Assembly (NCBI GenBank): GCA_017307065.1
Contig: JAFKGL010000010.1
Location: 9,500-73,499 of the forward strand
Origin: Candidatus Paracaedimonas acanthamoebae
GTDB lineage: Bacteria > Pseudomonadota > Alphaproteobacteria > Caedimonadales > Caedimonadaceae
Length of the DNA stretch: 64,000 bases
Reading direction: 5' to 3'
This document shows positions 1-64,000 of this stretch, in pieces. The notes under the pieces are model-generated. The model saw only the letters and a list, made by a program, of their open reading frames with translations. It ran no database searches and was not told the DNA's origin. Within the stretch, counting starts at the first letter, position 1; every line of letters starts with the position of its first letter. The translations under genes were made by a program, and so were the position numbers.

Positions 1-1158
1 GATGCCTCTGCAGATGATCTTAAAAAAGCCTATCGCAAGCTTGCGATGAAATATCATCCGGATCGAAATCAATCCGATAAAGAAGCCGAAAAAAAATTTA
101 AAGAAATTAATGAAGCCTATGAAATTCTGAAAGACGATCAAAAACGAGCGGCCTATGATCGCTATGGTCATGCTGCTTTTGATCCTGCGGCTGGTGGATT
201 TGGCGGTGGCGGTCGTGGAAGTAATGGGCCTGGATTTGATTTCCATTTCTCTCAAGGGGGCGGTGGTTTTTCAGATATCTTTGAAGAAGTTTTCAGTGAA
301 TTTATGGGCGGTGGCGCCCGACAACAAGGCGCAACCTCTTCTGCTCAACGCGGGTCCGATTTACGTTATAACTTGAAGATTACGCTTGAAGATGCCTTTA
401 AAGGAGCCCAAACAACCATCAAGCTTAACACGCCGGTTAAGTGTGACACGTGTGAAGGACATGGCACCGCAAAAGGCACTAAGCCTGAGACGTGTACGAC
501 GTGTCGAGGGCGAGGGTCTATTCGCATGCAGCAAGGATTTTTTTCTGTTGAGCGAACATGTACAACATGTCATGGGGCAGGCCAACTTATTAAAGATCCT
601 TGTAAAGGATGTCGTGGCACGGGCCGAAAAACAGGTGAGCGGACTCTTTCTGTCGCGATTCCTGCGGGTATTGAGGATGGATCTCGTATTCGTCTTGCCG
701 GAGAAGGCGAAGCTGGTCTGCGCGGTGGCCCCGCTGGGGATCTGTACGTTTTTGTCGCGATTGAAGACCATCGTTTATTTGAACGAGAAGGCTCTGATTT
801 GTATTGCAAAACTCCAATTTCGTTTGGAACCGCGGCCCTTGGCGGAACGCTTGAAATGCCAACGATTGATGGTAATCACGTTCGTGTTACAATCCCAGAA
901 GGCACTCAAAGTGGACGCCAATTCCGATTAAAAGGCAAGGGAATGTCTATTTTAAGGCGGTCTGGCCGAGGCGATATGATTATTCAAGTGAATATAGAAA
1001 CTCCTGTTCATCTTAATAAACGACAAAAAGAGTTGCTAAAGGAACTCGATGAAACGATGAAAAAAGGGGATCATACGCCTGAAAATGATAAATTTATGGC
1101 GAAAATTAAAAAGTTCCTTGAAGGATTAAAGCATTGTCTTTCCTTGTGGGGATTATAA
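1..1158 (+). CDS. dnaJ: Molecular chaperone DnaJ (5'-partial, start lies upstream of window)
   Basis: Frame 1 is open from base 1. J-domain HPD motif (KYHPDRN), Gly/Phe-rich linker, four CxxCxGxG zinc-finger repeats ([32 protein letters not shown]) and C-terminal substrate-binding domains. Confidence 0.95.
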
Positions 1159-1233
1159 TAGCTTGCGACCTGCCATGATCTAAGTTAAAAATAATTTAAT
1201 TAAAATTTTAATTAAATAGGTGAGGCTTATATT

Positions 1234-2550
1234 TTGCGACAATTTAGATTTATTTTAGGGGTGTTAAGCGGATTTTTGATTTTTTCTCAAGGAATGCAGG
1301 CGAGTTCTTCTCAACAAGAAATCACAGTTCTTAAAGAGCAATTGAAAGTCTTGATGCAGAGAATTGAAACCCTTGAGAAAAATCAGAAAGTAACTCAAGC
1401 AGGTCTTTCCGCACCGCAAGAAAAAATTACGAATGTCAGCGATTTACCCAAACCAACAGCGCCTTTACAGGTGATCTCAGGCAATAATAAAGTCCAACTT
1501 ACTCTTTCAGGCCAAATCAATCGTTTGGTGAGTTTTGATAGTAACGGCAAAAACTCTCAAGTGTCTCATAAGGATAACTCCTTTTCTTCAACACGCCTCA
1601 ATTTTACGGGGAAAGGTGCTCTCAATGATGAGACCACAGTTTCTGGCGTCCTTGAAGTTGAAATTCGCTCAGATGCGAGTTCAACACGGGATATTGGAAC
1701 GGCGTCGGACCCAAGTTCATCGGTATTTTTGAGAGAGCGCCGCATTGAGGCTATTTTCGATCATAAAAGATATGGAAAGTTATGGTTAGGGCAAGGGCCT
1801 ATGGCGAGTGATAGCACCTCAGAAGTAGATTATTCTGGGACAGATGTGATTACCAGTGGATCAGAGATCCAAGATCAGGCAGGAGGCATTAAGTTCTTTA
1901 ATAAACGGACACAGCAGAAAGATGCTCGCACGATTGGTGCTGTTTATGATAACTATGGGCAGACTTTCCGCCAAGATCGCGTCCGTTATGATACGCCCAA
2001 TTTTAATGGTTTTGTGTTTGGCGCGAGCCACGCTACACGCGATATTGTGGATGCTTCTTTAAAATACGCAGGCGAGTATGAGAAAACAAAATTTGGGGCC
2101 GCTGTCGCCGTTGCGAAGAATCCTTTCACAGGGGCCACGCGTAAAGGATGGGAGCAATATAATGGGTCGGCTTCTATTCTTTTCTCAAATGGGCTCAGTT
2201 TAATGGGCGCTTCAGGTCATCGTAAATTCAAAGACAAGGGGCGTAATCCAGGTAAATATTGGTATGGGAAGGTTGGCTATCAATTTAACTATTTTGACGT
2301 TGGAAAAACGGCGTTTGCCATAGATTATGCCTGGAGTAAATCGATAGCGGATGATCCCAGTTTCACGCTGACAGATTTTAACATCATCAATACAGAGCGT
2401 TTTAATAGTTATGGCCTTGTTGCTGTTCAATCTCTTGATTCTGCCGCAACCGAAGTGTATGCCGCAGCGCGGACGCATCAACTGAAACGTCAAGGTGACT
2501 GGTTCAGTAGGATTTTTTCTTTTGTTGCCGGTGTGCGAGTTAAACTTTAA
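1234..2550 (+). CDS. Putative outer-membrane porin-like beta-barrel protein with N-terminal coiled-coil segment
   Basis: TTG start 8 nt after GGTGAGG. Signal peptide (RQFRFILGVLSGFLIFSQGMQA/SS), heptad-like stretch (EITVLKEQLKVLMQRIETLEKNQ), then about 350 aa of short alternating Gly/aromatic-rich strands. Family assigned by pattern only. Confidence 0.5.
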   Translation: MRQFRFILGVLSGFLIFSQGMQASSSQQEITVLKEQLKVLMQRIETLEKNQKVTQAGLSAPQEKITNVSDLPKPTAPLQVISGNNKVQLTLSGQINRLVSFDSNGKNSQVSHKDNSFSSTRLNFTGKGALNDETTVSGVLEVEIRSDASSTRDIGTASDPSSSVFLRERRIEAIFDHKRYGKLWLGQGPMASDSTSEVDYSGTDVITSGSEIQDQAGGIKFFNKRTQQKDARTIGAVYDNYGQTFRQDRVRYDTPNFNGFVFGASHATRDIVDASLKYAGEYEKTKFGAAVAVAKNPFTGATRKGWEQYNGSASILFSNGLSLMGASGHRKFKDKGRNPGKYWYGKVGYQFNYFDVGKTAFAIDYAWSKSIADDPSFTLTDFNIINTERFNSYGLVAVQSLDSAATEVYAAARTHQLKRQGDWFSRIFSFVAGVRVKL

Positions 2551-2750
2551 TGAAATTCTTCTTTGGGATCTTAGGCCTAGGCAGCGTTTGTTTAAGTGGG
2601 TGTCACGGTTTTAAAGCCGGCACATACCCTGAACAAAGTGAGATGAAAAAGGGGCCTGGCCTTTTTACAGGTGACCAAGGTGAATTTGAAATTCTATCGC
2701 CTCAAAAATCCCGTGATGAAAGAAGCCCTGAGCCTTCTAAGAGTTCTTAA
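2550..2750 (+). CDS. Small putative lipoprotein
   Basis: TAATG stop/start overlap with the upstream porin-like gene. Signal peptide with lipobox LSGC (MKFFFGILGLGSVCLSG/C). 66 aa. Confidence 0.5.
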   Translation: MKFFFGILGLGSVCLSGCHGFKAGTYPEQSEMKKGPGLFTGDQGEFEILSPQKSRDERSPEPSKSS

Positions 2751-3541
2751 GTAAAACAGGACAGTAAATGTTCGTAACTTGTTGAAATTGCAAGTAAAAC
2801 TTCAAGCAAAATTAAGATGATAATAATCCACTCAAGTCTTGTGGAATGACGATGGTTTAACGTATCCCCTAAAATTTGAAAAAGTTCATGAATCATCTCA
2901 AGTTTGCGATTTAAACTTTGGGTTCGTGATTTGATATCAAGATCTTTGGCAGCTTGACGATAAAAAGACTCATATTCAGAGTTCTCCCAGAAAAAATCGG
3001 GGGTGTCGAGGAAATCACTTTGAAGATTGATAGAGCTTCTTTCAAAGAAAAGCGCGCCTATTTTTCGACCAATCTGACGACGAGAGAGAGGGACTTTTCC
3101 TTTTGTTGCAAGGGCTTGGGTAATAACGCTAGCATCTTCGATCGCGGATTCAATTCGGCGCTCGTAAACAAGTAATTTTACGGATTGAGCAAGTCCATAA
3201 GAAATTGCGAGTTTTAGAAGAGGATCTTGGGCATCTTCCAGCGTAATCTCATCTTGAGACATCCGGGTGTGAGGTCCATAGTGAAATGAAAATTCATCAA
3301 ATTCCGGCGTTTTGAGAGGCTCTATTTCATATTTCAGAATATATTTTAAAGATTCTTGTTCTTCTTCTTCTGAAAGATTCCAAAAAATAACGCAACCATG
3401 ATCAAAACAAAAGACTTCACCTTTTTTAAAGCGAAAATGAATGACATCTTGATACAGAGTGGTAGGGCATCGGGAGCGCAAAAAGTCATTTATTTGGGCA
3501 AGATCATATGTTTTTGCTGTGCAATAAGCGGAGCAACGCAT
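2747..3541 (-). CDS. RMD1/DUF155 family protein
   Basis: C-terminal half matches the DUF155 pattern, including the terminal TM helix (LEWIIIILILLEVLLAI). The ORF is open to 3667, but the ATG at 3541 (MRCSAYCTAKTYDL) follows an AGAAAG purine patch and gives a typical length. Start is uncertain. Confidence 0.7.
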   Translation of the reverse strand: MRCSAYCTAKTYDLAQINDFLRSRCPTTLYQDVIHFRFKKGEVFCFDHGCVIFWNLSEEEEQESLKYILKYEIEPLKTPEFDEFSFHYGPHTRMSQDEITLEDAQDPLLKLAISYGLAQSVKLLVYERRIESAIEDASVITQALATKGKVPLSRRQIGRKIGALFFERSSINLQSDFLDTPDFFWENSEYESFYRQAAKDLDIKSRTQSLNRKLEMIHELFQILGDTLNHRHSTRLEWIIIILILLEVLLAISTSYEHLLSCFT

Positions 3542-3716
3542 GTGGGTACTTTCTGATATTCTTCCTAACCCTACTGAAAACAATGCTTTTTGGCAAGTCT
3601 CTCCCCTGAAAAAGTATGAATTGCAATTTTTGCATAGCAAAGATGTAACAATTGCCCTTGAAGTCAAAAATTTTCGTCCTATATATGAAACATAACCAAA
3701 CTCAAGGACCGTTATT

Positions 3717-4577
3717 ATGCTTAAAAAATCCCTCCTTCTTATGACCGTTATCTCTTTAAATATTTTGCCAAGTTTTGCCTCAGATGATCAATCAGACGAG
3801 AAAAAATCTTTTTTTCCGCAGAATTTTTCGAAAGATCAATGGACGCAACTTTATACTAAAGGAGAAGCCACCGAAGGCTTTAAAGTTTATCGAGTAGATG
3901 AGGAAAATAAAAAAAAGTTAACACCTAATAAATCACAAATTTTGACTAATTATACAAATCCTCTGGAAGAACGTCTCTGTTTTAAGGAAGCGAGTTATGA
4001 GGAAGATGAAAAATACGAGATAGAAATGCTTCCTGGAATGAAAGAAATGGGGATTTTGAAAACATTTAAAGGAATTTATACACTTCCGGGTGCATATGCA
4101 TTTAGTTCTATTAATGAAATAAATGTGGTGGGTAGTTATGATGTTTTTCGTCCAATTTTTTCTCATGGTGATGTTGAGCAGAATCCCCTCTGTCTTCATG
4201 TATTGTATGAATTTGATGCAACTTTTATAAAGCAAACTTCTGGGGCACACCGCATTAATCAAACGCTTATGAAATTTTTCTATGTTCACAAAGCGTTGCA
4301 ACAGCCAGAGATATATCCTTTAGATTATAATGAGGTGGCTAAAATCGCTGGACGTACATGGTTTGTTGAGTATATGAAGAGTCAAAAAATGTCAGATGAA
4401 ATATGTCTAAAAATGTTATTTAATCCTGAAGATATACGTTTAGAAAACGAATTCTATACGACGATCAGCAATTCTTTGAAGAATGAAATTTATTTGTCAT
4501 TAGGGATTGATACAGCACTTCTTGAATCTATGTATGCAGGGCTTGGTTGGAAAAAAATTAGTTTAGATCGTACTTAA
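3717..4577 (+). CDS. Hypothetical secreted protein (no recognisable family)
   Basis: 286-aa ORF with signal peptide (MLKKSLLLMTVISLNILPSFA/SD). AT-rich, followed by a strong intrinsic terminator. Confidence 0.6.
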   Translation: MLKKSLLLMTVISLNILPSFASDDQSDEKKSFFPQNFSKDQWTQLYTKGEATEGFKVYRVDEENKKKLTPNKSQILTNYTNPLEERLCFKEASYEEDEKYEIEMLPGMKEMGILKTFKGIYTLPGAYAFSSINEINVVGSYDVFRPIFSHGDVEQNPLCLHVLYEFDATFIKQTSGAHRINQTLMKFFYVHKALQQPEIYPLDYNEVAKIAGRTWFVEYMKSQKMSDEICLKMLFNPEDIRLENEFYTTISNSLKNEIYLSLGIDTALLESMYAGLGWKKISLDRT

Positions 4578-4623
4578 ATCCCACAATTTAATAAAGATAA
4601 ACTTTCTTAAAAAGTTAGTTATA

Positions 4624-4653
4624 AGGAGCAAATTAAATTTTGCTCCTTTTTTA
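4624..4653 (+). terminator. Rho-independent terminator after the 286-aa gene
   Basis: aggagcaaa-ttaaa-ttttgctcct stem-loop followed by a T-run (tttttatt). Confidence 0.75.
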
Positions 4654-4727
4654 TTGAAAAGTCGTATTGTACACTCTTTCCAAAATCTTTTACTCTTAAT
4701 GGAACAAAAAAGCGAAAGGTTAAGAAG

Positions 4728-5615
4728 GTGCCTCAACGTGATTTAAAATCAGTGAAATATGCAAGTTATGCGTCGGTCGTTGTTGCTTGCATCTTGATTC
4801 TTGCAAAATTTTTCGCCTGGCAAGTGACAGGGGCTTTGAGCCTGCAAGCTTCGTTGATTGATTCAGTGCTTGATGGATTAGCCTCGCTTTTAAATATGTT
4901 TGCAATCCGTGAAGCCCATCGTCCTCCTGATGCAGAACACCGTTTTGGACACGGTAAAATTGAGGCAATTGGGGCGTTAGCTCAATCCATTTTTATTTTT
5001 GGGTCTGCAAGTTGGTTGTTTTACGAAGCGGGGAATCGTTTCTTACATCCTGAGTCTGTTGAAGAGGCGGGCATCGGGTTGGGAGTGATGGGATTTTCGA
5101 TTGTTCTGACGCTTGCCCTTGTTTTGTATCAAAAGCATGTTTTTAAGCGCACCCATTCTATCGCCATTCAGGCGGATTCAATTCATTACCAAAGTGACTT
5201 ATTTATTAATATAAGCGTTATTATTGCGCTTTTAGGAAGCCGCTTTAACGGGATGTCTTTTTTGGATCCTCTCATTGGGACAGGCATTGCGGCTTATATT
5301 TTATACACAGCCTGGAAAGTTGTTGCTCAATCTTTTGATATTCTCATTGATCGCGAATTCTCTCAAGAAGATCGACAAAAGATCATTCAACTTGTTTTAA
5401 ATCATCCCCAAGTTTTAGGGTATCATGATTTAAGAACTCGCTCTTCTGGGACACAGAAATTTATTCAAATTCATCTTGAAATGGATGGCGATTTAACCTT
5501 AAAAACAGCTCATAAAATTTCTCTAGAGGTCATCTTGAAAATTCAACAAGCTTTTCCTTATACAGAAGTCTTAATCCATGAAGATCCCAGTGGCGAAATC
5601 GATGATCATCCTTAA
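4728..5615 (+). CDS. Cation diffusion facilitator (CDF) family metal efflux transporter (FieF/YiiP-like)
   Basis: GTG start. Six predicted TM helices, conserved HxxxD-type sites (SLIDSVLD, HYQSD) and a C-terminal cytoplasmic domain (VLGYHDLRTRSSGTQKFIQIHLEM). Confidence 0.85.
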   Translation: MPQRDLKSVKYASYASVVVACILILAKFFAWQVTGALSLQASLIDSVLDGLASLLNMFAIREAHRPPDAEHRFGHGKIEAIGALAQSIFIFGSASWLFYEAGNRFLHPESVEEAGIGLGVMGFSIVLTLALVLYQKHVFKRTHSIAIQADSIHYQSDLFINISVIIALLGSRFNGMSFLDPLIGTGIAAYILYTAWKVVAQSFDILIDREFSQEDRQKIIQLVLNHPQVLGYHDLRTRSSGTQKFIQIHLEMDGDLTLKTAHKISLEVILKIQQAFPYTEVLIHEDPSGEIDDHP

Positions 5616-5697
5616 AAGAAATTAGGTAAAAAAGAAGGCGCCAATTTGAATTAGTGGCGCTTATCGATATTAAACTAAATAACCTCTTCTTTCGGTT

Positions 5698-8454
5698 TTA
5701 ACTTGCTTCTGCCCAGCTTCGACCGACACCCGTATCAACAGTTAAAGGAATATCTAGATAGACGACTTTCTCCATCGTTTGTTTTCCGATTTGAAGAGTG
5801 GCTTCAACTTCCGTTTCTGGAATCTCAAGAATCAATTCATCATGAACTTGAAGAAGCATCTTTCCTTTCAATTGGGCTTTAGCGAGATTGATCGGAAGGT
5901 GAATCATGGCTTGTTTTATAATATCGGCTGCTGTGCCTTGAAGAGGTGCATTAATAGCTTGGCGTTCGGCAAAGCCTTTTAAGGTAGGATTTTTTTCGTG
6001 AATACCCATGATAAAACATTTTCGTCCAAATAAGGTTTCAACATATCCTTGAGCTCGAGCTTTTTCTTTTTGATCTTCCATGAAAGCCAAAATCCCAGGA
6101 TAGCGAGCATTATAAATTTCAATATAATGAGCAGCTTCTTTGGGGGAGATTTTTAATTGCCGCCCCAAACCAAAGGCACTGATACCATAAATGATTCCAA
6201 AATTGATGGCTTTTGCCCGACGACGATGTTCTGCATCAACATTTTCCAAGGGCAAGCCAAATACTTCCGACGCCGTTAAGGCGTGGATATCGTAACCGTT
6301 TCGAAAAGCCGTTTTTAAAGATTCCATATTTGCCATTTGAGCGAGAAGTCTTAATTCAATTTGAGAATAGTCCAAAGAGATGAGCATGTGCCCCGGTTTT
6401 GCGACAAAGGCTTCTCGAATCTTACGTCCTTCTTCCGACCGTATAGGAATGTTTTGAAGGTTAGGATTGCTTGAAGAAAGGCGACCTGTCGAAGTCATCG
6501 TCATTCCAAATGTGGTATGAACACGTCCAGTATGTGGATTAATTTCTTCAACTAACGCATCTGTGTAGGTACTTTTAAGTTTTGCAAGTTGTCGCCAATC
6601 AAGAATTTTTTGAGGTAAGTTATGGCCTTGATTAGCTAAATCTTCGAGGACCTCAGCCCCTGTTCCATAAGAACCACTCTTTCCTTTTTTACCCGTGCCT
6701 AATTTCAGCTCTTCAAAAAGAACTTCGCCGAGTTGTTTGGGAGAGGCAAGATTAAAAGGGTGCCCTACTTCTTGATGAATTTCTTGTTCGAGGAAATGAA
6801 GACGTTCTTGAAAATTCTGGCTCAGTTCTTTTAATTTTTGAAGATTGACCGTGATCCCGATCATTTCCATTTCAGTTAAGATAGGGATTAAAGGCCGATC
6901 AATGGTTTCATAAATACTTGTCGCTTGTTCTTTTGGAAGTCTAGGTTTTAACAATTGATAAAGTCGAAAGGTCATGTCCGCATCTTCTGCGGCATAAGTG
7001 CATGCCTTATCTAATGGGACAAAGTCAAAAGTAACTTCTTCTTTGCCTGTGCCCACCACCTCTTTATATTTTATTGTTTGATGATCAAAATGAACTTGAG
7101 ATAATTCATCAAGACCATGCCCATGATGGGTCCCATCTAAAATATAAGAAAGTACCATCGTATCATCATAAGGAGCCACGTTGATATTTTCTTGCGAGAG
7201 AATAAGAGCATCGTATTTTATATTGTGCCCAATTTTAAGAATAGAAGGATCTTCTAAGAGTTCTTTTAATTCTTTAAGAGCCTTTTCATAAGGGATTTGT
7301 TGAGGATTTGTTGAGGGCCCTGAAAATAAATCTTCGGGCGTTTTTGTTTTGTGTCTCAAAGGGATATAACAAGCTTTTCCTGGTGCAAGAGCTAAAGAAA
7401 CGCCAACAAGTTCGGCTTGGAGAGCTTTCAAGGAGGTTGTCTCTGTATCAAGCGCAATGACACCTTGAAATTTAGCTTCGTGAATCCACTTTTGCAGCTC
7501 TTCGAGATGTGTGATTAATTGATAGTTGGCCTTCATAGGAGTGGGTTTTTGAGGAGAATCAGAAGTCGCTGGTTTAGAAGCGATCGTTCCTTCACGCTCA
7601 AGACGGGAAAGAAGGGAGCGGAAATTCTGTGTTTCAAGAAAGCTTCTTAATTTTACAGGTTCTGGTACCCTTAATTCTAAGTTTTCAAGGGGCATTGGGA
7701 GGGGAACTTCTTTGGAAAGAGTCACAAGCTGATATGACAAAAGGGCTTCTTTTGTATTTTGCTGAAGCGTTTCACGACGTTTTGTTTGAGGGATTTCATG
7801 AAGACGGTTCAATAAATCGTGAAGAGATCCGAACTCTTGAATAAGTTGCATTGCTGTTTTAAGTCCTATTCCTGGGACACCTGGGATATTATCCGAACTA
7901 TCTCCGGCTAGGGCTTGCACATCAACAACATTCTCAGGTTTGACGCCAAACTTAATTTCGACTTCAGCTTCTCCAATAGACTTATTTTTCATAGGATCAA
8001 ACATACGAACGTTTGGACCGATAAGTTGCATCAGATCTTTATCTGAAGAGACAATTGTTACATCTGCTCCTTGTTGAAGAACAGCTTGAGTATAACTCGC
8101 GATCAGGTCATCAGCTTCATACCCTATTAACTCAATTGAGGGGACATTAAAAGCCTGGCAAGCTTCGCGGATGAGTGGAAATTGAGGAATAAGCTCGGGT
8201 GGCGGTGGAGGACGATTGGCTTTATAGTCGGGATAAATATCATGGCGAAAATTTCGTCTAGCCGTATCAAAGATAACCCCTAAATGGTCCACGTTAGTTT
8301 CAGATAAAAGCTTCATGAGCATATTTGTAAAACCCAGAACTGCATTGACAGGAGTCCCATCAGGTCGCGTTAGCACAGGTAATCCATGAAAAGCTCTAAA
8401 AATAAAGCCTGATCCGTCAATTAAATACACGTGTTTTAAAGGAGTTGGTGCCAT
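5698..8454 (-). CDS. polA: DNA polymerase I
   Basis: 918 aa. N-terminal 5'-nuclease domain, 3'-5' exonuclease motif (ALDTETTSL), polymerase motifs A (DYSQIELRLLA), B (RRRAKAINFGIIYG) and C (LQVHDEL). Confidence 0.97.
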   Translation of the reverse strand: MAPTPLKHVYLIDGSGFIFRAFHGLPVLTRPDGTPVNAVLGFTNMLMKLLSETNVDHLGVIFDTARRNFRHDIYPDYKANRPPPPPELIPQFPLIREACQAFNVPSIELIGYEADDLIASYTQAVLQQGADVTIVSSDKDLMQLIGPNVRMFDPMKNKSIGEAEVEIKFGVKPENVVDVQALAGDSSDNIPGVPGIGLKTAMQLIQEFGSLHDLLNRLHEIPQTKRRETLQQNTKEALLSYQLVTLSKEVPLPMPLENLELRVPEPVKLRSFLETQNFRSLLSRLEREGTIASKPATSDSPQKPTPMKANYQLITHLEELQKWIHEAKFQGVIALDTETTSLKALQAELVGVSLALAPGKACYIPLRHKTKTPEDLFSGPSTNPQQIPYEKALKELKELLEDPSILKIGHNIKYDALILSQENINVAPYDDTMVLSYILDGTHHGHGLDELSQVHFDHQTIKYKEVVGTGKEEVTFDFVPLDKACTYAAEDADMTFRLYQLLKPRLPKEQATSIYETIDRPLIPILTEMEMIGITVNLQKLKELSQNFQERLHFLEQEIHQEVGHPFNLASPKQLGEVLFEELKLGTGKKGKSGSYGTGAEVLEDLANQGHNLPQKILDWRQLAKLKSTYTDALVEEINPHTGRVHTTFGMTMTSTGRLSSSNPNLQNIPIRSEEGRKIREAFVAKPGHMLISLDYSQIELRLLAQMANMESLKTAFRNGYDIHALTASEVFGLPLENVDAEHRRRAKAINFGIIYGISAFGLGRQLKISPKEAAHYIEIYNARYPGILAFMEDQKEKARAQGYVETLFGRKCFIMGIHEKNPTLKGFAERQAINAPLQGTAADIIKQAMIHLPINLAKAQLKGKMLLQVHDELILEIPETEVEATLQIGKQTMEKVVYLDIPLTVDTGVGRSWAEAS

Positions 8455-8554
8455 TGATATTTCTCTTTATTTGCGGTGAAAGAAAATTATCATGAATTTT
8501 AGGGAGGTGCATGAAGAAAATACCGCGATGCAAGAAAATACCATGATACAAGGA

Positions 8555-8583
8555 TTGACAATTAAGCGTAAAAACCGTATAGA
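8555..8583 (+). promoter_or_regulatory. Candidate sigma70-type promoter for rpmH-rnpA
   Basis: TTGACA (8555-8560), 17-nt spacer, TATAGA (8578-8583), about 37 nt upstream of the rpmH ATG. Confidence 0.45.
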
Positions 8584-8619
8584 CTGCTTTCAATAAATTA
8601 GTTCCTAAGGAGATTTCAA

Positions 8620-8754
8620 ATGAAGCGGACCTATCAGCCAAGCGTTTTGGTAAGAAAGCGTCGTCATGGATATCGCGCTCGTATGGCAACAATTGGTGGC
8701 CGTAGAGTTTTAGCAAATCGACGAGCTAAAGGGCGCGCAAGACTCTCTGCCTAG
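8620..8754 (+). CDS. rpmH: 50S ribosomal protein L34
   Basis: Not in the ORF track (44 aa). Translation is [44 protein letters not shown], the canonical L34 sequence. AGGAG lies 7 nt upstream. Confidence 0.95.
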
Positions 8755-8759
8755 AGACT

Positions 8760-9104
8760 GTGACCTTTTTTATTTCTCTGAAAAAGAGACAAGAATTTAA
8801 AAAAATTTCTAGCCTTGGAAAACGCTGGGTTACCTCAGCGTTTATCTTGCAATGTCTTCCTCAAGAAGAAAATTTCCTCTTTCATCATGCTCGTTTCGGT
8901 TTTACTGCAAGTCGAAAGATTGGTGGTGCTGTCCAGCGAAATAGGGCCCGACGTCGCTTAAAGGAAGTTGTGCGGCTTAATCTGACTCATACCCAAACCA
9001 ACTTTGATTATGTTCTGATCGCACGCGATAAAGCACTTACCATTGATTTTCAAAAACTTGAGAGAGATTTTCGATGGGCCTTAACACATATTCATGCCCA
9101 TTAG
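8760..9104 (+). CDS. rnpA: Ribonuclease P protein component
   Basis: GTG start 6 nt after the rpmH stop, the canonical rpmH-rnpA pair. RNR-type motif FGFTASRKIGGAVQRNRARRRLKE. Confidence 0.9.
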   Translation: MTFFISLKKRQEFKKISSLGKRWVTSAFILQCLPQEENFLFHHARFGFTASRKIGGAVQRNRARRRLKEVVRLNLTHTQTNFDYVLIARDKALTIDFQKLERDFRWALTHIHAH

Positions 9105-9111
9105 AGTAAAA

Positions 9112-9140
9112 TTGGTTGTATTAGAAAATAATTCTATTTT
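9112..9140 (+). promoter_or_regulatory. Weak candidate promoter upstream of the gspE/pilB-like gene
   Basis: TTGGTT, 17-nt spacer, TATTTT. Located between rnpA and the ATPase gene. Confidence 0.3.
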
Positions 9141-9179
9141 AAAAAAGAAGTAGATGAAGACATAATACACGGAGATTTT

Positions 9180-10901
9180 ATGCAAAGAATTACTTTGCGC
9201 GAGGTGAATCCCATTCCCCAAGAGAAAATTTCCGGCATGATCGACGAATTTTTTGATCTGCGAATACACCTTTTAAAAAGAGGTCTGCTTTCAATTGATC
9301 AAATAAAAATTGCAGAAATCGAACACCAAAAGCAAGGTAAGCGTTTAGAAGAAATACTTGTTAATTTAGGTTTTTTAAGTGATCAAGTTCTGAGAGAGAT
9401 CATTGCGGATTTAAAGGGAATCTCTATTTTTAATCTTCAAGAATTTATCATCGATGCCCATCTTCTGATTAATTTTTCTAAAAATGTTGCTGAACGTTAC
9501 CAAGTCTTACCTTTATTTTGCGAAGAAAAAACTTTGCATGCTGCGTTGGTGGATGTTGATGATCTGATAGCCATTGATCAGCTTCGGTATTTTTTTCCTC
9601 ACGTTACAAATATTATTCCTTATGTGGCGACTTCGATGGATTTAAGTCAAGCAATTGATAAAGCCTATGGTCATGCTCTTTCTATTGAAGGTCTTCTGTA
9701 TGAAATTGAGGAAAAAGAAAATAAAGATAAAAAACACACTGAAGGGACAGCGATTCGCTTTATCAACACTTTATTAATGGATGCTGTGAAAAGAAGGGCC
9801 TCAGATATCCACTTTGAGCCAGAAGGAACATTTATTCGATGTCGATATCGTTTGGATGGTGTTCTTCGGCAGATATGCACTTTTCATCGTCAATATTGGC
9901 CAATGCTTCTTGTGCGCTTAAAAATTATGTCAGAAATGGATATTACAGAAAATCGATTTCCACAGCATGGTCGATTTAGTTTTATCGTGGCAAATCGTGA
10001 AGTTGATTTTAGAGCGGCCTCTCATCCAACTGTTCATGGGGAAAATTTTGTTGTTCGTATTTTGGATAAACGTCATTCTTTATTACCTTTAGAAGAATTA
10101 GGATTTAAAGAAGCAACAGTTCATTCTATTAAGCAATTAATCAAGTCCCCTCAGGGGCTTGTGGTCGTGACGGGTCCCACAGGTTCTGGAAAAACAACAA
10201 CTCTTTACTCGATGCTACGCTATATTGCGTCAACAGATGTTAATATTATGACGCTGGAAGAGCCTGTAGAATATGAGCTTCCTTTGATTCGGCAAACTGA
10301 AGTGCGTGAACCGGGTGGTGTATCATTTGTCGAAGGCATCCGTTCAATTTTGCGTCAAGACCCCGACATTATTTTTATTGGAGAAGTGCGAGATGAAGAA
10401 ACGGCTAAAATGGCGTTGAGAGCCGCTATGACGGGTCATCTTGTCTTGACGACTCTTCACACAAATAATGCTTTTGATATCATTTCTCGATTTAAGGATT
10501 TGGGTATTTCTCCCCAAATGTTAGCAGGCCATCTTCGAGGCGTGATTGCTCAAAGACTTTTAAGAAAGCTTTGTTCCTTTTGTAAAATTGAAAGAAACTT
10601 GACTCAAGAGGAAAAACTTCTGTTTCAAGAGTATAAACAGAGCGCTCATATTTTCTGGGAAGCAGAAGGGTGTGATGAGTGTGAATTCACGGGTTATAAA
10701 GGACGTATTGCTGTTGCTGAATGGCTCGTATTTGATGAGCAAATGGATGATCTTTTAAGTGATGCTAAACTGACTGAACTTCGGACTTATGTTCAAAGTC
10801 AAGGATTTCAATCGATGAGCCATGCGGCTCTTTCGATTTTTCAAGAAGGAATAGTGAACATGGCTGAAATTGAAAGAGTTGTTGGACTGAGAAAAATTTA
10901 A
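9180..10901 (+). CDS. GspE/PilB-family secretion ATPase (type II secretion / type IV pilus assembly)
   Basis: 573 aa. N-terminal T2SSE_N-like domain, Walker A GPTGSGKTT, Walker B/Asp box (ILRQDPDIIFIGEVRD), His box (LVLTTLHTN), tetracysteine motif (CSFCK...CDEC) typical of assembly ATPases rather than PilT. Confidence 0.9.
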   Translation: MQRITLREVNPIPQEKISGMIDEFFDLRIHLLKRGLLSIDQIKIAEIEHQKQGKRLEEILVNLGFLSDQVLREIIADLKGISIFNLQEFIIDAHLLINFSKNVAERYQVLPLFCEEKTLHAALVDVDDLIAIDQLRYFFPHVTNIIPYVATSMDLSQAIDKAYGHALSIEGLLYEIEEKENKDKKHTEGTAIRFINTLLMDAVKRRASDIHFEPEGTFIRCRYRLDGVLRQICTFHRQYWPMLLVRLKIMSEMDITENRFPQHGRFSFIVANREVDFRAASHPTVHGENFVVRILDKRHSLLPLEELGFKEATVHSIKQLIKSPQGLVVVTGPTGSGKTTTLYSMLRYIASTDVNIMTLEEPVEYELPLIRQTEVREPGGVSFVEGIRSILRQDPDIIFIGEVRDEETAKMALRAAMTGHLVLTTLHTNNAFDIISRFKDLGISPQMLAGHLRGVIAQRLLRKLCSFCKIERNLTQEEKLLFQEYKQSAHIFWEAEGCDECEFTGYKGRIAVAEWLVFDEQMDDLLSDAKLTELRTYVQSQGFQSMSHAALSIFQEGIVNMAEIERVVGLRKI

Positions 10902-10902
10902 C

Positions 10903-12102
10903 ATGCTTCATTTCAGGTATTATTCTGTCACGGCCCAAGGTCAAAAAAAGCGCGGAATTATAATGGCCTCCTCTTTAGAAGAGGTGCGACATCGTCTTGC
11001 AGAGCGTGGAGAATATTTATTACGTTATCGTGAACAATCGCATTATAGGCGTTTTTTTTATTCACGTAATGAAAGTCATCTTGAAGAGATTTGCATTCAT
11101 TTCAAAGAAATGAGTCAAGCTGGTATTCCTCTTTTGGATATTCTTGATTCAATCAAGCAATCCTCACCCTCTATTCACCTTAAGGATGTTTTTGAAAATA
11201 TTTATTATCTCGTTGAGAATGGCGCCTCTCTTTCTGAAGCGATGAGTTATTTCCCGCAAGTTTTTAACCACGTTTTTGTAGGAATCATCAGGGCTGCTGA
11301 AATAAGTGGAGAATTAGTTGAGGCTTTTGATCAATTAGCAATATTTTTGAAAGAACAGCAAAAATTTAAAGTCAAAATCATCCAGTCACTGCGTTATCCT
11401 CTATTGTTATTAGGAATGATTCTTTTATTGATCAGTATTCTTTCAGTTTTTGTTGTTCCTGAAATTCAAACATTGATTAGTAGTTTTGGTCATGAACTTC
11501 CTCTATCAACGCGTATTCTTGTTTTTGTCTCTGACAAATTTTTTCTTATTATAAGTAGTCTTTGTTTATTGTTAGGCGGGGGTATAGGGGTATTATTTTG
11601 TTTAAGTCATTTATCTCAAAAAATAAGAATAGAGTGTCATCAAGTTATTCTTAGAATGCCTTTTATCGGGCGCCTTTTCAAAGAGATGCAGGTTCTTCTT
11701 TTTTTTCAGATTTTTGCGATTCTTCATCAGAATAAGATTAATCTTTTTGAGTGTTTTGCGAATGCTCGACTTTCTTTAACAAATCTTTTTATCAAACAAA
11801 AATTATCTGAAGTCAGTGAGAAAATAAAAAGAGGTCACAATTTACCGGACGCTTTTAAGGGTGATGATTTTTTTGATCTGTATCTCTCAAGAATGTTAAA
11901 AATTGGCATACAGACGGGAAAATTAGACCCTTGTTTGCATTGTATTACTCAGCACTATCGCCATACTATTGATCAGAAGATAGGAAAACTTCTGGCTTAT
12001 CTTGAGCCGATTGGTCTTCTAATAATCGGCGGAATAATGTTTTGGATCGTGAGTGCTGTTTTTATCCCTTTATATGAACAGTTAATAGGACTGGATTTAT
12101 AA
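10903..12102 (+). CDS. GspF/PilC-family inner-membrane platform protein
   Basis: Starts 2 nt after the ATPase stop. 399 aa with a duplicated GspF-type cytoplasmic domain/TM architecture (SLSEAMSYFPQVFNHVFVGIIRAAEISGEL; C-terminal LEPIGLLIIGGIMFWIVSAVFIPLY). Confidence 0.85.
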   Translation: MLHFRYYSVTAQGQKKRGIIMASSLEEVRHRLAERGEYLLRYREQSHYRRFFYSRNESHLEEICIHFKEMSQAGIPLLDILDSIKQSSPSIHLKDVFENIYYLVENGASLSEAMSYFPQVFNHVFVGIIRAAEISGELVEAFDQLAIFLKEQQKFKVKIIQSLRYPLLLLGMILLLISILSVFVVPEIQTLISSFGHELPLSTRILVFVSDKFFLIISSLCLLLGGGIGVLFCLSHLSQKIRIECHQVILRMPFIGRLFKEMQVLLFFQIFAILHQNKINLFECFANARLSLTNLFIKQKLSEVSEKIKRGHNLPDAFKGDDFFDLYLSRMLKIGIQTGKLDPCLHCITQHYRHTIDQKIGKLLAYLEPIGLLIIGGIMFWIVSAVFIPLYEQLIGLDL

Positions 12103-13340
12103 TGTTTTCTTACTTTATACCGCAGAAATGGTACTTGATTTTACGAGAGGATCGGGGGGAGGTTTTTATCTATCGATGGGGACGTTTAAAAGAAAGATCT
12201 TGTTTAAAAACACCCAATGAGTTGATGGAAAAAATTTCTTCAAGTGGTCCGATTTCATTAACTGTTCTGATAGATCATGAGAGTGAAATTTTAGAAACAG
12301 GAATCCTACCAAGAACTTCTTTTTTTGATAAAAAATCGTTGCTTATAAATCATTTAAGAGAAAAATTTTCCGCTGAAAGTTTGTTTGGAGGTATGTATCT
12401 AAAAGGATATCAAAAAACATCTCCTTTTTTGGGAATGGCATCACCACTTTCTGAGGCGATGAAAACATGGATAGTGCCTTTAAGAAAAAGAGGAATCAAT
12501 GTTCATTTAACTTTCTTTATTATTGAGGCTAGAAAGTATTTGCTGCAAAACCTCAAAAAAATAGGTGAAAAGTCTCCCTTGATTCTTTTACTGCCATGGA
12601 ATGGGTATTTGAAGCAGATGTTATTTTTAGAGGGTGAAATTCGTCATTTAAGGATAATAAAGCAGCCCTCTCAAGAAGAATATAATAATCAAATCACTTC
12701 TTACAGTCAGTATATTAGGCGTCAGTATCATCTTACTATAACCAATCTTCCAATTGTTTATATGAAAGACTCGCTAACTCAAGAAATTTACGAAGATGTA
12801 AGAGAAGTTATAGAAATTCAAGATCTAGCAAAAGAGGTGTTCTCTCATATTAAAGCTCATCGTTTATCTCAATTTCGTATGTTTCAATTTCCTGAGTTTG
12901 GAATGTTCCCTTACAAAAAATTTATTTATAAATATGCCTTTTTTTGTCTGCTTGGTGGAATAATTGGGGGAGCATTATTGATGACGAAGAATTTTTGGAT
13001 CTTTGAAAAAGACCAAAAAATACCTCAAAGAATGATTCAAAAGATCTCGCGTCAAGTCTCTTCAAAATCGCCTTTGTCTTTGTATTTGGCAGCAATTTTT
13101 TATCTCGATGAAAAAACATGGACTCTCTGGCTCAATGGTCAGAAAATAACGACACTTCAAGGGGCTAAAGATTTTGGATATGAGATTCTTTTTGTAACTG
13201 ATCAGCAAGTCACTTTAAGAAAAATAAATTCTCAAGAATCAGTGATCATTTTAAAGCCTAACCAAACTTTTATTCCTCACAAAAGATGCATAAAAGAGGG
13301 CGATTGGCAGACGCATAATACTCAAAAAGATATTTCTTAA
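12102..13340 (+). CDS. Hypothetical bitopic membrane protein, possible GspL/PilM-PilN-like assembly component
   Basis: ATG overlaps the gspF-like stop (TAATG). About 265-aa cytoplasmic region, one TM helix (YAFFCLLGGIIGGALLM), about 120-aa C-terminal region. No motif recognised. The role is inferred from position and topology only. Confidence 0.5.
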   Translation: MFSYFIPQKWYLILREDRGEVFIYRWGRLKERSCLKTPNELMEKISSSGPISLTVLIDHESEILETGILPRTSFFDKKSLLINHLREKFSAESLFGGMYLKGYQKTSPFLGMASPLSEAMKTWIVPLRKRGINVHLTFFIIEARKYLLQNLKKIGEKSPLILLLPWNGYLKQMLFLEGEIRHLRIIKQPSQEEYNNQITSYSQYIRRQYHLTITNLPIVYMKDSLTQEIYEDVREVIEIQDLAKEVFSHIKAHRLSQFRMFQFPEFGMFPYKKFIYKYAFFCLLGGIIGGALLMTKNFWIFEKDQKIPQRMIQKISRQVSSKSPLSLYLAAIFYLDEKTWTLWLNGQKITTLQGAKDFGYEILFVTDQQVTLRKINSQESVIILKPNQTFIPHKRCIKEGDWQTHNTQKDIS

Positions 13341-13352
13341 GAGGATATTTCA

Positions 13353-14114
13353 TCACTGGTGAGTGTGAAGACGATAACTTGTACAAATTCCCGCAAAATT
13401 TCTTTGAGTTTTCCATGTCACAATATGGCGGAAAGGGGCGTCTTTTCTTGTTGAATAAGGGGCGCTTATAAAAGTTAAATCTCCGTTACCATTCTCAATT
13501 TCCCCACGACCGACATCTATTCCTTGATGTATTTCTATTGTGCCTTTTCCTATATAGGCTCCATGTCCTGTAGGGCCATGACTTACAAGGACAAATAGAA
13601 TACTATCTTCTCCTTTTCCTAAGACACTAGAGCCATTTTCATCAATAACTTTAAGTGAACGTGAACTGATTTTTTCACAAAATCTTTTAAAGTTAAATTC
13701 GGCGCTAGGTCTGAAGATGATTTTAGGTTCAACGGCGTATGTGACAAAGTTTTTATAACCATCGCGTGCTACACTCTCGGGAAGTCCAAGGGTTCGATAG
13801 GGAATAATTCCTCTGGCTTCAGGAGATTTTGAACAATAAAGACGGGCAACGCCTGCTTCTTGTCCTTGAGCCGCAGGATCAGCAGGACAGGGAAGTGATT
13901 TGTAGAGGGCGGCATAAGACGCTAAGCTGTCCATGATTTCTTGATGATGGCGGCGTGTTACGTCAAGTTTTGTTCTTTCTATTTGCGGCGTTAAAAGAGG
14001 AATACTCAACCCCCCAATAATACCAATAATTGCTAAAACAATAGCAAGTTCAATTAATGAATAACCAGCTTGATTATGTTTACATTTGGAAATAAATGAC
14101 GCACGCAATTTCAT
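13353..14114 (-). CDS. Prepilin-type N-terminal cleavage/methylation domain protein (large pseudopilin/pilin-like)
   Basis: Leader MKLRASFISKCKHNQAG/YSLIELAIVLAIIGIIGG with Glu at +5. The ATG at 14114 lies 35 nt inside the 3' end of the upstream pilin gene. The ORF-track extension to 14177 was not used. Confidence 0.8.
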   Translation of the reverse strand: MKLRASFISKCKHNQAGYSLIELAIVLAIIGIIGGLSIPLLTPQIERTKLDVTRRHHQEIMDSLASYAALYKSLPCPADPAAQGQEAGVARLYCSKSPEARGIIPYRTLGLPESVARDGYKNFVTYAVEPKIIFRPSAEFNFKRFCEKISSRSLKVIDENGSSVLGKGEDSILFVLVSHGPTGHGAYIGKGTIEIHQGIDVGRGEIENGNGDLTFISAPYSTRKDAPFRHIVTWKTQRNFAGICTSYRLHTHQ

Positions 14115-14772
14115 TATTTTTCGTATTATATTCGCCTTTAGGGGTGACACAGCTTCCTGCTTTGACACCAGCTCCATCTTTAACTCTTATTCTTCCTGTT
14201 GTTGGGTCGCCATTATCGGCTTTTTTATCAAGACTCATGGCCTGAAGTGGCGTAAGGCCTGGGGCATCTCCTTTATTTCCATTTTGATTGCCAAGGACAA
14301 ACCAGTGACCAGGCATATCTTCAAAGGGATGATGGCAAATTGTAAAGCCGCCACCAATTTTAGCTTTTGGAGCGCCCGACCCAAATTTTGCTTGGGTTCC
14401 TGAAGGAAGGCCTGAACTTGGAAGAAGATTAGCTGCTGCTAAATGGGCCCAGAACGAAGCGGCTTCATGCTCTTTCCCTTGAGTTGTTAAGCCTGGACCT
14501 TCTATCGTTCCATTATTGTTTCCATTAAGAAGTCCGTCTTGAATAAGTTCAGCCGCTTGATCAAAATCACCAGGCAGAGCATCATAACGGTCCATGAATG
14601 TGCTGACTGCTACACGATATTCATTTACCTGAGTTAAGACAGATTTTAAGCGCGCGCTTTCGAGAAGTTCTTGCCCTTTTAGAATGCCTCCCACAATAAG
14701 CCCTATAATCATAAGCGCAATAGCAAGTTCCACAAGACTAAAGCCCGCTTGGGTTATTTTTCGTTTTCGCAT
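14080..14772 (-). CDS. Prepilin-type N-terminal cleavage/methylation domain protein (GspG/major pilin-like)
   Basis: Leader MRKRKITQAG/FSLVELAIALMIIGLIVGG with Glu at +5. AGAGGA RBS upstream. 230 aa. Confidence 0.85.
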   Translation of the reverse strand: MRKRKITQAGFSLVELAIALMIIGLIVGGILKGQELLESARLKSVLTQVNEYRVAVSTFMDRYDALPGDFDQAAELIQDGLLNGNNNGTIEGPGLTTQGKEHEAASFWAHLAAANLLPSSGLPSGTQAKFGSGAPKAKIGGGFTICHHPFEDMPGHWFVLGNQNGNKGDAPGLTPLQAMSLDKKADNGDPTTGRIRVKDGAGVKAGSCVTPKGEYNTKNNEIACVIYFQM

Positions 14773-14798
14773 ATAAATTCCTCTTTTAACGTCAGATT

Positions 14799-14827
14799 AT
14801 TTTAAAAGTCCTGAAGGATCACAACAA
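14799..14827 (-). promoter_or_regulatory. Candidate promoter of the two-gene pilin operon
   Basis: On the minus strand: TTGTTG, 17-nt spacer, TAAAAT, ending about 27 nt upstream of the pilin ATG at 14772. Confidence 0.4.
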
Positions 14828-14904
14828 GCCAATTTTAGAAAAGGGCTAAAATTTACATGCTTTTTCATCTATCTTATAAGAGACAAATTAAGGCATATAG
14901 GCAA

Positions 14905-15000
14905 TTTTTCCTTGAGTTTGTAGCTTAAATTTGCTATTGTGATTGGGTGAAGACGTGATGAGTTCCGCTCTCTTTCCTCTTTTCCTAATCCTTCTTTTCA
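14905..15000 (+). repeat. Short copy (C) of the dispersed intergenic repeat family, 5' module only
   Basis: aatttttccttgagtttgtagc...ttgtgattgggtgaagacgtgatgagttccgctctctttcc aligns by eye with the 5' part of the copies at 61236 (+) and 34127 (-). Confidence 0.4.
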
Positions 15001-15044
15001 AACAAATAGAGATAATACAAAAAGATTTTGCTTATCTCTAAAAC

Positions 15045-15073
15045 TTGACAGAGAAGGTTGCAAAGACTTATGC
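15045..15073 (+). promoter_or_regulatory. Candidate promoter for tRNA-Leu(CAG)/rnd
   Basis: TTGACA (15045-15050), 17-nt spacer, TTATGC, 12 nt before the tRNA 5' end. The -10 element is weak. Confidence 0.35.
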
Positions 15074-15085
15074 ATAAAGATTAGA

Positions 15086-15171
15086 GCCCAGGTGGCGGAA
15101 TGGTAGACGCGCTAGATTCAGGTTCTAGTGAGCGCAAGCTTGTGGAAGTTCAAGTCTTCTCCTGGGCACCA
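15086..15171 (+). tRNA. tRNA-Leu (anticodon CAG), CCA encoded
   Basis: Acceptor gcccagg/cctgggc, anticodon arm ctaga-ttCAGgt-tctag, long variable arm, T-arm ggaag-ttcaagt-cttcc, discriminator A plus CCA. Confidence 0.93.
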
Positions 15172-15194
15172 TGCGAGTTAATGGAGGATTAATT

Positions 15195-15827
15195 GTGACT
15201 GCACAGCAAAGTCTCAATGTTCAGCATCATTTTGGAGATTTACCTTCTTCTGTAAAATTTGAGGGCTCTGTTGCAATTGATACAGAAGCTATGGGGTTGA
15301 ATCCCCATCGAGATCGATTATGCGCAGTACAACTTTCTCAAGGTGATGGAATTTGTCATGTTGTTCAGTTCAGTCATGAGAAAAATTATCACGCACCTAA
15401 TCTTGTTCAACTTTTATTGAACCCTTCTATTTTAAAGATTTTTCATTTTGCTCGATTTGATGTGGCCTTGTTATCGCATACATTTAAAATTGAAATTAAT
15501 CCGGTCTATTGTACAAAAATTGCGTCAAAAATTGCGCGTACTTTTACGGATCGCCATGGATTAAGAGATCTTTGTAGAGAACTTTTAAACGTAGATATCT
15601 CAAAAGAAGCTCAGACTTCTGATTGGGGAGCGCCCACATTCACAGCTGAACAATTAAGATATGCGGCCACGGATGTGCTTTATCTTCATAAGCTTAAAGA
15701 TATCTTAGAGGCTATGTTAATACGGGAAGAAAAAGAAAAACTGGCACAAACATGTTTTAATTTTATCCCCACATGTTCCCAATTGGATCTTTTAGGATAT
15801 CAAAACTTAAATGTATTCGATCACTAA
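15195..15827 (+). CDS. rnd: Ribonuclease D-like 3'-5' exonuclease (short alphaproteobacterial type)
   Basis: DEDD exonuclease motifs (VAIDTEAMGL; ILKIFHFARFDVALL; YAATDVLYLHKL). GTG at 15195 follows GGAGGA by 7 nt. The track start at 15171 overlaps the tRNA CCA end and was not used. Confidence 0.8.
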   Translation: MTAQQSLNVQHHFGDLPSSVKFEGSVAIDTEAMGLNPHRDRLCAVQLSQGDGICHVVQFSHEKNYHAPNLVQLLLNPSILKIFHFARFDVALLSHTFKIEINPVYCTKIASKIARTFTDRHGLRDLCRELLNVDISKEAQTSDWGAPTFTAEQLRYAATDVLYLHKLKDILEAMLIREEKEKLAQTCFNFIPTCSQLDLLGYQNLNVFDH

Positions 15828-15850
15828 ATTTAAGGTAAAAAGAGGTATCA

Positions 15851-16876
15851 ATGACAGTTATTGCTTTCAATGCAGTTACAAACTCAAACCCCCAAAAATC
15901 TGATATGGTATTGCATTTTACGCTGGAAGAAGCTCAACGAGTCCTAAATTTAGAAGCGAGCGCTCTGCAGGCTCTTTCTAAGGCCATTGATGAGAATTTT
16001 TTAAAAGCGTGCCAAATTATCTTTGAAACAAAAGGTCGCGTTGTTGTCTCTGGAATGGGTAAAAGCGGACATATTGCGCGAAAGATTGCTGCGACGCTTT
16101 CTTCCACAGGGACCCCCGCTCTTTTTGTTCATCCAGCTGAAGCGAGTCATGGGGACCTAGGAATGATTTCGCCAGCGGATACCTTAATAGTTTTATCTTC
16201 TTCGGGAGAAACAACTGAACTTTCTAATTTACTGGCTTATGCGCAACGTCGCCTTATTCCTTTAATTGCGATTACACAAAAAAAAGGGAGTACTCTTGCG
16301 GAAACATCAACGGTCACTTTACTCTTACCTTCAATAGAAGAAGCTTGCCCTTTAGGACTTGCGCCGACAACCTCAACGACAATGATGCTTGCGTTGGGAG
16401 ATGCGTTGGCAACGACACTTTTGAATTTTAGAGATTTTTCTCCTGAAGATTTTGGCGTTTTTCATCCTGGGGGGAAATTAGGTCAGCGTTTGACAAGAGT
16501 TTCTCAGATTATGCATAAAAATGAGAAAGTCCCTCTTGTGAGTCCTGGGACTTCTATGAATGAGGCTATTTTAGCCATGACCTCTCATGGATTTGGATGT
16601 GTGGGAGTTGTAGAAACATCAGGAACTTTAGTTGGAATTATTACGGATGGAGATTTGCGACGTCATATGAATGCAAATCTTTTTTCAGCTTTAGTAGAAG
16701 AAGTCATGACAACTCATCCTTACACTATTCATGCCGGAGCTCTGGCGGAAGAGGCGCTTGCTTTTATGAATGAAAAACAAGTGACAACTCTTTTTATTGT
16801 TGAAAATAAACTGGAAGTAGATCACGTCGTGGGGATTGTTCATATACATGACTTTTTAAGAGCGAATATTTCTTAA
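15851..16876 (+). CDS. kdsD: Arabinose-5-phosphate isomerase (KpsF/GutQ family, SIS + 2 CBS domains)
   Basis: SIS motif VVSGMGKSGHIARKIAATLSSTGTPA and C-terminal tandem CBS domains. Located upstream of lptCAB. Confidence 0.9.
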   Translation: MTVIAFNAVTNSNPQKSDMVLHFTLEEAQRVLNLEASALQALSKAIDENFLKACQIIFETKGRVVVSGMGKSGHIARKIAATLSSTGTPALFVHPAEASHGDLGMISPADTLIVLSSSGETTELSNLLAYAQRRLIPLIAITQKKGSTLAETSTVTLLLPSIEEACPLGLAPTTSTTMMLALGDALATTLLNFRDFSPEDFGVFHPGGKLGQRLTRVSQIMHKNEKVPLVSPGTSMNEAILAMTSHGFGCVGVVETSGTLVGIITDGDLRRHMNANLFSALVEEVMTTHPYTIHAGALAEEALAFMNEKQVTTLFIVENKLEVDHVVGIVHIHDFLRANIS

Positions 16877-16894
16877 TAAGCGATAGAAGAAGCG

Positions 16895-17584
16895 ATGAAT
16901 TCCATAAAAAATAAACTCTATGCCTCTCTTAAAGGAAAACCATTAAGTCAAGAATTGCAGCAACAACATCAACGTCGTTCAGAAAAGATCATTTTTTTGA
17001 GAAAGTTTTCATGTGCGGTAATTATATTAATGGGAGTAACTTTAATTGCTTGGCCACAAATAGAGAAATTTCTAAATTCGATAGAATCGCAAGGAGACAA
17101 TAGCTTTAAACATCTTGCAGTGCAAAATAGGATTCAGCAGCCACGAATGCATTCCTATGATAAAGATCGACGCCCTTTTAATATTGATGCCCAAAGTGCT
17201 GAACAAGTTTCTTCAGAAAAGATTGGACTTGAACAACCGTTTAGTAAGCATATTCTTCATAATGGAATAGAAATTGAAATTAATGGAGATCAAGGAATCT
17301 TTCATCAAAATACAAAATTTTTAAATTATGAAAAAAATGTTAAATTAAAAACAAGCTCAGGCTACGAATTCACGACGGACTCGGCGTCAATTGACACAAA
17401 TGGTAAAAGTATTGAAGGGTCTAAGCCAATTGTAGGGAAAGGGCCTTCAAGCGAAATTGTTGCTCAAGGTTTTAAAATAGAAAATGAGGGGAATAAGATT
17501 CACTTTATAGGAAAAAGCACCCTTATATTGAATGCATCAGAGTCTCCTGATAATAAAAAAGTTGGTCTTTCTCATGAAAAATAG
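16895..17584 (+). CDS. lptC: LPS export system protein LptC-like
   Basis: Single N-terminal TM anchor followed by a beta-jellyroll-sized periplasmic domain. Sits between kdsD and lptA/lptB. Sequence similarity itself is weak. Confidence 0.65.
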   Translation: MNSIKNKLYASLKGKPLSQELQQQHQRRSEKIIFLRKFSCAVIILMGVTLIAWPQIEKFLNSIESQGDNSFKHLAVQNRIQQPRMHSYDKDRRPFNIDAQSAEQVSSEKIGLEQPFSKHILHNGIEIEINGDQGIFHQNTKFLNYEKNVKLKTSSGYEFTTDSASIDTNGKSIEGSKPIVGKGPSSEIVAQGFKIENEGNKIHFIGKSTLILNASESPDNKKVGLSHEK

Positions 17585-18239
17585 TCTCCTATTCTGGTGT
17601 TTTATGGGGAGTGGTTGGTTGATTTCTAATTTTGCATACGCAAAAATTAAAGAGCAACCTATTGAAAAGGCAGAAGTTCCGATCGAAATTAATTCTGATA
17701 ATGGAATTATCTGTGAGCGTGATAAAAATATGTGTACGGCTTATGGAAATGTTGAAGTGATCCATAAAGCGTACAAATTAAAGTGTGACAAGCTCGTAAC
17801 GTATTTCAGATCAACAGCACATTCAAAAAATGAATTATATAAAATTGAGGCAAGTGGGCATGCCATCATGAGTTCTCCTGATAAAATTATTGAAGCTGAA
17901 CTTTTGAAAGCGCATATCAAAAAAGATGCAACAAGAAAATATAATCTTGATGAAATTGAGGCCTTTAATAACGTGATTATTGTGACCCAAAAAGAAATTG
18001 CGAAAGCGAAATATGGTCATTATCAACCAGAGAAGGATGTCGTAATATTAAAAGAAGATGTTCAAATCACAAACGAAGAGGGGCAAATGCATGGTGCTTA
18101 TGCTGAAGTTGACCTCGACAAAGGCATCAGTAAAATGTTAAGAAAATCTCCAATACAAGAACAAGATAAAAAAGTAAAAACCGCACCGAATCGTGTAAAA
18201 GTGCTTATTTTACCTAAAACGCAGAGAACAATAAGATAA
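17574..18239 (+). CDS. lptA: LPS transport periplasmic protein LptA (OstA-like)
   Basis: Signal peptide from the internal ATG ([24 protein letters not shown]), OstA-like repeats and synteny before lptB. The start overlaps the lptC end by 11 nt. Confidence 0.72.
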
Positions 18240-18243
18240 AATT

Positions 18244-19002
18244 ATGGCTTCTTCTCAACCCACGACATCTCTTTTAAAAGGAACAGGCTTGGAAGCTATA
18301 ATGCTTGGTAAAAGCTACCGCAAACGACCTGTTGTAAAAGATGTTTCTCTTCATGTGCAAAGAGGCGAAGCAGTTGGGTTACTTGGACCGAATGGTGCAG
18401 GAAAGACAACTTGTTTTTCAATGATCGCAGGATTGGTAAAACCCGATCAAGGCCAGATATATTTTGATGGTTATGAAATTGGGGCTTTACCCATGTATCG
18501 TCGTGCTCGCCTAGGAATAGGATATCTTCCTCAAGAAGCCTCTATTTTTAGGGGGCTGACAGTTGAAGAGAATATAAAAGCAGTTCTTGAAGTAACGGTG
18601 AAAGATTCTGATGAACGTGAAGATATGTTAGAAGGTTTGCTTTCAGAGTTTATGATTACGCATCTAAGACGCTCAGTGGCTATTACACTCTCAGGGGGAG
18701 AGCGTCGTCGCGTTGAAATCGCGAGAGCTTTAGCGACCCACCCTCATTTTATCATGCTTGATGAACCTCTCGCAGGAATTGACCCTATTGCTGTTCACGA
18801 TATTCGTGAACTTATTTCTCACCTTAAAGATCGCAATATTGGTGTCCTCATTACAGATCACAACGTGCGTGAAACCCTTGATATTGTTGATCGCGCCTAT
18901 ATCATGAATGATGGGTATGTGTTGATGCAAGGAACTCCTTCTGAAATTATTGCCGATAAAAATGTAAGGCGTGTTTACTTAGGGGAAGGCTTTAAGCTTT
19001 AA
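18244..19002 (+). CDS. lptB: LPS export ABC transporter ATP-binding protein LptB
   Basis: Walker [10 protein letters not shown], signature LSGGERRR, Walker B FIMLDEP, H-loop ITDHN. Confidence 0.93.
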
Positions 19003-19010
19003 CGATAATC

Positions 19011-19039
19011 TTGACACATAATTTGCCAAGATCTACTAT
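19011..19039 (+). promoter_or_regulatory. Candidate sigma70-type promoter of the 897-aa gene
   Basis: TTGACA (19011-19016), 17-nt spacer, TACTAT (19034-19039), 54 nt upstream of the ATG at 19093. Confidence 0.5.
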
Positions 19040-19092
19040 AGTCATCAAATTTCTTCCCAATAATTCTTAACTTTTTGGTTTAAATTTTTGAC

Positions 19093-21786
19093 ATGATCCA
19101 ACGTTTCATTTTGCGTCTTAGTTTTTTGATCATCTTGTCGACTTCCTTAAAGGCAACGGATTTATATTTTTTTGATGGTTTGGATAAATTTGTACAGTCT
19201 AAACTCTTTTCAAAAGGTTATCCTTCTGCGCTCTATTATTCTCCGTCATTAAGGTTTAGTGAGAAGGAAAGAATAAAAAATGGAAGATTTTTTGGGAATT
19301 ATGGTCAATGGAACCCTGAGTTTCCTGTTCATTTTCAAGCTATTTCTTTTGATGATGGGATAGTTTTTTGTCCTCAAGATTCCATCTCGAGTATTTTACA
19401 ACTTCTTTTTCCGTCTCCAGGGAGCATTGAGCTTCAACCTAACCAAACAATTTCAGACCCTATTAACTCAGCCTCCTTTAAAACTTTAGGAATGATGTCC
19501 CGCAAAATTGACGAAGGTAGTATGATTTCTGAGGTTGAAAAAAGTGAGCAAACACTTAGAGACTCGCTTCATCAGCTATTTCCTTTGGAAGAGAGGGAAG
19601 AAAAAACATCTTTCTTTGATGTTCCTGCTGTGAGTTTAAAAGAGTGTATAACCCATTATAAAGCTTTTCTTGCGTATGACTTTAAGAAGAATTTAGCTTT
19701 ATATACTGCTAAACTTCTGAATGGAATTTCAGAAGAAGATTTAGAAGATGTAGACTTTACTCAAGATGACCCAGATAAATATACAAAAGCACTTAAATCT
19801 ATTGAAAAAAATGATCTTTTTGAGAAAGGATTACTAAAAGATAATGAATTAGAGGATTATATTCTTTATTGGGATCAATATAATAAATATAAAGCATTTA
19901 AGGGTAGAAAATTAATTGAAGCACAACTAGCTGAAATAAATGGCTTTAAACATAGATGTAAAGATGAGCTGTTTTTAGAAGAAAATAAGGCTCAATTTAA
20001 AAAATTTATTTTTGTTGAAACTCTTATTCAGGCGCTTTCCCAGCAACGAAATGATGAAAGAAGTTATTCTTATCCAGCATTTATTGTTCAAAGAGCTTTG
20101 GTAACTTACTTCTGGATGAAGGCAAAAAATGAGTCGGATATTGCCGATTGGTTTTCTGGTCTACTTGATGTTTCTTCAGATGAGGTCATGCCTCACATTA
20201 AATCACGCTTTTCGCTCGCTAAATATGAACCTTGGAAAGCAATGGTTTTAGAAAGGTCACCTGGAAGTGAAGAAATACTTTTAAATTCTGAGAAACTTGC
20301 TCTTCTTTCTTGGGGATATCAACTTTTTGATGCTTTTTTGCCACCTCTTATTCCTTATGGTACATCAAGATATAAGGGGCAGTCTTTTGCGAATTGTGTT
20401 GAAACATCGTGCTTTAACTTCTTACATTTTATCTCTCGACGGAAAGGGGAACAAGGTTATCATCAAGATATAAACGCATTCCCTTTAACTTCTTTAGCTT
20501 ATAAAATTTTTAAGCAACATCCAGATCCTACCACACACTTTTCACCAGAAGTGCATGATGAATGGGCGACGATGTTATCTGCCAGAAAAGGAGTTGTTTA
20601 TTGCAAACCTGGGACGGCACCTCGTGAAAAAAGAACCTATGAATTGAAGGCTGGAATTATGAATATTCTGAATTGCCTTAACTTAGTTCTTGCAGATTCT
20701 CCTGAAGAAATTCCTCTTATTCATTTTGAAGAGGGAGAAGAAGCTATTGAAAATGCAATAGCAGAATTAAATCAAAAATTTTCTTTTGAAGCAGAACTTG
20801 AGGAATCTTTAAGAAAGGAAGAATTAAAAGACTATTTTGGTGATCTTATTTTTAAAGTTAATGATAAGAAAAGCTTTATATGGCATATTACGACAATGCA
20901 CTCAAATATTGAAGTGTGCGAAGATGAAGAAAATAATTGGCGTAAAACTGTTCCTACAGAACAGTTCTTATCTACATCGCTTTTAAGAGAAATATCTCCC
21001 CAATTTTTAAGTTTAGATTTTTTGAGGGAACAAAGCTCTCGCTTATCACCTTCAGAGCTTTCTTCGTTTTGTTATGGTGTCGATGTTAGATCACTTAAAA
21101 CTAAACTGTCTTTTATTGAGCTTATTTTTAGGAATCGGCTTGGATTTTTAGAAAATTTTGCACGGTCTTTAATGGCGTCAGTATTAAATTTACAGGATTA
21201 TCATGCAATCAATCAACTGACTTCAATGTTAATTTCTCTTACAATAGGAGATAATCCGGTTCTTACTGATGAGAAAATGTGTGCCATAATTTCTTGCAAC
21301 CCACAAATTATGGAAGGGTATCTTGAAAATCAAGAGCTCTCAGCCACTATAGAGCAGGCGATCGTGTGGGCGTATAAAAATAGTAAAAAGAATTGGGTTG
21401 AGCTTACTGCTCCAGCTATAACATCGTTAGCTATTAATGATTGGAACGCAGACTTAACGGAATTTTTGAACATGCTTCCTCAATTTAAAAAGTTAGAAGG
21501 CCTGTGTTTAACTGTGCATAATGAATTTTTATCATTATTAGATTATTTTCCTTCTAAATTAGAAAGTTTAGTTTTAAGTAGCTCTTTAAAAGAAGAAGAA
21601 CTTAAAGAATTTATTGACGCTTTTTTTAAAAAAGTACCAGAAGGGAATTTGAGACTTTTCCCGTCAATAATCCATTCTGATCAAAAACAGGCTCTTTCAG
21701 ACCTTGAAGAAAGATTAAAAAATTTCGGGAAAGAGCTTGGAATTTCTCAAGAACAGTTAAGTGTAAATTATAAACCATCTATATAA
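19093..21786 (+). CDS. Large hypothetical secreted protein (897 aa), possible effector-like protein with leucine-rich C-terminal region
   Basis: Long uninterrupted ORF with its own promoter-like element and an N-terminal signal-like peptide (RFILRLSFLIILSTSLKA/TD). Visibly AT-rich. The C-terminus has LxxLxL-type segments (LEGLCLTV, LESLVLSS). No family recognised. Confidence 0.7.
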   Translation: MIQRFILRLSFLIILSTSLKATDLYFFDGLDKFVQSKLFSKGYPSALYYSPSLRFSEKERIKNGRFFGNYGQWNPEFPVHFQAISFDDGIVFCPQDSISSILQLLFPSPGSIELQPNQTISDPINSASFKTLGMMSRKIDEGSMISEVEKSEQTLRDSLHQLFPLEEREEKTSFFDVPAVSLKECITHYKAFLAYDFKKNLALYTAKLLNGISEEDLEDVDFTQDDPDKYTKALKSIEKNDLFEKGLLKDNELEDYILYWDQYNKYKAFKGRKLIEAQLAEINGFKHRCKDELFLEENKAQFKKFIFVETLIQALSQQRNDERSYSYPAFIVQRALVTYFWMKAKNESDIADWFSGLLDVSSDEVMPHIKSRFSLAKYEPWKAMVLERSPGSEEILLNSEKLALLSWGYQLFDAFLPPLIPYGTSRYKGQSFANCVETSCFNFLHFISRRKGEQGYHQDINAFPLTSLAYKIFKQHPDPTTHFSPEVHDEWATMLSARKGVVYCKPGTAPREKRTYELKAGIMNILNCLNLVLADSPEEIPLIHFEEGEEAIENAIAELNQKFSFEAELEESLRKEELKDYFGDLIFKVNDKKSFIWHITTMHSNIEVCEDEENNWRKTVPTEQFLSTSLLREISPQFLSLDFLREQSSRLSPSELSSFCYGVDVRSLKTKLSFIELIFRNRLGFLENFARSLMASVLNLQDYHAINQLTSMLISLTIGDNPVLTDEKMCAIISCNPQIMEGYLENQELSATIEQAIVWAYKNSKKNWVELTAPAITSLAINDWNADLTEFLNMLPQFKKLEGLCLTVHNEFLSLLDYFPSKLESLVLSSSLKEEELKEFIDAFFKKVPEGNLRLFPSIIHSDQKQALSDLEERLKNFGKELGISQEQLSVNYKPSI

Positions 21787-21882
21787 AGCCAATAAAATAA
21801 GGCACACAACACAGACATTTACAATTCTTTAATAGAGTTACTGGTATAACTTCTTAATACTGTTTTGCAGGGAAAGAAGTTA

Positions 21883-23085
21883 ATGAAGAATAGAATCCAA
21901 CAATATATCAATATCGAATCTTTGTCGGGGATCTTGCTCTTTAGTGGAATGATTTTGGCGTTATGCATAAGTAATAGTAGTCTTTATGATATTTACCTTA
22001 ACCTTATAAACCTCCCTATCAGTATTACAGTCGGTGATTTTGGACTTCATAAGCCTCTCATAAAATGGACAAATGATGGGTTGATGGCGATCTTTTTCCT
22101 AACAATTACGCTTGAGGCTAAATATCATTTTTTGGAAGGAGAATTTACGTCTCGAGAAAACCTTAAGCTCCCGATCATCGGAGCCTTTGGGGGAGCCATC
22201 GTGCCCGCTATTGTTTATTATTTTATTAATGGCGATGATTCTTTACAGGCAAAAGGATGGGCGATTCCAATTGCCACAGATACAGCTTTTATTCTTGGTA
22301 TACTCTCATTCTTTTCGACGAAAATACCGCTTACCTTGCGTTTATTTGTCGTCGCTCTTTCAATTATTGATGATATTATTGCGGTAATGGTGTTAGCTAT
22401 TTTTTATACTGCTTCCATAAATTATATTCCGCTTCTTATTGCTGTTCTTATTCTGCTTCTCTTGACTGTTATTAATCTATTAAAAGTCAGTAAGCTTAGT
22501 ATCTACTTAGTTTTAGGAATAGGGCTTTGGTTATCTCTCGTAGAAGCGGGCGTCCATGGAACGCTTGCAGGCGTTCTTCTGGGTGCTTTTATTCCTCTCA
22601 GGGTCAAAGAGTTAGATCAAAAAGCATCTTCTCCTTTAAAAAGACTCGAACACTCTCTTCATCCTTTTGTGGCTTTAATAATTTTACCTATTTTTGCTTT
22701 TTTAAATTGTGAAGTTGCTTTTAAAGAATTGTCGATACCTGATTTTTATTCATCAATTACACTGGGAATTATCGCAGGCTTATTTATTGGGAAACCCCTC
22801 GGGATTATGGGATTCTCTTTTACGGCTATTAAGATGGGATTATGTAGACTTCCTTGTGACATAAGTTGGAGAATATATGGGGCAATTAATGTCCTTTGTG
22901 GGATAGGTTTCACGTTTAGTTTATTTATTGGAACTCTGTCATTTGAAGATAAAACTTATACGAATCAGATGGAACTCGGTGTAATTTTAGGATCTTTATT
23001 TTCTGCCTTTATGGGGACGATGTTATTAAGAAAGGCTCTTAAGACTTCTCACTTTGGCACAGAAAATCATTCAGTATCGAGCTGA
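21883..23085 (+). CDS. nhaA: Na+/H+ antiporter NhaA
   Basis: About 12 TM helices. Conserved paired Asp motif (LSIIDDIIAV) and NhaA-like N-terminus (GILLFSGMILALCISNS). ATG at 21883 preferred over TTG at 21865. Confidence 0.9.
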   Translation: MKNRIQQYINIESLSGILLFSGMILALCISNSSLYDIYLNLINLPISITVGDFGLHKPLIKWTNDGLMAIFFLTITLEAKYHFLEGEFTSRENLKLPIIGAFGGAIVPAIVYYFINGDDSLQAKGWAIPIATDTAFILGILSFFSTKIPLTLRLFVVALSIIDDIIAVMVLAIFYTASINYIPLLIAVLILLLLTVINLLKVSKLSIYLVLGIGLWLSLVEAGVHGTLAGVLLGAFIPLRVKELDQKASSPLKRLEHSLHPFVALIILPIFAFLNCEVAFKELSIPDFYSSITLGIIAGLFIGKPLGIMGFSFTAIKMGLCRLPCDISWRIYGAINVLCGIGFTFSLFIGTLSFEDKTYTNQMELGVILGSLFSAFMGTMLLRKALKTSHFGTENHSVSS

Positions 23086-23096
23086 AAGATTCTTTC

Positions 23097-23741
23097 TTAG
23101 TACACATGACGTAAATTATTTACGAAAGTGGAAAGTCCAATCTGACGTTGACGTTTAAGCCGTTCTGCAACCAAAATAGCTTGAATGTCTGCCACACTTT
23201 GCTCAAAATCTTCATTAACAATAACATAATCGTATTCAGCCCAATGACTCATTTCGTCAACGGCCTTTGCCATGCGCGCACTGACGACTTCTTCTGAATC
23301 TTGGGCGCGATTTTTTAAACGTTCTTCAAGAGTCTCGCAGGAAGGGGGTAAAATAAAAATCGTTACCATATCTCCACGAGCTGTTTGGCTAAGGGCCTGA
23401 GTACCTTGCCAATCAATATCAAAAAGAACATCTTTTCCTTGGGATAAGGCTTTTTCAACAGGCGCACGCGGTGTTCCATAATCATTGTCAAAAACGCGCG
23501 CATGTTCAAGGAGCTCACCTTCATCTCGTAATTTTGCAAATTCAAGAGGTGTGACGAAGAAGTAATCGCGACTATGGATTTCACCAGGTCTTTGTTTTCT
23601 TGTTGTAATTGAGATTGAAAGCATCAATTGGAGATCAGTTTCGAGTAATTTTCGCGCTAAAGAAGTTTTCCCTGCGCCTGAAGGAGACGAGAGAACGAGC
23701 ATTAAGCCTCGTCTTTCAATATCAATAAATCGTTTTTTCAT
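23097..23741 (-). CDS. gmk: Guanylate kinase
   Basis: P-loop SSPSGAGKTS, TTRKQRPGE, DIDWQG motifs. ATG at 23741 preferred over TTG at 23747. Confidence 0.93.
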   Translation of the reverse strand: MKKRFIDIERRGLMLVLSSPSGAGKTSLARKLLETDLQLMLSISITTRKQRPGEIHSRDYFFVTPLEFAKLRDEGELLEHARVFDNDYGTPRAPVEKALSQGKDVLFDIDWQGTQALSQTARGDMVTIFILPPSCETLEERLKNRAQDSEEVVSARMAKAVDEMSHWAEYDYVIVNEDFEQSVADIQAILVAERLKRQRQIGLSTFVNNLRHVY

Positions 23742-24007
23742 AACCAAGTTCTATCATTCCTTAATCTGAGCTGCAAGGAGAAGACGCAAAGCCAAAAGAA
23801 TTTAGAAAGTAAAAAACTCAAGTATTTGATAAATAAATGAAATATAAAGGATATGGAAAAATAAAGGGACCCCCTATAATTTTTTATTAGCATTTTTCCT
23901 TAAACATGAAGAAGATAAAAAGGCATATTTAAAAGAGAACATAGGAACTTGGGTAGGATTCATTATACTTAATGAGAGATACATTTCAGATATATCAAAG
24001 GGAATAA

Positions 24008-25231
24008 ATGGATAAAAGATTTGATTGGTTAGTGCCTGTGATTTTAGTGCTGGCAATCGCAGCAACTGAAATGGCAGTGGATATGTATATTCCAAGTTTG
24101 CCACTTCTTTCTCACTATTTTCATGTTGAAGAAGAGATCGTTGCCTTAACACTGAGTGGCCATTTATTTGCACTTTTTATCTCAGGAACAATTTATGGTC
24201 CACTTTCCGATCGTTTGGGGCGTAGGTTTACGCTTATTTTAGGAATGACAATTTTTACATTTGGCGCATTTCTAGGAGGGATGGCGCCTACAATGGAATT
24301 CCTTATAGGGGCCCGTTTTATTCAAGGACTAGGGGGAAGTGTTTCTTGGATTGTGGGGATCGCCATGGTAAAAGATCTTTACCAAGAAGAGAGATGTTCT
24401 CGTATCCTTTCAACAATGTATATGGTGATCGCCTTTGCGCCAGGAATTGCGCCTATTATTGGGACTCAAGTCGTTGCAACTTCAGGATGGCGTGCAACTT
24501 TTTTTGTTGTTTCTGCTCTTGCTTTGATAGTGACTCTCGTTATGGCAGTTGCGCTTAAGGAAACGTTATTACCAGAAAAGCGGATGAAACTTTCTCTTAA
24601 GATGCTTTTTTTGAACTACTGTACAATCATTAAAAACCCGCTTTTTTCAGGATATGCGATGATTTCCGCCTTATTGTACGCAGGATGGTGGGGATATATT
24701 TCTGCCATCCCTTACATTCTTATGGATGTTTTAAAAGTTGAATTGATCCATTTTGGTTATTATCAAATGGCTCTTGTTTTTGCCTTTATTATTGGATCAA
24801 ATTTAAATCGCTTTTGTGTGACGAAAGTAGGAGTAAATATTGTCTTAATCTATGGCCTTATTATTTGTACAATTGGAAGTATCTTGTTCTTATTGTATGC
24901 ATTTATGGCGGTAGCTGACCCTTTCTACATAACGGCTTTAATGGGAATTTATTCTATTGGTATGGGGCTGGTATTTGCAAATACAGCAACACGTGCTCTT
25001 GATGTTTTTCCAGATCTTAGGGGGGCGGCTTCTGCAATGATGGGAGGTTTTGAATCTTTAATTCCGGCCGTAACTGTCTCTGTTGTCAGTAATTTTTTTG
25101 ACGATACGGTCTTGCCAATTGCATGGGTACAGCTTATTTGTTCTGTAGTTTGTGTTTTAATTATTTCAATTTTAGTGATAAAAGAATCTTCTTTAAACAC
25201 GCTACAAAACCATTTTAAAAAAGCGGCTTAA
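24008..25231 (+). CDS. MFS transporter, Bcr/CflA-type drug resistance subfamily
   Basis: 12 TM helices and the MFS loop 2-3 motif (GPLSDRLGRRFTLILGM). Confidence 0.85.
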   Translation: MDKRFDWLVPVILVLAIAATEMAVDMYIPSLPLLSHYFHVEEEIVALTLSGHLFALFISGTIYGPLSDRLGRRFTLILGMTIFTFGAFLGGMAPTMEFLIGARFIQGLGGSVSWIVGIAMVKDLYQEERCSRILSTMYMVIAFAPGIAPIIGTQVVATSGWRATFFVVSALALIVTLVMAVALKETLLPEKRMKLSLKMLFLNYCTIIKNPLFSGYAMISALLYAGWWGYISAIPYILMDVLKVELIHFGYYQMALVFAFIIGSNLNRFCVTKVGVNIVLIYGLIICTIGSILFLLYAFMAVADPFYITALMGIYSIGMGLVFANTATRALDVFPDLRGAASAMMGGFESLIPAVTVSVVSNFFDDTVLPIAWVQLICSVVCVLIISILVIKESSLNTLQNHFKKAA

Positions 25232-25251
25232 GCCCGCATAGGATCAAATAA

Positions 25252-26565
25252 GTGACATCGACTCAAAAGCCTGCTTTTGGCATTTTTCGCTCTACAGCTC
25301 TTGTTGTTGGCAATATGGTTGGAACAAGTATTTTCTTGCTTCCTTCAGTTCTTGCATCTTTTGGTTCAATAAGTCTCTTGGGGTGGCTGGTAACCTCAAT
25401 AGGCGCGATTTTTCTGGCTTTAACATTTGCTAATCTGAGTCGTCGCTTCCCACAGAGTGGGGGGCCTTATATTTATAGTCGTCTTGTATTTGGTGATTTT
25501 GTGGGATTTCAAATGGCTTGGACGTATTGGATTGCAAATTGGGTTAGTAATGCAGCTGTTGCTATCGCTTTTGTTAATTTCTTAAGTTACTTTTGGCCTG
25601 CGCTGATGACGACACCGACCTATAGCTTTTTAATGTCTATAGGAATTCTATGGCTATTAACAGCTATCAATGCTCTAAGTTTGCGTCATGTTGGAAATAT
25701 CCAAGTCCTAACAACAGCTCTGAAACTTGTTCCCTTAATCGCAATTATTATTTTTGGCTTTTTTAAAGTTGATAAGGCTAATTTTGCCCCTTTCTTAGGG
25801 AATACTGAAAATGTATTTTTTACGATTCAACAGGCTGCAGCATTGACCTTGTTTAGTTTTATGGGATTAGAATCGGCCACAATCCCCGCAGAACAAGTTC
25901 AAAATCCTAAAAAGACTATTCCACGAGCAACAGTCTGGGGAACACTTATCGCCGCTTTTATTTATATTTTGAGCAATTTTGTTGTTTTTGGTGTTGTGCC
26001 TTCGAGCGAGGTTGTTGGGGCATGCTCTCCTTTCTCTCAAGTCAGTGAAGTTTTGTTTGGATCTTGGGCAGGACCGATCATTGCGGCTGCAGCAACTTTT
26101 TCTTGTTTTGGAACCTTAAATGGTTGGATTCTTATCCAGGGACAAATTCCAATGGCTGCTGCCCGGGATGGTTTATTTCCTGCTTCCTTCGGTAAAGTCT
26201 CTCAAAAAGGGATTCCTATTTTTGGGCTTATTTTTTCAAGTTTTCTTATTACTTTGCTGTTGGCTATGAATTATGAAGTTGGCCTCGTTGAACAATTCAA
26301 GTTTATTGTGAATTTGACGACATTTGCTATTTTATTGCCTTATTTATACTCAAGTGCTGCAGAACTCTTGCTTTTGTTGCAAGAAAACAAAAATAAAGAT
26401 CAACTGCGATTTTCGAAAGCAATGCTTGTTCCTCTTGTTGGGATAATTTATGCTATGTGGACGATTACTGGAGCTGGAACGGAAGTTGTCTTTTTAGGCA
26501 GCCTCTTTTTATTTTCTAGTCTTCCCGTGTACGTTTGGATGAAAGCAAAACAAAGCTCAAAATAA
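25252..26565 (+). CDS. APC-superfamily amino acid permease (basic amino acid/polyamine antiporter-like)
   Basis: GTG start. N-terminus resembles the AdiC/APA family (VVGNMVGTSIFLLPSVLASFGSISLLGWLVTSIGAIFLAL...GGPYIYS). 12 TM helices. Confidence 0.82.
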   Translation: MTSTQKPAFGIFRSTALVVGNMVGTSIFLLPSVLASFGSISLLGWLVTSIGAIFLALTFANLSRRFPQSGGPYIYSRLVFGDFVGFQMAWTYWIANWVSNAAVAIAFVNFLSYFWPALMTTPTYSFLMSIGILWLLTAINALSLRHVGNIQVLTTALKLVPLIAIIIFGFFKVDKANFAPFLGNTENVFFTIQQAAALTLFSFMGLESATIPAEQVQNPKKTIPRATVWGTLIAAFIYILSNFVVFGVVPSSEVVGACSPFSQVSEVLFGSWAGPIIAAAATFSCFGTLNGWILIQGQIPMAAARDGLFPASFGKVSQKGIPIFGLIFSSFLITLLLAMNYEVGLVEQFKFIVNLTTFAILLPYLYSSAAELLLLLQENKNKDQLRFSKAMLVPLVGIIYAMWTITGAGTEVVFLGSLFLFSSLPVYVWMKAKQSSK

Positions 26566-26603
26566 CAGTTTATATTTAATCCTCTCTCAGAAAGAATAAT
26601 TTA

Positions 26604-27947
26604 ATGAGTTTTATTCCTGAGCATCATGAAACTTTCTTACCTGAACCGTTGAGTGTAAGTGCCGTTGCTTATTCCATTAAGAATACGCTTGAACAAGCCT
26701 TTAATTTTATCCGAATTAAAGGGGAAATTTCAGGGGCTAAGCTTCACACATCAGGACATTTTTATTTTGCTTTAAAGGATGAACAATCTGTTTTAGACGG
26801 AGTGTGTTGGAAAGGGGTTTATGGGCGATTGCCTTTTAAACCTGTTGATGGCATGGAAGTTATTTGCACGGGGCGTATTACAAGTTATCCCGCCAGGTCA
26901 AAATACCAAATAGTTGTTGAAGCAATGGAAATAGCAGGGGAAGGTGCTCTTTTAAAAATTTTGGAAGAGCGTCGCCGTAAACTCGCGGCTGAAGGCCTTT
27001 TTGCTGAAGAGAGAAAGAAATCCCTTCCGTTTATTCCCCAGGTGATCGGAGTGGTTACTTCCGCTACTGGCGCCGTTATTAGAGATATTCTTCATCGTCT
27101 TCAAGATCGATTTCCGCGACACGTGATTGTGTGGCCTGTTTTAGTTCAAGGAGAAGGTGCTGCAGCACAAATTGCGACAGCGATTGAAAGCTTCAATCGT
27201 TTGACCTTCGAGGGGACTATTCCTCGTCCTGATTTATTGATTGTTGCCAGAGGAGGGGGAAGCCTCGAAGATCTTTGGTCTTTTAATGAAGAAATTGTTG
27301 TTCGTGCCGTTGCTAGAAGTCATATTCCGATTATCTCGGCAGTGGGTCATGAGACTGATACGACTTTAATTGATTTTGCAGCTGATTGGCGCGCTCCCAC
27401 ACCTACAGCGGCAGCAGAGAGAGCTGTTCCCGTGCGACGTGAGTTATTAGACATCAGTGCAAAATTATTGGAACGTTTAAATCGAGGCCTTTTAAGATAT
27501 AATGAAGGAGCCACTCAATATTTTGATGATTGGAATGAGCGTTTTTTGAATACAAAAACGATTTTTTTTACCCACATAGAGCAACGTCTAAAGACCTTAG
27601 TTGTTCAATTAAAACATCCTCGGATGCTACTCGCTCAGTCCGAAATAAACATTCATAATCTTTCAAATAGGCTTAATTTGAGTGGGAAGCAATATATCGA
27701 ACAGAGGTTGCTTTCTTTTCAAAACATGGCCCAGTTACTTCAGAGTTATTCTTTTCATCGAACCTTAGAACGTGGTTTTTGCTTGGTTCGATCTTCCAAA
27801 GGAGAAATAGTAAAAAAAACAGAGGAATTGCGTCCTCAACAAATTGTTACTTTAACATTTCAAGACGGTGATAAGCTTGCAAAGATACAATCAGAAGCGG
27901 AAAAAAGCACAACAGTGAACTCACATTCTCAAGGTTCACTTTTTTAA
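26604..27947 (+). CDS. xseA: Exodeoxyribonuclease VII large subunit
   Basis: N-terminal OB fold ([22 protein letters not shown]), catalytic core ([16 protein letters not shown]...[16 protein letters not shown]...[15 protein letters not shown]) and coiled-coil C-terminus. Confidence 0.92.
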
Positions 27948-27989
27948 GGCGCTGTAAAATTTTTTAGTGAAAAAAAGGTCAAAATATCT

Positions 27990-28892
27990 ATGTCATTCAT
28001 CCTTAATTCTTCATCAACACAGCAAACACAAGATTTTATCAGTGATGGTACCCCTGCCACTTTTATAGAAAAGGTTATCGAAGAATCTAAAAAAACGCTA
28101 GTTCTTGTCGATTTTTGGGCAGAATGGTGCGGACCTTGTTTACAGCTAAAGCCTTTACTTGAAAAAGCTGTTCTTGAAGTGAAGGGAAAAGTGCAGCTTG
28201 TGAAGATTGACACAGAACTTTATCCGGAACTGGCTCAACAGTGTCATATTCAATCATTGCCTACAGTGCTTGCATTTCAAGATGGACAACCTGTGGATGG
28301 ATTTTCGGGAAGTCTAGGTCTTACTCAGATCAAGAGTTTCATCGCAAAGTTGTTAGGAGCTCAGATTTCTCCCTTTGAAGAATTACTTGATATGGCAGAT
28401 CATGCACGACAACAAGATGACTTTATTTCAGCAATTAGCTGCTATGCGCGGGTTCTTGAAAAAGAGCCTCAAAATATACGCGCTTTAGGAGGAATTGCCA
28501 GAAGTTACTTGGCAACAGCCTCTTATGAGAAAGCAAAAATCTATGTTGACATGTTCCCTCCTGAAGATACTTCAGAAGAAGTTAAAACATTAAAAGCAAC
28601 TTTAGCGTTGTTAGAAAAGGGAAATTCATTAGAGGGTTTTGATATTTTAAAGGTGAAGTTTGAGAAAAATCCTACAAATCAACAAATTCAACTTGATCTG
28701 GCCTTACAGTTTTTTGCCGCAGGCAAGATTGAGCAGGCTTTAGAATTGACTTTCCAAAGCTTAGAAACGGCGCCTCATTGGGAAGATGGTGCAGCAAAAA
28801 AGCAAATTTTAAAGTTTTTTGAAGCCTTGGGAAGTAATGCCCCCTTGACAATTCAGGCTCGTAAGAGATTATCATCATTATTATTTTCTTAA
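27990..28892 (+). CDS. Thioredoxin-domain/TPR co-chaperone (YbbN/CnoX-like)
   Basis: N-terminal thioredoxin fold with intact WCGPC and a C-terminal TPR-like helical region. Confidence 0.85.
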   Translation: MSFILNSSSTQQTQDFISDGTPATFIEKVIEESKKTLVLVDFWAEWCGPCLQLKPLLEKAVLEVKGKVQLVKIDTELYPELAQQCHIQSLPTVLAFQDGQPVDGFSGSLGLTQIKSFIAKLLGAQISPFEELLDMADHARQQDDFISAISCYARVLEKEPQNIRALGGIARSYLATASYEKAKIYVDMFPPEDTSEEVKTLKATLALLEKGNSLEGFDILKVKFEKNPTNQQIQLDLALQFFAAGKIEQALELTFQSLETAPHWEDGAAKKQILKFFEALGSNAPLTIQARKRLSSLLFS

Positions 28893-28902
28893 GTAGAGGA
28901 TC

Positions 28903-29541
28903 ATGCACCTTAATCTTTCCCACTTCCCAACAAAACTTGCTATTTTAGACTTGCCCGGCATTATATTGCTTCCTCGGGGGAAGCTCCCTATTCACCTGAT
29001 GGAGGATAAACATAAACTCCTTATAGAAGAAGCCTTGAAGACGGACCGCTATGTGGGCGTCGTTCAGGCAGATAAACGAGCAGAAGGAGAAAAACTCTTT
29101 CGTTCTGGTTGTTTAGGAAAAATCACAACATTCTCTGAAGGCGAAGAAGGGGATTATTTCGTTATTTTATCAGGAGTATGTCGTTTCAACTTGCTTGACC
29201 CACAAGAAACATCAAAACCATATTTTATTCACTCAGTTTCTTATGAAACTTTTTCATTTGATATTTATGAAGAAAAAGAGAATGAGATTGAGCGAGAGAA
29301 ACTTTTAGATTTGGTAAAGGTTTATTTTTCATCATCTGATTTAATTGCAAATTGGGATGAAATCAAAATGGCCTCCAATGAACGTCTAATTAGTTCTTTG
29401 ACATTATTGTATCCCTTTGAGCCCCAAGAAAAGCAAGCTCTTTTGGAGTCTCCGACTTTAATTGAACGGACACAAATGATGACAGCTTTACTAGAAATTG
29501 CTTTTTTAAAAAATTCGCAAGCCTCATGGTTTAAACATTAG
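28903..29541 (+). CDS. LON peptidase substrate-binding (LonN) domain protein
   Basis: Stand-alone Lon N-terminal domain pattern (LPRGKLPIHLMEDKHKLLIEEAL...VGVVQ...GCLGKI). Confidence 0.78.
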   Translation: MHLNLSHFPTKLAILDLPGIILLPRGKLPIHLMEDKHKLLIEEALKTDRYVGVVQADKRAEGEKLFRSGCLGKITTFSEGEEGDYFVILSGVCRFNLLDPQETSKPYFIHSVSYETFSFDIYEEKENEIEREKLLDLVKVYFSSSDLIANWDEIKMASNERLISSLTLLYPFEPQEKQALLESPTLIERTQMMTALLEIAFLKNSQASWFKH

Positions 29542-29556
29542 TGGAGTAAAAAATAA

Positions 29557-29748
29557 ATGAGTCACACGCCTGTTCCTATTGATCCCAAATTACTTGAGAT
29601 TTTAGTCTGTCCGCAGACAAAAACAGTGTTGCGATATGATGCAGAAACGAATGAATTAGTAAGTGATAAAGCAGGATTAGCATATCCTATTCGGGATGGA
29701 ATCCCTATCTTATTGCTTGATGAGGCTCGACGTCTTGGGGATTCTTAA
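29557..29748 (+). CDS. Trm112 family protein (UPF0434/YcaR)
   Basis: 63 aa with [11 protein letters not shown]...L...[16 protein letters not shown], the hallmark of the family. Confidence 0.85.
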
Positions 29749-30376
29749 TCATGAATATAGAATGTTTCGCCAAGAGAAAAAGGGGAAAAATGAGCGCCAA
29801 AAAACTACTGAGATAAGAGAGTTTTGAGGCGAAATTTAGCTCAATCCCATTGATAATTAAAAGAGGAATGTTTAAGGGAAGACTCAATAACGGCCCTAAA
29901 TAAGTAGAGTTTTTTCCTCCTAAAGAAATAATTGAAATAAAAGCTGTCGTTGCGCATAAAAAAAGAGAACTTACGAAAAAACAGATAAGAGCTTGCCCAT
30001 ATTGCTCACCAGGGACGCCAAACATAAATCCTGCAAACAGTAAAAATAAGAGGAAAGGTCCCATGAGGCGAGCCCAACGACCTAAGAATTTTATCATAAG
30101 GATCCATTCAAATGCAAAAGGGGATAAACGGAATAAATCAATAGTTCCATCTTCATAATCGTCTTGTAAGAATCGAGAAAAATTTAAATTAACAATAAAA
30201 AGAAAAATAATCCAAAATAAGCTGAGGCCGCTAGATGACATCAGCAGAGAAGGATCAACACTAATAAGTAAAAGGCTAAAGCATGTTAATAAAAATGCCA
30301 ATGGATTCCAAATATTTTGGGCGTTTTCGTATCCTTTAAGTTCAAAATAAAATAAGATCCAAAAAGCTTTTACCAT
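29705..30376 (-). CDS. ccmB: Heme exporter protein CcmB
   Basis: Six-TM protein whose start overlaps the ccmA stop by 7 nt. CcmB-like segments ([15 protein letters not shown]). The 3' end overlaps the Trm112 gene convergently. Confidence 0.82.
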
Positions 30377-31041
30377 CTATTATCCTCTTGGATTGATTGC
30401 ATAGGCTTGAAATCTTCCAAATGAAGAAGTTGCCCTTCAAGAGGAAGCAAGTCATGCGGAAAAGCTATGATAATCACCCCTTGTTTTGACAAGTGTAAAG
30501 CCATTACTTGAGAAAGACGATCGGCTTGTCTTGCATCAAGATGAGCAAAAGGTTCATCTAAAATCCATAAGGGTGTTTCTTTTAAAAAGAGTTGGCAAAG
30601 ATTGAGAGATTGCCGTTGTCCTGCAGAAAGATAACAAATAGGGGTATCCCATAAATCTTGCAAGCCAAAATGATCTAAAATTTTTTCAAATTCTTTTATT
30701 AGGTTTGAAGGCGATCGTGACGGAAGTTTTCCTCTCAAGAGTTGCCAAAAATGGAGCTGTTCAAAAACTCTAAAGTTATTTTTAAGGGGAGGATTAACAG
30801 AGACAAAAGTTGACTCAATCGAAGGCGATAAAAGGTGACCTTCAGATCTCCACTGTAATTTTCCGTCTAACGGGAGAGATAGGCCGGCGATAATGCGAAG
30901 AAGGGTTGTTTTTCCTGAGCCATTAGCCCCTATAATTTTAAGGATTTCAGTCGATTTTATTGAAAAATTCACATTTGAAAATAAGGGATGTTTACTAAAA
31001 GAAGCGGAGAGATTTTGCGCATCAAGAGAATAATATATCAT
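30370..31041 (-). CDS. ccmA: Heme ABC exporter ATP-binding protein CcmA
   Basis: Walker A GANGSGKTT, signature LSAGQRQ, Walker B LWILDEP. Confidence 0.85.
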   Translation of the reverse strand: MIYYSLDAQNLSASFSKHPLFSNVNFSIKSTEILKIIGANGSGKTTLLRIIAGLSLPLDGKLQWRSEGHLLSPSIESTFVSVNPPLKNNFRVFEQLHFWQLLRGKLPSRSPSNLIKEFEKILDHFGLQDLWDTPICYLSAGQRQSLNLCQLFLKETPLWILDEPFAHLDARQADRLSQVMALHLSKQGVIIIAFPHDLLPLEGQLLHLEDFKPMQSIQEDNRW

Positions 31042-31461
31042 CTATTCTGAAAAAAGTTTTTGAAGGGAATGAATGATTGCCGCACTTGCAGGAAGCATCT
31101 CATAATGAGACAATTCTTGAAGAGAGACCCATTGAAGTGTTTGCCCTTCACATCCTTGAGGTTCTTTTTCCCAGTTTGTACATAAAAAAGTTGGCATCAA
31201 AAGATTAAAATCTGGGTAAGCGTAAGACACGTCAATAATTTTTTGGAGAGCACGGGTGGTGATATGTATGCCAAGCTCTTCATAAAGTTCTCGAACAAGA
31301 GCGTCTATCGGTGTTTCTTGAGGATGTATTTTTCCGCCAGGAAATTCCCAAAGACCTGCGAAAGGTTTTCCTTCTGGTCTTTTTGCGATTAAGTAGAGGT
31401 CATTTCTTTTTAAAACGCCAGCTACACAAAAGAGATCATTAATTTTAGAATTCAAGCGCAA
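31042..31461 (-). CDS. mutT: NUDIX hydrolase (MutT-like 8-oxo-dGTP diphosphatase)
   Basis: Nudix box GGKIHPQETPIDALVRELYEELGI. 139 aa. Confidence 0.83.
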   Translation of the reverse strand: MRLNSKINDLFCVAGVLKRNDLYLIAKRPEGKPFAGLWEFPGGKIHPQETPIDALVRELYEELGIHITTRALQKIIDVSYAYPDFNLLMPTFLCTNWEKEPQGCEGQTLQWVSLQELSHYEMLPASAAIIHSLQKLFSE

Positions 31462-32179
31462 ATCCCTGTCTTAAGATATTTTCTACTTCAGGGGTAATTT
31501 TTCCATTTTTCTCATGAAGAATTAAGCCTTGTGAAAGGCGCGTTGGACCCAAGATATTTTTACGTCCTCGAATGATGACGCGTTTAGCATCTTTCCCCAT
31601 CATCGGCCACAAGGGATAAACAATAATTTCACCGAATTTTTGATGCATCAGGGCAAGAAGGGCATCCATCCGGTCGACGGGATAGATAAAACTTACGGAT
31701 CCTTTTGGACGAACCATAAGATAAGCAAAATTGACCCAATCCAAGAGGGTGGCTTCACTTTCCATGTTTGAGAATCGTTTGTTATCAATTTTCGAAAGAG
31801 TTGCGTTTTTTTCCTCAAAATAAGGAGGATTCGCCATAATATGATGAAAAGAACCAGCCGCAAGGCGGGGGGGAAGTCTTAAAAGATTTCCAATGATAAT
31901 CTCGCACCGGTCTTGCATTTGATTCGCGCGAACGTTCTTTGTGGCAAGACGTCCGAGTTCTTGTTGGACTTCGAGTCCCACAACACGGATATTTGAGGCA
32001 CGATGAGCGAGACACAATAAGGCTGCACCGACGCCAGTTCCCACATCCAAAACTGTTTCACCGGGAGTGGTAGGAATTGAGGCCGCTAAAAAAATAGGGT
32101 CAATCGCAACGCGATAACCTTCTTGAGGTTGCTCTAAAAGAATTTGACCATTCAATAAAGTATCCATTGTCGTGTTCAT
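31445..32179 (-). CDS. SAM-dependent N6-adenine methyltransferase (tRNA1(Val) m6A37 TrmN6/YfiC-like)
   Basis: SAM motif VLDVGTGVGA and catalytic NPPY (MANPPYF). Confidence 0.78.
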   Translation of the reverse strand: MNTTMDTLLNGQILLEQPQEGYRVAIDPIFLAASIPTTPGETVLDVGTGVGAALLCLAHRASNIRVVGLEVQQELGRLATKNVRANQMQDRCEIIIGNLLRLPPRLAAGSFHHIMANPPYFEEKNATLSKIDNKRFSNMESEATLLDWVNFAYLMVRPKGSVSFIYPVDRMDALLALMHQKFGEIIVYPLWPMMGKDAKRVIIRGRKNILGPTRLSQGLILHEKNGKITPEVENILRQGFALEF

Positions 32180-32292
32180 GACATTCCTGGTAAAGAAAAT
32201 AAGGTTATATTATAAGTTCTGAGTCCGTAGCATAGTCATGTTAGCTAATTTTTGAAAGAGAGAAGATTAGCTTATTAAAAAGAGGGGCGCGA

Positions 32293-33315
32293 ATGGCACA
32301 AGAAGAGTTAAAAATTTTTAAAGAAGAACATCGGAAATTAGCTAGTTTAGAGCCATTAATGTCTCTTGTGAAAACTGATCTTGCTCATGTTAACGATATA
32401 ATTTTGGAGAGACTTCAAAGTCCGGTTACTTTAATACCCGAGATTGCAGGTTATTTGATTAAGAGTGGAGGAAAGCGGTTGAGGCCGGTGCTTACTCTGG
32501 CTTGCGCTCAACTTTTCGGATATCAAGGGGAAAAGGCGATCTCATTAGCTGCAAGTGTTGAATTTATTCATACAGCAACGCTTTTACATGATGATGTGGT
32601 TGATGAAAGTGGCTTACGACGAGGGCAAGCTTCTGCAAATCAATTATGGGGAAATCAATCCTCAGTATTGGTGGGGGACTTTTTATTTAGTCGTGCTTTT
32701 GAACTGATGGTTGAACAAGAATCTCTTCCCGCGTTGAAAGTACTTTCCAAAGTTTCAGCAACAATTGCTCAAGGCGAAGTTTTGCAACTTTTGCATATTA
32801 ATGATCTTGCAATGACGACTGAAAAATATCTTGAAATCGTCCATGCTAAAACCGCAACTCTTTTTGAAGCTGCTGCGCGTATTGGGGCGATCATTGCTCA
32901 AAGGACTGTTGAGGAAGAGAAAAACTTACAAGAATTTGGGCATAGTTTGGGGATGGCTTTTCAGTTAGTAGATGATGTTTTAGATTATACGGCAGATGAA
33001 AAAACGCTCGGCAAGGCTGTCGGCGATGATTTTCGTGAAGGAAAAATTACACTCCCCGTGATTCATAGTTATCAAGAAAGTGATGTGGCTGAGAAAAAAT
33101 TTTGGCACCGCGTGATGGTTACTCTCACTCAAGAAGAAGGAGATTTTAAACAAGCTCATGCATTATTAGAAAAGCATCAAGCGTTCGAAAAAACGCTGTG
33201 TCTGGCGCAACAATATCTCCAAAAAGCCAAACAAGCTCTCTATACTTTTCCGTCAAGCCTTATTCGTGAGGCTTTGTTAGAGACATGTACTTTTGTCGTG
33301 CAGCGGAAAAATTAA
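32293..33315 (+). CDS. ispB: Polyprenyl (octaprenyl-type) diphosphate synthase
   Basis: First and second Asp-rich motifs (LLHDDVVDE; QLVDDVLDY). 340 aa. Confidence 0.9.
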   Translation: MAQEELKIFKEEHRKLASLEPLMSLVKTDLAHVNDIILERLQSPVTLIPEIAGYLIKSGGKRLRPVLTLACAQLFGYQGEKAISLAASVEFIHTATLLHDDVVDESGLRRGQASANQLWGNQSSVLVGDFLFSRAFELMVEQESLPALKVLSKVSATIAQGEVLQLLHINDLAMTTEKYLEIVHAKTATLFEAAARIGAIIAQRTVEEEKNLQEFGHSLGMAFQLVDDVLDYTADEKTLGKAVGDDFREGKITLPVIHSYQESDVAEKKFWHRVMVTLTQEEGDFKQAHALLEKHQAFEKTLCLAQQYLQKAKQALYTFPSSLIREALLETCTFVVQRKN

Positions 33316-33361
33316 GCTGACAACGTAAAGATAATTGTCAAACCTAAAGAAGTGTAAAATG

Positions 33362-33391
33362 ATAGAGAGCATATATTGATATGCCCTCTAT
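33362..33391. terminator. Strong hairpin between convergent ispB and the small secreted-protein gene (possible bidirectional terminator)
   Basis: atagagagcatat-attg-atatgccctctat: 13-bp stem with one mismatch. The flanking T/A runs are weak. Confidence 0.4.
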
Positions 33392-33415
33392 TAAACAAAT
33401 TTTTAAGTTAACGAA

Positions 33416-33634
33416 TTAACAATTTGCAATAGCTTCGTCATATTCGCGATGAATGCGTTCTATTTCGCGTTGTCTATCATGAGGTAGAATGTCGCGATTT
33501 TCTCTAATGCTATCAAGGGCATGATCTCTATTTTCACGCGCTCTCTCTCTACATTGTTGTGATGCATCAGTAGCTTCAGCGCCACTCACAAAACAACCCA
33601 ACATAATGGATGTAAGTACTATTTTCTTTAACAT
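33416..33634 (-). CDS. Small secreted Arg/Glu-rich protein bracketed by two cysteines
   Basis: ATG at 33634 lies 7 nt after GGAGA. Signal peptide MLKKIVLTSIMLGCFVSGAEA/TD. The mature ~51 aa carry RENRD twice, with Cys near both ends. Confidence 0.5.
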   Translation of the reverse strand: MLKKIVLTSIMLGCFVSGAEATDASQQCRERARENRDHALDSIRENRDILPHDRQREIERIHREYDEAIANC

Positions 33635-33780
33635 TTGTTTCTCCATGTAAATAGTTAATAACAATCTAATTAAATGATAAAAATATTAATAAAGACTTAA
33701 TATTAACTAAATTAAAATTGTTTTTTTAAACACAAGTAGGCTGAACATGATTCATTTTAGTCTAACATCAATTAGTTGAT

Positions 33781-34127
33781 ATCTTCCAGAACTTGCGAGA
33801 TCCTAAACGTTCCAGAGTCGATTCCAAAAATGCTCTACTTCTCCCTCATTTTCACCCTGCCTGTCACGCACGCTGAGGGGTTTCCCTTCTCTTTCATCAG
33901 GCAAAGAGAGGGTATTCGCTCAAAAAGAGCGTTGAGGCTTTATTTCTTCTCCTAAGTAAGGATTTTAATCCCTATTTTAGTCTTTTTCTTGAGGATTCAT
34001 GTCAGAGAGAGTGAAAGGATTATAAGGTTTTGCAAGGCCTGTATAAGATGCGAAATACTCTCTTATCATCCTATTACTAGCCTATCATAATATGATACAT
34101 TTTTCAAGGAAATTCGATAAATGTACT
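33781..34127 (-). repeat. Copy A of the dispersed intergenic repeat family (candidate structured RNA/leader element), minus orientation
   Basis: Collinear by-eye alignment over about 340 nt with 61236-61545 (+), including the near-identical core gaggcaaagaga(a/g)gg(c/t)attcgctcaaaaagagcgtt (written here on the plus strand of copy A). Confidence 0.6.
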
Positions 34128-34244
34128 TAATAAATTGTCTTTTTATAACAATGATTTAATATTTTTTTAGAGAAAATTTTGGAAGGGGTAAATAATTGTT
34201 TTAAAAGCCCTTATAAAAATTAAAAAATGGCCTCAAGGTAGCGC

Positions 34245-34829
34245 TTAAGCATGGCCTGATTCTAAGGAGAGAAGTTCAGGATTCACCCCAATTTTATTCA
34301 GAACTTGTTTCCACAGAAGGTCTAATTCTTTTGTGAAAACAAGGTCAAGATCTGCATCAACCGTGAGCCAACTATTTTCTTGAAGTTCAGCTTCTAATTG
34401 CCCAGCACTCCAGCCTGTATAGCCTAAAGCTAAGATCTTTTTTTGCGGGCCATGACCACTTGCGATCTCATTTAAAATATCAACAGTCGCTGTGAGAGCC
34501 ATCTCATCACTGATTTTGACAGAGGCCTTATGCAAATAATCAGTTGAATGAAGAATAAAGCCTCGTCCCATTTCAACCGGACCTCCGAAATGAATAGGAA
34601 TTTCATCGGTGATGAAAGGCGTTTTGATGTTTAATTGATCTAAGAGCTCTTGAAGCGTAAGGGAATCAATCAAGCGATTTAAAACAAGCCCCATGGCGCC
34701 TTGTTTATCATGACCACAAATCAGGATCACGGCATGGGTAAAACGAGGATCCATAAGATGAGGCATTGCCACGAGAAGTTTGCCGGTTAAAACATCTGTT
34801 GAAGAAGTGAAAATAGAATTTTTATTCAT
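34245..34829 (-). CDS. YqgE/AlgH family protein (UPF0301)
   Basis: Family-typical segments (LVAMPHLMDPRFTHAVILICGHD..GAMGLVLNR; GGPVEMGRGFILH; GYTGWSAGQLEAELQENSWL). Confidence 0.88.
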   Translation of the reverse strand: MNKNSIFTSSTDVLTGKLLVAMPHLMDPRFTHAVILICGHDKQGAMGLVLNRLIDSLTLQELLDQLNIKTPFITDEIPIHFGGPVEMGRGFILHSTDYLHKASVKISDEMALTATVDILNEIASGHGPQKKILALGYTGWSAGQLEAELQENSWLTVDADLDLVFTKELDLLWKQVLNKIGVNPELLSLESGHA

Positions 34830-34884
34830 TTATAGTACCAAGATAAGGTAGGATGAGAAAAAATTGCATAATGGTATTCAAGTC

Positions 34885-36660
34885 ATGCCTAACAAATTGA
34901 GAGTTTTTAACCACTTAAAGTTTATCTTAGCATTTCTATATGTCGGCGTACAGATAACATCTGCTCAGCCTTCAAAAATGATTAAAGCAGAGCTTTTGAG
35001 TGCAGTTCAAGGAACGAAAGGCCATCAAGACGTCTTACTCGGCCTTCGGCTTGAAATTCCTTCAGGGGCTAAGATAAACGCGCCTTCTCCTGAAAATTCT
35101 GCGGTTGCTCCTGTTTTTGAGTGGCAAGAATCACAAAATTTTAAAGAGGCTCAAATTTTGTGGCCGCTGGGCAAACATCGTCATGTTGAAGGAATAGATT
35201 TTTATTCTTATGAAAAATCGGTGATCATTCCTATTCGGTATATTCTGAAGAATGCAAGTCAACCCACCAAGGCTCACGGTAAATTCAAATATATTCTATG
35301 CCAAGAGCAATGTGTTCCTCAAGAATTGACCTTTAAGGTAGACTTGCAAAGCGACCGTGGTGAAGAAACTCCTTTTTCGGAGCTTCTATTTCGCGCAAAA
35401 CAAACGATAGCTCATGATCTTATTTCTGAGGATGAGGTAGGTTTTGCTCTTATGGTGTTATTTGCTTTCGTGGGGGGATTTATTCTTAATTTTATGCCCT
35501 GTGTTTTGCCTGTTCTGTCTTTAAAATTTATGAGTATTACGCGACAAGAACAGCGTCTTCATCAAGATTTCCATTATCGGTTAGGTTTTTGGGCGACGTT
35601 TGCCGGAATTTTATCTTCCTTTGTAATTTTTGGCATTGTTGCCATGGCTTTAGATTCTTTAGGAGCTCAAGTCGGATGGGGATTGCATTTCCAGCAACCT
35701 ACTTTTCTCGTGTTTATGATTGCCATCTTAACCTTATTTACCTGTAATTTATTGGGATTCTATGAGATTGGTTTGCCTGTCGCACTTCAAACGAGATTGA
35801 GCGCTATTTTTGGGCAACATTTTCCGCACTTAGTGGAAGATTATTTGACTGGTGTTTTTGCGACGCTATTGGCCACCCCTTGTACAGCTCCTTTTTTGGG
35901 AACAGCCTTGGGGTATGCTTTCTCGCGCTCCGGGCTTGAAATTATTTTACTATTTAGTGTGATGGGAATTGGCTTTGGGCTTCCCTATTGGCTAGGGGCT
36001 CTTTTGCCGGTGCGGTGGCTTAAACTGCCAAAAGCGGGGCCTTGGACACTGACTTTGTCCCGTATTTTAGGAGGGCTTTTAGCCTTGACAACGGGATGGT
36101 TAGTGTGGGTTCTTGCGGGAGCTCATAGTATGTTAGCAATGCTGGTGGTCACAGGAGCTATTTTCACAATGGCTCTTCTTTTTTATGTGGGGCAAAAACG
36201 TCCGTTGTTACGTCGATGGGTCTGGGGGCCTTTTTTAATCATCTTATTGTCGGCTTTTTTGCCTTCAGCCATAAAAACGACACAAGTTTCGCCATTAAAG
36301 GCGGAGAATAGTCTTTGGCAGCCTTTAGATATCCAAAAAATTCCTGAACTTGTTCAAGCCGGAAAAGTCGTTTTTGTGGATGTGACGGCTGATTGGTGTT
36401 TAACCTGTAAGCTCAATAAAGCTTTTGTTTTAGAAGAAAAGAAAGTTTTAAAGGCCTTAAAATCACCTCACGTTGTTGCGATGCGCGGCGATTGGACACG
36501 TTATGATCAAGACATTCAGAATTTTCTTACTCACTACAATCGAGTAGGTGTTCCTTTTAATATTGTTTTTGGACCTAAACAATCGCAAGGAGTGGTTTTA
36601 AGCGAAATTCTAAAAAAGAAGGATGTCCTTGAAGCTTTAAAACGTGTACAAAGCGATTGA
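34885..36660 (+). CDS. Thiol:disulfide interchange protein DsbD-like (membrane electron transporter with C-terminal thioredoxin domain)
   Basis: N-terminal periplasmic domain, central multi-TM core with conserved Cys ([13 protein letters not shown]; [10 protein letters not shown]) and C-terminal thioredoxin fold with WCLTCK. ATG at 34885 preferred over TTG at 34864. Confidence 0.8.
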
Positions 36661-36716
36661 CATTTAAAAGAGGTGAGGGTTATAACACCGTAAGAGTTTA
36701 TATAAGGACTATTGGC

Positions 36717-36941
36717 ATGAAAAAAGATATCCATCCAGATTATCATAAGGTTAAGATTGTTTTTACAGATGGAACAAGCTTTGAAACCCGTTCTACATGG
36801 GGCAAAGAAGGTGATTCCCTTCGTCTTGATATTGATCCAACAACACATCCTGCTTGGACGGGCGTACATCGTTTGATGGATACAGGTGGACAATTGTCTA
36901 AGTTCAAGAATCGTTTCCAAGGATTTGGACTTAAGAAGTAA
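36717..36941 (+). CDS. rpmE: 50S ribosomal protein L31
   Basis: [19 protein letters not shown]...HPAWTG...RFQGFG. ATG at 36717, in frame with the longer track ORF. Confidence 0.93.
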
Positions 36942-36961
36942 ATTAAGTTTACAGATGATAC

Positions 36962-36992
36962 AAAAAAAGCCTCCTAAAAGGAGGCTTTTTTA
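36962..36992. terminator. Bidirectional rho-independent terminator between rpmE and fbaB
   Basis: aaaaaaa-gcctcc-taaaa-ggaggc-tttttt: a GC-rich stem flanked by an A-run and a T-run. Confidence 0.8.
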
Positions 36993-37010
36993 TGGGATTA
37001 AGGAAAAACT

Positions 37011-37946
37011 TTAAGCTTTCCCAAGATAAATCTTCGTCAATTGATCTAATAACTCAAGAGCTTCTTCTCGGGGTCTTTGGAAAGCATTGCGTCCGATAAT
37101 AGATCCATGACCTCCGCCATGATGGATCGCGCGCGCATCTTCATAGACTCCGTTTAAGTCCTTTGTTTCGCCGCCAGAAAACACCACAAGACGGCGTTCA
37201 TTAAAGCAACATTGCATAACATGACGAACACGATCAGTCATTGTTGAGACATTAATTTTATATTTTTCATATTCTTTGCGAGCCGCGTCAACTTCAAGAT
37301 GAGCAGAAGGAAGTTTCACCTTAATAATGTGAGCTCCTAAAAGAGCTGCCATATGGGCTCCATACGTGACCACGTCGATGGCTGTTTCGCCTTCTTTAGA
37401 AACATTTCCACGCGCATAAGACCAAATAACGACGATAAGGCCATAAGCTTTTGCTTCTTCTGCGAGGGCTTGAATTTCCTCAAACATGTCTAAACTCGCA
37501 TCTGCGCCTGGATAAATCGTAAAGCCAATTCCAATGCACCCTAATCTGAGAGCATCTTGGATAGAAGCTGTGACAGCTTGATCTGAAAGGCGCGCTTCTT
37601 TTGTTGAGGGAAGAAGTGAGTTTGAGCTGTTAATTTTTAGAATAGTAGGAATAGCGCCGGCAAAAGTATCGGCACCTGCTTCCAGCATGCCCAAGGGAGC
37701 GGCATAAGCAGAAAGGCCGGCATCCACGGCAAGTTGATAATGATAATGGGGATCATAGGCGGCGGGATTGCTGGCAAAGCTTCTGCCAGGACCATGTTCA
37801 AATCCTTGATCCACGGGAAGAATGATTAATCGTCCGGTATTACCGAGTCGGCCATGCGTCAAAAGGCGGGCAAGATTCGTTTTTGTTCCCGGGTTATCAC
37901 TTTCATAATAACTTAAAATCTTTTTGATTTTATTGTTAATTTTCAT
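37011..37946 (-). CDS. fbaB: Class I fructose-bisphosphate aldolase (DhnA/FbaB type)
   Basis: Resembles E. coli FbaB (GRLGNTGRLIILPVDQGFEHGP..SFASNP; IIKVKLP; GGGHGSIIGRNAFQ). ATG at 37946. The longer track ORF would run through tRNA-Pro. Confidence 0.85.
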   Translation of the reverse strand: MKINNKIKKILSYYESDNPGTKTNLARLLTHGRLGNTGRLIILPVDQGFEHGPGRSFASNPAAYDPHYHYQLAVDAGLSAYAAPLGMLEAGADTFAGAIPTILKINSSNSLLPSTKEARLSDQAVTASIQDALRLGCIGIGFTIYPGADASLDMFEEIQALAEEAKAYGLIVVIWSYARGNVSKEGETAIDVVTYGAHMAALLGAHIIKVKLPSAHLEVDAARKEYEKYKINVSTMTDRVRHVMQCCFNERRLVVFSGGETKDLNGVYEDARAIHHGGGHGSIIGRNAFQRPREEALELLDQLTKIYLGKA

Positions 37947-37971
37947 GGAATTTCCTTTAAAAGTACCAAAA

Positions 37972-38048
37972 TGGTCGGAGCGGCGGGATTTGAACCCACG
38001 ACCCCCACACCCCCAGTGTGATGCGCTACCAGGCTGCGCTACGCTCCG
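37972..38048 (-). tRNA. tRNA-Pro (anticodon GGG), CCA encoded
   Basis: Reverse complement: cggagcg-ta-gcgc-agcctggta-gcgc-a-tcaca-ctGGGgg-tgtgg-gggtc-gtggg-ttcaaat-cccgc-cgctccg-a-cca. Confidence 0.92.
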
Positions 38049-38058
38049 ACTAATGGCG

Positions 38059-38087
38059 ACTATAATGAGGTTGATTCGGCCATGCAA
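38059..38087 (-). promoter_or_regulatory. Candidate sigma70-type promoter for tRNA-Pro (and possibly fbaB)
   Basis: Minus strand: TTGCAT, 17-nt spacer, TATAGT, ending 10 nt before the tRNA 5' end. Confidence 0.55.
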
Positions 38088-38170
38088 GATGGTTCCCGAA
38101 AAAAGTTATCAAAAGAGGGATTTTTTTAAGTCTTAAAAGATTCTCAGCGCGATAAGAAAGAATAGAATGC

Positions 38171-38194
38171 TTTTTAGTTGTATTTAACTAAAAA
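38171..38194. promoter_or_regulatory. Perfect 9-bp inverted repeat upstream of fadL (candidate operator)
   Basis: tttttagtt-gtattt-aactaaaaa, 45-68 nt upstream of the fadL ATG. AT-rich, so chance occurrence is possible. Confidence 0.25.
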
Positions 38195-38238
38195 AATCGC
38201 TTTATTGTGAAAAGGTTAATTAAATTTATGGAGAAAAT

Positions 38239-39540
38239 ATGAAGAAACTTCACTCATTAGTTTTAATTACTGCAAGTTTAGCAGGAAGTGTAAGTCCTCT
38301 TATTGCCGGTGGTTATGAAGCTAAACTTTGGAATTCCGATAGCATCGGTGAAGCCCTTGCAGGAAGTTCAGTCAAAGAAGGCGATATTACAACAATGACT
38401 CGAAACCCGGCGTCAGCTTTAGGGTTTATGACTTCTCCTTATCAAGTTGCAGTGGCAAGCACCGTTGTACTTCCCAGCATTAAATTTAAGGATAAGGGAT
38501 CAAAAGTTGCATCCGGTGCTGCTTTAACAGGAAGCAATGGGGGGAATGGTGGCAAAGATGCAGTTGTTCCTGCGGCTTATTTAGCCTGGAATTTTAACAA
38601 AGATGTGAAGTTTGGTCTTGCCATTACAAGCCCCTGGGGCCTTAAAACTGACTATGAAGAGGGTTGGAAAGGGCGGTATCATGCTTTAAGGTCAGAATTA
38701 AAGACGATCAATATTATGCCAGCGGTTGCCTATAAAGTGAATGAGCAATTTGCAATTGGTGCAGGCGTGCAGATTCAATATATGGATGTGCGTTTATCTC
38801 GCGCGATTGATTTTGGATCTTTTTTTGGAGCATCTCAAGCCTATGATGGAGGAGTTAAGCTCAAGGGAGATAAGTGGAGTTATGGGTGGAACGTTGGCTT
38901 AGCTTATCGTCTTTTAAAGAATGTTCGCCTTGGATTGAATTATACTAGCCAAGTTCATCATAAGCTTACAGGAAAAGCTAATTTTGAAAAACCCGCAGCC
39001 ATAGCGCCTTATTTAAATGCGCCTCGTTTTAATAATCAAGGCATCAAAGCAGATGTAAAAACACCAGAACGCGTTATTTTAGGCGCCGCATGGGATTTTC
39101 ATCCTCAAATGACTTTATTGGGAGAGGTTAATTATACTCAGTGGAAACGGATGAAAGAAATTAATGTCCGTTTTGCTACACCAGGTGTAGTCCCCGATAT
39201 TACGCCGATGAAATGGCGGAATACGGTTTCTTATCATCTTGGTTTAAATTGGCGTCCTTCTGAAGAATGGACATTCCGGACAGGGTATGCTTTTGATCCA
39301 TCGGCTGTTCGCGATGATCACCGAACACCTGCCGTTCCCGATCAAGAACGTCATTGGGCAGCTCTTGGTGCGACGTGGACTCCAACTGAAGCTAAGGATG
39401 TGTCTTTTTCCATTAACTATGCGCATGAATTCGTTCGTAAGGCTAAAAGCAAACTTAACGATGCAAGTCGTGGTAACTTAGTTGGTTCCTATAAAACGAG
39501 CGTTGATTTAGTGAGCGCTCAAATTAAGTGGCGTTTCTAG
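38239..39540 (+). CDS. fadL: Outer-membrane long-chain fatty acid transporter (OmpP1/FadL family)
   Basis: Signal peptide, FadL-like N-terminus (GGYEAKLWNSDSIGEALAGSS), beta-barrel strands, terminal aromatic residue (KWRF). Confidence 0.87.
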   Translation: MKKLHSLVLITASLAGSVSPLIAGGYEAKLWNSDSIGEALAGSSVKEGDITTMTRNPASALGFMTSPYQVAVASTVVLPSIKFKDKGSKVASGAALTGSNGGNGGKDAVVPAAYLAWNFNKDVKFGLAITSPWGLKTDYEEGWKGRYHALRSELKTINIMPAVAYKVNEQFAIGAGVQIQYMDVRLSRAIDFGSFFGASQAYDGGVKLKGDKWSYGWNVGLAYRLLKNVRLGLNYTSQVHHKLTGKANFEKPAAIAPYLNAPRFNNQGIKADVKTPERVILGAAWDFHPQMTLLGEVNYTQWKRMKEINVRFATPGVVPDITPMKWRNTVSYHLGLNWRPSEEWTFRTGYAFDPSAVRDDHRTPAVPDQERHWAALGATWTPTEAKDVSFSINYAHEFVRKAKSKLNDASRGNLVGSYKTSVDLVSAQIKWRF

Positions 39541-39564
39541 TCGCTTATTAAGCTAAGAAAAAAA

Positions 39565-39599
39565 AGGTGTGTGAAGGTTATCACGCACCTTTTTTTTTA
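39565..39599 (+). terminator. Rho-independent terminator after fadL
   Basis: aggtgtgtga-aggt-tatcacgcacct followed by a 9-T run and preceded by an A-run. Confidence 0.8.
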
Positions 39600-39653
39600 A
39601 TCATTTTTTAACAAGAATTATTTCAAGATACAGATAAGGAAAGAGGAATAAAG

Positions 39654-41357
39654 ATGGGTAAACAAAAAAAAACTGAACATTTATGGCTAAAGAAATATCC
39701 TGAAGATATTTCTTGGGATGTTCAATTTACTGGCAAGCCCGTTTATGACTTACTTGAAGAAAGCGCTCGCAGATTTCCTACAAGACCATGCATTGATTTT
39801 TTAGGGAAAAAATTTAGTTACCAAGAAGTTTTGTCGCTTGTGAATAAAGTTGCGAAGGGATTACAAAATCTCGGCGTTAAAAAAGGCACAAAAGTGGGTA
39901 TTTTTATGCCTAACGCGGCTTATTTCCCCATTTTTTATTTTGGAATCTTAAAAGCAGGGGGCGTTGTCGTCAATTATAGTCCTCTTTATGTCGTCCAAGA
40001 AATTGCAGATCAGATTCGGGATTCTGAAACTGAAATAATGGTGACTCTTGATCTTGAAGTTCTTTATTCGAAAATTCTTGCAGCACAAAAAGAGACAAAG
40101 TTTAAAAAAATTATTATTTGTCCCGTTAAAGATATCTTGCCTTTCCCTAAAAATATTCTGTTCCCATTGTTAAAACGGAAGGATCTCGCAAATATGTCAT
40201 GGGATCAGCATCACGTTCGTTTTAAAGAGCTCATTAATAATGAAGGGAATCCTAAAGTCATCAAGATTGATCCTCAGGAAGACATTGCCGTTTTTCAATA
40301 TACGGGCGGCACCACAGGGTTACCTAAAGGCGCCATGCTAACGCATGCGAATATCTATATTAATGCTCAACAAGCTCGTCTGTGGTTCTCAAAAGTTAAT
40401 GAAGGAAATGAGCGTATTTTAGCGGCTCTCCCCCTGTTTCATGTCTTTGCAATGACAGCTATTATGACATTCGCAATCAGATCTGGCTCAGAAATGTTCA
40501 TGATGTTTCCACGATTCAATGTGGATGAAGCCATGAAGATGATTCAAAAGCATAAGATTACATTTTTTCCTGCTGTTCCAACAATTTATACAATGATTAA
40601 CAACCATCCTAATATTAAGAATTTTAACTTAAAGAGTTTGAACGCATGTTTATCAGGAGGGGCGCCTCTTCCTATCGAAGTCAAAAAGAAATTTGAAGAG
40701 TTGACGGGGTGTAAGCTTGTAGAAGCTTATGGACTTTCAGAAACATCGCCAGGCGTCACCTCTAATCCTTTTTACGCCCTTAATAAAGCAGGGTCTATAG
40801 GCATTCCTTTACCCGGGACGGAAGTCCGCATTATGTCTTCTGAGAAAAAAGATCAAGAAGTTCCTCAAGGAGAACGAGGAGAAATATGTATTAAAGGTCC
40901 TCAGGTGATGAAAGGTTATTGGAAGCGTCCTGAAGACACACAGAGTGTATTCCAGGGGGATTATTTTCGGACAGGTGATATCGGTTATATGGATGAGGAT
41001 GGATATATTTTCCTCGTGGATCGACTGAAGGATTTAATAATTTGTAGTGGGTATAATGTTTATCCTCGAGTTGTTGAAGAAGCCATTTACCAATATCCAG
41101 ACGTTGAAGAAGTAACCGTGATTGGTGTGCCAGATAAGAAACAAGGGGAAAGCGTTAAAGCTTTTGTAAAATTGAAATCAGGAAAAAAAGCTGATCCGGA
41201 TGACATAAAAAAGTTTCTACAAGACCGTTTATCCGCTGTTGAAATGCCACGATATTTTGAATTTCGGGACACGCTTCCCAAAACGATGATTGGAAAATTA
41301 TCTAAGAAAGAACTTCGAGCAGAAGAATTAAATAAACCAACTAAAAAGGCAACTTAG
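39654..41357 (+). CDS. fadD: Long-chain-fatty-acid--CoA ligase
   Basis: AMP-binding signature YTGGTTGLPKGA, GYGLSE-type motif (AYGLSETSP) and C-terminal GKLSKKELR. Confidence 0.92.
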   Translation: MGKQKKTEHLWLKKYPEDISWDVQFTGKPVYDLLEESARRFPTRPCIDFLGKKFSYQEVLSLVNKVAKGLQNLGVKKGTKVGIFMPNAAYFPIFYFGILKAGGVVVNYSPLYVVQEIADQIRDSETEIMVTLDLEVLYSKILAAQKETKFKKIIICPVKDILPFPKNILFPLLKRKDLANMSWDQHHVRFKELINNEGNPKVIKIDPQEDIAVFQYTGGTTGLPKGAMLTHANIYINAQQARLWFSKVNEGNERILAALPLFHVFAMTAIMTFAIRSGSEMFMMFPRFNVDEAMKMIQKHKITFFPAVPTIYTMINNHPNIKNFNLKSLNACLSGGAPLPIEVKKKFEELTGCKLVEAYGLSETSPGVTSNPFYALNKAGSIGIPLPGTEVRIMSSEKKDQEVPQGERGEICIKGPQVMKGYWKRPEDTQSVFQGDYFRTGDIGYMDEDGYIFLVDRLKDLIICSGYNVYPRVVEEAIYQYPDVEEVTVIGVPDKKQGESVKAFVKLKSGKKADPDDIKKFLQDRLSAVEMPRYFEFRDTLPKTMIGKLSKKELRAEELNKPTKKAT

Positions 41358-41372
41358 CTATTAAGAGGGGGA

Positions 41373-42521
41373 ATGACAATGACAACAAAAGCGCTTATTG
41401 CAGGATATGTGAGATCACCTTTTACTTTTGCGAATAAAGGCGAACTTACAAAAGTTCGCGCTGACGATTTAGCTGCTTTTGTCATCAAAGACCTCCTCAA
41501 CAAAACAGGGATTAATGCTAACGACATTGAAGATCTTCTTTTAGGGTGTGCTTTTCCTGAAGGAGAGCAAGGATTAAACGTAGCTCGATTGATTGTTTTG
41601 TTGGCAGAACTTCCTCTTTCAATAGGGGGTGTGACAATAAATCGATTTTGTGGATCTTCGATGCAGGCTATTCATTCTGCTGTGGGCGCAATCGAAGCCG
41701 GAGCGGGAGAGGTTTTTATCTGTGCAGGTGTTGAATCCATGAGTCGCGTGCCCATGGGAGGCTTTAATCCAATGCCAAACCCTAAACTTTATGAAACCAT
41801 GCCAGGAGCTTATATGTCGATGGGAGAGACGGCTGAAAATGTCGCCCGACGTTTTGACATTTCAAGGAAAACACAAGATGAATTCGCGGTTGAGAGTCAC
41901 AAACGCGCGGCTGCAGCGCGTGAAAATGGCAAGTTGGAAGAAGAAATCATAGCAGTCCCTATCCGAGATCAAAAAATTGAGAGAGATGGCTGTATTCGTC
42001 CAGAAACAACTTTGGATGTGCTCGCCACACTTAAACCAGCTTTTGAAGAAGGAGGGTCCGTCACAGCGGGAACTTCTTCACCTCTCACTGATGGGGCTGC
42101 AGCTGTTTTGGTTGTCTCTGAAGAATATGCAAAAAGAAATAACCTCCCTTGTCTTGCAAGAATTAAGTCGATGGCAATTTCTGGTTGCGATCCCGAAGTG
42201 ATGGGGATAGGTCCTGTAAATGCTACCCGAAAAGCGCTGAAACGCGCAGGACTTGAAATAAAAGACCTGGATATTATCGAGCTTAATGAAGCTTTTGCTT
42301 CTCAAGCTATTGCTTGTGTAAAAGAGCTCGGCCTTGACCTTCAAAAGGTTAATATTGATGGTGGGGCAATTGCCTTGGGGCACCCCTTAGGAGCGACAGG
42401 CGCTCGTATTACAGGAAAGGCGGCAGCCTTACTCAAACGAGAAAAAAAGAGATATGCCCTGGCTACGCAATGTATCGGTGGCGGCCAAGGAATTGCAACT
42501 ATCTTGGAGGCCTGCGAATGA
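41373..42521 (+). CDS. fadA: Acetyl-CoA C-acyltransferase (3-ketoacyl-CoA thiolase)
   Basis: Thiolase active-site Cys (INRFCGSSMQA), NEAFASQ, and the C-terminal GHPLGATGARI...CIGGGQG motifs. Confidence 0.92.
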   Translation: MTMTTKALIAGYVRSPFTFANKGELTKVRADDLAAFVIKDLLNKTGINANDIEDLLLGCAFPEGEQGLNVARLIVLLAELPLSIGGVTINRFCGSSMQAIHSAVGAIEAGAGEVFICAGVESMSRVPMGGFNPMPNPKLYETMPGAYMSMGETAENVARRFDISRKTQDEFAVESHKRAAAARENGKLEEEIIAVPIRDQKIERDGCIRPETTLDVLATLKPAFEEGGSVTAGTSSPLTDGAAAVLVVSEEYAKRNNLPCLARIKSMAISGCDPEVMGIGPVNATRKALKRAGLEIKDLDIIELNEAFASQAIACVKELGLDLQKVNIDGGAIALGHPLGATGARITGKAAALLKREKKRYALATQCIGGGQGIATILEACE

Positions 42522-44842
42522 CTTTTGAGATTAAAAAAGTTGGTGTGATTGGTGCGGGCACAATGGGCAGTGGAATTGCAGCTCATCTTGCAAATGCGGG
42601 CGTTGAAGTGCTTCTTTTAGATATGCCTCAATCGGGATTTGGAAAAAAGAATCAACTTGCAGAGCAAGCTATTGAACGCTTACAGAAAGTTGATCCTGCG
42701 GCTTTTATGACACCTAAGATGGCTAAATTTATTACCCCTGGGAATCTTGAAGATGATCTTGAGAAGCTAAGCGCCTGTGATTGGATAATTGAGGCCATTG
42801 TTGAAAATCTTGACGCTAAACAAAATTTATATCAAAAACTTGAAGGAATTCTTAAGCCTCATACAATTATCTCCTCCAATACGTCGACAATTTTGTTGCG
42901 GCACCTCATTAAAGATCGGACGAAAATTTTTCAATCATCTTTTATGATTACGCATTTTTTTAACCCCCCCCGATATATGCGTTTATTGGAAGTCATAAAA
43001 AGTTCCTTTACAGATCCTAAAAAAGTTGAGGCCATAAAATTATTTACAGACATTAAATTAGGAAAAAGTGTTGTTGATTGCCACGATTCTCCGGGATTTA
43101 TTGGAAATCGTATCGGTATTTTTTGGCTGCAGCTTGCGGTTTTAGAAGCTATTCAACAAGGCCTCAAAGTTGAGGAAGTAGACGCCCTTTTTTCTAAACC
43201 GATGGGGATTCCTAAGACAGGTGTTTTTGGTTTAATTGATTTAGTGGGTCTTGATTTAATGCCCTTAATTGGTACGAGCATGAAAGCATCTCTGCCTTCT
43301 CATGACCTTTATTGTCAATTGGAACAAGAAACCCCTTTAATTCAAAAGATGATTTCAGAAGGGTATGTGGGGCGCAAAGGAAAGGGAGGATTTTATCGTA
43401 TTAATCGCGATAATGGGTCTAAAACTAAAGAAGTTATTGATCTTATAACGGGGACCTACAGTCAAACAAATAAGGTTAAACTTTCTATTTTAGAAAATAC
43501 ATCGACTCTAAAGGATCTTCTTTCTTATCCTGATCAGTATGGCAAGTATGTATGGTCGGTTCTTTCGCAACTCCTTTGCTATGTCGCGTCTAAAGTAGAT
43601 GAAATCGCTGATGATATTGTGGCTATTGATACGGCGATGAAGCTTGGGTATGGATGGAAATATGGTCCCTTCGAATTATTAGATAAAATTGGAACTTCAT
43701 GGTTTGTTCAAAGATTGAAAGAAGAAGGAAGAGCAGTACCATCTCTGTTAGAGAAGGTGGGTTCACATTCATTTTATAAAGTACAAGACGGCAAGCTTCA
43801 TCATTTAATCCTTAAAGGAGGGTATCAAGAAATTCAACGCCTTCCAGGGCAACTTTTACTGTCGGATATTAAAATTACATCGAAGCCTTTGGCCAAGAAT
43901 GGCTCCGCCGCCTTATGGGATATTGGAGACGGTGTGGTTTGTCTTGAATTTACAAGCAAGATGAATTCTATCGATCTTGATATTATGAAAATGATTCATA
44001 AAGCTGTCGAAATTGTTCAAAAAGATTACAAAGCCCTTGTAATTTATAATGAAGGTCAAAATTTCTCAGTAGGAGCAAATCTTGGGCTTGCGTTATTTGC
44101 TGTAAATTGTGCTTTGTGGCCTCTTATTCAACAACTCGTTGCAGAAGGGCAACAAGCTTATAAAGCGCTAAAATATGCGCCTTTTCCTGTCGTTGGCGCC
44201 CCTTCTGGAATGGCCTTAGGAGGCGGATGTGAAATACTTTTGCATTGTGATGCTATTCAAGCTCATGCTGAGACCTATATGGGATTAGTTGAAGTCGGTG
44301 TTGGCCTTGTTCCCGCCTGGGGTGGCTGTAAGGAAATGTTGGGACGTTGGCTTAATCATCATAAGCGGCCTGGCGGAGCAATGGTCGCTGTTGGAAAAGT
44401 CTTTGAAATGATTGGGACTGCGACAGTGGCAAAATCTGCGTTTGAAGCCAAAGAACTTTTATTCATAAAAGAAGAGAATGAAATCACGATGAATCGTGAT
44501 CGGTTGCTCGCTGCAGCAAAACAAAAAGCTCTTGATCTTGTTAAAGATTATCATCCCCCTCAAGCACATCTCTATTCTCTTCCTGGAGGTGTGGCTCGTG
44601 TGGCTCTTTCCATGGCGGTTAAAGTCCTTGTTAAGGCAGGAAAAGCAACGCCTTATGATGAAGAAGTCTCAAAATATTTAGCCACAATTTTAAGTGGTGG
44701 AGATATTGATATTACAGACACTCAAGGAGAAGATGAAATTCTAAAACTTGAGAGAGAAGCATTCATCACTTTGATTAAAAACCCAAAAACCCTTGCAAGA
44801 ATAGAACATATCCTCGCAACAGGTAAGCCTTTAAGGAACTAG
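42518..44842 (+). CDS. Bifunctional 3-hydroxyacyl-CoA dehydrogenase / enoyl-CoA hydratase family protein
   Basis: ATGA start/stop overlap with fadA. N-terminal Rossmann fold VGVIGAGTMGSGIA and C-terminal crotonase fold (GANLG...GGGCEILLHCD). The track start at 42470 lies inside fadA and was not used. Confidence 0.9.
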   Translation: MTFEIKKVGVIGAGTMGSGIAAHLANAGVEVLLLDMPQSGFGKKNQLAEQAIERLQKVDPAAFMTPKMAKFITPGNLEDDLEKLSACDWIIEAIVENLDAKQNLYQKLEGILKPHTIISSNTSTILLRHLIKDRTKIFQSSFMITHFFNPPRYMRLLEVIKSSFTDPKKVEAIKLFTDIKLGKSVVDCHDSPGFIGNRIGIFWLQLAVLEAIQQGLKVEEVDALFSKPMGIPKTGVFGLIDLVGLDLMPLIGTSMKASLPSHDLYCQLEQETPLIQKMISEGYVGRKGKGGFYRINRDNGSKTKEVIDLITGTYSQTNKVKLSILENTSTLKDLLSYPDQYGKYVWSVLSQLLCYVASKVDEIADDIVAIDTAMKLGYGWKYGPFELLDKIGTSWFVQRLKEEGRAVPSLLEKVGSHSFYKVQDGKLHHLILKGGYQEIQRLPGQLLLSDIKITSKPLAKNGSAALWDIGDGVVCLEFTSKMNSIDLDIMKMIHKAVEIVQKDYKALVIYNEGQNFSVGANLGLALFAVNCALWPLIQQLVAEGQQAYKALKYAPFPVVGAPSGMALGGGCEILLHCDAIQAHAETYMGLVEVGVGLVPAWGGCKEMLGRWLNHHKRPGGAMVAVGKVFEMIGTATVAKSAFEAKELLFIKEENEITMNRDRLLAAAKQKALDLVKDYHPPQAHLYSLPGGVARVALSMAVKVLVKAGKATPYDEEVSKYLATILSGGDIDITDTQGEDEILKLEREAFITLIKNPKTLARIEHILATGKPLRN

Positions 44843-44845
44843 AGA

Positions 44846-46639
44846 ATGCCAAGTTATAAAGCTCCCTTACGTGATATGAAGTTCGCCATGTTAGAGCTTT
44901 TTGCAAGCTCTGAAGAGGCAATTTTTCCTGGATTTGAAAACTTGTCTGAACAAGATATTGAGATGATTCTTACTGAAGCTGCAAAGTTTTGTGAAAACGT
45001 CCTTTTTCCGCTCAATTTAAGTGGTGATACAGAAGGATGTCATTGGGAAAATCGAGAAGTGAAAACGCCGAAAGGTTTTAAAGAAGCTTATCATGAATTT
45101 GTTAGTAGTGGATGGGCATCTCTTGCTTGTGAACCTGAATTTGGAGGACAAGGCCTTCCAGAGACTATAGCGCTGACTGTAGAAGAGATGGTCTGTTCTT
45201 CTAATCTTTCTTTTGGACTATATCCGGGTCTGACGCGTGGAGCTTATCAACTTCTATTAAAACATGGAACAGATGAATTAAAACGCCATTATCTTCCCAA
45301 AATGGTTGAAGGCGTATGGAGCGGCACGATGTGCTTAACTGAGCCTCATTGCGGAACAGATTTAGGATTAGTGCGGACTAAGGCTCTCTCTCAATCCGAT
45401 GGAAGCTATAAAATCACAGGAACAAAAATTTTCATTTCTTCTGGAGAACATGATCTCACAGAGAATATCATTCACTTTGTTTTGGCGCGCACACCTGAAG
45501 GACCTGTGGGGGTTCGAGGCGTTAGTTTATTCCTTGTTCCTAAATTTTTATCCAACTCAGATGGAGGTATTACGGAGCGTAATTTAGTCTATTGTGATTC
45601 TATTGAACATAAGATGGGTCTTAAAGGTTCTGCAACCTGTGTGCTGAATTTTGAAGAGGCAAAAGGTTGGCTTGTTGGCTCTCTTTATAAAGGGGTAGCT
45701 AATATGTTCACTATGATGAATAATGAGCGTTTAGCTGTCGGAAATCAGGGTCTTGGGATCGCAGAGATCGCGTATCAAAATGCGCTTTCTTATGCAAAAG
45801 AACGGCTACAAGGAAGATCGTTAACAGGGATAAAGCATCCTGAAAAAGCGGCGGACCCTATTATCGTTCATCCAGATGTTCGTAAAATGCTGTTGACAAT
45901 GAAAGCCTATAACGAAGGAAATCGGATGCTTGGGACGTGGGTTGCTTCTCAGGTTGTACGTTCCCAAAAAGCTGAAAATGAGAATGATCGTGAAGAGGCT
46001 GAGGAATTTGTTCAGTTAATGACCCCTATTGTTAAAGCATTTATGACGGATTGCGGGACAGAAGTTGCAAGCCTAGGGGTGCAAGTCTATGGAGGGCACG
46101 GCTATATTCATGAATATGGGATGGAGCAATATCTACGGGATGCGCGTATTGCGCAGATTTATGAAGGCACGAATGGTGTTCAGGCCCTCGATCTTGTAGG
46201 CCGAAAAATTCCGATGGCAACAGGAAGATATTTACGTCGTTTCTTTCATCCAGTTTATAATTATATTCAAGAAAAACAGGGAGATGAAATGTTAGCTGAA
46301 TTCATAGGACCTCTTCAAAAAGCGTTTGATCGTCTTCAACAAGCAACAATCTCTTTAGCTCAGCGAGGATTAAGTAATCCTGATGAGATTGGCGCTGCGG
46401 CTTCTGATTATTTGAGGATGTTTGCTTTGACTTCCCATGCGTATTTATGGACAAAAGCCTGTGAGATTGCTTATGCAAAAAAAGAGGGACATGAAAGAGA
46501 TTTCTATGAGAGTAAAATAGCAACGGCGCGATTTTTTATGCAGAAAATTCTTCCGCAAACTTCTTCTTTATTTGCGTGTATTATGTCTGGTTCTAAGTCT
46601 TTGATGGAAATCAAAGAAGAAGATTTTGGACCTTTTTGA
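44846..46639 (+). CDS. Acyl-CoA dehydrogenase (long, FadE-like with C-terminal extension)
   Basis: ACAD motifs (CLTEPHCGTDLG; YEGTNGVQALDLVGRK). 597 aa. Confidence 0.92.
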   Translation: MPSYKAPLRDMKFAMLELFASSEEAIFPGFENLSEQDIEMILTEAAKFCENVLFPLNLSGDTEGCHWENREVKTPKGFKEAYHEFVSSGWASLACEPEFGGQGLPETIALTVEEMVCSSNLSFGLYPGLTRGAYQLLLKHGTDELKRHYLPKMVEGVWSGTMCLTEPHCGTDLGLVRTKALSQSDGSYKITGTKIFISSGEHDLTENIIHFVLARTPEGPVGVRGVSLFLVPKFLSNSDGGITERNLVYCDSIEHKMGLKGSATCVLNFEEAKGWLVGSLYKGVANMFTMMNNERLAVGNQGLGIAEIAYQNALSYAKERLQGRSLTGIKHPEKAADPIIVHPDVRKMLLTMKAYNEGNRMLGTWVASQVVRSQKAENENDREEAEEFVQLMTPIVKAFMTDCGTEVASLGVQVYGGHGYIHEYGMEQYLRDARIAQIYEGTNGVQALDLVGRKIPMATGRYLRRFFHPVYNYIQEKQGDEMLAEFIGPLQKAFDRLQQATISLAQRGLSNPDEIGAAASDYLRMFALTSHAYLWTKACEIAYAKKEGHERDFYESKIATARFFMQKILPQTSSLFACIMSGSKSLMEIKEEDFGPF

Positions 46640-46680
46640 GGTTTTTGTTTTAGAGTAAAATAAATTTGAGGGGTATGTGT

Positions 46681-47205
46681 ATGAATCTGATTATTCGTTT
46701 GCTGCGTATCTTTCTACAGTCATTTTTTCGGACACCCCTTGATTTTTTTGGGACATCTATTCTCTCTTTTCGGGTCATTCCAACGGATCTTGATCTTAAC
46801 TTGCATATGACAAACTCGCGCTATTTTAGTCTTATGGATTTAGGTCGTTTAGACCTTATTTTACGTTCAAATGGACGTGGGCTTGTATTCAAAAAAAAGT
46901 GGCAAGCTGTTCTTGGGGCAAGTCATATTAGATTCCGTCGAGCTTTAAATTGTTTCCAGAAATTTGAATTACATAGTAGCATTATCGGATGGGATGAAAA
47001 GTGGTTTTACATTGAACAACGTCTTGTTTCTCATGGCCAATTGGCAGCGGTTGCTATTGTAAAAGCTCTTTTTATTAATAAAAAAGGATCTGTTCCGACG
47101 CAGAAAGTATTTTCTGAATTGAAAATTGTCCTTGAAAAAGAGCGCTTAACATCCGCCATAAGGCACTGGCGCACCCTAGAAGAATCTATTCGTGAAAAGA
47201 GATGA
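46681..47205 (+). CDS. Hotdog-fold acyl-CoA thioesterase family protein
   Basis: 4HBT/THEM6-like pattern (DLDLNLHMTNSRYFSLMDLGR...WDEKWFYIEQRL). Start is uncertain (TTG 46666, ATG 46675 or 46681). Confidence 0.62.
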   Translation: MNLIIRLLRIFLQSFFRTPLDFFGTSILSFRVIPTDLDLNLHMTNSRYFSLMDLGRLDLILRSNGRGLVFKKKWQAVLGASHIRFRRALNCFQKFELHSSIIGWDEKWFYIEQRLVSHGQLAAVAIVKALFINKKGSVPTQKVFSELKIVLEKERLTSAIRHWRTLEESIREKR

Positions 47206-47209
47206 TTCA

Positions 47210-48031
47210 ATGACAACTTTACAAGGGAAAACAATTTTTATCACAGGTGGAAGTCGCGGAATCGGAAAAGAAATTGCCTTAAAGGCGGCTAAAGAAGGTG
47301 CACATATTGTGATTGCTGCAAAAACAGCCGAGCCCCATCCTAAATTAGAAGGAACAATCTATACTGTGGCGGCAGAGATTGAGGAGCTGGGGGGGAAAGT
47401 TCTTCCTTTGCAATGTGATATTCGAAATGAAGAGCAAATTCAAGCTGCTGTTGAACAAACAATCAGAACTTTTGGGGGGATTGATGTTCTTATTAATAAT
47501 GCCAGTGCAATTTATTTAGCCTCAACGCTTGAAACTCCTTTAAAGAGATTTGACCTTATGTTTTCGATAAACGTGCGAGGAACTTTTGCAGTTACGCAAG
47601 CTTGTTTACCTTATCTTAAAAAAGCGATAAATCCTCATGTTCTGACTTTATCTCCCCCTTTAAATATGAATCCCAAATGGTTCGAGAAACATGGGGCTTA
47701 CACGATGTCTAAATATGGGATGAGTATGTGTGTTCTTGGAATGTCGCAAGAATTCTCCGAAGAAGGTATAGCTTTTAATGGGTTATGGCCAAAAACTATT
47801 ATTGCAACCGCCGCTGTTGAGATGTTAGGAGGAAAAACGTTGCTACAAGCAGCAAGAAAACCTGACATTGTGGCTGAAGCTGCTATTTTTATTATCAAAC
47901 GAAAGAGCCGACACTGCACAGGGCACTTTTTTATAGATGAAGAAGTTTTAAGAGAAGAAGGAATAACTGATTTTTCCTCTTATATTCAAGGATCTGAATC
48001 AAATTTACTTCCTGATCTTTTCTTAGATTAA
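47210..48031 (+). CDS. SDR family oxidoreductase (HSDL2-like)
   Basis: TGGSRGIG cofactor motif, NNAS, catalytic YTMSK. ATG at 47210 after the thioesterase stop. Confidence 0.87.
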   Translation: MTTLQGKTIFITGGSRGIGKEIALKAAKEGAHIVIAAKTAEPHPKLEGTIYTVAAEIEELGGKVLPLQCDIRNEEQIQAAVEQTIRTFGGIDVLINNASAIYLASTLETPLKRFDLMFSINVRGTFAVTQACLPYLKKAINPHVLTLSPPLNMNPKWFEKHGAYTMSKYGMSMCVLGMSQEFSEEGIAFNGLWPKTIIATAAVEMLGGKTLLQAARKPDIVAEAAIFIIKRKSRHCTGHFFIDEEVLREEGITDFSSYIQGSESNLLPDLFLD

Positions 48032-48047
48032 GAAACAAAAACAATAC

Positions 48048-50054
48048 TTATACATCAATCGAATCGGCAAAAGCTGCATTCGCTTGAATAAAGTTAAAGC
48101 GCTTTTCAGGGCGACGTCCCATTAAAGCATCAACAAAGTCTTCTATCGCCAAAGTGCCATTCTCATCGAAATTTGCTTCAATTTCAGTTTGAGGAAGGTG
48201 AACTTGCAACAAGGTTCTTGTTTTTGGATCTAAAGTTGTTTCTTTAAGTTGCTGCCAGGCCATTTCGCCTAATCCTTTAAAGCGGCTAATCTCAATTTTT
48301 CCGCGGCCCGTAAATTCTTTTTTTAAGAGGTCGTCACGATGAGCATCATCTCGAGCATAGAGACTTTTGGTGCCTTGGATAATGCGAAAAAGCGGTGGTA
48401 ATGCCAGATAAACATGACCTTTTTCAAGGATGGGACGCATTTCTTGAAAGAAAAAAGTTAACAGAAGGGACGCAATATGCGCTCCATCGACATCCGCATC
48501 CGTTAAGATAATTACGCGTCCGTATCGCAATTGAGAAGGATCACAATTCTTGCCTGTACCACACCCTAAAGCTTTTCCTAAATCTTGAATTTCCTGATTT
48601 GCTTTAAGTTTATCAGTTGAGGCACTTGCTACGTTAAGAATTTTTCCGCGTAAGGGTAGAACCGCTTGATTTTTTCGGTTTCTCCCTTGCTTTGCTGGGC
48701 CTCCCGCGGAATCTCCTTCGACGAGGAAAATTTCTGTCTCATGCGGATTTTCAGAAATACAGTCAGCAAGTTTTCCAGGAAGACGTAACCTTCGGGTTGG
48801 CGTTTGGCGAAGGGTCTCTTTTGCTTCTTTACGTCTCAACCGTTCATCAACCCGTTCAATAATATGATTGAGAAGAGCTTCTGCCACATCTCGTTGACCT
48901 GATAGCCAATGATCTAAGTGGTCTTTAATAACTGTTTCAATGCCACGTGTAATTTCATTGTTGACAAGTTTTTCTTTTGTTTGTCCTTGAAATTGAGGAT
49001 TTCGAATGAACGCAGAGAGAAGAATGGCTGCCCCAGAGATGCAGTCTTCGGCTGTGATTTGAGAAACTTTACGGTTGCCAAGACGTTCGCCAAAACCTCG
49101 AATCCCTTTTATTAAAGCTTGGCGTAGACCTGTTTCATGAGTCCCTCCTAAGGGCGTGGGGACCGTATTACAATATGAATGAGAGAACCCTTCATTTTCA
49201 AGAGGCCAAGTTATTACCCATTCGACTCGACCTAAGTTATCTGGAAGTTCCGCTTCACCACTGAAAGGTTCAGGGCAGACAAGAGGGCTCTCTTTTAGGG
49301 TTTCGAGTAAGTAATCTTTGAGTCCTCCGGGGAAATGAAAAATGTCTTTAGGTGGAAGGTTATCTTCTGGCTTAAGCAAGGAGGCATCACATATCCAATG
49401 AATCTCAATTCCTTTAAAAAGATAGGCTTTTGAGCGGATCATCCGATAGACAAGAGGCGGTTTGAAATGAGCATGGGCCCCAAAGATTTCCGGATCTGGA
49501 TGGAATCGAAGCGTTGTTCCTCGACGATTACTCATAGGCCCTTTATTTGTTAAAGGAGAGGTTACATGGCCGCGACTGTAATCTTGAGACCACAATTGTT
49601 TTTGGGAAACAATTTCCACTGTTAATTGATCGGAAAGGGCATTTACAACAGAAAGCCCGACACCATGGAGTCCACCAGAAGTTTCGTACGCATCTCCGCC
49701 GAATTTTCCACCTGAATGCAGAGTGGTCAGAATGACTTCTAAAGCCGATTGATTGGGAAATTTAGGATGCGGATCAATAGGAATGCCTCGACCATTGTCG
49801 CGAACAGTGACAAAGCCATCTGCAGACAATTCAACTTCAATTCTAGAAGCATGTCCTGCAACAGCCTCATCCATGGCGTTATCAACAACTTCAGCGATGA
49901 GATGGTGTAAGGCTCGCTCGTCAGTACCCCCAATATACATCCCTGGGCGGCGGCGAACAGGTTCTAAACCTTCTAAAACTTCTATATCTTTGGCACTATA
50001 GTCTGTTTTCGTTGTTTTGCGTGGCGCTTGAAAAAGATCAACCATGGCTTTCAT
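48048..50054 (-). CDS. parE: DNA topoisomerase IV subunit B
   Basis: GHKL ATPase (EVVDNAMDE, GLHGVG), Toprim (LVEGDSAGG, PLRGKILNV, LTDADVDGAHI). At 668 aa it lacks the large insertion typical of proteobacterial GyrB. Confidence 0.85.
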   Translation of the reverse strand: MKAMVDLFQAPRKTTKTDYSAKDIEVLEGLEPVRRRPGMYIGGTDERALHHLIAEVVDNAMDEAVAGHASRIEVELSADGFVTVRDNGRGIPIDPHPKFPNQSALEVILTTLHSGGKFGGDAYETSGGLHGVGLSVVNALSDQLTVEIVSQKQLWSQDYSRGHVTSPLTNKGPMSNRRGTTLRFHPDPEIFGAHAHFKPPLVYRMIRSKAYLFKGIEIHWICDASLLKPEDNLPPKDIFHFPGGLKDYLLETLKESPLVCPEPFSGEAELPDNLGRVEWVITWPLENEGFSHSYCNTVPTPLGGTHETGLRQALIKGIRGFGERLGNRKVSQITAEDCISGAAILLSAFIRNPQFQGQTKEKLVNNEITRGIETVIKDHLDHWLSGQRDVAEALLNHIIERVDERLRRKEAKETLRQTPTRRLRLPGKLADCISENPHETEIFLVEGDSAGGPAKQGRNRKNQAVLPLRGKILNVASASTDKLKANQEIQDLGKALGCGTGKNCDPSQLRYGRVIILTDADVDGAHIASLLLTFFFQEMRPILEKGHVYLALPPLFRIIQGTKSLYARDDAHRDDLLKKEFTGRGKIEISRFKGLGEMAWQQLKETTLDPKTRTLLQVHLPQTEIEANFDENGTLAIEDFVDALMGRRPEKRFNFIQANAAFADSIDV

Positions 50055-50106
50055 ACTTCATAAAAATTGTTTATAATTCATTATTATTTTTTGGAGTTAA
50101 ATAATA

Positions 50107-50310
50107 ATGCATTCCTTTCTCTCTTATTTAACCATTGCCGCGCTGATTGCAACTTTTATTGTTTTAATTGCCGGGCTCTCAACTTTATTTTTGCAAGATA
50201 AAAGTGCGTCTTCAAAAAGTAACAAGTTTATGCGCTGGAGAATCTTTTTGCAATTTGCGGCCTTATGCTTATTTGCCTTACTTCTTTTGTTTCAGAAAAA
50301 GAGCGGATAA
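50107..50310 (+). CDS. Twin transmembrane helix small protein (HIG1 domain)
   Basis: 67 aa with two TM helices joined by a KFMRWRI loop, the pattern of alphaproteobacterial HIG1-type proteins. Confidence 0.72.
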   Translation: MHSFLSYLTIAALIATFIVLIAGLSTLFLQDKSASSKSNKFMRWRIFLQFAALCLFALLLLFQKKSG

Positions 50311-50870
50311 TGGTCAAATTAACTAAAATATATACAAAAACAGGTGATTTGGGAAGCACAGGCTTAGGAGATGGTTCTCGTCGACAAAAATATGATATCA
50401 GAATCGAAGCTATTGGGGCTGTTGATGAGGCAAATGCAGCAATAGGGATGGCTCGACTCCATACGCAAGGCAATGATGATCGTCTATTAGCTCATATTCA
50501 AAATGATCTCTTTGATTTAGGGGCTGATTTATGTTTACCACACGATCGACGATCAAAACCTACTTTAAGAATTACGGATAAACAAATCGAACGCCTTGAG
50601 GGTGAAATTGATCATATGAATGAAGTTTTAAAGCCTTTAAATTCATTTGTATTACCGGGAGGAAGCTCTGCAAGTGCTACATTGCATGTAGCTCGAACAA
50701 TTGTTCGACGAGCTGAAAGAATAATCTATGCCTTAGGAGAGAAGGAAGATCTTAATCCAAAAATTGGGATATATCTTAATCGTCTGTCTGATCATTTATT
50801 CGTTTTAGCGCGTATTTTGAATGATCAAGGGAATGCTGATGTTTTGTGGCATCCTGGTGAAAATAGATAA
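50310..50870 (+). CDS. PduO-type ATP:cob(I)alamin adenosyltransferase
   Basis: MVKLTKIYTKTGDLGSTGL...DIRIEAIGAVDEANAAIG...FVLPGGS. The ATG overlaps the preceding TAA by 1 nt. Confidence 0.87.
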   Translation: MVKLTKIYTKTGDLGSTGLGDGSRRQKYDIRIEAIGAVDEANAAIGMARLHTQGNDDRLLAHIQNDLFDLGADLCLPHDRRSKPTLRITDKQIERLEGEIDHMNEVLKPLNSFVLPGGSSASATLHVARTIVRRAERIIYALGEKEDLNPKIGIYLNRLSDHLFVLARILNDQGNADVLWHPGENR

Positions 50871-50897
50871 TCTTCACCTATAGTATAAAGAATCACG

Positions 50898-51443
50898 TTA
50901 TATTCTTGTCGACAGCCAAATAGCCACTCTAGTGATCGTTTTAATACTATGGCGTAAGACCGTAAAACCGGGTGCATCCGCAGCACCGGCTTCTAAACTT
51001 TGATCTTTATGGGAAATTTCATCTTCTCGGAAACGTTTAATTGTGATCGAAAGCTCGGGTTCTAAGTTTTTCTTCTCAAGTTCTTCTACTTGTGTTGCAT
51101 AATGCTGATCAATAACTTCTTCGACAGCGACGGTGCAAGCCATGGCGGCTTTTACGCCTAATTTTGCTGTTAAGGCTCCTAAAGCATAGCCCCCAAGATG
51201 CCATAAAGGTGTAAAAAAAGTTGGTTTTATCTTTCGCTCAGTCAGGAGTTGATTGAATGTCTCAAGATGTTCTTGTTCTTGGTCTTTCATGATTTGAATG
51301 AGAGAAGAAGAAGGATGATTTTTTAAAACATCAAGTTGGCCTTGATAAATACGCAAAGCCCCATATTCACCGGCTTGATTCACGCGAATCATCTGTTTAA
51401 TACGTTCTTGTGAAGTTTGCATGCCAGGGAGGAGACGTTTCAT
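50898..51443 (-). CDS. coq7: Demethoxyubiquinone hydroxylase (Coq7 family di-iron protein)
   Basis: RVNQAGEYGALRIYQGQ, EQEHLETF and EDEISH di-iron ligand motifs. The ATG at 51443 overlaps the dsbB-like stop (ATGA). Confidence 0.85.
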   Translation of the reverse strand: MKRLLPGMQTSQERIKQMIRVNQAGEYGALRIYQGQLDVLKNHPSSSLIQIMKDQEQEHLETFNQLLTERKIKPTFFTPLWHLGGYALGALTAKLGVKAAMACTVAVEEVIDQHYATQVEELEKKNLEPELSITIKRFREDEISHKDQSLEAGAADAPGFTVLRHSIKTITRVAIWLSTRI

Positions 51444-51946
51444 TGAGATTCTTTCTTCTTTTTGTGTCTTCTCAAAAAGTGAAAGGTGAATATTCCTAAA
51501 CCAAGACAATATAAGGCGTTATATCCAGCCATGGAAATTCCAAAGAGAGACCATTGAACCTGATCGCAACGAACAGTTTCAGTATTTAAGAGCTGTTCTC
51601 TCATTTCTTCAATAGAATTGCCGGAGAGTTTTTTATGTTGGCATTGAGAGGGGGGATCTACCCATTGGTGTTCGACGGCAACGTGATAAAAAGCAATATT
51701 CGCATTGAGTATATATAAAAGAGCGAGCAGGAAACATACTTTTCGAGAGGAATTTTTCAAAAAAGGCAAAAATATTGAAAGACATCCGATAATAAGAATA
51801 GCCAGAAAAATATATTGCTGAAAGAGGCATAATGAGCAGGGGCGTAATTTAAAAAAATACTCAGCGACAAATCCACTTGATAAGGCAAGAAAGGCAGTAA
51901 GAGTTAAAAAAAGAGGGAGCCAAGAAAGACAATTTATTTTTCGCAT
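51440..51946 (-). CDS. Disulfide bond formation protein B family protein
   Basis: Four TM helices, first-loop CxxC (PCSLCLFQQY) and second-loop cysteines (QCQHK...VRCDQVQW). Confidence 0.75.
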   Translation of the reverse strand: MRKINCLSWLPLFLTLTAFLALSSGFVAEYFFKLRPCSLCLFQQYIFLAILIIGCLSIFLPFLKNSSRKVCFLLALLYILNANIAFYHVAVEHQWVDPPSQCQHKKLSGNSIEEMREQLLNTETVRCDQVQWSLFGISMAGYNALYCLGLGIFTFHFLRRHKKKKESQ

Positions 51947-51981
51947 GAGATACTTATTGATTTATAAAGATGTTATTCTAT

Positions 51982-52563
51982 TTACCATAAATACTTAATC
52001 GCTAAAAATCCAAGAATTAAAATGCTAAAGCCCCCAATTGTTACTAGCAGAAGATTTTTTTCAATATAGTTCTTGATGTGGGGGCCAAAATGCCACAATA
52101 GAAGGGCAAGTGAAAAAAAACGAAATCCTCGTGCCACAATCGAGGCTAAAATAAAGGTGCCTAAATTAAGTTCAGCAACTCCACTTGTAATCGTCACTAT
52201 TTTATAAGGAATTGGGGTTAGGCCTTTTAGAGCAACGATCCAAAAGCCCCACTTTTGAAAACTATGTTGTAATTGAACGAAGCTTTCTTGAAGGCCATAA
52301 GCATCAACAATCCAAGCCCCAAATGTCTCGAACAAACCATATCCTATGTAATAACCGAGAATGCCACCAATTACAGAGCTTAAGGTGCAGATAGTGGCTA
52401 ACGACCATGCTTTTTCACGATTTCCCAAAATCATGGCCATGTAAAGAGGATCAGGTGGAATGGGGAAAAAAGAACTCTCAGCAAAAGATACGATCGCTAA
52501 TACCCATAAAGCATGGCGATGACCAGCAAAACTCATGATCCAGTAATAGAGTTTATGAAGCAT
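51982..52563 (-). CDS. DedA/YqaA-family (VTT domain) membrane protein
   Basis: SFAESSFFPIPPDPLYMAMIL motif and multi-TM topology. The ORF is open to 52641, so the start is uncertain (52563, 52602 or 52641). Confidence 0.68.
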   Translation of the reverse strand: MLHKLYYWIMSFAGHRHALWVLAIVSFAESSFFPIPPDPLYMAMILGNREKAWSLATICTLSSVIGGILGYYIGYGLFETFGAWIVDAYGLQESFVQLQHSFQKWGFWIVALKGLTPIPYKIVTITSGVAELNLGTFILASIVARGFRFFSLALLLWHFGPHIKNYIEKNLLLVTIGGFSILILGFLAIKYLW

Positions 52564-52681
52564 TAGCAACCTGAAAAAGTAGTTTAAAGTCTTGCTTAGC
52601 ATCGTTAAGGAAGGGGTGCAATAAGATTTGAAAAAGAGCATGTAAAAATTACATTAACAAAAAAATCGCTTAAACTAGGTA

Positions 52682-52709
52682 TTGACCTATCGTGAGACTT
52701 GGTTATGAT
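52682..52709 (+). promoter_or_regulatory. Candidate sigma70-type promoter for tRNA-Leu(CAA)
   Basis: TTGACC, 16-nt spacer, TATGAT, ending 9 nt before the tRNA 5' end. Confidence 0.55.
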
Positions 52710-52718
52710 GCGAGCCAT

Positions 52719-52805
52719 GCCCCTGTGGTGGAATTGGTAGACGCGGCAGACTCAAAATCTGCTTTCCGCAAGGAAGTGGGAGTTCGAGTCTCCCCGGGGG
52801 CACCA
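52719..52805 (+). tRNA. tRNA-Leu (anticodon CAA), CCA encoded
   Basis: Acceptor gcccctg/cgggggc (one G-U pair), anticodon arm gcaga-ctCAAaa-tctgc, long variable arm, T-arm gggag-ttcgagt-ctccc, A plus CCA. Confidence 0.93.
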
Positions 52806-52839
52806 TCTATTTAACTTATTTTTTCTTTAAGGCCTCATA

Positions 52840-53436
52840 ATGGCAAGGAAATTCACAGAATCTCAACTTGTTATCGCAAGTCATAATCAAGGAAAGATTG
52901 AGGAGATTACTCAGTTATTCTCTCCTTTTAATATAAAATTGTCCTCTTCTGCAGCCTTAGGGTTGGTTGAACCGGAAGAAACCGGCGGAACTTATCTCAA
53001 AAATGCTCTTTTAAAAGCTAGAGCATGTGTGACTGAAACGGGTTTACCTGCCTTGAGTGATGATTCTGGTTTGGAAGTAGAAGCTTTAGATGGCAATCCT
53101 GGGGTTGATACGGCACCTTATGCAAAAGCATTGGGAGGCTATGATAAGGTGTTTGACCTATGGGCCAACCATCCTGAAATACAAAAAAATGTGAAAGCTT
53201 CTTTTTATTGTGTCCAAGTACTTTTGTGGCCAGATGGACATCAAGAAGTGTTTGAAGGAAGAGTGAGAGGAAGATTAACTTTTCCGCCGCGAGGGATTCA
53301 TGGACATGGTTATGATCCGATTTTTATTCCTGAAGGATGTAACCAAACAGTTGCTGAAATGCCGTTAATAGAGAAAAATAAAGTGAGTCATCGTTTTCTT
53401 GCGCTTCAGCAGCTGATAGAGTCTTGTTTTAAATGA
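52840..53436 (+). CDS. rdgB: Non-canonical purine NTP pyrophosphatase (RdgB/HAM1 family)
   Basis: ASHNQGKIEE, EETGGTYLKNALLKA, DDSGLEV, GYDPIF and SHR motifs. Confidence 0.9.
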   Translation: MARKFTESQLVIASHNQGKIEEITQLFSPFNIKLSSSAALGLVEPEETGGTYLKNALLKARACVTETGLPALSDDSGLEVEALDGNPGVDTAPYAKALGGYDKVFDLWANHPEIQKNVKASFYCVQVLLWPDGHQEVFEGRVRGRLTFPPRGIHGHGYDPIFIPEGCNQTVAEMPLIEKNKVSHRFLALQQLIESCFK

Positions 53437-54605
53437 CACAAGCTCTTGCGCTTTATATTCACTGGCCTTTCTGTCTTTCAAAATGTCCTTATTGTGATTT
53501 TAATAGTCATGTCCGCGAAAAAATCAATGAATCCTTGTGGCAAGAAACTCTCTTAAAAGAGCTTAATTATTTTGGAAATTTAACCAAAGGCCGGTTGCTT
53601 AAGAGTGTTTTTTTTGGTGGGGGAACCCCTTCTTTGATGGCTCCTAAAACGGTCGCAAGTTTGTTGGAGAAGCTCTCTGATTATTGGCAGTTGCAAGACG
53701 ACCTTGAAATCACGCTTGAAGCAAATCCAACTTCAATTGAAGCCAATAAGTTTCGAGAGTTTAAAAATGCAGGGATTAATCGAGTTTCTGTCGGTATTCA
53801 GGCTCTTAGAGATCAGGATTTAAAATTCTTGGGTCGGACGCATGGTCGTGACGATGCTTTAAAGGCTTTGACGATTGCAAGAAATAACTTTGAGAGATTT
53901 TCTTTTGATTTGATCTATGCTCGTCCTCAACAAACTGTAAAACAATGGCAAGAAGAGTTGAAAGAGGCTTTGGCCTTAGCGCAAGGGCATTTGTCTCTTT
54001 ATCAGCTGACAATTGAACAAGGAACGGCTTTTTATACAGCTCACCAACGTAAAGATTTTACAGTTCCGGACGATTATTTAGCGGCAGATCTCTATGAAGC
54101 AACACAAGAAATGATGGAAAAAGCGGGATTGCCAGCATATGAAATTTCGAATCATGCAAGTCCAGGGCAAGAATCACGTCATAATCTTGTTTATTGGCAA
54201 GGGCAAGATTATGTAGGTGTTGGCCCTGGGGCTCATGGACGTTTAACTTTTGATAATGAGAAGTTTTCTTTTAAAGAAACTCGTGCCCCTGAGGTATGGA
54301 TAAAAGCTGTTGTCGAAAAGGGGCATGGTATCGATGAAAAAGTTAAGCTTTCGGTTGAAGATATTTTTACCGAACGTCTCATGATGGGACTTAGGTTGCG
54401 AGAAGGAATCCCTCGGAAAGATCTTGAGGATCTTTCAGGTGGAAGAGAATTCGAGACATTATTCCAAAATTCTGCCCTTGAAATTTTAAGGGCAGAAAAC
54501 CTTATAAAATGGAATGAAGATAATTTCAAATTAACTGCAGAGGGTTTGCAAAAGTTAAATGGGGTTTTAACATTTTTGTTAAGAAATTTAGCCCCTATAT
54601 TTTAA
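53433..54605 (+). CDS. hemW: Radical SAM family heme chaperone HemW (coproporphyrinogen III oxidase-like)
   Basis: ATGA overlap with rdgB. CxxxCxxC cluster motif (CLSKCPYCDF), GGGTPS, HemN_C-like tail. Confidence 0.9.
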   Translation: MTQALALYIHWPFCLSKCPYCDFNSHVREKINESLWQETLLKELNYFGNLTKGRLLKSVFFGGGTPSLMAPKTVASLLEKLSDYWQLQDDLEITLEANPTSIEANKFREFKNAGINRVSVGIQALRDQDLKFLGRTHGRDDALKALTIARNNFERFSFDLIYARPQQTVKQWQEELKEALALAQGHLSLYQLTIEQGTAFYTAHQRKDFTVPDDYLAADLYEATQEMMEKAGLPAYEISNHASPGQESRHNLVYWQGQDYVGVGPGAHGRLTFDNEKFSFKETRAPEVWIKAVVEKGHGIDEKVKLSVEDIFTERLMMGLRLREGIPRKDLEDLSGGREFETLFQNSALEILRAENLIKWNEDNFKLTAEGLQKLNGVLTFLLRNLAPIF

Positions 54606-55282
54606 ATCATTCGTTCGTTTCTCAAAGAACGACATTGTCCTTTTCCAACAATAATATGATCAAATACTTTAATGCCAAGTCGTTCTGATGCTTCTCGAAT
54701 ACGAAAGGTTGCTTCAATGTCTGCATTTGAAGGTGTTGGATCTCCACTTGGATGATTATGCACTAAAATCAGTCCGGAGGCGCCTAATTCAAGAGCTCTT
54801 TTAACAATCTCACGTGTATAGATAGTTGCTTGATCCACAGTTCCATTTTGCTGAACCTCATCGGCAATTAGATTGTTTTGGCGATCGAGGAAAAGTAATC
54901 TTAGTTGTTCATACTTAAGATCCCTCATCATTATTTCACAATAATTTACAATTTGCGGCCAAGATTTTAAAATAGGACGTTGCAAGATCTCAGCCTTAAG
55001 GCATCTTTCTACAGAGACGTGAACAGATTTAAGAGCTGCTACGACAGCATTCCCAACCCCTTTTACTTTCAAAAGATCCTGAATATCAGCGCTTAAGACT
55101 TGAGGAAACGTTTTAAAGGTTCCCAAAAGCTCTTTCGCGAGAGGTTTGACATCACCACGAGAATGAGCCGCGTATAGAATGAGCTCTAAAAGTTCATAAT
55201 CAGCAAGAGCATCTCCTCCTGCTTTAAGGAATCGTTCTCGAAGGCGCGCGCGATGACCTTCGTAATGCTCTTTGAGTGCCAA
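54602..55282 (-). CDS. radC: RadC-family JAB/MPN domain protein
   Basis: N-terminal HhH region and C-terminal JAMM motif (LVHNHPSGDPTPSNAD). The stop overlaps the hemW stop. Confidence 0.88.
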   Translation of the reverse strand: MALKEHYEGHRARLRERFLKAGGDALADYELLELILYAAHSRGDVKPLAKELLGTFKTFPQVLSADIQDLLKVKGVGNAVVAALKSVHVSVERCLKAEILQRPILKSWPQIVNYCEIMMRDLKYEQLRLLFLDRQNNLIADEVQQNGTVDQATIYTREIVKRALELGASGLILVHNHPSGDPTPSNADIEATFRIREASERLGIKVFDHIIVGKGQCRSLRNERMI

Positions 55283-55356
55283 GAAGTCCTCCTTTTTATT
55301 TTTTTCCTTGTTTTATCTTAACCAAAAAAGCGACAATCGAAAATATAAAGCTAAAA

Positions 55357-57039
55357 ATGGCATTTAAAAATCAAAAGGTGGGGGCCTTGAATCAAAACAC
55401 AGGAAAAATGATTCAGAGTTATTTAAATCCTAAAGGATTAAAAAAACTCATGGCTTTAAGCTTTATTTTTGGCCTGTTAATGATGAGCAATCTTCTTGTC
55501 TATACGATGGGAGGTACAAAATTTGCTTATGTTCATGGATTTTATATTCCTATTATCTTATCTGGGATTATTTTCTCAGCGCGTGGCGGAATTATTACAG
55601 CTTTCCTTGCTTCCTTATTAGCGGGTCCCAGTATGCCTTTTGACGTTGCATTGGAGATAGCTCAACCATCCCAATCTTGGCTATTAAGGAGTCTCTTTTT
55701 TTTCTTAGTCGGAGGGCTTTCTGGCATTGGGGCTAAAATAGTTAAGACTTATTTACAAGACCTTGAAAAGCGCTTGATCACAGATTCTGTTACGCAGTTA
55801 TTGAATAGTCGCGGGTTAATAGAAGAATGGCAGCAAAATTTTATACATAAACAAGATATTAAATCTTCTTTAGTGATTATGCGCATTCATGAGCTTGCGT
55901 CCTTGGAAGCTATTCTAAAACCAGATGAAATGGATCAGTTATTTAAGAATATCTCACAATCTCTTAAAAACATTGTTAAAGATCTAGGAATTATTGCAAC
56001 TTTAGAGACAGGGACTTTTGCTCTTTTACTTCAAGACACAAAAAAAACAAAAGAAACAATTGCAAAATGTCGACATAAACTCGGAAATGTTTTCACAATT
56101 AATGACATTCCGGTTTTTGTAAATATTTTTTATGGGATTGCAGAAATTCAAAATCCCAAAGAACCTTTTATTGACTTTCTGTATCGGGGACGTATTGCGG
56201 CTGAAAAAGCAATTCGAAATAATTCTGAAATAGCGTCTTTTGAAAATGAAGACGAAACACAACTTTTAAGGAATGCTAAAATTATTCACGATTTAAGTTC
56301 TGCGATTTCTTTAGGTGAATTGGAGCTTTTTTATCAACCACAAATTAATCTTGGAACTGGTCAAGTTGAAAGACTTGAGGCACTTGTTCGGTGGCACCAT
56401 CCGGAATTAGGCATGATTTCTCCTGCAGAATTTATTCCTCTTGCTGAAGGAACTCTCTTAATTAATCCTTTCACTAAGTGGTTATTGGATCAAACGATTT
56501 CGCAGTTGGCTTTTTGGTTGAGAGAAAGTTTTGATGTATGTTTGTCGATCAATTTTTCAATGAAAAATTTTCAAGATTCAATGATGATTGATCATATTCA
56601 TGAAACGCTTCGGAAATATAAAATTCCTGCACAAAACCTTGAAATTGAAATTACAGAAACGGCATTTACAGATAATCTTCAACACGTTGCAAAAGTTCTT
56701 CATACGTTGCGGGAAATAGGTGTTCGAATAGCAATTGATGATTTTGGGACAGGGCAATCTTCGCTTCATTATCTTTTAGAATTACCCTTTGATGTCTTAA
56801 AGATAGATCAAGTTTTTACGCGGAATATGCTTAAGAATTTGGGTGCTGAAGCCATTGTACGGAATGCGATTCTACTAGGTCATGAACTTAATCTTGAAGT
56901 CGTTGCAGAAGGGGTACAAAGCGAAGCTGAGTTTAGAAAATTAAAAGATTTGAAATGTGATTATGGACAAGGCTTTTATTTCGCCCGGCCCATGGCGGCT
57001 GATTCTATCATGCCTTGGTTATTAAAAAAATTGACGTAA
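55357..57039 (+). CDS. Membrane-anchored c-di-GMP phosphodiesterase (degenerate GGDEF + EAL domains)
   Basis: N-terminal TM helices. GGDEF-domain start DSVTQLLNSRG, but the signature is replaced by ETGTF. EAL motifs are intact (ERLEALVRW, DDFGTG, KIDQ, QGFYFARP). ATG at 55357 preferred over the track start at 55276, which overlaps radC. Confidence 0.83.
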   Translation: MAFKNQKVGALNQNTGKMIQSYLNPKGLKKLMALSFIFGLLMMSNLLVYTMGGTKFAYVHGFYIPIILSGIIFSARGGIITAFLASLLAGPSMPFDVALEIAQPSQSWLLRSLFFFLVGGLSGIGAKIVKTYLQDLEKRLITDSVTQLLNSRGLIEEWQQNFIHKQDIKSSLVIMRIHELASLEAILKPDEMDQLFKNISQSLKNIVKDLGIIATLETGTFALLLQDTKKTKETIAKCRHKLGNVFTINDIPVFVNIFYGIAEIQNPKEPFIDFLYRGRIAAEKAIRNNSEIASFENEDETQLLRNAKIIHDLSSAISLGELELFYQPQINLGTGQVERLEALVRWHHPELGMISPAEFIPLAEGTLLINPFTKWLLDQTISQLAFWLRESFDVCLSINFSMKNFQDSMMIDHIHETLRKYKIPAQNLEIEITETAFTDNLQHVAKVLHTLREIGVRIAIDDFGTGQSSLHYLLELPFDVLKIDQVFTRNMLKNLGAEAIVRNAILLGHELNLEVVAEGVQSEAEFRKLKDLKCDYGQGFYFARPMAADSIMPWLLKKLT

Positions 57040-57143
57040 TCTAGGGAATTACTTGTATTTCTGCTATAAATTTTTAAAGAGTTGGGTATACTAAGCAACA
57101 TAAAATATAAAGGAGCATAACAATTCGAGTCTTAGGTTTTTTC

Positions 57144-57890
57144 ATGAGTTTGTTTATCTCATGTAGATTATTTGCTAAATCCCCTCTTCCATGGCAAATA
57201 AATTTACAAGAAGCTGCGACGCCTGTAGCTCAACAGATTCATAGTCTTCATAATACATTGTTAATCGTTATTGCATGTATTGCCTTGGCCGTTGTTTTTC
57301 TCTTACTTTATGTCGTATTGAAGTTTCGCGCTAAAAAAAATCCAATTCCTTCCAAAACAACTCATAACCCTATTTTGGAAGTTGTATGGACTTTGGTCCC
57401 TGCTGCTATTCTTTTAGGAATTGCTTTCCCTTCATTTAAGTTACTTTATTTTATGGATAGAACTCATGAACCTGAAATGACTCTCAAGGTTACAGGACAT
57501 CAGTGGTATTGGAGTTATGAATACCCAGAAGCAAAAATCTCTTTTGATAGCTATATGATTCAAGATGCAGACTTAAAGCCTGGGCAACAAAGACTACTTG
57601 AAGTCGACCATGAAATTGTTGTTCCAATTGAAACAAATATTCGTATTCTGGTGACATCTGCAGATGTTCTTCATAGCTGGGCGATGCCGGCTTTAGGAAT
57701 CAAGCAGGATACTATTCCTGGTCGACTAAGAGAAACTTGGATGCGTATTGTAAAAAGCGGGACTTATTATGGCCAATGTTCTGAACTTTGCGGTGTTAAT
57801 CACGCCTTTATGCCAATTAAGATTAGGGCGGTTTCTAAGCAAGAATATGAACAGTGGCTGCGCGAAGCAAAACAAAAATTTACAGCCTAA
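57144..57890 (+). CDS. coxB: Cytochrome c oxidase subunit II
   Basis: Two TM helices, a cupredoxin domain and the CuA site HSWAMP...CSELCGVNHAFM. Confidence 0.93.
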   Translation: MSLFISCRLFAKSPLPWQINLQEAATPVAQQIHSLHNTLLIVIACIALAVVFLLLYVVLKFRAKKNPIPSKTTHNPILEVVWTLVPAAILLGIAFPSFKLLYFMDRTHEPEMTLKVTGHQWYWSYEYPEAKISFDSYMIQDADLKPGQQRLLEVDHEIVVPIETNIRILVTSADVLHSWAMPALGIKQDTIPGRLRETWMRIVKSGTYYGQCSELCGVNHAFMPIKIRAVSKQEYEQWLREAKQKFTA

Positions 57891-57914
57891 ATACAAAGAG
57901 TAAGGTGATACATT

Positions 57915-59486
57915 ATGCATGAATTAGAGCATAGGCCTAAAGGATGGAAACGATGGGTTTTTTCCACCAATCATAAAGATATAGGAACACTTTACATTAT
58001 ATTTTCTATTGCAGCTGGTTTTTTAGGCGCATTTTTATCCATTCTGATGCGTCTTCAGCTTGCCCATCCGGCTGGGACTGTTTTTATGGGAAATTATCAA
58101 CTTTATAACGTTGTTATTACCGCTCACGGGTTACTTATGATCTTTTTTATGGTAATGCCAGCTTTGATAGGTGGATTTGGCAACTGGTTTGTTCCCTTGT
58201 TGATCGGAGCGCCGGATATGGCTTTCCCCCGCTTAAATAATATAAGCTTTTGGTTATTAGTCCCGTCCTTAATACTGTTAATTATGGCAGTTTTTGTTGG
58301 CTCTGGAGCTGGAACAGGATGGACAATGTATCCGCCTCTGAGTTCATTGTTAGGGCACTCGGATGCTTCTGTAGATTTTATGCTTTTTGCTCTTCATCTC
58401 GCAGGGGCTTCATCACTGCTGGGGGCCATCAATTTTATTACCACTATTTTTAATATGCGAGCGCCGGGGATGACGCTTCATAAAATGCCTTTATTCGTAT
58501 GGTCTATGCTTGTGACGTCATTCTTATTGTTGTTGTCTGTCCCTGTTTTGGCAGGCGGGATTACAATGTTAATTACAGATCGAAATTTTGGAACGACGTT
58601 TTTTGACCCTGCAGGGGGAGGAGATCCAGTTCTATTCCAACATCTCTTTTGGTTTTTCGGGCATCCTGAAGTTTATATCATGATTTTGCCTGCTTTCGGC
58701 ATCATTAGTCAGGTTCTTTCAACATTTTCTAAAAAACCCATATTTGGTTATTTAGGCATGGTTTACGCAATGGTATCAATAGGTTTAATTGGTTTCGTGG
58801 TTTGGGCTCACCATATGTTCACGGTGGGGCTTGATGTCAATACGCGGGCTTATTTTACAGCTGCAACGATGATTATTGCTGTCCCAACGGGAATTAAAGT
58901 GTTTAGTTGGATAGCAACGATGTGGGGGGGCTCGATTACTTTTCGGGTTCCTATGCTGTTTGCGGTTGGGTTTATTTTTGTTTTTACATTAGGAGGATTA
59001 ACAGGTGTTATCCTCTCAAATGCTGGTCTTGATGTTGTGCTTCATGATACATACTATGTGGTTGCTCATTTTCATTATGTTTTATCGATGGGAGCCCTAT
59101 TTGGAATATTTTGTGGATTCTATTATTGGTTTGGCAAGATGTTTGGGAAAGAATTTCCTGAAACCTTAGGAAAAATCCATTTCTGGCTTACTTTCGTAGG
59201 TGTTAATTTGTTATTTTTCCCCATGCACTTTTTAGGTTTAGCTGGGATGCCAAGGCGTATTCCGGATTATCCAACAGCTTATGCTGGCTGGAATAAAATT
59301 GCGTCCTATGGGGCTTATATAACAGCCTTTGCCACAGTCTTTTTTATAGGGAGCATTTTCTATGCTTTGTGGCGGGGAAGAAAAGCTGAAGCAAATCCGT
59401 GGGGAGAAGGAGCGACAACTTTAGAGTGGACGGTTAGCTCACCACCGCCATTTCATACATTTGAAACACTCCCAACGGTTAAGTAG
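57915..59486 (+). CDS. ctaD: Cytochrome c oxidase subunit I
   Basis: Canonical aa3-type subunit I ([23 protein letters not shown]). 523 aa. Confidence 0.97.
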
Positions 59487-59489
59487 GCA

Positions 59490-60398
59490 ATGGTTTCTAT
59501 CCCGACAACGACTCCTTATTTCTCAAGCCACTCTGCAGAAGCTACAGTTAAGGACTTTATCACCTTACTTAAGCCAGGTGTGATGACTCTTGTTGTTTTT
59601 AGTGGTTGGGTTGGAATTTATCTTGCTCCAGGGGATTTACACCCTTTTTTAGAGGGGCTTGTTTTACTCGCAATTGCTTTAGGATCTGGCGCTTCTGGAG
59701 CTCTTAACATGTGGTATGATCGGGATATTGATGCGCTTATGAAAAGAACGCAAAGTCGCCCTATTCCAGCAGGACGCATAGCACCTCAAGATGCTTTAGC
59801 CTTTGGAATGATATTAGCCATTTTTTCAATTATATTGATGGGGCTTTCGACCAATTATTTTGCTGCCACTTTATTGGCTTTTTCGATCTTTTTTTATGCG
59901 GTTATTTATACGATGATTCTCAAAAGAACAACGGCGTATAATATTGTTATTGGCGGTGCTGCAGGAGCCTTTCCACCTCTCATTGGATGGGTTGCAGCAA
60001 CAAACGCGATAAGCCCAGAAGCTGTTCTATTATTCTTTATTATTTTCTTGTGGACTCCTCCTCATTTTTGGGCCTTAGCGCTTACAAAAGTTGAAGATTA
60101 TAAACAAGCGAATATTCCAATGTTGCCTAATGTAGTTGGGGAACAGGCAACAAAAAAACAAATCTTAATTTATTCATTTCTATTAATTAGTTTTTCTTAC
60201 TTTTTTTTCTGGTTTCCTCCCTATGGTTGGATTTATGGATCTCTCATAACAATCTTGAATCTAGGATGGTTATTTTTTACGTTTAAGCTCTATTTTAAGG
60301 GGAAAAATACGAATGCAATGCGGCTTTTTATTTTTTCTATAGTTTATCTTTTTTTACTTTTAAGTGCTTTAGTATTAGATCATGGGATAGGGCGATGA
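59490..60398 (+). CDS. ctaB: Protoheme IX farnesyltransferase (heme O synthase)
   Basis: UbiA-family motifs (NMWYDRDIDALMKRTQSRP; GGAAGAFPPLIGW; WTPPHFWALA). Confidence 0.93.
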   Translation: MVSIPTTTPYFSSHSAEATVKDFITLLKPGVMTLVVFSGWVGIYLAPGDLHPFLEGLVLLAIALGSGASGALNMWYDRDIDALMKRTQSRPIPAGRIAPQDALAFGMILAIFSIILMGLSTNYFAATLLAFSIFFYAVIYTMILKRTTAYNIVIGGAAGAFPPLIGWVAATNAISPEAVLLFFIIFLWTPPHFWALALTKVEDYKQANIPMLPNVVGEQATKKQILIYSFLLISFSYFFFWFPPYGWIYGSLITILNLGWLFFTFKLYFKGKNTNAMRLFIFSIVYLFLLLSALVLDHGIGR

Positions 60399-60526
60399 AT
60401 CAGTATAAAATGACTAATCAACAGAAAAAACAACGTACTAAGAACAGAGCTTTATTGATAGTTTTAATCTCGATTGTGGGGTTGTTTTATGGATTAGCAA
60501 TCGTGCGCATTAAATTTGGTCACTAG
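60395..60526 (+). CDS. Small single-TM protein between ctaB and ctaG
   Basis: Not in the track (43 aa): MNQYKMTNQQKKQRTKNRALLIVLISIVGLFYGLAIVRIKFGH. The ATG overlaps the ctaB stop (ATGA) and its TAG abuts the ctaG ATG. Short ORFs occupy this slot in other alphaproteobacterial cta clusters. Confidence 0.5.
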   Translation: MNQYKMTNQQKKQRTKNRALLIVLISIVGLFYGLAIVRIKFGH

Positions 60527-61102
60527 ATGACATCTCAACGCAATAAGCGCACAGTTATTTTTCTGTTAATGCTTCTTTTTGTGATGACAGTACTCTCTTT
60601 TGCATCAGTTCCTCTTTATCGTATTTTTTGTCAAAAAACAGGATATGGAGGAACTCCTCGTGTGGCTCTTGCAGGAGCTGATCGCGTTATCGAACATTCT
60701 TTAACAATTCATTTTAATGCAGATATGAATACGTCACTTCCATGGAAATTTTTGCCTTTACAATCAAAAATAACGGTAAAAGCAGGGGCTTTGGGGTTGG
60801 CTTATTATAAGGTGCAAAATACGTCAGATGAACCCCTTATTGGGATTGCTGTCTATAATGTAACGCCTGATAAAGCTGCTCCTTATTTTAATAAAATAGA
60901 ATGTTTTTGTTTTGAAGAACAAAGGCTTGAACCTCATCAGACCCTCGAGCTTCCTGTTCAATTTTATATTGATCCTAAAATCGCTGAAGATCCTCATTGT
61001 AAAGATCTCACTTCTATCACCCTTTCTTATACTTTTTTTGCGGCAAAAGACCCTAAATTACCTGAAATTTTAGGATTGCCCCGCCTTAATAAAAAACCGT
61101 AA
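60527..61102 (+). CDS. ctaG: Cytochrome c oxidase assembly protein CtaG/Cox11
   Basis: N-terminal TM anchor, YRIFCQKTGYGGT and the copper-binding CFCF motif (IECFCFEEQ). Confidence 0.9.
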   Translation: MTSQRNKRTVIFLLMLLFVMTVLSFASVPLYRIFCQKTGYGGTPRVALAGADRVIEHSLTIHFNADMNTSLPWKFLPLQSKITVKAGALGLAYYKVQNTSDEPLIGIAVYNVTPDKAAPYFNKIECFCFEEQRLEPHQTLELPVQFYIDPKIAEDPHCKDLTSITLSYTFFAAKDPKLPEILGLPRLNKKP

Positions 61103-61235
61103 AGGGATAATTTTCATCTCTCCTTCGTAACAATAGTTCAAACTTCCCTAGGTTGCTGTTGAGACAGCTTCTCGGCAGTGTGCAAGTACTATGATAGTTG
61201 AGAGCATGACGAATCTCTTAAATTTTTTCATTCTT

Positions 61236-61545
61236 GTACCAAATTTGCTTGAATTTTGTATCGTTTTGTGATAGTCTGGTAGTAGATGGTTAGAAATGAT
61301 TCCTTCTTATGAAAAGAAGACCTCTCTTCATAAACCCTTTACTCAGTTTCTGAACCCATCCAATAAGAAGAATAATAAAGGGATGAAAACCTAAATTATT
61401 AAAGAAAGTAAGCCTTTTAACGCTCTTTTTGAGCGAATGCCTTCTCTTTGCCTCGTGAAAAGACAAGGAAAGGTCAGGAAGGATGATATTCAGGAGGTTA
61501 TTCTCGGGCTTGTCCCGGGGATCTCGGGCAACCTGGTGATGTAAC
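61236..61545 (+). repeat. Copy B of the dispersed intergenic repeat family (candidate structured RNA/leader element), plus orientation
   Basis: Collinear by-eye alignment with 34127-33781 (-) and, for the first ~90 nt, with 14905-15000 (+). Conserved core at 61410-61468. Confidence 0.6.
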
Positions 61546-61614
61546 TAGGTGGCAAAAGGATCTCAGCATACGTGAAAGGTATGGTGAGGAGAAAAGCCAA
61601 AAAGCAAGAGGAAG

Positions 61615-61677
61615 GGCTTTCTTTTCAAGAAATATCTCTGATCTTTGTATCAAAGATTCTTGAGAGGAAAGAAAGCC
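61615..61677 (+). other. Long imperfect hairpin inside the ORF-free region
   Basis: ggctttcttt-tcaagaa-atatctctg-atcttt-gtatc-aaagat-tcttga-gagg-aaagaaagcc. Three nested helices (10, 6-7 and 6 bp). Confidence 0.5.
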
Positions 61678-61869
61678 GAGAAATCTCAAAATTGAGACGA
61701 GGCCTTTTCTTTTTTTATTAACTCTACTTTGGCTGTCCTTGCGAATGTGAGGGGCATAGTAAGGGAGATAAACCCCAAAAGCATGCAAGAGGGGATTAAA
61801 AGGAAAGACAGACTTATTTTTGGATTTTTCGACAGAAGGTCTTTTCTCTCTATGAAAGGGCATTTCACC

Positions 61870-61893
61870 CTTTCCTGAGTGCACTCAGGAAAG
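61870..61893. repeat. Perfect 24-nt palindrome
   Basis: ctttcctgagtg/cactcaggaaag: the two halves are exact reverse complements. Confidence 0.8.
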
Positions 61894-62367
61894 ATTTGGG
61901 ATCCTGGAGAATGAGCAAGGATGATGAAGGCGTAAATGGATAGGAAGTAAAAAGGGTCTTACAGGTTTCTCCTTTGTTGTTCTTGCGACTCTCTCCCTCT
62001 TTAGGATGAAAAACATCGAATGGGGATAGGGGAGATCTTAAGGTTACTTGAGATCCTAAGCACAGGGCCGAGGATAATGAAAGAAAAGAGGGCTTTGAGC
62101 TTATGGGCGAGAACTGAGTGGAAATAAGAATGAATAAAGAAAGGAGGAAAAGGTTTAGACGTAAAAAGTTAAAATCTCATGATCTGCAAGCCCATCTACA
62201 TCAGGACATTATTAACGACTTTTTTCTAAAAAACTTGTACATGACATAAAATTAAAAATTTTTAATAAAAAAGACTAAAATTGTTGGAAGATAGTTGAAA
62301 GCTAAGCTACATTCTGGCAACCTCTTAAAGAGAAACACGTTTAATTTTTAACAAAAGAGTGAGGATA

Positions 62368-64000
62368 ATGGAAATCTATTATATTATTTTAGGGTGTGGG
62401 CTTTTAGCTTTGCTCTATGGCTTGTATGCAGGGGCGCAAGTTCTTAAAGCCCCCAAAGGAACAGCCAGAATGATTGAGATTGCAGCTGCTATTCAAGAAG
62501 GAGCTGCTGCTTACTTAAATCGTCAATATAAAACAATTGCAATGGTTGGTTTTGTTGTTGCCGCAGGATTATCTTGGGTTCTTGGTTGGCACGTCGGAGC
62601 GGGCTTTGTTATGGGGGCGGTACTTTCTGGAATCGCGGGTTACATTGGAATGAACGTCTCCGTTCGTGCAAATGTAAGAACAGCTGAAGCTGCAAGATCT
62701 GGATTACAACCGGCGTTAGACATTGCTTTTAAAGGCGGTGCAATTACGGGGATGTTGGTTGTTGGTTTAGGACTTCTCGGAATCACTCTTTATTTCATGA
62801 TCTTAAAGAATAGTCATTATGAACAACGTGCGATCATGGAAGCCTTGATTGCATTAAGTTTTGGCGCTTCGCTCATTTCTATTTTTGCTCGTTTAGGGGG
62901 GGGTATCTTCACCAAAGGGGCAGATGTCGGCGCAGATTTGGTTGGTAAGATTGAGGCAGGAATCCCTGAGGATGATCCCCGAAATCCAGCTGTTATCGCA
63001 GATAACGTGGGTGATAACGTGGGTGACTGTGCAGGAATGGCAGCTGACCTTTTTGAAACATATGTGGTCACGATTGTTGCGACAATGGTGTTAGGCACGA
63101 TTTTCATTAAGGGAGACATAGCCGAAACCTTAATCCTATATCCTTTATTGATTGGGGCGGTTTGTATCGTTGGTTCTATTTTGGGAACTTTTGCGGTTAA
63201 GCTTGGTAAGCAACAAAACATCATGGGTGCTTTGTATAAAGGGCTCTTCGTTTGCACGCTTTTATCAGCAGGTTTTATTATGCTGGCAACTCAAAAATTA
63301 GTCGGCTTTGAGCAAACTTTCATGATTGGTGACCTCGTCGTTGATGGAACTAAGCTTTTGATTTGTGCTTTCACAGGTCTTGCCGTAACTGGTCTTCTTG
63401 TGTGGATCACAGAGTATTATACCTCAACAGCGTATCGTCCGGTTCGAAGCATTGCTTCTGCTTCTCAAACAGGCCATGCAACCAATATTATTCAAGGTCT
63501 TGCAGTATCTATGGAATCTTGTGCATTACCAGTGCTCGTGATTTCTGCAGGTATTCTTATCGCTTACACCAATGCGGGGCTTTATGGAATTGCAATTGCG
63601 GCAACGGCAATGTTGGCTTTGGCGGGAATGGTTGTTGCATTAGATGCCTATGGTCCGATCACGGATAACGCGGGTGGTATTGCTGAAATGTCTGAACTTC
63701 CAAAAGAAGTTCGTACGGTAACAGATGCTCTTGATGCTGTTGGAAATACAACGAAAGCCGTGACTAAGGGATACGCGATTGGATCTGCTGGTCTTGCAGC
63801 GCTTGTATTATTCTCTGCTTATACTGAGGATTTAAACCATTATTTCCCCGGCTTGAATTGTGCCTTCGTTCTTCAAGATCCGTATGTTGTAATTGGTCTA
63901 TTCATTGGTGGCTTATTGCCTTATCTTTTTGGGGCAATGGGGATGATGGCTGTCGGTCGTGCTGGTGCGCAAGTCGTTGTTGAAGTCCGTCGTCAATTCA
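62368..64000 (+). CDS. hppA: K+-insensitive pyrophosphate-energized proton pump (H+-PPase), 3'-partial
   Basis: Not in the track because there is no stop within the window. ATG at 62368 follows GAGGA. N-terminus [24 protein letters not shown], then [21 protein letters not shown] and [19 protein letters not shown]. Continues beyond 64000. Confidence 0.95.

Follow-up and report, generated by a model that had tools for sequence, protein, structure and literature searches.

Most of the gap between ctaG and hppA in the window, by which we mean the whole 64-kb stretch of DNA analysed here, is probably the gene of a structured RNA of about 0.75 kb that belongs to a multi-copy family (a probability of roughly 0.6). 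An independently transcribed regulatory or scaffold RNA is favoured over a leader of hppA or a selfish repeat. Transcription would start near position 61284, as predicted from a strong sigma-70-type promoter at 61249-61277, and would run rightward for at least about 725 nt to about 62007, probably extending through a module termed M2 to about 62130-62200. The RNA would comprise a 5' domain of about 190 nt (helices P1, P1b and P2, an A-A-N tract, hairpin P3, the unvarying hairpin P4 and hairpin P5) followed by a 3' body, M1+X. A reading made from the letters alone, referred to below as the sequence-only reading, had proposed a long structured RNA, a long regulated 5' leader of hppA, or the scar of a rearrangement or decayed mobile element. 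The first of these proposals is supported by a conserved promoter, by covarying helices and by strand-specific G-U pairs, as well as by the degree of sequence constraint.

The gap (61103-62367, 1265 nt) separates ctaG (60527-61102) from the hppA start codon (ATG at 62368) and is, as had been recognized before, the longest gene-free interval of the window; the next measures 580 nt (33665-34244) and the median is 30 nt. Its plus strand holds no ORF of note, in agreement with the earlier view that no credible ORF lies between the two genes. The sole long antisense ORF (61498-61884, 128 aa) was rejected as a protein because the Ca. P. acanthamoebae ortholog has an indel of 1 nt that puts the N-terminal half into another frame. 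In metagenome copies of the locus, the called 121-aa ORFs overlie this frame-broken ORF and are therefore doubtful gene calls, as is the orphan IM40_08840 of Ca. P. acanthamoebae in the same region. Six-frame translations of the gap with stop codons masked matched zero Pfam families at E <= 1, so that neither a COX3 nor a transposase remnant is indicated and the suggestion of a decayed coxC/ctaE gene is unsupported. The purine richness that had been pointed out is real and modest, the plus strand reaching 55.7% over 61103-62367, compared with 50.9% in the window, and 58.3% over 61400-62200; GC skew rises to between +0.24 and +0.35. Some coding stretches match the gap in purine content.

The sequence-only reading had also mentioned a repeat present elsewhere in the window. 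By blastn, 61221-61471 matches 34136-33882 on the minus strand (70% identity over 260 nt, E = 7e-29). The repeat is far larger than first described: it is the whole promoter-plus-RNA-domain unit of a multi-copy family, which had been missed. The features of this unit, with the preceding spacer and the second copy in the window, are as follows.

61103-61248, no strand assigned: apparently unconstrained spacer that follows the ctaG stop codon
61249-61277, plus strand: predicted sigma-70-type promoter, near-consensus, read from the sequence and from family conservation
61284-61475, plus strand: 5' RNA domain of about 190 nt, common to the whole family
61284-61364, plus strand: first half of the 5' domain, nested helices P1 and P1b and hairpin P2 (covariance model R1)
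61362-61379, plus strand: A-rich single-stranded tract AAT AAG AAG AAT AAT AAA, six A-A-N triplets, read from the sequence
61371-61401, plus strand: hairpin P3 (AATAAT/ATTATT plus AGG/CCT), from single-sequence folds of most copies
61419-61438, plus strand: 20-mer AACGCTCTTTTTGAGCGAAT, the exact query of both collection scans
61421-61435, plus strand: hairpin P4 (CGCTC-TTTTT-GAGCG), inside the 20-mer, of fixed sequence
61440-61475, plus strand: region of hairpin P5, GCCTTCTCTTTGCCTCGTGAAAAGACAAGGAAAGG, closing the shared 5' domain, from alignments and folds
33881-34115, minus strand: promoter and 5' domain of the second family copy, 'B', by blastn, nhmmer and R1

Copy B occupies the 580-nt gap that has a yqgE-like gene on one side and an 82-aa ORF on the other. 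It is matched by nhmmer at E = 7e-48 and by R1 at 33989-34080 with 63.5 bits, and the -35 and -10 elements of its promoter lie at 34107-34102 and 34084-34079 of the minus strand. A scan with the 20-mer returned 22 loci, all in three Caedibacter/Paracaedimonas genomes, each of which contains 6-9 copies of the promoter and 5' domain. The scan of metagenomes returned 41 loci, and 34 distinct versions occur among the genome and metagenome loci. Judged from these collections, the family appears to be restricted to Caedibacter/Paracaedimonas-type amoeba symbionts (Caedimonadaceae, Holosporales).

In the gap copy the predicted promoter consists of a -35 element TTGAAT (61249-61254), a 17-nt spacer and an extended -10 element TGa TAGTCT (61269-61277). 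The corresponding consensus, TTGAww-17 nt-TGr TAGyCT, is the best-conserved block upstream of all 35 distinct family copies; the 10 nt immediately 5' of it score 1.19 bits per position, and further upstream the similarity between copies dies out within about 40-90 nt. A simple consensus promoter scan of 60900-62500 did not list the family promoter at 61249-61277, nor did it find, by simple consensus match, a promoter-like site on the minus strand. The companion terminator scan found no canonical intrinsic terminator in 60900-62500, and read-through into hppA is therefore possible.

The first half of the 5' domain shows covariation. Helices were taken from single-sequence folds, and the copies were then re-aligned with the covariance model R1, which matches the gap at 61276-61364 (75.4 bits, E = 9e-14) and 59 copies altogether. 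Among 33 distinct copies, 79% of P1/P1b/P2 cells are paired, versus 39-52% in slid controls; 14 of the 20 pairs show changes on both sides, and double-change cells number 54, versus 20.7 +/- 3.6 in shuffles. None of 500 shuffles reached the observed value on any of five covariation measures. Compensatory base-pair changes in the 5' domain thus exceed controls, as is generally expected of a structured RNA, and the uncorrected MAFFT alignment already gave 72.7% pairing versus 39-50% in controls. Because the arms of hairpins in this plain alignment were misaligned by one or two columns, RNAalifold recovered nothing in it beyond P3b and P4. The R1 helices contain many G-U and U-G pairs, which fit an RNA read from the plus strand.

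The tract at 61362-61379 stays A-rich across the family alignments; A-A-N tracts are linked to Hfq-type binding, which for this tract is at most suggestive. In five copies (L017, L021, L022, L027 and L030) the inner stem of P3 is GAG(U)/(A)CUC in place of AGG/CCU. The P4 stem shows zero covariation across the family alignment, and the 20-mer is present in every fetched locus by construction, since it was the query of both scans, so that its invariance has in part the same origin; limited independent support comes from a search of 0.51 Mb with a model lacking the 20-mer, in which each P1-P2 domain found adjoins it. P5 exists in two subfamily versions that cannot be aligned with each other.

Downstream of the 5' domain, a conserved body is found in part of the family.

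61497-62007, plus strand: conserved domain M1+X, present in only a subset of family copies
61497-61606, plus strand: module M1, three hairpins
61557-62007, plus strand: domain X, a highly paired body, from conservation and folding

The M1 hairpins are CGGGCTTGTCCCG with GATC flanks, ACCTGGT/ACTAGGT, and CATAC-GTGAAAG-GTATG, the last of which carries a compensatory A-U to C-G change in sp. 38-128 (CATAC/GTATG to CCTAC/GTAGG). M1 recurs in many family copies, always 3' of a 5' domain. X contains the nested hairpin (61617-61671) and the perfect 24-nt palindrome (61870-61893) that had been noticed in the sequence beforehand, and both are indeed present. It ends in a 16-bp hairpin (61915-61930 with 61971-61986) that buries AAGGATGATGAAGG. 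In each of four species the genome has X at two loci. RNAalifold on X predicted 151 pairs, 28 of them changed on both sides, from five sequences, one of which is poorly alignable. The minimum free energy of X on the plus strand is -226.7 kcal/mol (z = -4.2), and the plus-strand fold is 35 kcal/mol more stable than that of the minus strand. An inverted repeat of 37 nt, 73% complementary, flanks X (61498-61534 in M1 and 62041-62077 in M2); it is absent from the X copies of sp. 38-128 at the yqgE locus.

The same interval is under selective constraint. Identity between 61249-62007 and the Ca. P. acanthamoebae ortholog is 85-94% (85% in the promoter and 5' domain, 94% in M1 and 93% in X), versus about 57-68% at neutral sites. 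Third codon positions of ctaB, ctaG and hppA are 64-68% identical in this comparison, and 62-68% when sp. 38-128 is included; the spacer at 61103-61248 is 57% identical to the same ortholog, which is below the flanking third codon positions. Comparison with sp. 38-128, in which X is 89% identical, gave a similar picture. The two X copies of Ca. P. acanthamoebae have zero differences in the aligned X block, and part of the high identity could come from gene conversion or recent exchange between copies and not from selection.

The lack of a detected terminator bears on a first alternative, in which the family is a portable promoter with a long 5' UTR placed before many unrelated genes to form a common regulon, the gap copy being an hppA leader with read-through. 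We consider this unlikely. The unit is co-oriented with hppA, its position between ctaG and hppA is kept in three species, and the 5' domain precedes many unrelated genes, a protein gene lying within about 300 nt of it in several paralogs (59 nt in L022, 248 nt in L024). Some of the downstream genes appear, from their translations only, to encode secreted or effector-like proteins or phage capsid and portal proteins. In 19 of 27 scorable copies the gene downstream has the same orientation, a share of about 70% that is close to the usual bacterial background and hence uninformative; the other eight copies face a convergent gene. In three other species the M1+X body also occurs 3' of yqgE, and there the following gene is convergent and lies only a few nt beyond the end of X. 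A leader of about 1.08 kb would be unusually long, and hppA has a conserved upstream block of its own.

62200-62367, plus strand: conserved block of about 170 nt upstream of hppA, with candidate promoters, 5' UTR and a Shine-Dalgarno sequence GAGGA

This block is 88% identical in both orthologs, and a stretch of low conservation with many indels parts it from the RNA body. It includes two candidate hppA promoters, TTAAAA-18-TAAAAT (62252-62281), which came from the consensus scan, and TTGGAA-17-CTACAT (62284-62312), which was read from the sequence. The element is thus neither found only upstream of a regulated gene nor continuous with hppA; although the scan placed no terminator between them, hppA has a separate block with promoter-like sites, and the leader put forward by the sequence-only reading has become less likely.

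An independent RNA gene, our preferred reading, must also accommodate traces of coding sequence towards the 3' end of the gap.

61921-61935, plus strand: vestigial ORF1 start, ATG ATG AAG GCG TAA (M M K A stop), within the hairpin that ends X
62003-62249, plus strand: vestiges of two small ORFs, the 3' fifth of the gap
62003-62127, plus strand: module M2, a C-terminal ORF1 remnant (..HRMGIGEILRLLEILSTGPRIMKEKRALSLWARTEWK stop), with a motif shared with ORF1 of L023, L019 and L016
62130-62249, plus strand: ORF2 remnant (MNKERRKRFRRKKLKSHDLQAHLHQD..), similar to ORF2 of L023

The two-ORF cassette, vestigial here, is intact in some paralogs, which may thus encode a pair of small basic ORFs 3' of the leader. 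ORF1 in the gap is cut to four codons before a stop, its AAGGA-ATGATGAAr start being shared with intact ORFs of about 100 codons in L016 and L019. M2 is 85% identical and 62128-62199 is 72% identical to sp. 38-128, in which the ORF2 ATG is replaced by ATA; against Ca. P. acanthamoebae, identity in the M2-containing segment 62008-62199 is as low as 58%. Intact paralog ORF1 products are about 100 aa long, basic, hydrophilic and rich in K, R, E and Q, and a module encoding EILGTGPRM sits within ORF1. Neither Pfam nor PADLOC assigned the small ORF1 and ORF2 of the paralogs to a family, and a search of 5.8 billion proteins with them returned a single hypothetical protein, from Ca. Paracaedimonas acanthamoebae; IM40_08840 of that organism is likewise without a family match. 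Differences between ORF1 sequences by codon position (40/35/46, 32/27/39 and 38/38/49) show almost no third-position excess, so that coding is unproven even in the intact copies. Several paralogs keep open ORFs of about 100 codons with a conserved Shine-Dalgarno sequence and start, and the family may for this reason be basically an mRNA family. At ctaG-hppA the ORFs are vestigial and the RNA body is strongly constrained; we therefore read this copy as working as an RNA.

The ORF remnants also fit a second alternative, namely selfish or decaying DNA: a non-autonomous element carrying the two-ORF cassette, of which the ctaG-hppA copy would be a pseudogenised, functionless insertion. In addition to the truncation of ORF1 and ORF2 here, the weak codon-position bias of ORF1 and the poor conservation of 62008-62199, the multi-copy family is mosaic, with palindromic modules in either orientation and within-genome duplicates identical in the 5' domain (L012 = L020, L013 = L014), and the left edge common to recent duplicates lies about 35-40 nt 5' of the -35 hexamer. 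Against this, the locus is orthologous in three species with 61249-62007 conserved far above neutral sites, and the helices covary with G-U pairs, which an element acting at the DNA level does not need. Neither the terminal inverted repeats nor the target duplications of a MITE or transposon were seen at the ends, upstream similarity fading gradually instead; no transposase or recombinase remnants were seen in the gap. Plasmid and phage collections gave zero blastn matches, and a plasmid or phage origin was rejected. On balance we regard a functionless insertion as improbable. The proposed scar or decayed element holds for the 3' fifth of the gap, where the cassette vestiges lie (62003-62249), and fails for the remainder.

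The palindromes suggest a third alternative, in which REP/BIME-like extragenic palindromes acting at the DNA level (gyrase or IHF sites, terminators) have accumulated in a large intergenic region. Short GC-rich palindromes are present, including GATCCCCGGG..CCCGGGGATC-type hairpins and GTCATCCCCGCGAAAGCGGGGATCCAGG in paralogs, and they alternate in orientation with conserved linkers. However, all 96 M1/M2 matches lie inside family units, within 2.2 kb downstream of a 5' domain, although such zones make up 26% of the sequence searched, and none occurs elsewhere in the 64-kb window. Moreover, the palindromes accompany a conserved promoter and a covarying, non-palindromic domain of 190 nt, and the difference in stability between the strands speaks against a purely DNA-level role. 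This makes an accumulation of such palindromes very improbable.

The RNA gene favoured here corresponds to no known RNA family, a possibility rejected on the Rfam results for the window region and six paralogs together with those of ARAGORN. An Rfam 15 gathering scan of the window, with models that cover alpha tmRNA, RNase P, 6S, SRP, riboswitches, ROSE, HEARO, OLE, GOLLD, ROOL and group I/II introns among others, returned only three tRNAs, all elsewhere. In an E-value scan of 60900-62600 all matches were far below the gathering score, the nearest to it being the lysine riboswitch (17.4 bits versus 30) and the top-scoring being ceN114 (21.9 versus 44). Rfam found nothing at the element in six other family copies, and ARAGORN found 0 tRNA or tmRNA genes, two-piece tmRNA included, in 60900-62500. 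The searchable literature on non-coding RNAs or repeats in Caedibacter acanthamoebae, Caedimonas and Paracaedimonas yielded no description of the family.

The closest resemblance may be to the large ornate RNAs OLE, GOLLD, ROOL, HEARO and raiA, which are hundreds of nt long, densely paired and of narrow lineage, HEARO being multi-copy as well; they were found by comparative sequence analysis, and their functions are unknown or recently emerging. The gap RNA shares length, dense pairing, narrow lineage and, as in HEARO, multiple copies. Unlike these RNAs, its family lacks an Rfam 15 match, each copy brings a conserved promoter with it, the 3' body is built of modules and varies between copies, and small ORFs occur in some paralogs. 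In the last respect the family recalls dual-function RNAs such as RNAIII of Staphylococcus, SgrS/SgrT and SR1 of Bacillus, structured RNAs that encode a small protein in some versions. Those RNAs are single-copy with defined base-pairing targets, whereas the family has 6-9 or more copies per genome; in the ctaG-hppA copy the ORF is lost, its vestigial start lying buried in the 16-bp hairpin.

Type I toxin-antitoxin systems (hok/sok, aapA/isoA) are similar in being multi-copy chromosomal loci with long folded 5' UTRs, frequent decayed copies and long-range pairing that hides the ribosome-binding site. ORF1, however, would encode about 100 basic, hydrophilic residues in place of a short membrane peptide, so that no small hydrophobic toxin ORF is present; PADLOC and Pfam were negative, and the simple consensus scan showed no opposite-strand promoter-like site. 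Multi-copy palindromic units in both orientations are also typical of REP/BIME, Neisseria Correia and Rickettsia palindromic elements; Correia elements can carry promoter activity, and Rickettsia palindromic elements sit inside ORFs, as the EILGTGPRM module does in ORF1. The family unit differs in being far longer (0.25-1.1 kb), in its non-palindromic covarying domain, in its lack of terminal inverted repeats and in the confinement of its modules to family units. Finally, the Borrelia 'upstream homology box' is a promoter and leader block duplicated before paralogous genes. A conserved promoter and leader are likewise duplicated before different genes in the family, but these genes are unrelated and sometimes absent, and the leader is a covarying RNA structure.

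Provided that the RNA exists, its most likely mode of action, at somewhat less than even odds, is that the unvarying hairpin and the A-rich tract serve as a common protein-binding handle and that regulation or scaffolding falls to the 3' body, which is variable, purine-rich and dense in hairpins. The family seems to spread in the form of DNA cassettes, each with its own promoter. A bolder and more doubtful proposal is that with this family Holosporales endosymbionts possess a class of large, modular RNAs not described before, self-multiplying cassettes whose fixed-hairpin handle is bound by a dedicated protein. Each cassette would combine the promoter and the 190-nt handle with interchangeable 3' modules able to pair among themselves; the possession of a promoter, swappable modules and a fixed hairpin beside covarying neighbours points to a specific protein partner. 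If this were so, it would be a new RNA-protein regulatory system or a new self-propagating RNA gene, and the 0.75-kb M1+X form would be a conserved RNA of the ornate type.

The family would add a fairly large (0.25-1 kb) structured RNA family without an Rfam match from obligate intracellular bacteria that have been little studied as a group, and would explain the two largest 'empty' gaps of the window and similar gaps in related genomes. Copies before genes that look, from their translations, like those of secreted effector-like proteins and phage- or GTA-like structural proteins make it a candidate handle on co-regulation. As a side observation, GGA motifs, the A-A-N tract and an excess of G over C were noted together with the candidate ideas of a CsrA sponge, Hfq binding and evasion of Rho.

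The 1265-nt gap between ctaG (60527-61102) and hppA (ATG at 62368) probably harbors an independently transcribed structured RNA gene (probability about 0.6, judged from sequence comparison), a member of a lineage-specific, multi-copy, promoter-carrying family whose copy here would act as RNA and not as mRNA. As the sequence-only reading had it, the gap contains no credible ORF and is the longest in the window; among gap lengths computed after an ORF filter keeping frames of ≥80 aa, 33665-34244 (580 nt) comes second and the median is 30 nt. The purine bias also claimed is real (55.7% on the plus strand and 58.3% over 61400-62200, vs 50.9% for the window) but modest, being equalled by some coding stretches; GC skew reaches +0.35. 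The perfect 24-nt palindrome (61870-61893), the nested hairpin (61617-61671) and the repeat were all recovered, the last by aligning 61221-61471 with minus-strand 34136-33882 at 70% identity over 260 nt (E = 7e-29). The repeat partner falls in the second-largest gap, and the part shared by the two copies runs from a promoter-like block to a strongly conserved core.

No known RNA or decayed gene accounted for the region. Rfam 15 reported only three tRNAs in the whole window, all outside the gap, and no match near threshold at 60900-62600 or at six paralogous copies; ARAGORN found no tRNA or tmRNA. Six-frame translations matched no Pfam family, and hence there is no trace of coxC/ctaE or of a transposase. 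Plasmid and phage collections contained no match to the region. An antisense ORF (61498-61884, 128 aa) was rejected as a protein, its frame being broken by a 1-nt indel in the ortholog of Ca. Paracaedimonas (formerly Caedibacter) acanthamoebae.

Family scans used the core 20-mer AACGCTCTTTTTGAGCGAAT as query. In GTDB, searched with one genome per species, 22 loci were found, confined to Ca. Caedibacter/Paracaedimonas acanthamoebae CP008936 (7 loci), Caedibacter sp. 37-49 (9) and Caedibacter sp. 38-128 (6); JGI metagenomes added 41 loci, and both sets together comprise 34 distinct versions at 97% identity. The window's organism is an additional relative (ctaG protein 92% identical), encountered repeatedly in many metagenomes with the 1265-nt gap unchanged. 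NCBI taxonomy places Ca. P. acanthamoebae in the Caedimonadaceae, Holosporales. A literature search found no published description of such a family. The features of the window copy are as follows.

61249-61254, plus strand: predicted -35 element (from sequence conservation)
61269-61277, plus strand: predicted extended -10 element (from sequence conservation)
61362-61379, plus strand: A-A-N repeat tract
61419-61438, plus strand: core 20-mer enclosing hairpin P4
61497-61606, plus strand: module M1, recurring in many copies
62003-62196, plus strand: module M2, recurring in many copies
to 62127: C-terminal remnant of small ORF1, 40 codons
62130-62249: remnant of small ORF2
62252-62281: candidate promoter TTAAAA-18-TAAAAT, hppA upstream block
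62284-62312: candidate promoter TTGGAA-17-CTACAT, hppA upstream block

The left edge of the shared unit is a conserved A/T-rich stretch with a promoter-like arrangement (TTGAww, 17 nt, TGr TAGyCT), from whose position a transcription start near 61284 is predicted. 5' of the promoter, similarity among family copies is gradually lost over 40-90 nt, with no sign of a terminal repeat. Most copies share a predicted fold consisting, in order, of helices P1 (AGAUGGU/ACCAUCU) and P1b, hairpin P2, the A-A-N tract, and hairpins P3, P4 and P5. In a plain MAFFT alignment of 20 copies, not fitted to the structure, 72.7% of P1/P1b/P2 cells were paired vs 39-50% with slid partners. A covariance model built on these helices (R1) recovered 59 copies; its alignment of 33 distinct sequences, which favors the structure because it is fitted to it, gave 79% vs 39-52%, both-side changes in 14 of 20 pairs and 54 double-change cells vs 20.7 ± 3.6 after shuffling; on none of five measures did any of 500 shuffles reach the observed value. 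Both alignments agree in direction. Compensatory changes occur in eight of the nine P2 pairs, and in the inner stem of P3 AGG/CCU is replaced by GAG(U)/(A)CUC in five copies. P1 is rich in G-U and U-G pairs, consistent with an RNA transcribed in the sense of the element's own strand. P4 (CGCTC-T5-GAGCG), flanked by covarying helices, is invariant in all 63 fetched loci, in part by construction, the 20-mer having served as the query for the family; as independent support, none of the P1-P2 domains in the 0.51 Mb searched is without it. Within the limits of that ascertainment, an invariant 20-mer beside covarying helices would fit a sequence-specific protein or a DNA-level site. The fixed P4 sequence and the A-A-N tract suggest a candidate protein-binding handle, and a composition rich in G and poor in C may help an extended RNA that is not translated to escape Rho.

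The ctaG-hppA arrangement, element included, is kept in Ca. P. acanthamoebae (L014, gap of 1477 nt) and sp. 38-128 (L045).

Identity of window segments to the two orthologous loci
Third codon positions of flanking genes: L014, 64-68% (ctaB, ctaG, hppA); L045, 62% (hppA)
Spacer 61103-61248: L014, 57%
Promoter and 5' domain: L014, 85%; L045, 83%
M1: L014, 94%; L045, 92.5% (61527-61606 only)
Domain X, 61557-62007: L014, 93%; L045, 89%
62008-62199: L014, 58%; L045, 85% (62008-62127) and 72% (62128-62199)
hppA upstream block, 62200-62367: L014, 88%; L045, 88%

By these figures, the constraint on 61249-62007 is about that on first codon positions.

Past the 5' domain the copies diverge into a mosaic of modules, M2 often preceding M1. 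The 96 blastn matches to M1 and M2 all fall no more than 2.2 kb 3' of a 5' domain, a zone making up 26% of the sequence searched; the modules are therefore parts of the family unit and not genome-wide REP elements, which renders palindromic repeats acting at the DNA level a very improbable explanation. M1 and M2 carry complementary hairpin units (61498-61534 with 62041-62077). Each ortholog has at least one complementary M1 partner of M2, lying 5' in the window, 3' in sp. 38-128 and on both sides in Ca. P. acanthamoebae; this shift suggests selection for a ~37-bp duplex or recombination of modules. A second palindromic unit, GTCATCC(C/T)CGCGAAAGCGGG(G/A)ATCCAGGAA, occurs in both orientations inside long copies such as L025 (ext 540-600, 950-1060), L013 and L011, gives rise to spurious 'VILAKAGIQ'-type peptides, and is missing from the window copy.

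Four species carry domain X, each at one locus or at two. RNAalifold, run on five sequences only, predicts it to be heavily paired (151 pairs, 28 with both-side changes). Among the clear compensatory changes are CAUAC/GUAUG to CCUAC/GUAGG and CCUGAGUG/CACUCAGG to CCUGGGUG/CACCUAGG; equivalents of its palindromic hairpin, built on other stems, are present in L019 and L023. The 724-nt RNA 61284-62007 has a predicted fold of -226.7 kcal/mol (z = -4.2), vs -191.8 kcal/mol for the opposite strand, and its predicted terminal 16-bp hairpin (61915-61930 with 61971-61986) encloses a vestigial ribosome-binding site and start codons.

The unit could instead be a portable promoter-leader, serving hppA at this locus, and the terminator scan, which detected none in 60900-62500, is compatible with such a role. 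At the second X locus, downstream of yqgE, however, X faces a convergent gene whose stop codon follows the end of X after 5 nt in sp. 38-128 and after 6 nt in Ca. P. acanthamoebae, so that the unit is no leader there, and we regard this alternative as rather unlikely. Upstream of hppA lies a further conserved block, with promoter-like sites of its own; within it (62200-62367) the stretch AAAATTGTTGGAAGATAGTTGAAAGCTAAGCTACATTCTGGCAA is identical in sp. 38-128. The orientation of downstream genes (19 co-oriented vs 8 convergent) fails to discriminate between an RNA gene and its rivals, among them a decaying selfish duplicative cassette, which we hold to be distinctly unlikely.

In L016, L019 and L023, M2 makes up the 3' end of an open ORF1 of ~100 codons with a conserved Shine-Dalgarno sequence and ATGATr start, and in L023 a short ORF2 overlaps its end. 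Neither Pfam nor PADLOC has a family for these paralog ORFs; the sole annotated homolog retrieved by a large protein search was a hypothetical protein from Ca. P. acanthamoebae, and third-position substitution excess is almost absent. The window copy keeps the ORF1 start (61921), followed by a stop after four codons. The ORF remnants are preserved in one lineage pair only and lack a codon-like pattern (the ORF2 ATG, for example, is ATA in L045). ORF1 itself is an orphan small basic frame of ~100 aa (L016, L019, L023, L068, L046; IM40_08840 of Ca. P. acanthamoebae) with the motifs FNRWWDL(I/T)FG and IGEIFRSLEILGTGPRMTK, the latter encoded by a palindromic module, where synonymous third-position changes in both arms preserve stem and peptide.

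The second window copy (34115-33881, minus strand) sits in the gap 33665-34244, which is bounded by a yqgE-like gene (34245-34829) and an 82-aa ORF (33416-33664). In three other species the copies at the equivalent position have an M1 plus X body, which this copy lacks. Judged from translation alone, L021 (about 5240-6113, minus) and L017 (about 3678-4760) lie directly 5' of an apparent phage/GTA-type major capsid gene and portal gene, and other copies precede apparent secreted effector-like proteins, an acetyl-CoA synthetase and a pentapeptide/Smr protein. Between ctaB and ctaG lies a 43-aa ORF (60395-60526), with the customary 4-nt and 0-nt junctions to its neighbors; gene calls in the metagenome copies include it, with Pfam PF27516 (YCO2), and its product is a small cta-cluster membrane protein. 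Finally, a 20-nt direct repeat, TCTAAAACTTGA(C/G)AGAGAAG, at 15037-15056 and 44740-44759 (95% identical) may be a shared promoter element, since its first copy lies ~30 nt 5' of the tRNA at 15086.

Follow-up and report, generated by a model that had tools for sequence, protein, structure and literature searches.

A promoter-like box joined to a predicted structured RNA defines a clade-restricted repeat family in Holosporales endosymbionts

The genes ctaG and hppA are separated by 1,265 nt in the window, the whole stretch of 64,000 nucleotides from Candidatus Paracaedimonas acanthamoebae that was analysed here. Contigs identical to the window's occur in several metagenomes, and on these the Pfam family H_PPase is assigned to hppA (H+-pyrophosphatase). 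Alignment of filled and empty sites places in this spacer a block of about 1.03 kb (61235-62266), headed by one copy (B) of a dispersed repeat. The features of copy B and its surroundings, with loci fetched for comparison given as L numbers, are:

61223..61234, plus strand: left junction repeat AAATTTTTTCAT, adjoining the element on its 5' side; many paralogues conserve it as the 5' edge of the family
61235..61277, plus strand: promoter-like box, with TTGAAT at 61249-61254, a 17-nt spacer containing TTTGTAnC, TG at 61269-61270, and TAGTCT at 61272-61277
61278..61486, plus strand: predicted core P1-P6 (covariance model 187 bits, E 5e-40), with the P1-P3 domain at 61283-61362, P3 at 61306-61333, P4 at 61371-61400, and P6 at 61439-61473
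61419..61438, plus strand: invariant 20-mer AACGCTCTTTTTGAGCGAAT with the P5 hairpin (61421-61435); exact in copy A, 22 reference matches, 38 metagenome members
61474..61561, plus strand: insert relative to copy A, with a REP-like GC-rich hairpin at about 61503-61520 and a module, TCCCGGGGATCTCRGGCAACC, found at one place in the window and again in related loci
61562..61587, plus strand: P7 hairpin CAUAC-GUGAAAG-GUAUG, homologous to A 33877-33852 (z 4.8, paired changes)
61588..61900, plus strand: hairpin-rich module, 87-91% identical by blastn to L010, L016, L041, and L050 (orthologous loci plus one paralogous locus, L016)
62008..62110, plus strand: module M2 of the GGCATCGAATGG..GAGATCCTAGGCACAAGGCCTAGGATGAC type (nhmmer E 1.6e-20), co-oriented with the core
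62254..62266, plus strand: right junction repeat AAAAATTTTTAAT, where the block ends; alignment to L076 resumes right after it, and the junction is present also in L010 and L070
62267..62367, plus strand: hppA-proximal spacer, conserved in filled and empty loci; hppA starts at 62368

Copy A lies elsewhere in the window, on the opposite strand:

34079..34122, minus strand: promoter-like box, with CTTGAAAAATGTATCATATTATGATAGGCT at 34108-34079
33866..34078, minus strand: predicted core P1-P6 (covariance model 133 bits, E 7e-28), with the 20-mer at 33933-33914
33852..33877, minus strand: P7 hairpin, directly after P6
33416..33664, minus strand: next co-directional ORF, 82 aa and signal-peptide-like, which may not be a real gene

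Copies A and B are homologous. The blastn alignment joins B 61242-61471 (plus strand) to A 34114-33882 (minus strand) at 70.5% identity over 244 columns (E 3e-18). The Smith-Waterman score of the pair is 123, against 22.5±2.4 (maximum 31) in 200 shuffles, and so lies more than 40 standard deviations above the shuffled sequences. Taken block by block, the promoter block (z 11), the middle (z 10), and the core (z 27) are each significant alone. Their alignment has gaps of 1, 2, 4, and 6 nt, and the 20-mer AACGCTCTTTTTGAGCGAAT is exact in both copies, with a chance expectation of 0.01 matches. An initial annotation of this DNA had described two old, inverted, substantially diverged copies with indels and one nearly identical block, and had proposed alignment against shuffled controls; each part of that description agrees with the present results.

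The boundaries given in that annotation fared unequally. Its start for copy B, 61236, is close to the true 5' boundary, which comparison with empty sites puts at 61235. Its 3' end, drawn by pairing B 61519-61543 with A 33804-33781, gives way to a different one: the best tail match joins CTCAGCATACGTGAAAGGTATGGTGA (B 61562-61587) to CTCAGCGTGCGTGACAGGCAGGGTGA (A 33877-33852; z 4.8), so that, by comparison with A, copy B has about 88 inserted nucleotides (61474-61561). The block at B 61519-61543 is not significant alone, and may be the relic of a GC-rich hairpin module. Nor was the shorter third copy that had been claimed found in the window: an nhmmer profile of the two copies, an nhmmer profile of the family, and the covariance model all failed to find one, the best additional match in the window (E 0.36) falling in unrelated sequence. 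(Two candidates for a third copy, 17694-17800 and 40084-40112, proved on inspection to be unrelated sequence.)

The wider family was reached through the exact 20-mer or through adjacency to ctaG. Among 185,579 reference genomes (GTDB, one genome per species), the 20-mer has 22 exact matches, every one of them in three 'Caedibacter'/Ca. Paracaedimonas genomes (Holosporales): 'Ca. Caedibacter acanthamoebae' CP008936, with 7; Caedibacter sp. 38-128, with 6; and sp. 37-49, with 9. These 6-9 copies per genome are a lower bound, in that only the exact 20-mer is counted; covariance model R1 (below) finds a copy in sp. 37-49 with the variant 20-mer AACACTCTTTTTGAGTGAAT. CP008936 is taken here as Ca. 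Paracaedimonas acanthamoebae, which NCBI places in Holosporales, Caedimonadaceae, and the window's CtaG shares 92% identity with the P. acanthamoebae protein. A metagenome scan returned 41 matches to the 20-mer, 38 of which are full-length members by the covariance model; the remaining three are unrelated coding sequence. In the next CtaG relatives (62% identity), the ctaG loci have a different synteny and the element is absent.

Paralogues are about 70% identical to each other, although near-identical duplicates occupy two loci of one genome (L008 and L016). Orthologous positions are kept: ctaG|hppA in five assemblies; acs in four; portal in two; and rodA-tRNA in two. The initial annotation had also suggested looking for a known family in Rfam. 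At the gathering threshold, the whole window and 22 related loci yielded tRNAs only, and around A and B a search at E up to 10 returned only sub-threshold matches, well below gathering scores. Plasmid, phage, and viral collections contain no match to the family. The repeat is thus a real, previously undescribed, clade-restricted family, outside every Rfam family (among them group II intron domains, riboswitches, 6S, tmRNA, and known alphaproteobacterial sRNAs) and outside the classical definitions of MITE and REP elements. Two features go beyond the initial annotation: the confinement to one clade, and the place of copy B at the head of a composite, polar block about 1 kb long.

All copies share a 5' box, TTGAwa-N17-TAGyCT, with TG at -15/-14, one base before the hexamer. 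Conservation begins at the AT-rich edge AAATTTTTTCAT and continues through gAATTTTCTTGAwaTTTGTAnC-N4-TATGgTAGyCT; among 21 distinct copies, the segments TTGA, TTTGTA, TATG, TAG, and CT are near-invariant. The box has two matches in the window, where zero are expected. Its conservation profile agrees with the positions of a -35 element, an extended TG, and a -10 element, and the box may be read as a promoter-like sequence of the sigma-70 extended -10 type. A simple sigma-70 consensus scan does not call it, as it falls below the 9 of 12 positions needed. The tRNA genes in the window have canonical sigma-70 promoters. Likeness of the box to RfaH ops, sigma-32, or sigma-54 sites was seen by eye only and is too weak to pursue. 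The conserved TTTGTA of the spacer is not accounted for by this promoter reading.

The roughly 215 nt that follow the box are predicted to form six helices, recurrent in single-sequence folds: P1, with strands UAGAUGGUC / GACCAUCUA; P2, CAGAGA / UUUCUG; P3, CUUAUGAAG / CUUCAUAA; P4, AAUAA..AGG..CCU..UUAUU; the P5 hairpin, CGCUC-UUUUU-GAGCG; and P6, CCCUCUCUUUGCCU / AGGCAAGA..GAGAGGG, in which a CU-rich strand is held against one rich in GA. The minimum-free-energy fold of B reproduces these helices (z -2.48); the corresponding z for A is -1.35. The structure was drawn by hand, covariance model R1 was built from the drawing, and 35 distinct copies were realigned to R1. In this structure-fitted alignment of 35 copies, 81.4% of cells are paired; sliding the partners by 1-3 columns brings this down to 47.5% or less. 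Both sides have changed in 24 of 49 pairs (91 cells), a count reached by none of 500 shuffles and one that rests, like the other covariation counts, on an alignment fitted to the hand-drawn structure.

Individual helices contribute differently. P3 has compensatory changes in 7 of 8 pairs, and exists in six versions, all complementary. Inner P4 has them in 2 of 3 pairs, where AGG/CCU switches to GAG/CUC. P5 is invariant except in one variant, where a single G-C pair has become A-U by a double change. In one subtype, P6 has a different hairpin in place of its apex but retains the basal CU/GA stem. Register is poor in P1 and P6, where 52-79% of the cells pair. De novo prediction by RNAalifold, from both MAFFT and covariance-model alignments, recovers only inner P4 and P5 (8 pairs) because the helices are out of register; the hand-drawn structure and covariance model were used instead. 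(Helices were also sought all-against-all in the MAFFT alignment, but purine- and pyrimidine-rich runs made that scan too noisy.) Within these bounds there is good evidence that the modelled core is a structured RNA, its helices backed by compensatory substitutions beyond those in shuffles. Pairing is kept even though paralogues are only about 70% identical, which argues for selection rather than recent copying. The forward strand is favoured weakly: G-U outnumber A-C juxtapositions 151 to 112, and pairing over the whole structure is 80.8% forward and 78.7% reverse.

Behind the core the copies diverge in architecture: either hairpin modules follow, in variable number, or the gene follows directly. 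About half of the copies have P7, at variable distance, with a GUGAnAG loop and covarying stems. Other modules are GC-rich, REP-like palindromes (GAGATCC-YNRGG-CACAAG-CCYNRG-GATGAC), present in both orientations. The M2 profile gives 99 M2/REP matches in the window and all fetched loci (duplicate contigs included), and each of the 99 follows a core at a distance of 31-1376 nt; there are none upstream of a core, elsewhere in the 64-kb window, or in core-less loci. In the roughly 0.5 Mb examined, then, the palindromic modules are found only downstream of the core. Strong M2 matches are all co-oriented with the core; an opposite-strand M2/REP match lies inside the insert region of B (61497-61544). 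For more than 500 nt downstream of the core, the element's strand is 58-60% purine. Short copies (L018, L049, L047, and L020) lack modules, and an ORF begins 94-305 nt after their 20-mer. AGGAUGA-like motifs recur in the tail. No intrinsic terminator or expression platform was found after the core in either window copy. (The hairpin-rich module of B includes a perfect 24-nt palindrome, at 61870-61893.)

The ctaG|hppA spacer exists in filled and empty forms. It measures 1,265 nt in the window, as against about 120 nt in L076 (CtaG identity 88%) and about 135 nt in L075 (78%), both of which lack the element. To the left of the block stands AAATTTTTTCAT and to its right AAAAATTTTTAAT, which together make an imperfect direct repeat, AT-rich and 10-13 nt long; the empty L076 and L075 sites carry the AT-rich motif once (GATTTTTCAT in L076). 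Since the left repeat is also the family's conserved 5' edge, a target-site duplication is inseparable from microhomology. The 3' end of the block is common to orthologues only, not to paralogues, and no inverted repeats connect the two termini of either the core or the 1.03-kb block. A weak neighbour-joining tree of CtaB plus CtaG puts L075 at the base and L076 among the carriers, which fits one gain plus one loss as well as it fits two gains. The 101 nt just before hppA are conserved throughout the compared lineages, including those without the block, and the element is therefore dispensable for hppA.

The initial annotation had stated that the copies face the next downstream gene. This holds for most locus groups: with orthologous loci counted once, about 15-16 of 19-20 groups have a co-directional gene as the next credible one (binomial p about 0.01 by our own arithmetic). 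It fails for four groups, in which the next gene is convergent. Genes downstream of copies include hppA, acs (acetyl-CoA synthetase), maeB (NADP-malic enzyme), and glyQ; a PpiD-like gene, followed by one that reads by eye as pntA; phage-type portal genes (two species) and capsid genes (one species), which probably belong to a gene-transfer agent; and genes for PBP1A, a solute-binding/transporter fusion, and pentapeptide and other secreted or effector-like proteins. The gap to the next gene is often 0.6-1.9 kb, long for a leader. The 82-aa ORF after copy A has no homologue in the other loci.

Together these observations suggest that the element is a transcription-start cassette, making a structured leader toward the next gene; we give this reading a probability of about one half. 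The constant 5' part would act as an extended -10 promoter of the sigma-70 type, launching a six-helix RNA of about 215 nt. Each copy would then send its structured RNA toward the next gene as a long leader, and the RNA, beyond the DNA alone, would be under selection. One common factor, protein or RNA, would probably dock at the invariant P5 hairpin. Such a factor could provide a shared input to scattered genes: hppA, acs, maeB, and glyQ; ppiD/pntA; portal/capsid; PBP1A; and secreted proteins. What the data show directly is the family with its clade restriction, its pattern of conservation, its covariation, its polarity, and its bias in orientation; in proposing the cassette we infer transcription, its start site and strand, binding of the factor, and an effect on the downstream gene. 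Four features agree in direction: the box sits at one end, the tail is polar, the DNA is purine-skewed, and copies tend to be oriented toward genes. On this basis the present reading ranks first, stand-alone RNA genes second, and a selfish cassette third. The three are not exclusive, in that a promoter cassette could have spread first and then been retained. Of the identities offered by the initial annotation, that of a portable leader, promoter, or sRNA module fits best, given the promoter-like box at one end, the covarying helices, and the orientation bias.

Several results sit less easily with a leader. The distances are often 0.6-1.9 kb; four locus groups are convergent; hppA can do without the element; no terminator or expression platform was found after the core; and the sigma-70 scan does not call the box. 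The distances would fit a long, Rho-resistant leader, and a comparison with boxA is of interest here. BoxA antitermination leaders (rrn leaders, lambda nut, and suhB) have the gamma-proteobacterial consensus GYTCTTTAANA (PMC5725501). Within the invariant block, GCTCTTTTTGA matches 9 of 11 positions of this gamma-proteobacterial consensus, which may not be the host's; both A positions after TTT are T. Like boxA, it occupies a promoter-proximal leader site next to hairpins, but in the family it is tied up in the stem and loop of a hairpin. Moreover, no rRNA lies downstream of any family copy, so that none is an rRNA-leader copy. With 9 of 11 positions and the consensus unmatched, the family is not assigned to boxA, and the partial resemblance is a lead for a possible antitermination role. 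If the clade's rrn boxA is GCUCUUUUUGA-like, the antitermination reading would gain strongly.

Riboswitches and other cis-regulatory leaders provide a second comparison. The family shares with them several copies upstream of metabolic and transport genes, conserved junction and loop nucleotides, and covarying stems. In contrast to riboswitches, it has no recognisable expression platform or terminator and no Rfam riboswitch match, its downstream genes are heterogeneous, and it is often far from the start codon. A bolder proposal, which must be called speculative and on balance unlikely, is that the family is a new class of regulatory RNA leader whose hairpin is read by a protein or small molecule (by antitermination or in riboswitch-like fashion), or else a promoter cassette that spreads via its own RNA. 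Were the first true, a scattered regulon in an obligate amoeba endosymbiont would be tied to one signal, and would include energy and PPi metabolism (hppA, acs, maeB, pntA, and glyQ), envelope genes, and the portal/capsid loci. Were the second true, RNA-dependent spread would explain RNA-level selection with no transposase nearby.

To our knowledge, Holosporales endosymbionts are not genetically tractable, and almost nothing is known of their gene regulation. A promoter-plus-RNA cassette before about ten unrelated loci per genome would therefore be a handle on a regulon, and is a candidate Rfam family. Copies only about 70% identical that keep their helices and 20-nt hairpin are evidence for RNA-level selection in a reduced genome.

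Stand-alone non-coding RNA genes are the second reading: paralogous small or longer RNAs acting in trans, in which core plus tail constitute the RNA and the neighbouring genes are incidental. The P6 CU-rich strand or the invariant hairpin would then be the functional site, for example through anti-Shine-Dalgarno pairing or protein titration. We hold this to be a serious possibility, though somewhat unlikely. It accommodates the promoter-like box that each copy carries along with its covarying helices, the variable and often long distance to the next gene, and the four convergent groups. It accounts also for the dispensability of the block for hppA, which keeps its own proximal region; for modules tied strictly to the core, as if parts of one RNA; and for the AGGAUGA-like motifs recurrent in the tail. 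Alphaproteobacterial sRNA families such as alpha-r14 ('cuckoo') and AbcR have several intergenic paralogues with their own promoters, conserved hairpins, and C/U-rich motifs. The present family has the same multicopy intergenic layout with its own promoter-like box, hairpins, and C/U-rich motifs; however, its RNA would be much longer, no terminator was found, the copies are gene-oriented and confined to one Holosporales clade, and Rfam provides no match. Against stand-alone genes, no intrinsic terminator was found after the core in A or B, and paralogues have no common 3' end. The orientation bias toward downstream genes, and short copies in which a gene start follows directly, likewise speak against them. 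A CsrA sponge was considered and rejected; GGA motifs do recur, but in the M2 hairpin they are base-paired rather than placed in loops.

In the third reading the element is selfish: a non-autonomous DNA cassette, mobile or recombining, which happens to carry a promoter, has spread by transposition or ectopic recombination, and has no host function. The presence/absence polymorphism of the 1.03-kb block (missing in L076 and L075), its flanking direct repeat with a single copy in the empty site, the near-identical L008/L016 duplicates, and the composite architecture with REP-like palindromes are as such a cassette would leave them. Correia elements, which can carry promoters, may be co-transcribed with neighbouring genes. 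As in REP/BIME, REPIN, Correia, and RPE repeats, GC-rich imperfect palindromes occur in both orientations behind the core, which itself is non-palindromic, lacks terminal inverted repeats, and has a tiny copy number. In further contrast to REP-type repeats, the palindromic modules are, in the DNA examined, not general intergenic sequence but keep to the downstream side of the core. These core-bound modules, and the filled and empty ctaG|hppA sites, provide a tractable case for gain, expansion, and loss of promoter-bearing sequences.

Reuse of promoters by mobile sequences is documented: mobile promoters are highly similar, promoter-bearing upstream sequences found before unrelated genes, within a genome and in related genomes (PMC3575422). 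The family reuses a promoter-like sequence upstream of unrelated genes in the same way, but its unit is about 260 nt or more, mostly covarying RNA downstream of the promoter, and its copies are old (about 70% identical), with hairpin modules making up a polar tail. As a type of element, it still belongs with the structured non-coding or leader RNAs of bacteria, here linked to a reused promoter (PMC3575422).

Against spread without function stand the missing terminal inverted repeats and paralogous 3' terminus, as well as copy number and age: 6-9 copies per genome by exact 20-mer, about 70% identical and mostly at orthologous positions. The initial annotation had offered a MITE-like element among its possibilities, and in the strict sense these features, with RNA pairing kept, do not support that label. 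It had also noted that no transposase is nearby, and no such ORF was seen near A or B, among the ORFs listed, or in the flanks scanned at related loci. The family is absent from plasmid, phage, and viral collections, and the flanking repeat, AT-rich and overlapping the family's 5' edge, may be microhomology. The missing transposase-like ORFs and plasmid or phage matches also weigh, indirectly, against the end of a known IS element. Compensatory changes and an invariant 20-nt block indicate purifying selection, not neutral decay. Judged from sequence, the helices, box, 20-nt hairpin, and orthologous sites together make a pattern that suggests selection on a transcribed RNA, unlike the pattern of decaying transposon copies. 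We regard a purely selfish cassette as distinctly unlikely.

Far less probable is a module that works at the DNA level only, with a promoter and a palindromic operator, CGCTC-N5-GAGCG, for a dimeric regulator, and with no role for RNA. The invariant block is indeed operator-like (a 5-bp inverted repeat with an invariant spacer), and the promoter-like box is strongly conserved, spacer included. However, the palindrome lies about 150 nt downstream of the box, and the roughly 200 nt between keep their helices by compensatory changes (P3 and P4). The P5 variant, moreover, alters both halves with pairing kept.

That the likeness arose by chance between AT-rich intergenic sequences, or is what remains of a duplicated protein-coding gene, has next to no probability: the region is AT-rich and short antisense ORFs overlap both copies, but the shuffled alignments and 60 further members speak against chance, most A/B indels are not multiples of three, and the antisense ORFs read the shared 20-mer in different frames in A and B. 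A protein-coding gene or pseudogene was rejected on the same grounds, and a type I toxin or small-peptide locus was rejected because neither strand has a conserved ORF. The sole recurrent AUG-led frame after P6, AUGAUGCUG..., is present in a subset of copies only and is shifted in one copy by a one-base deletion; the stretch belongs to the P7 hairpin.

The ctaG-hppA spacer, the site of copy B of the repeat family (61242-61471, plus strand), is 1,265 nt long in the window (61103-62367), versus 120-135 nt in two related lineages that lack the element there. The spacers differ by the presence or absence of a block of approximately 1.03 kb (61235-62266), which is flanked on both sides by an AT-rich direct repeat. 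Features of these spacers, and others discussed below, are as follows.

L076 3517-3636 and L075 2005-2139: short ctaG-hppA spacer in the two lineages without the element
Window 61118-61222: additional stretch of about 105 nt, located between the ctaG stop and the element, containing CAGTGTGCAAGTA..GATAGTTGAGAGC
Window 61870-61893: perfect 24-nt palindrome, CTTTCCTGAGTG/CACTCAGGAAAG, within the 1.03-kb block
Window 61497-61544 and 62008-62110, and loci L007-L070: GC-rich REP-like palindrome or M2 module
Window 33416-33664, minus strand: 82-aa ORF following copy A, with a signal-peptide-like amino terminus and a charged Arg/Glu-rich tail

The additional stretch between ctaG and the element is common to P. 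acanthamoebae locus L010 and the paralogous locus L008, and is missing from sp. 38-128 (L011); its GATAGTTGAGAGC motif appears a second time at 62290-62302, within the hppA-proximal spacer, in the form GATAGTTGAAAGC. The 24-nt palindrome is not followed by a T-run. A different arrangement occurs in Caedibacter sp. 37-49 (L070), in which a 444-aa gene on the opposite strand (4716-6050) separates ctaG from the element, and the element lies 1.7 kb from hppA. The sole Pfam match for this gene is a faint LRR_6.

Across the window and all fetched loci, the REP-like palindromes and M2 modules lie exclusively downstream of the family core (99 of 99 matches), with none in any other intergenic region. 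Three metagenome contigs (L032, L037, and L063), the sole matches to the 20-mer of the core outside the family, contain it exactly, within coding-looking sequence that is homologous among all three. These contigs do not belong to the family.

Two copies in a single genome, CP008936 (L008 4594-4812 and L016 4345-4563), are identical throughout the core and onward into the tail for at least about 400 nt, despite having different flanking genes. This identity indicates recent segmental duplication or gene conversion. The sp. 38-128 orthologue of the L016 locus (L025) carries another subtype of the element.

Family copies also precede phage-type genes at separate loci, with Pfam matches to Phage_portal (L013 and L026) and Phage_capsid (L017); probably, these loci constitute a dispersed gene-transfer-agent set. 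By eye only, the ORF after each portal gene reads as a prohead protease, and a further ORF follows the major-capsid gene.

Homologues of the 82-aa ORF were not found in other loci, and it may not be a real gene. At L018, an ORF starting 115 nt past the 20-mer encodes a 624-aa protein that has no Pfam match and contains proline runs (FAPPPPPSG..FAPPPPPPPAPG), reminiscent of actin-regulator mimicry by intracellular bacteria.
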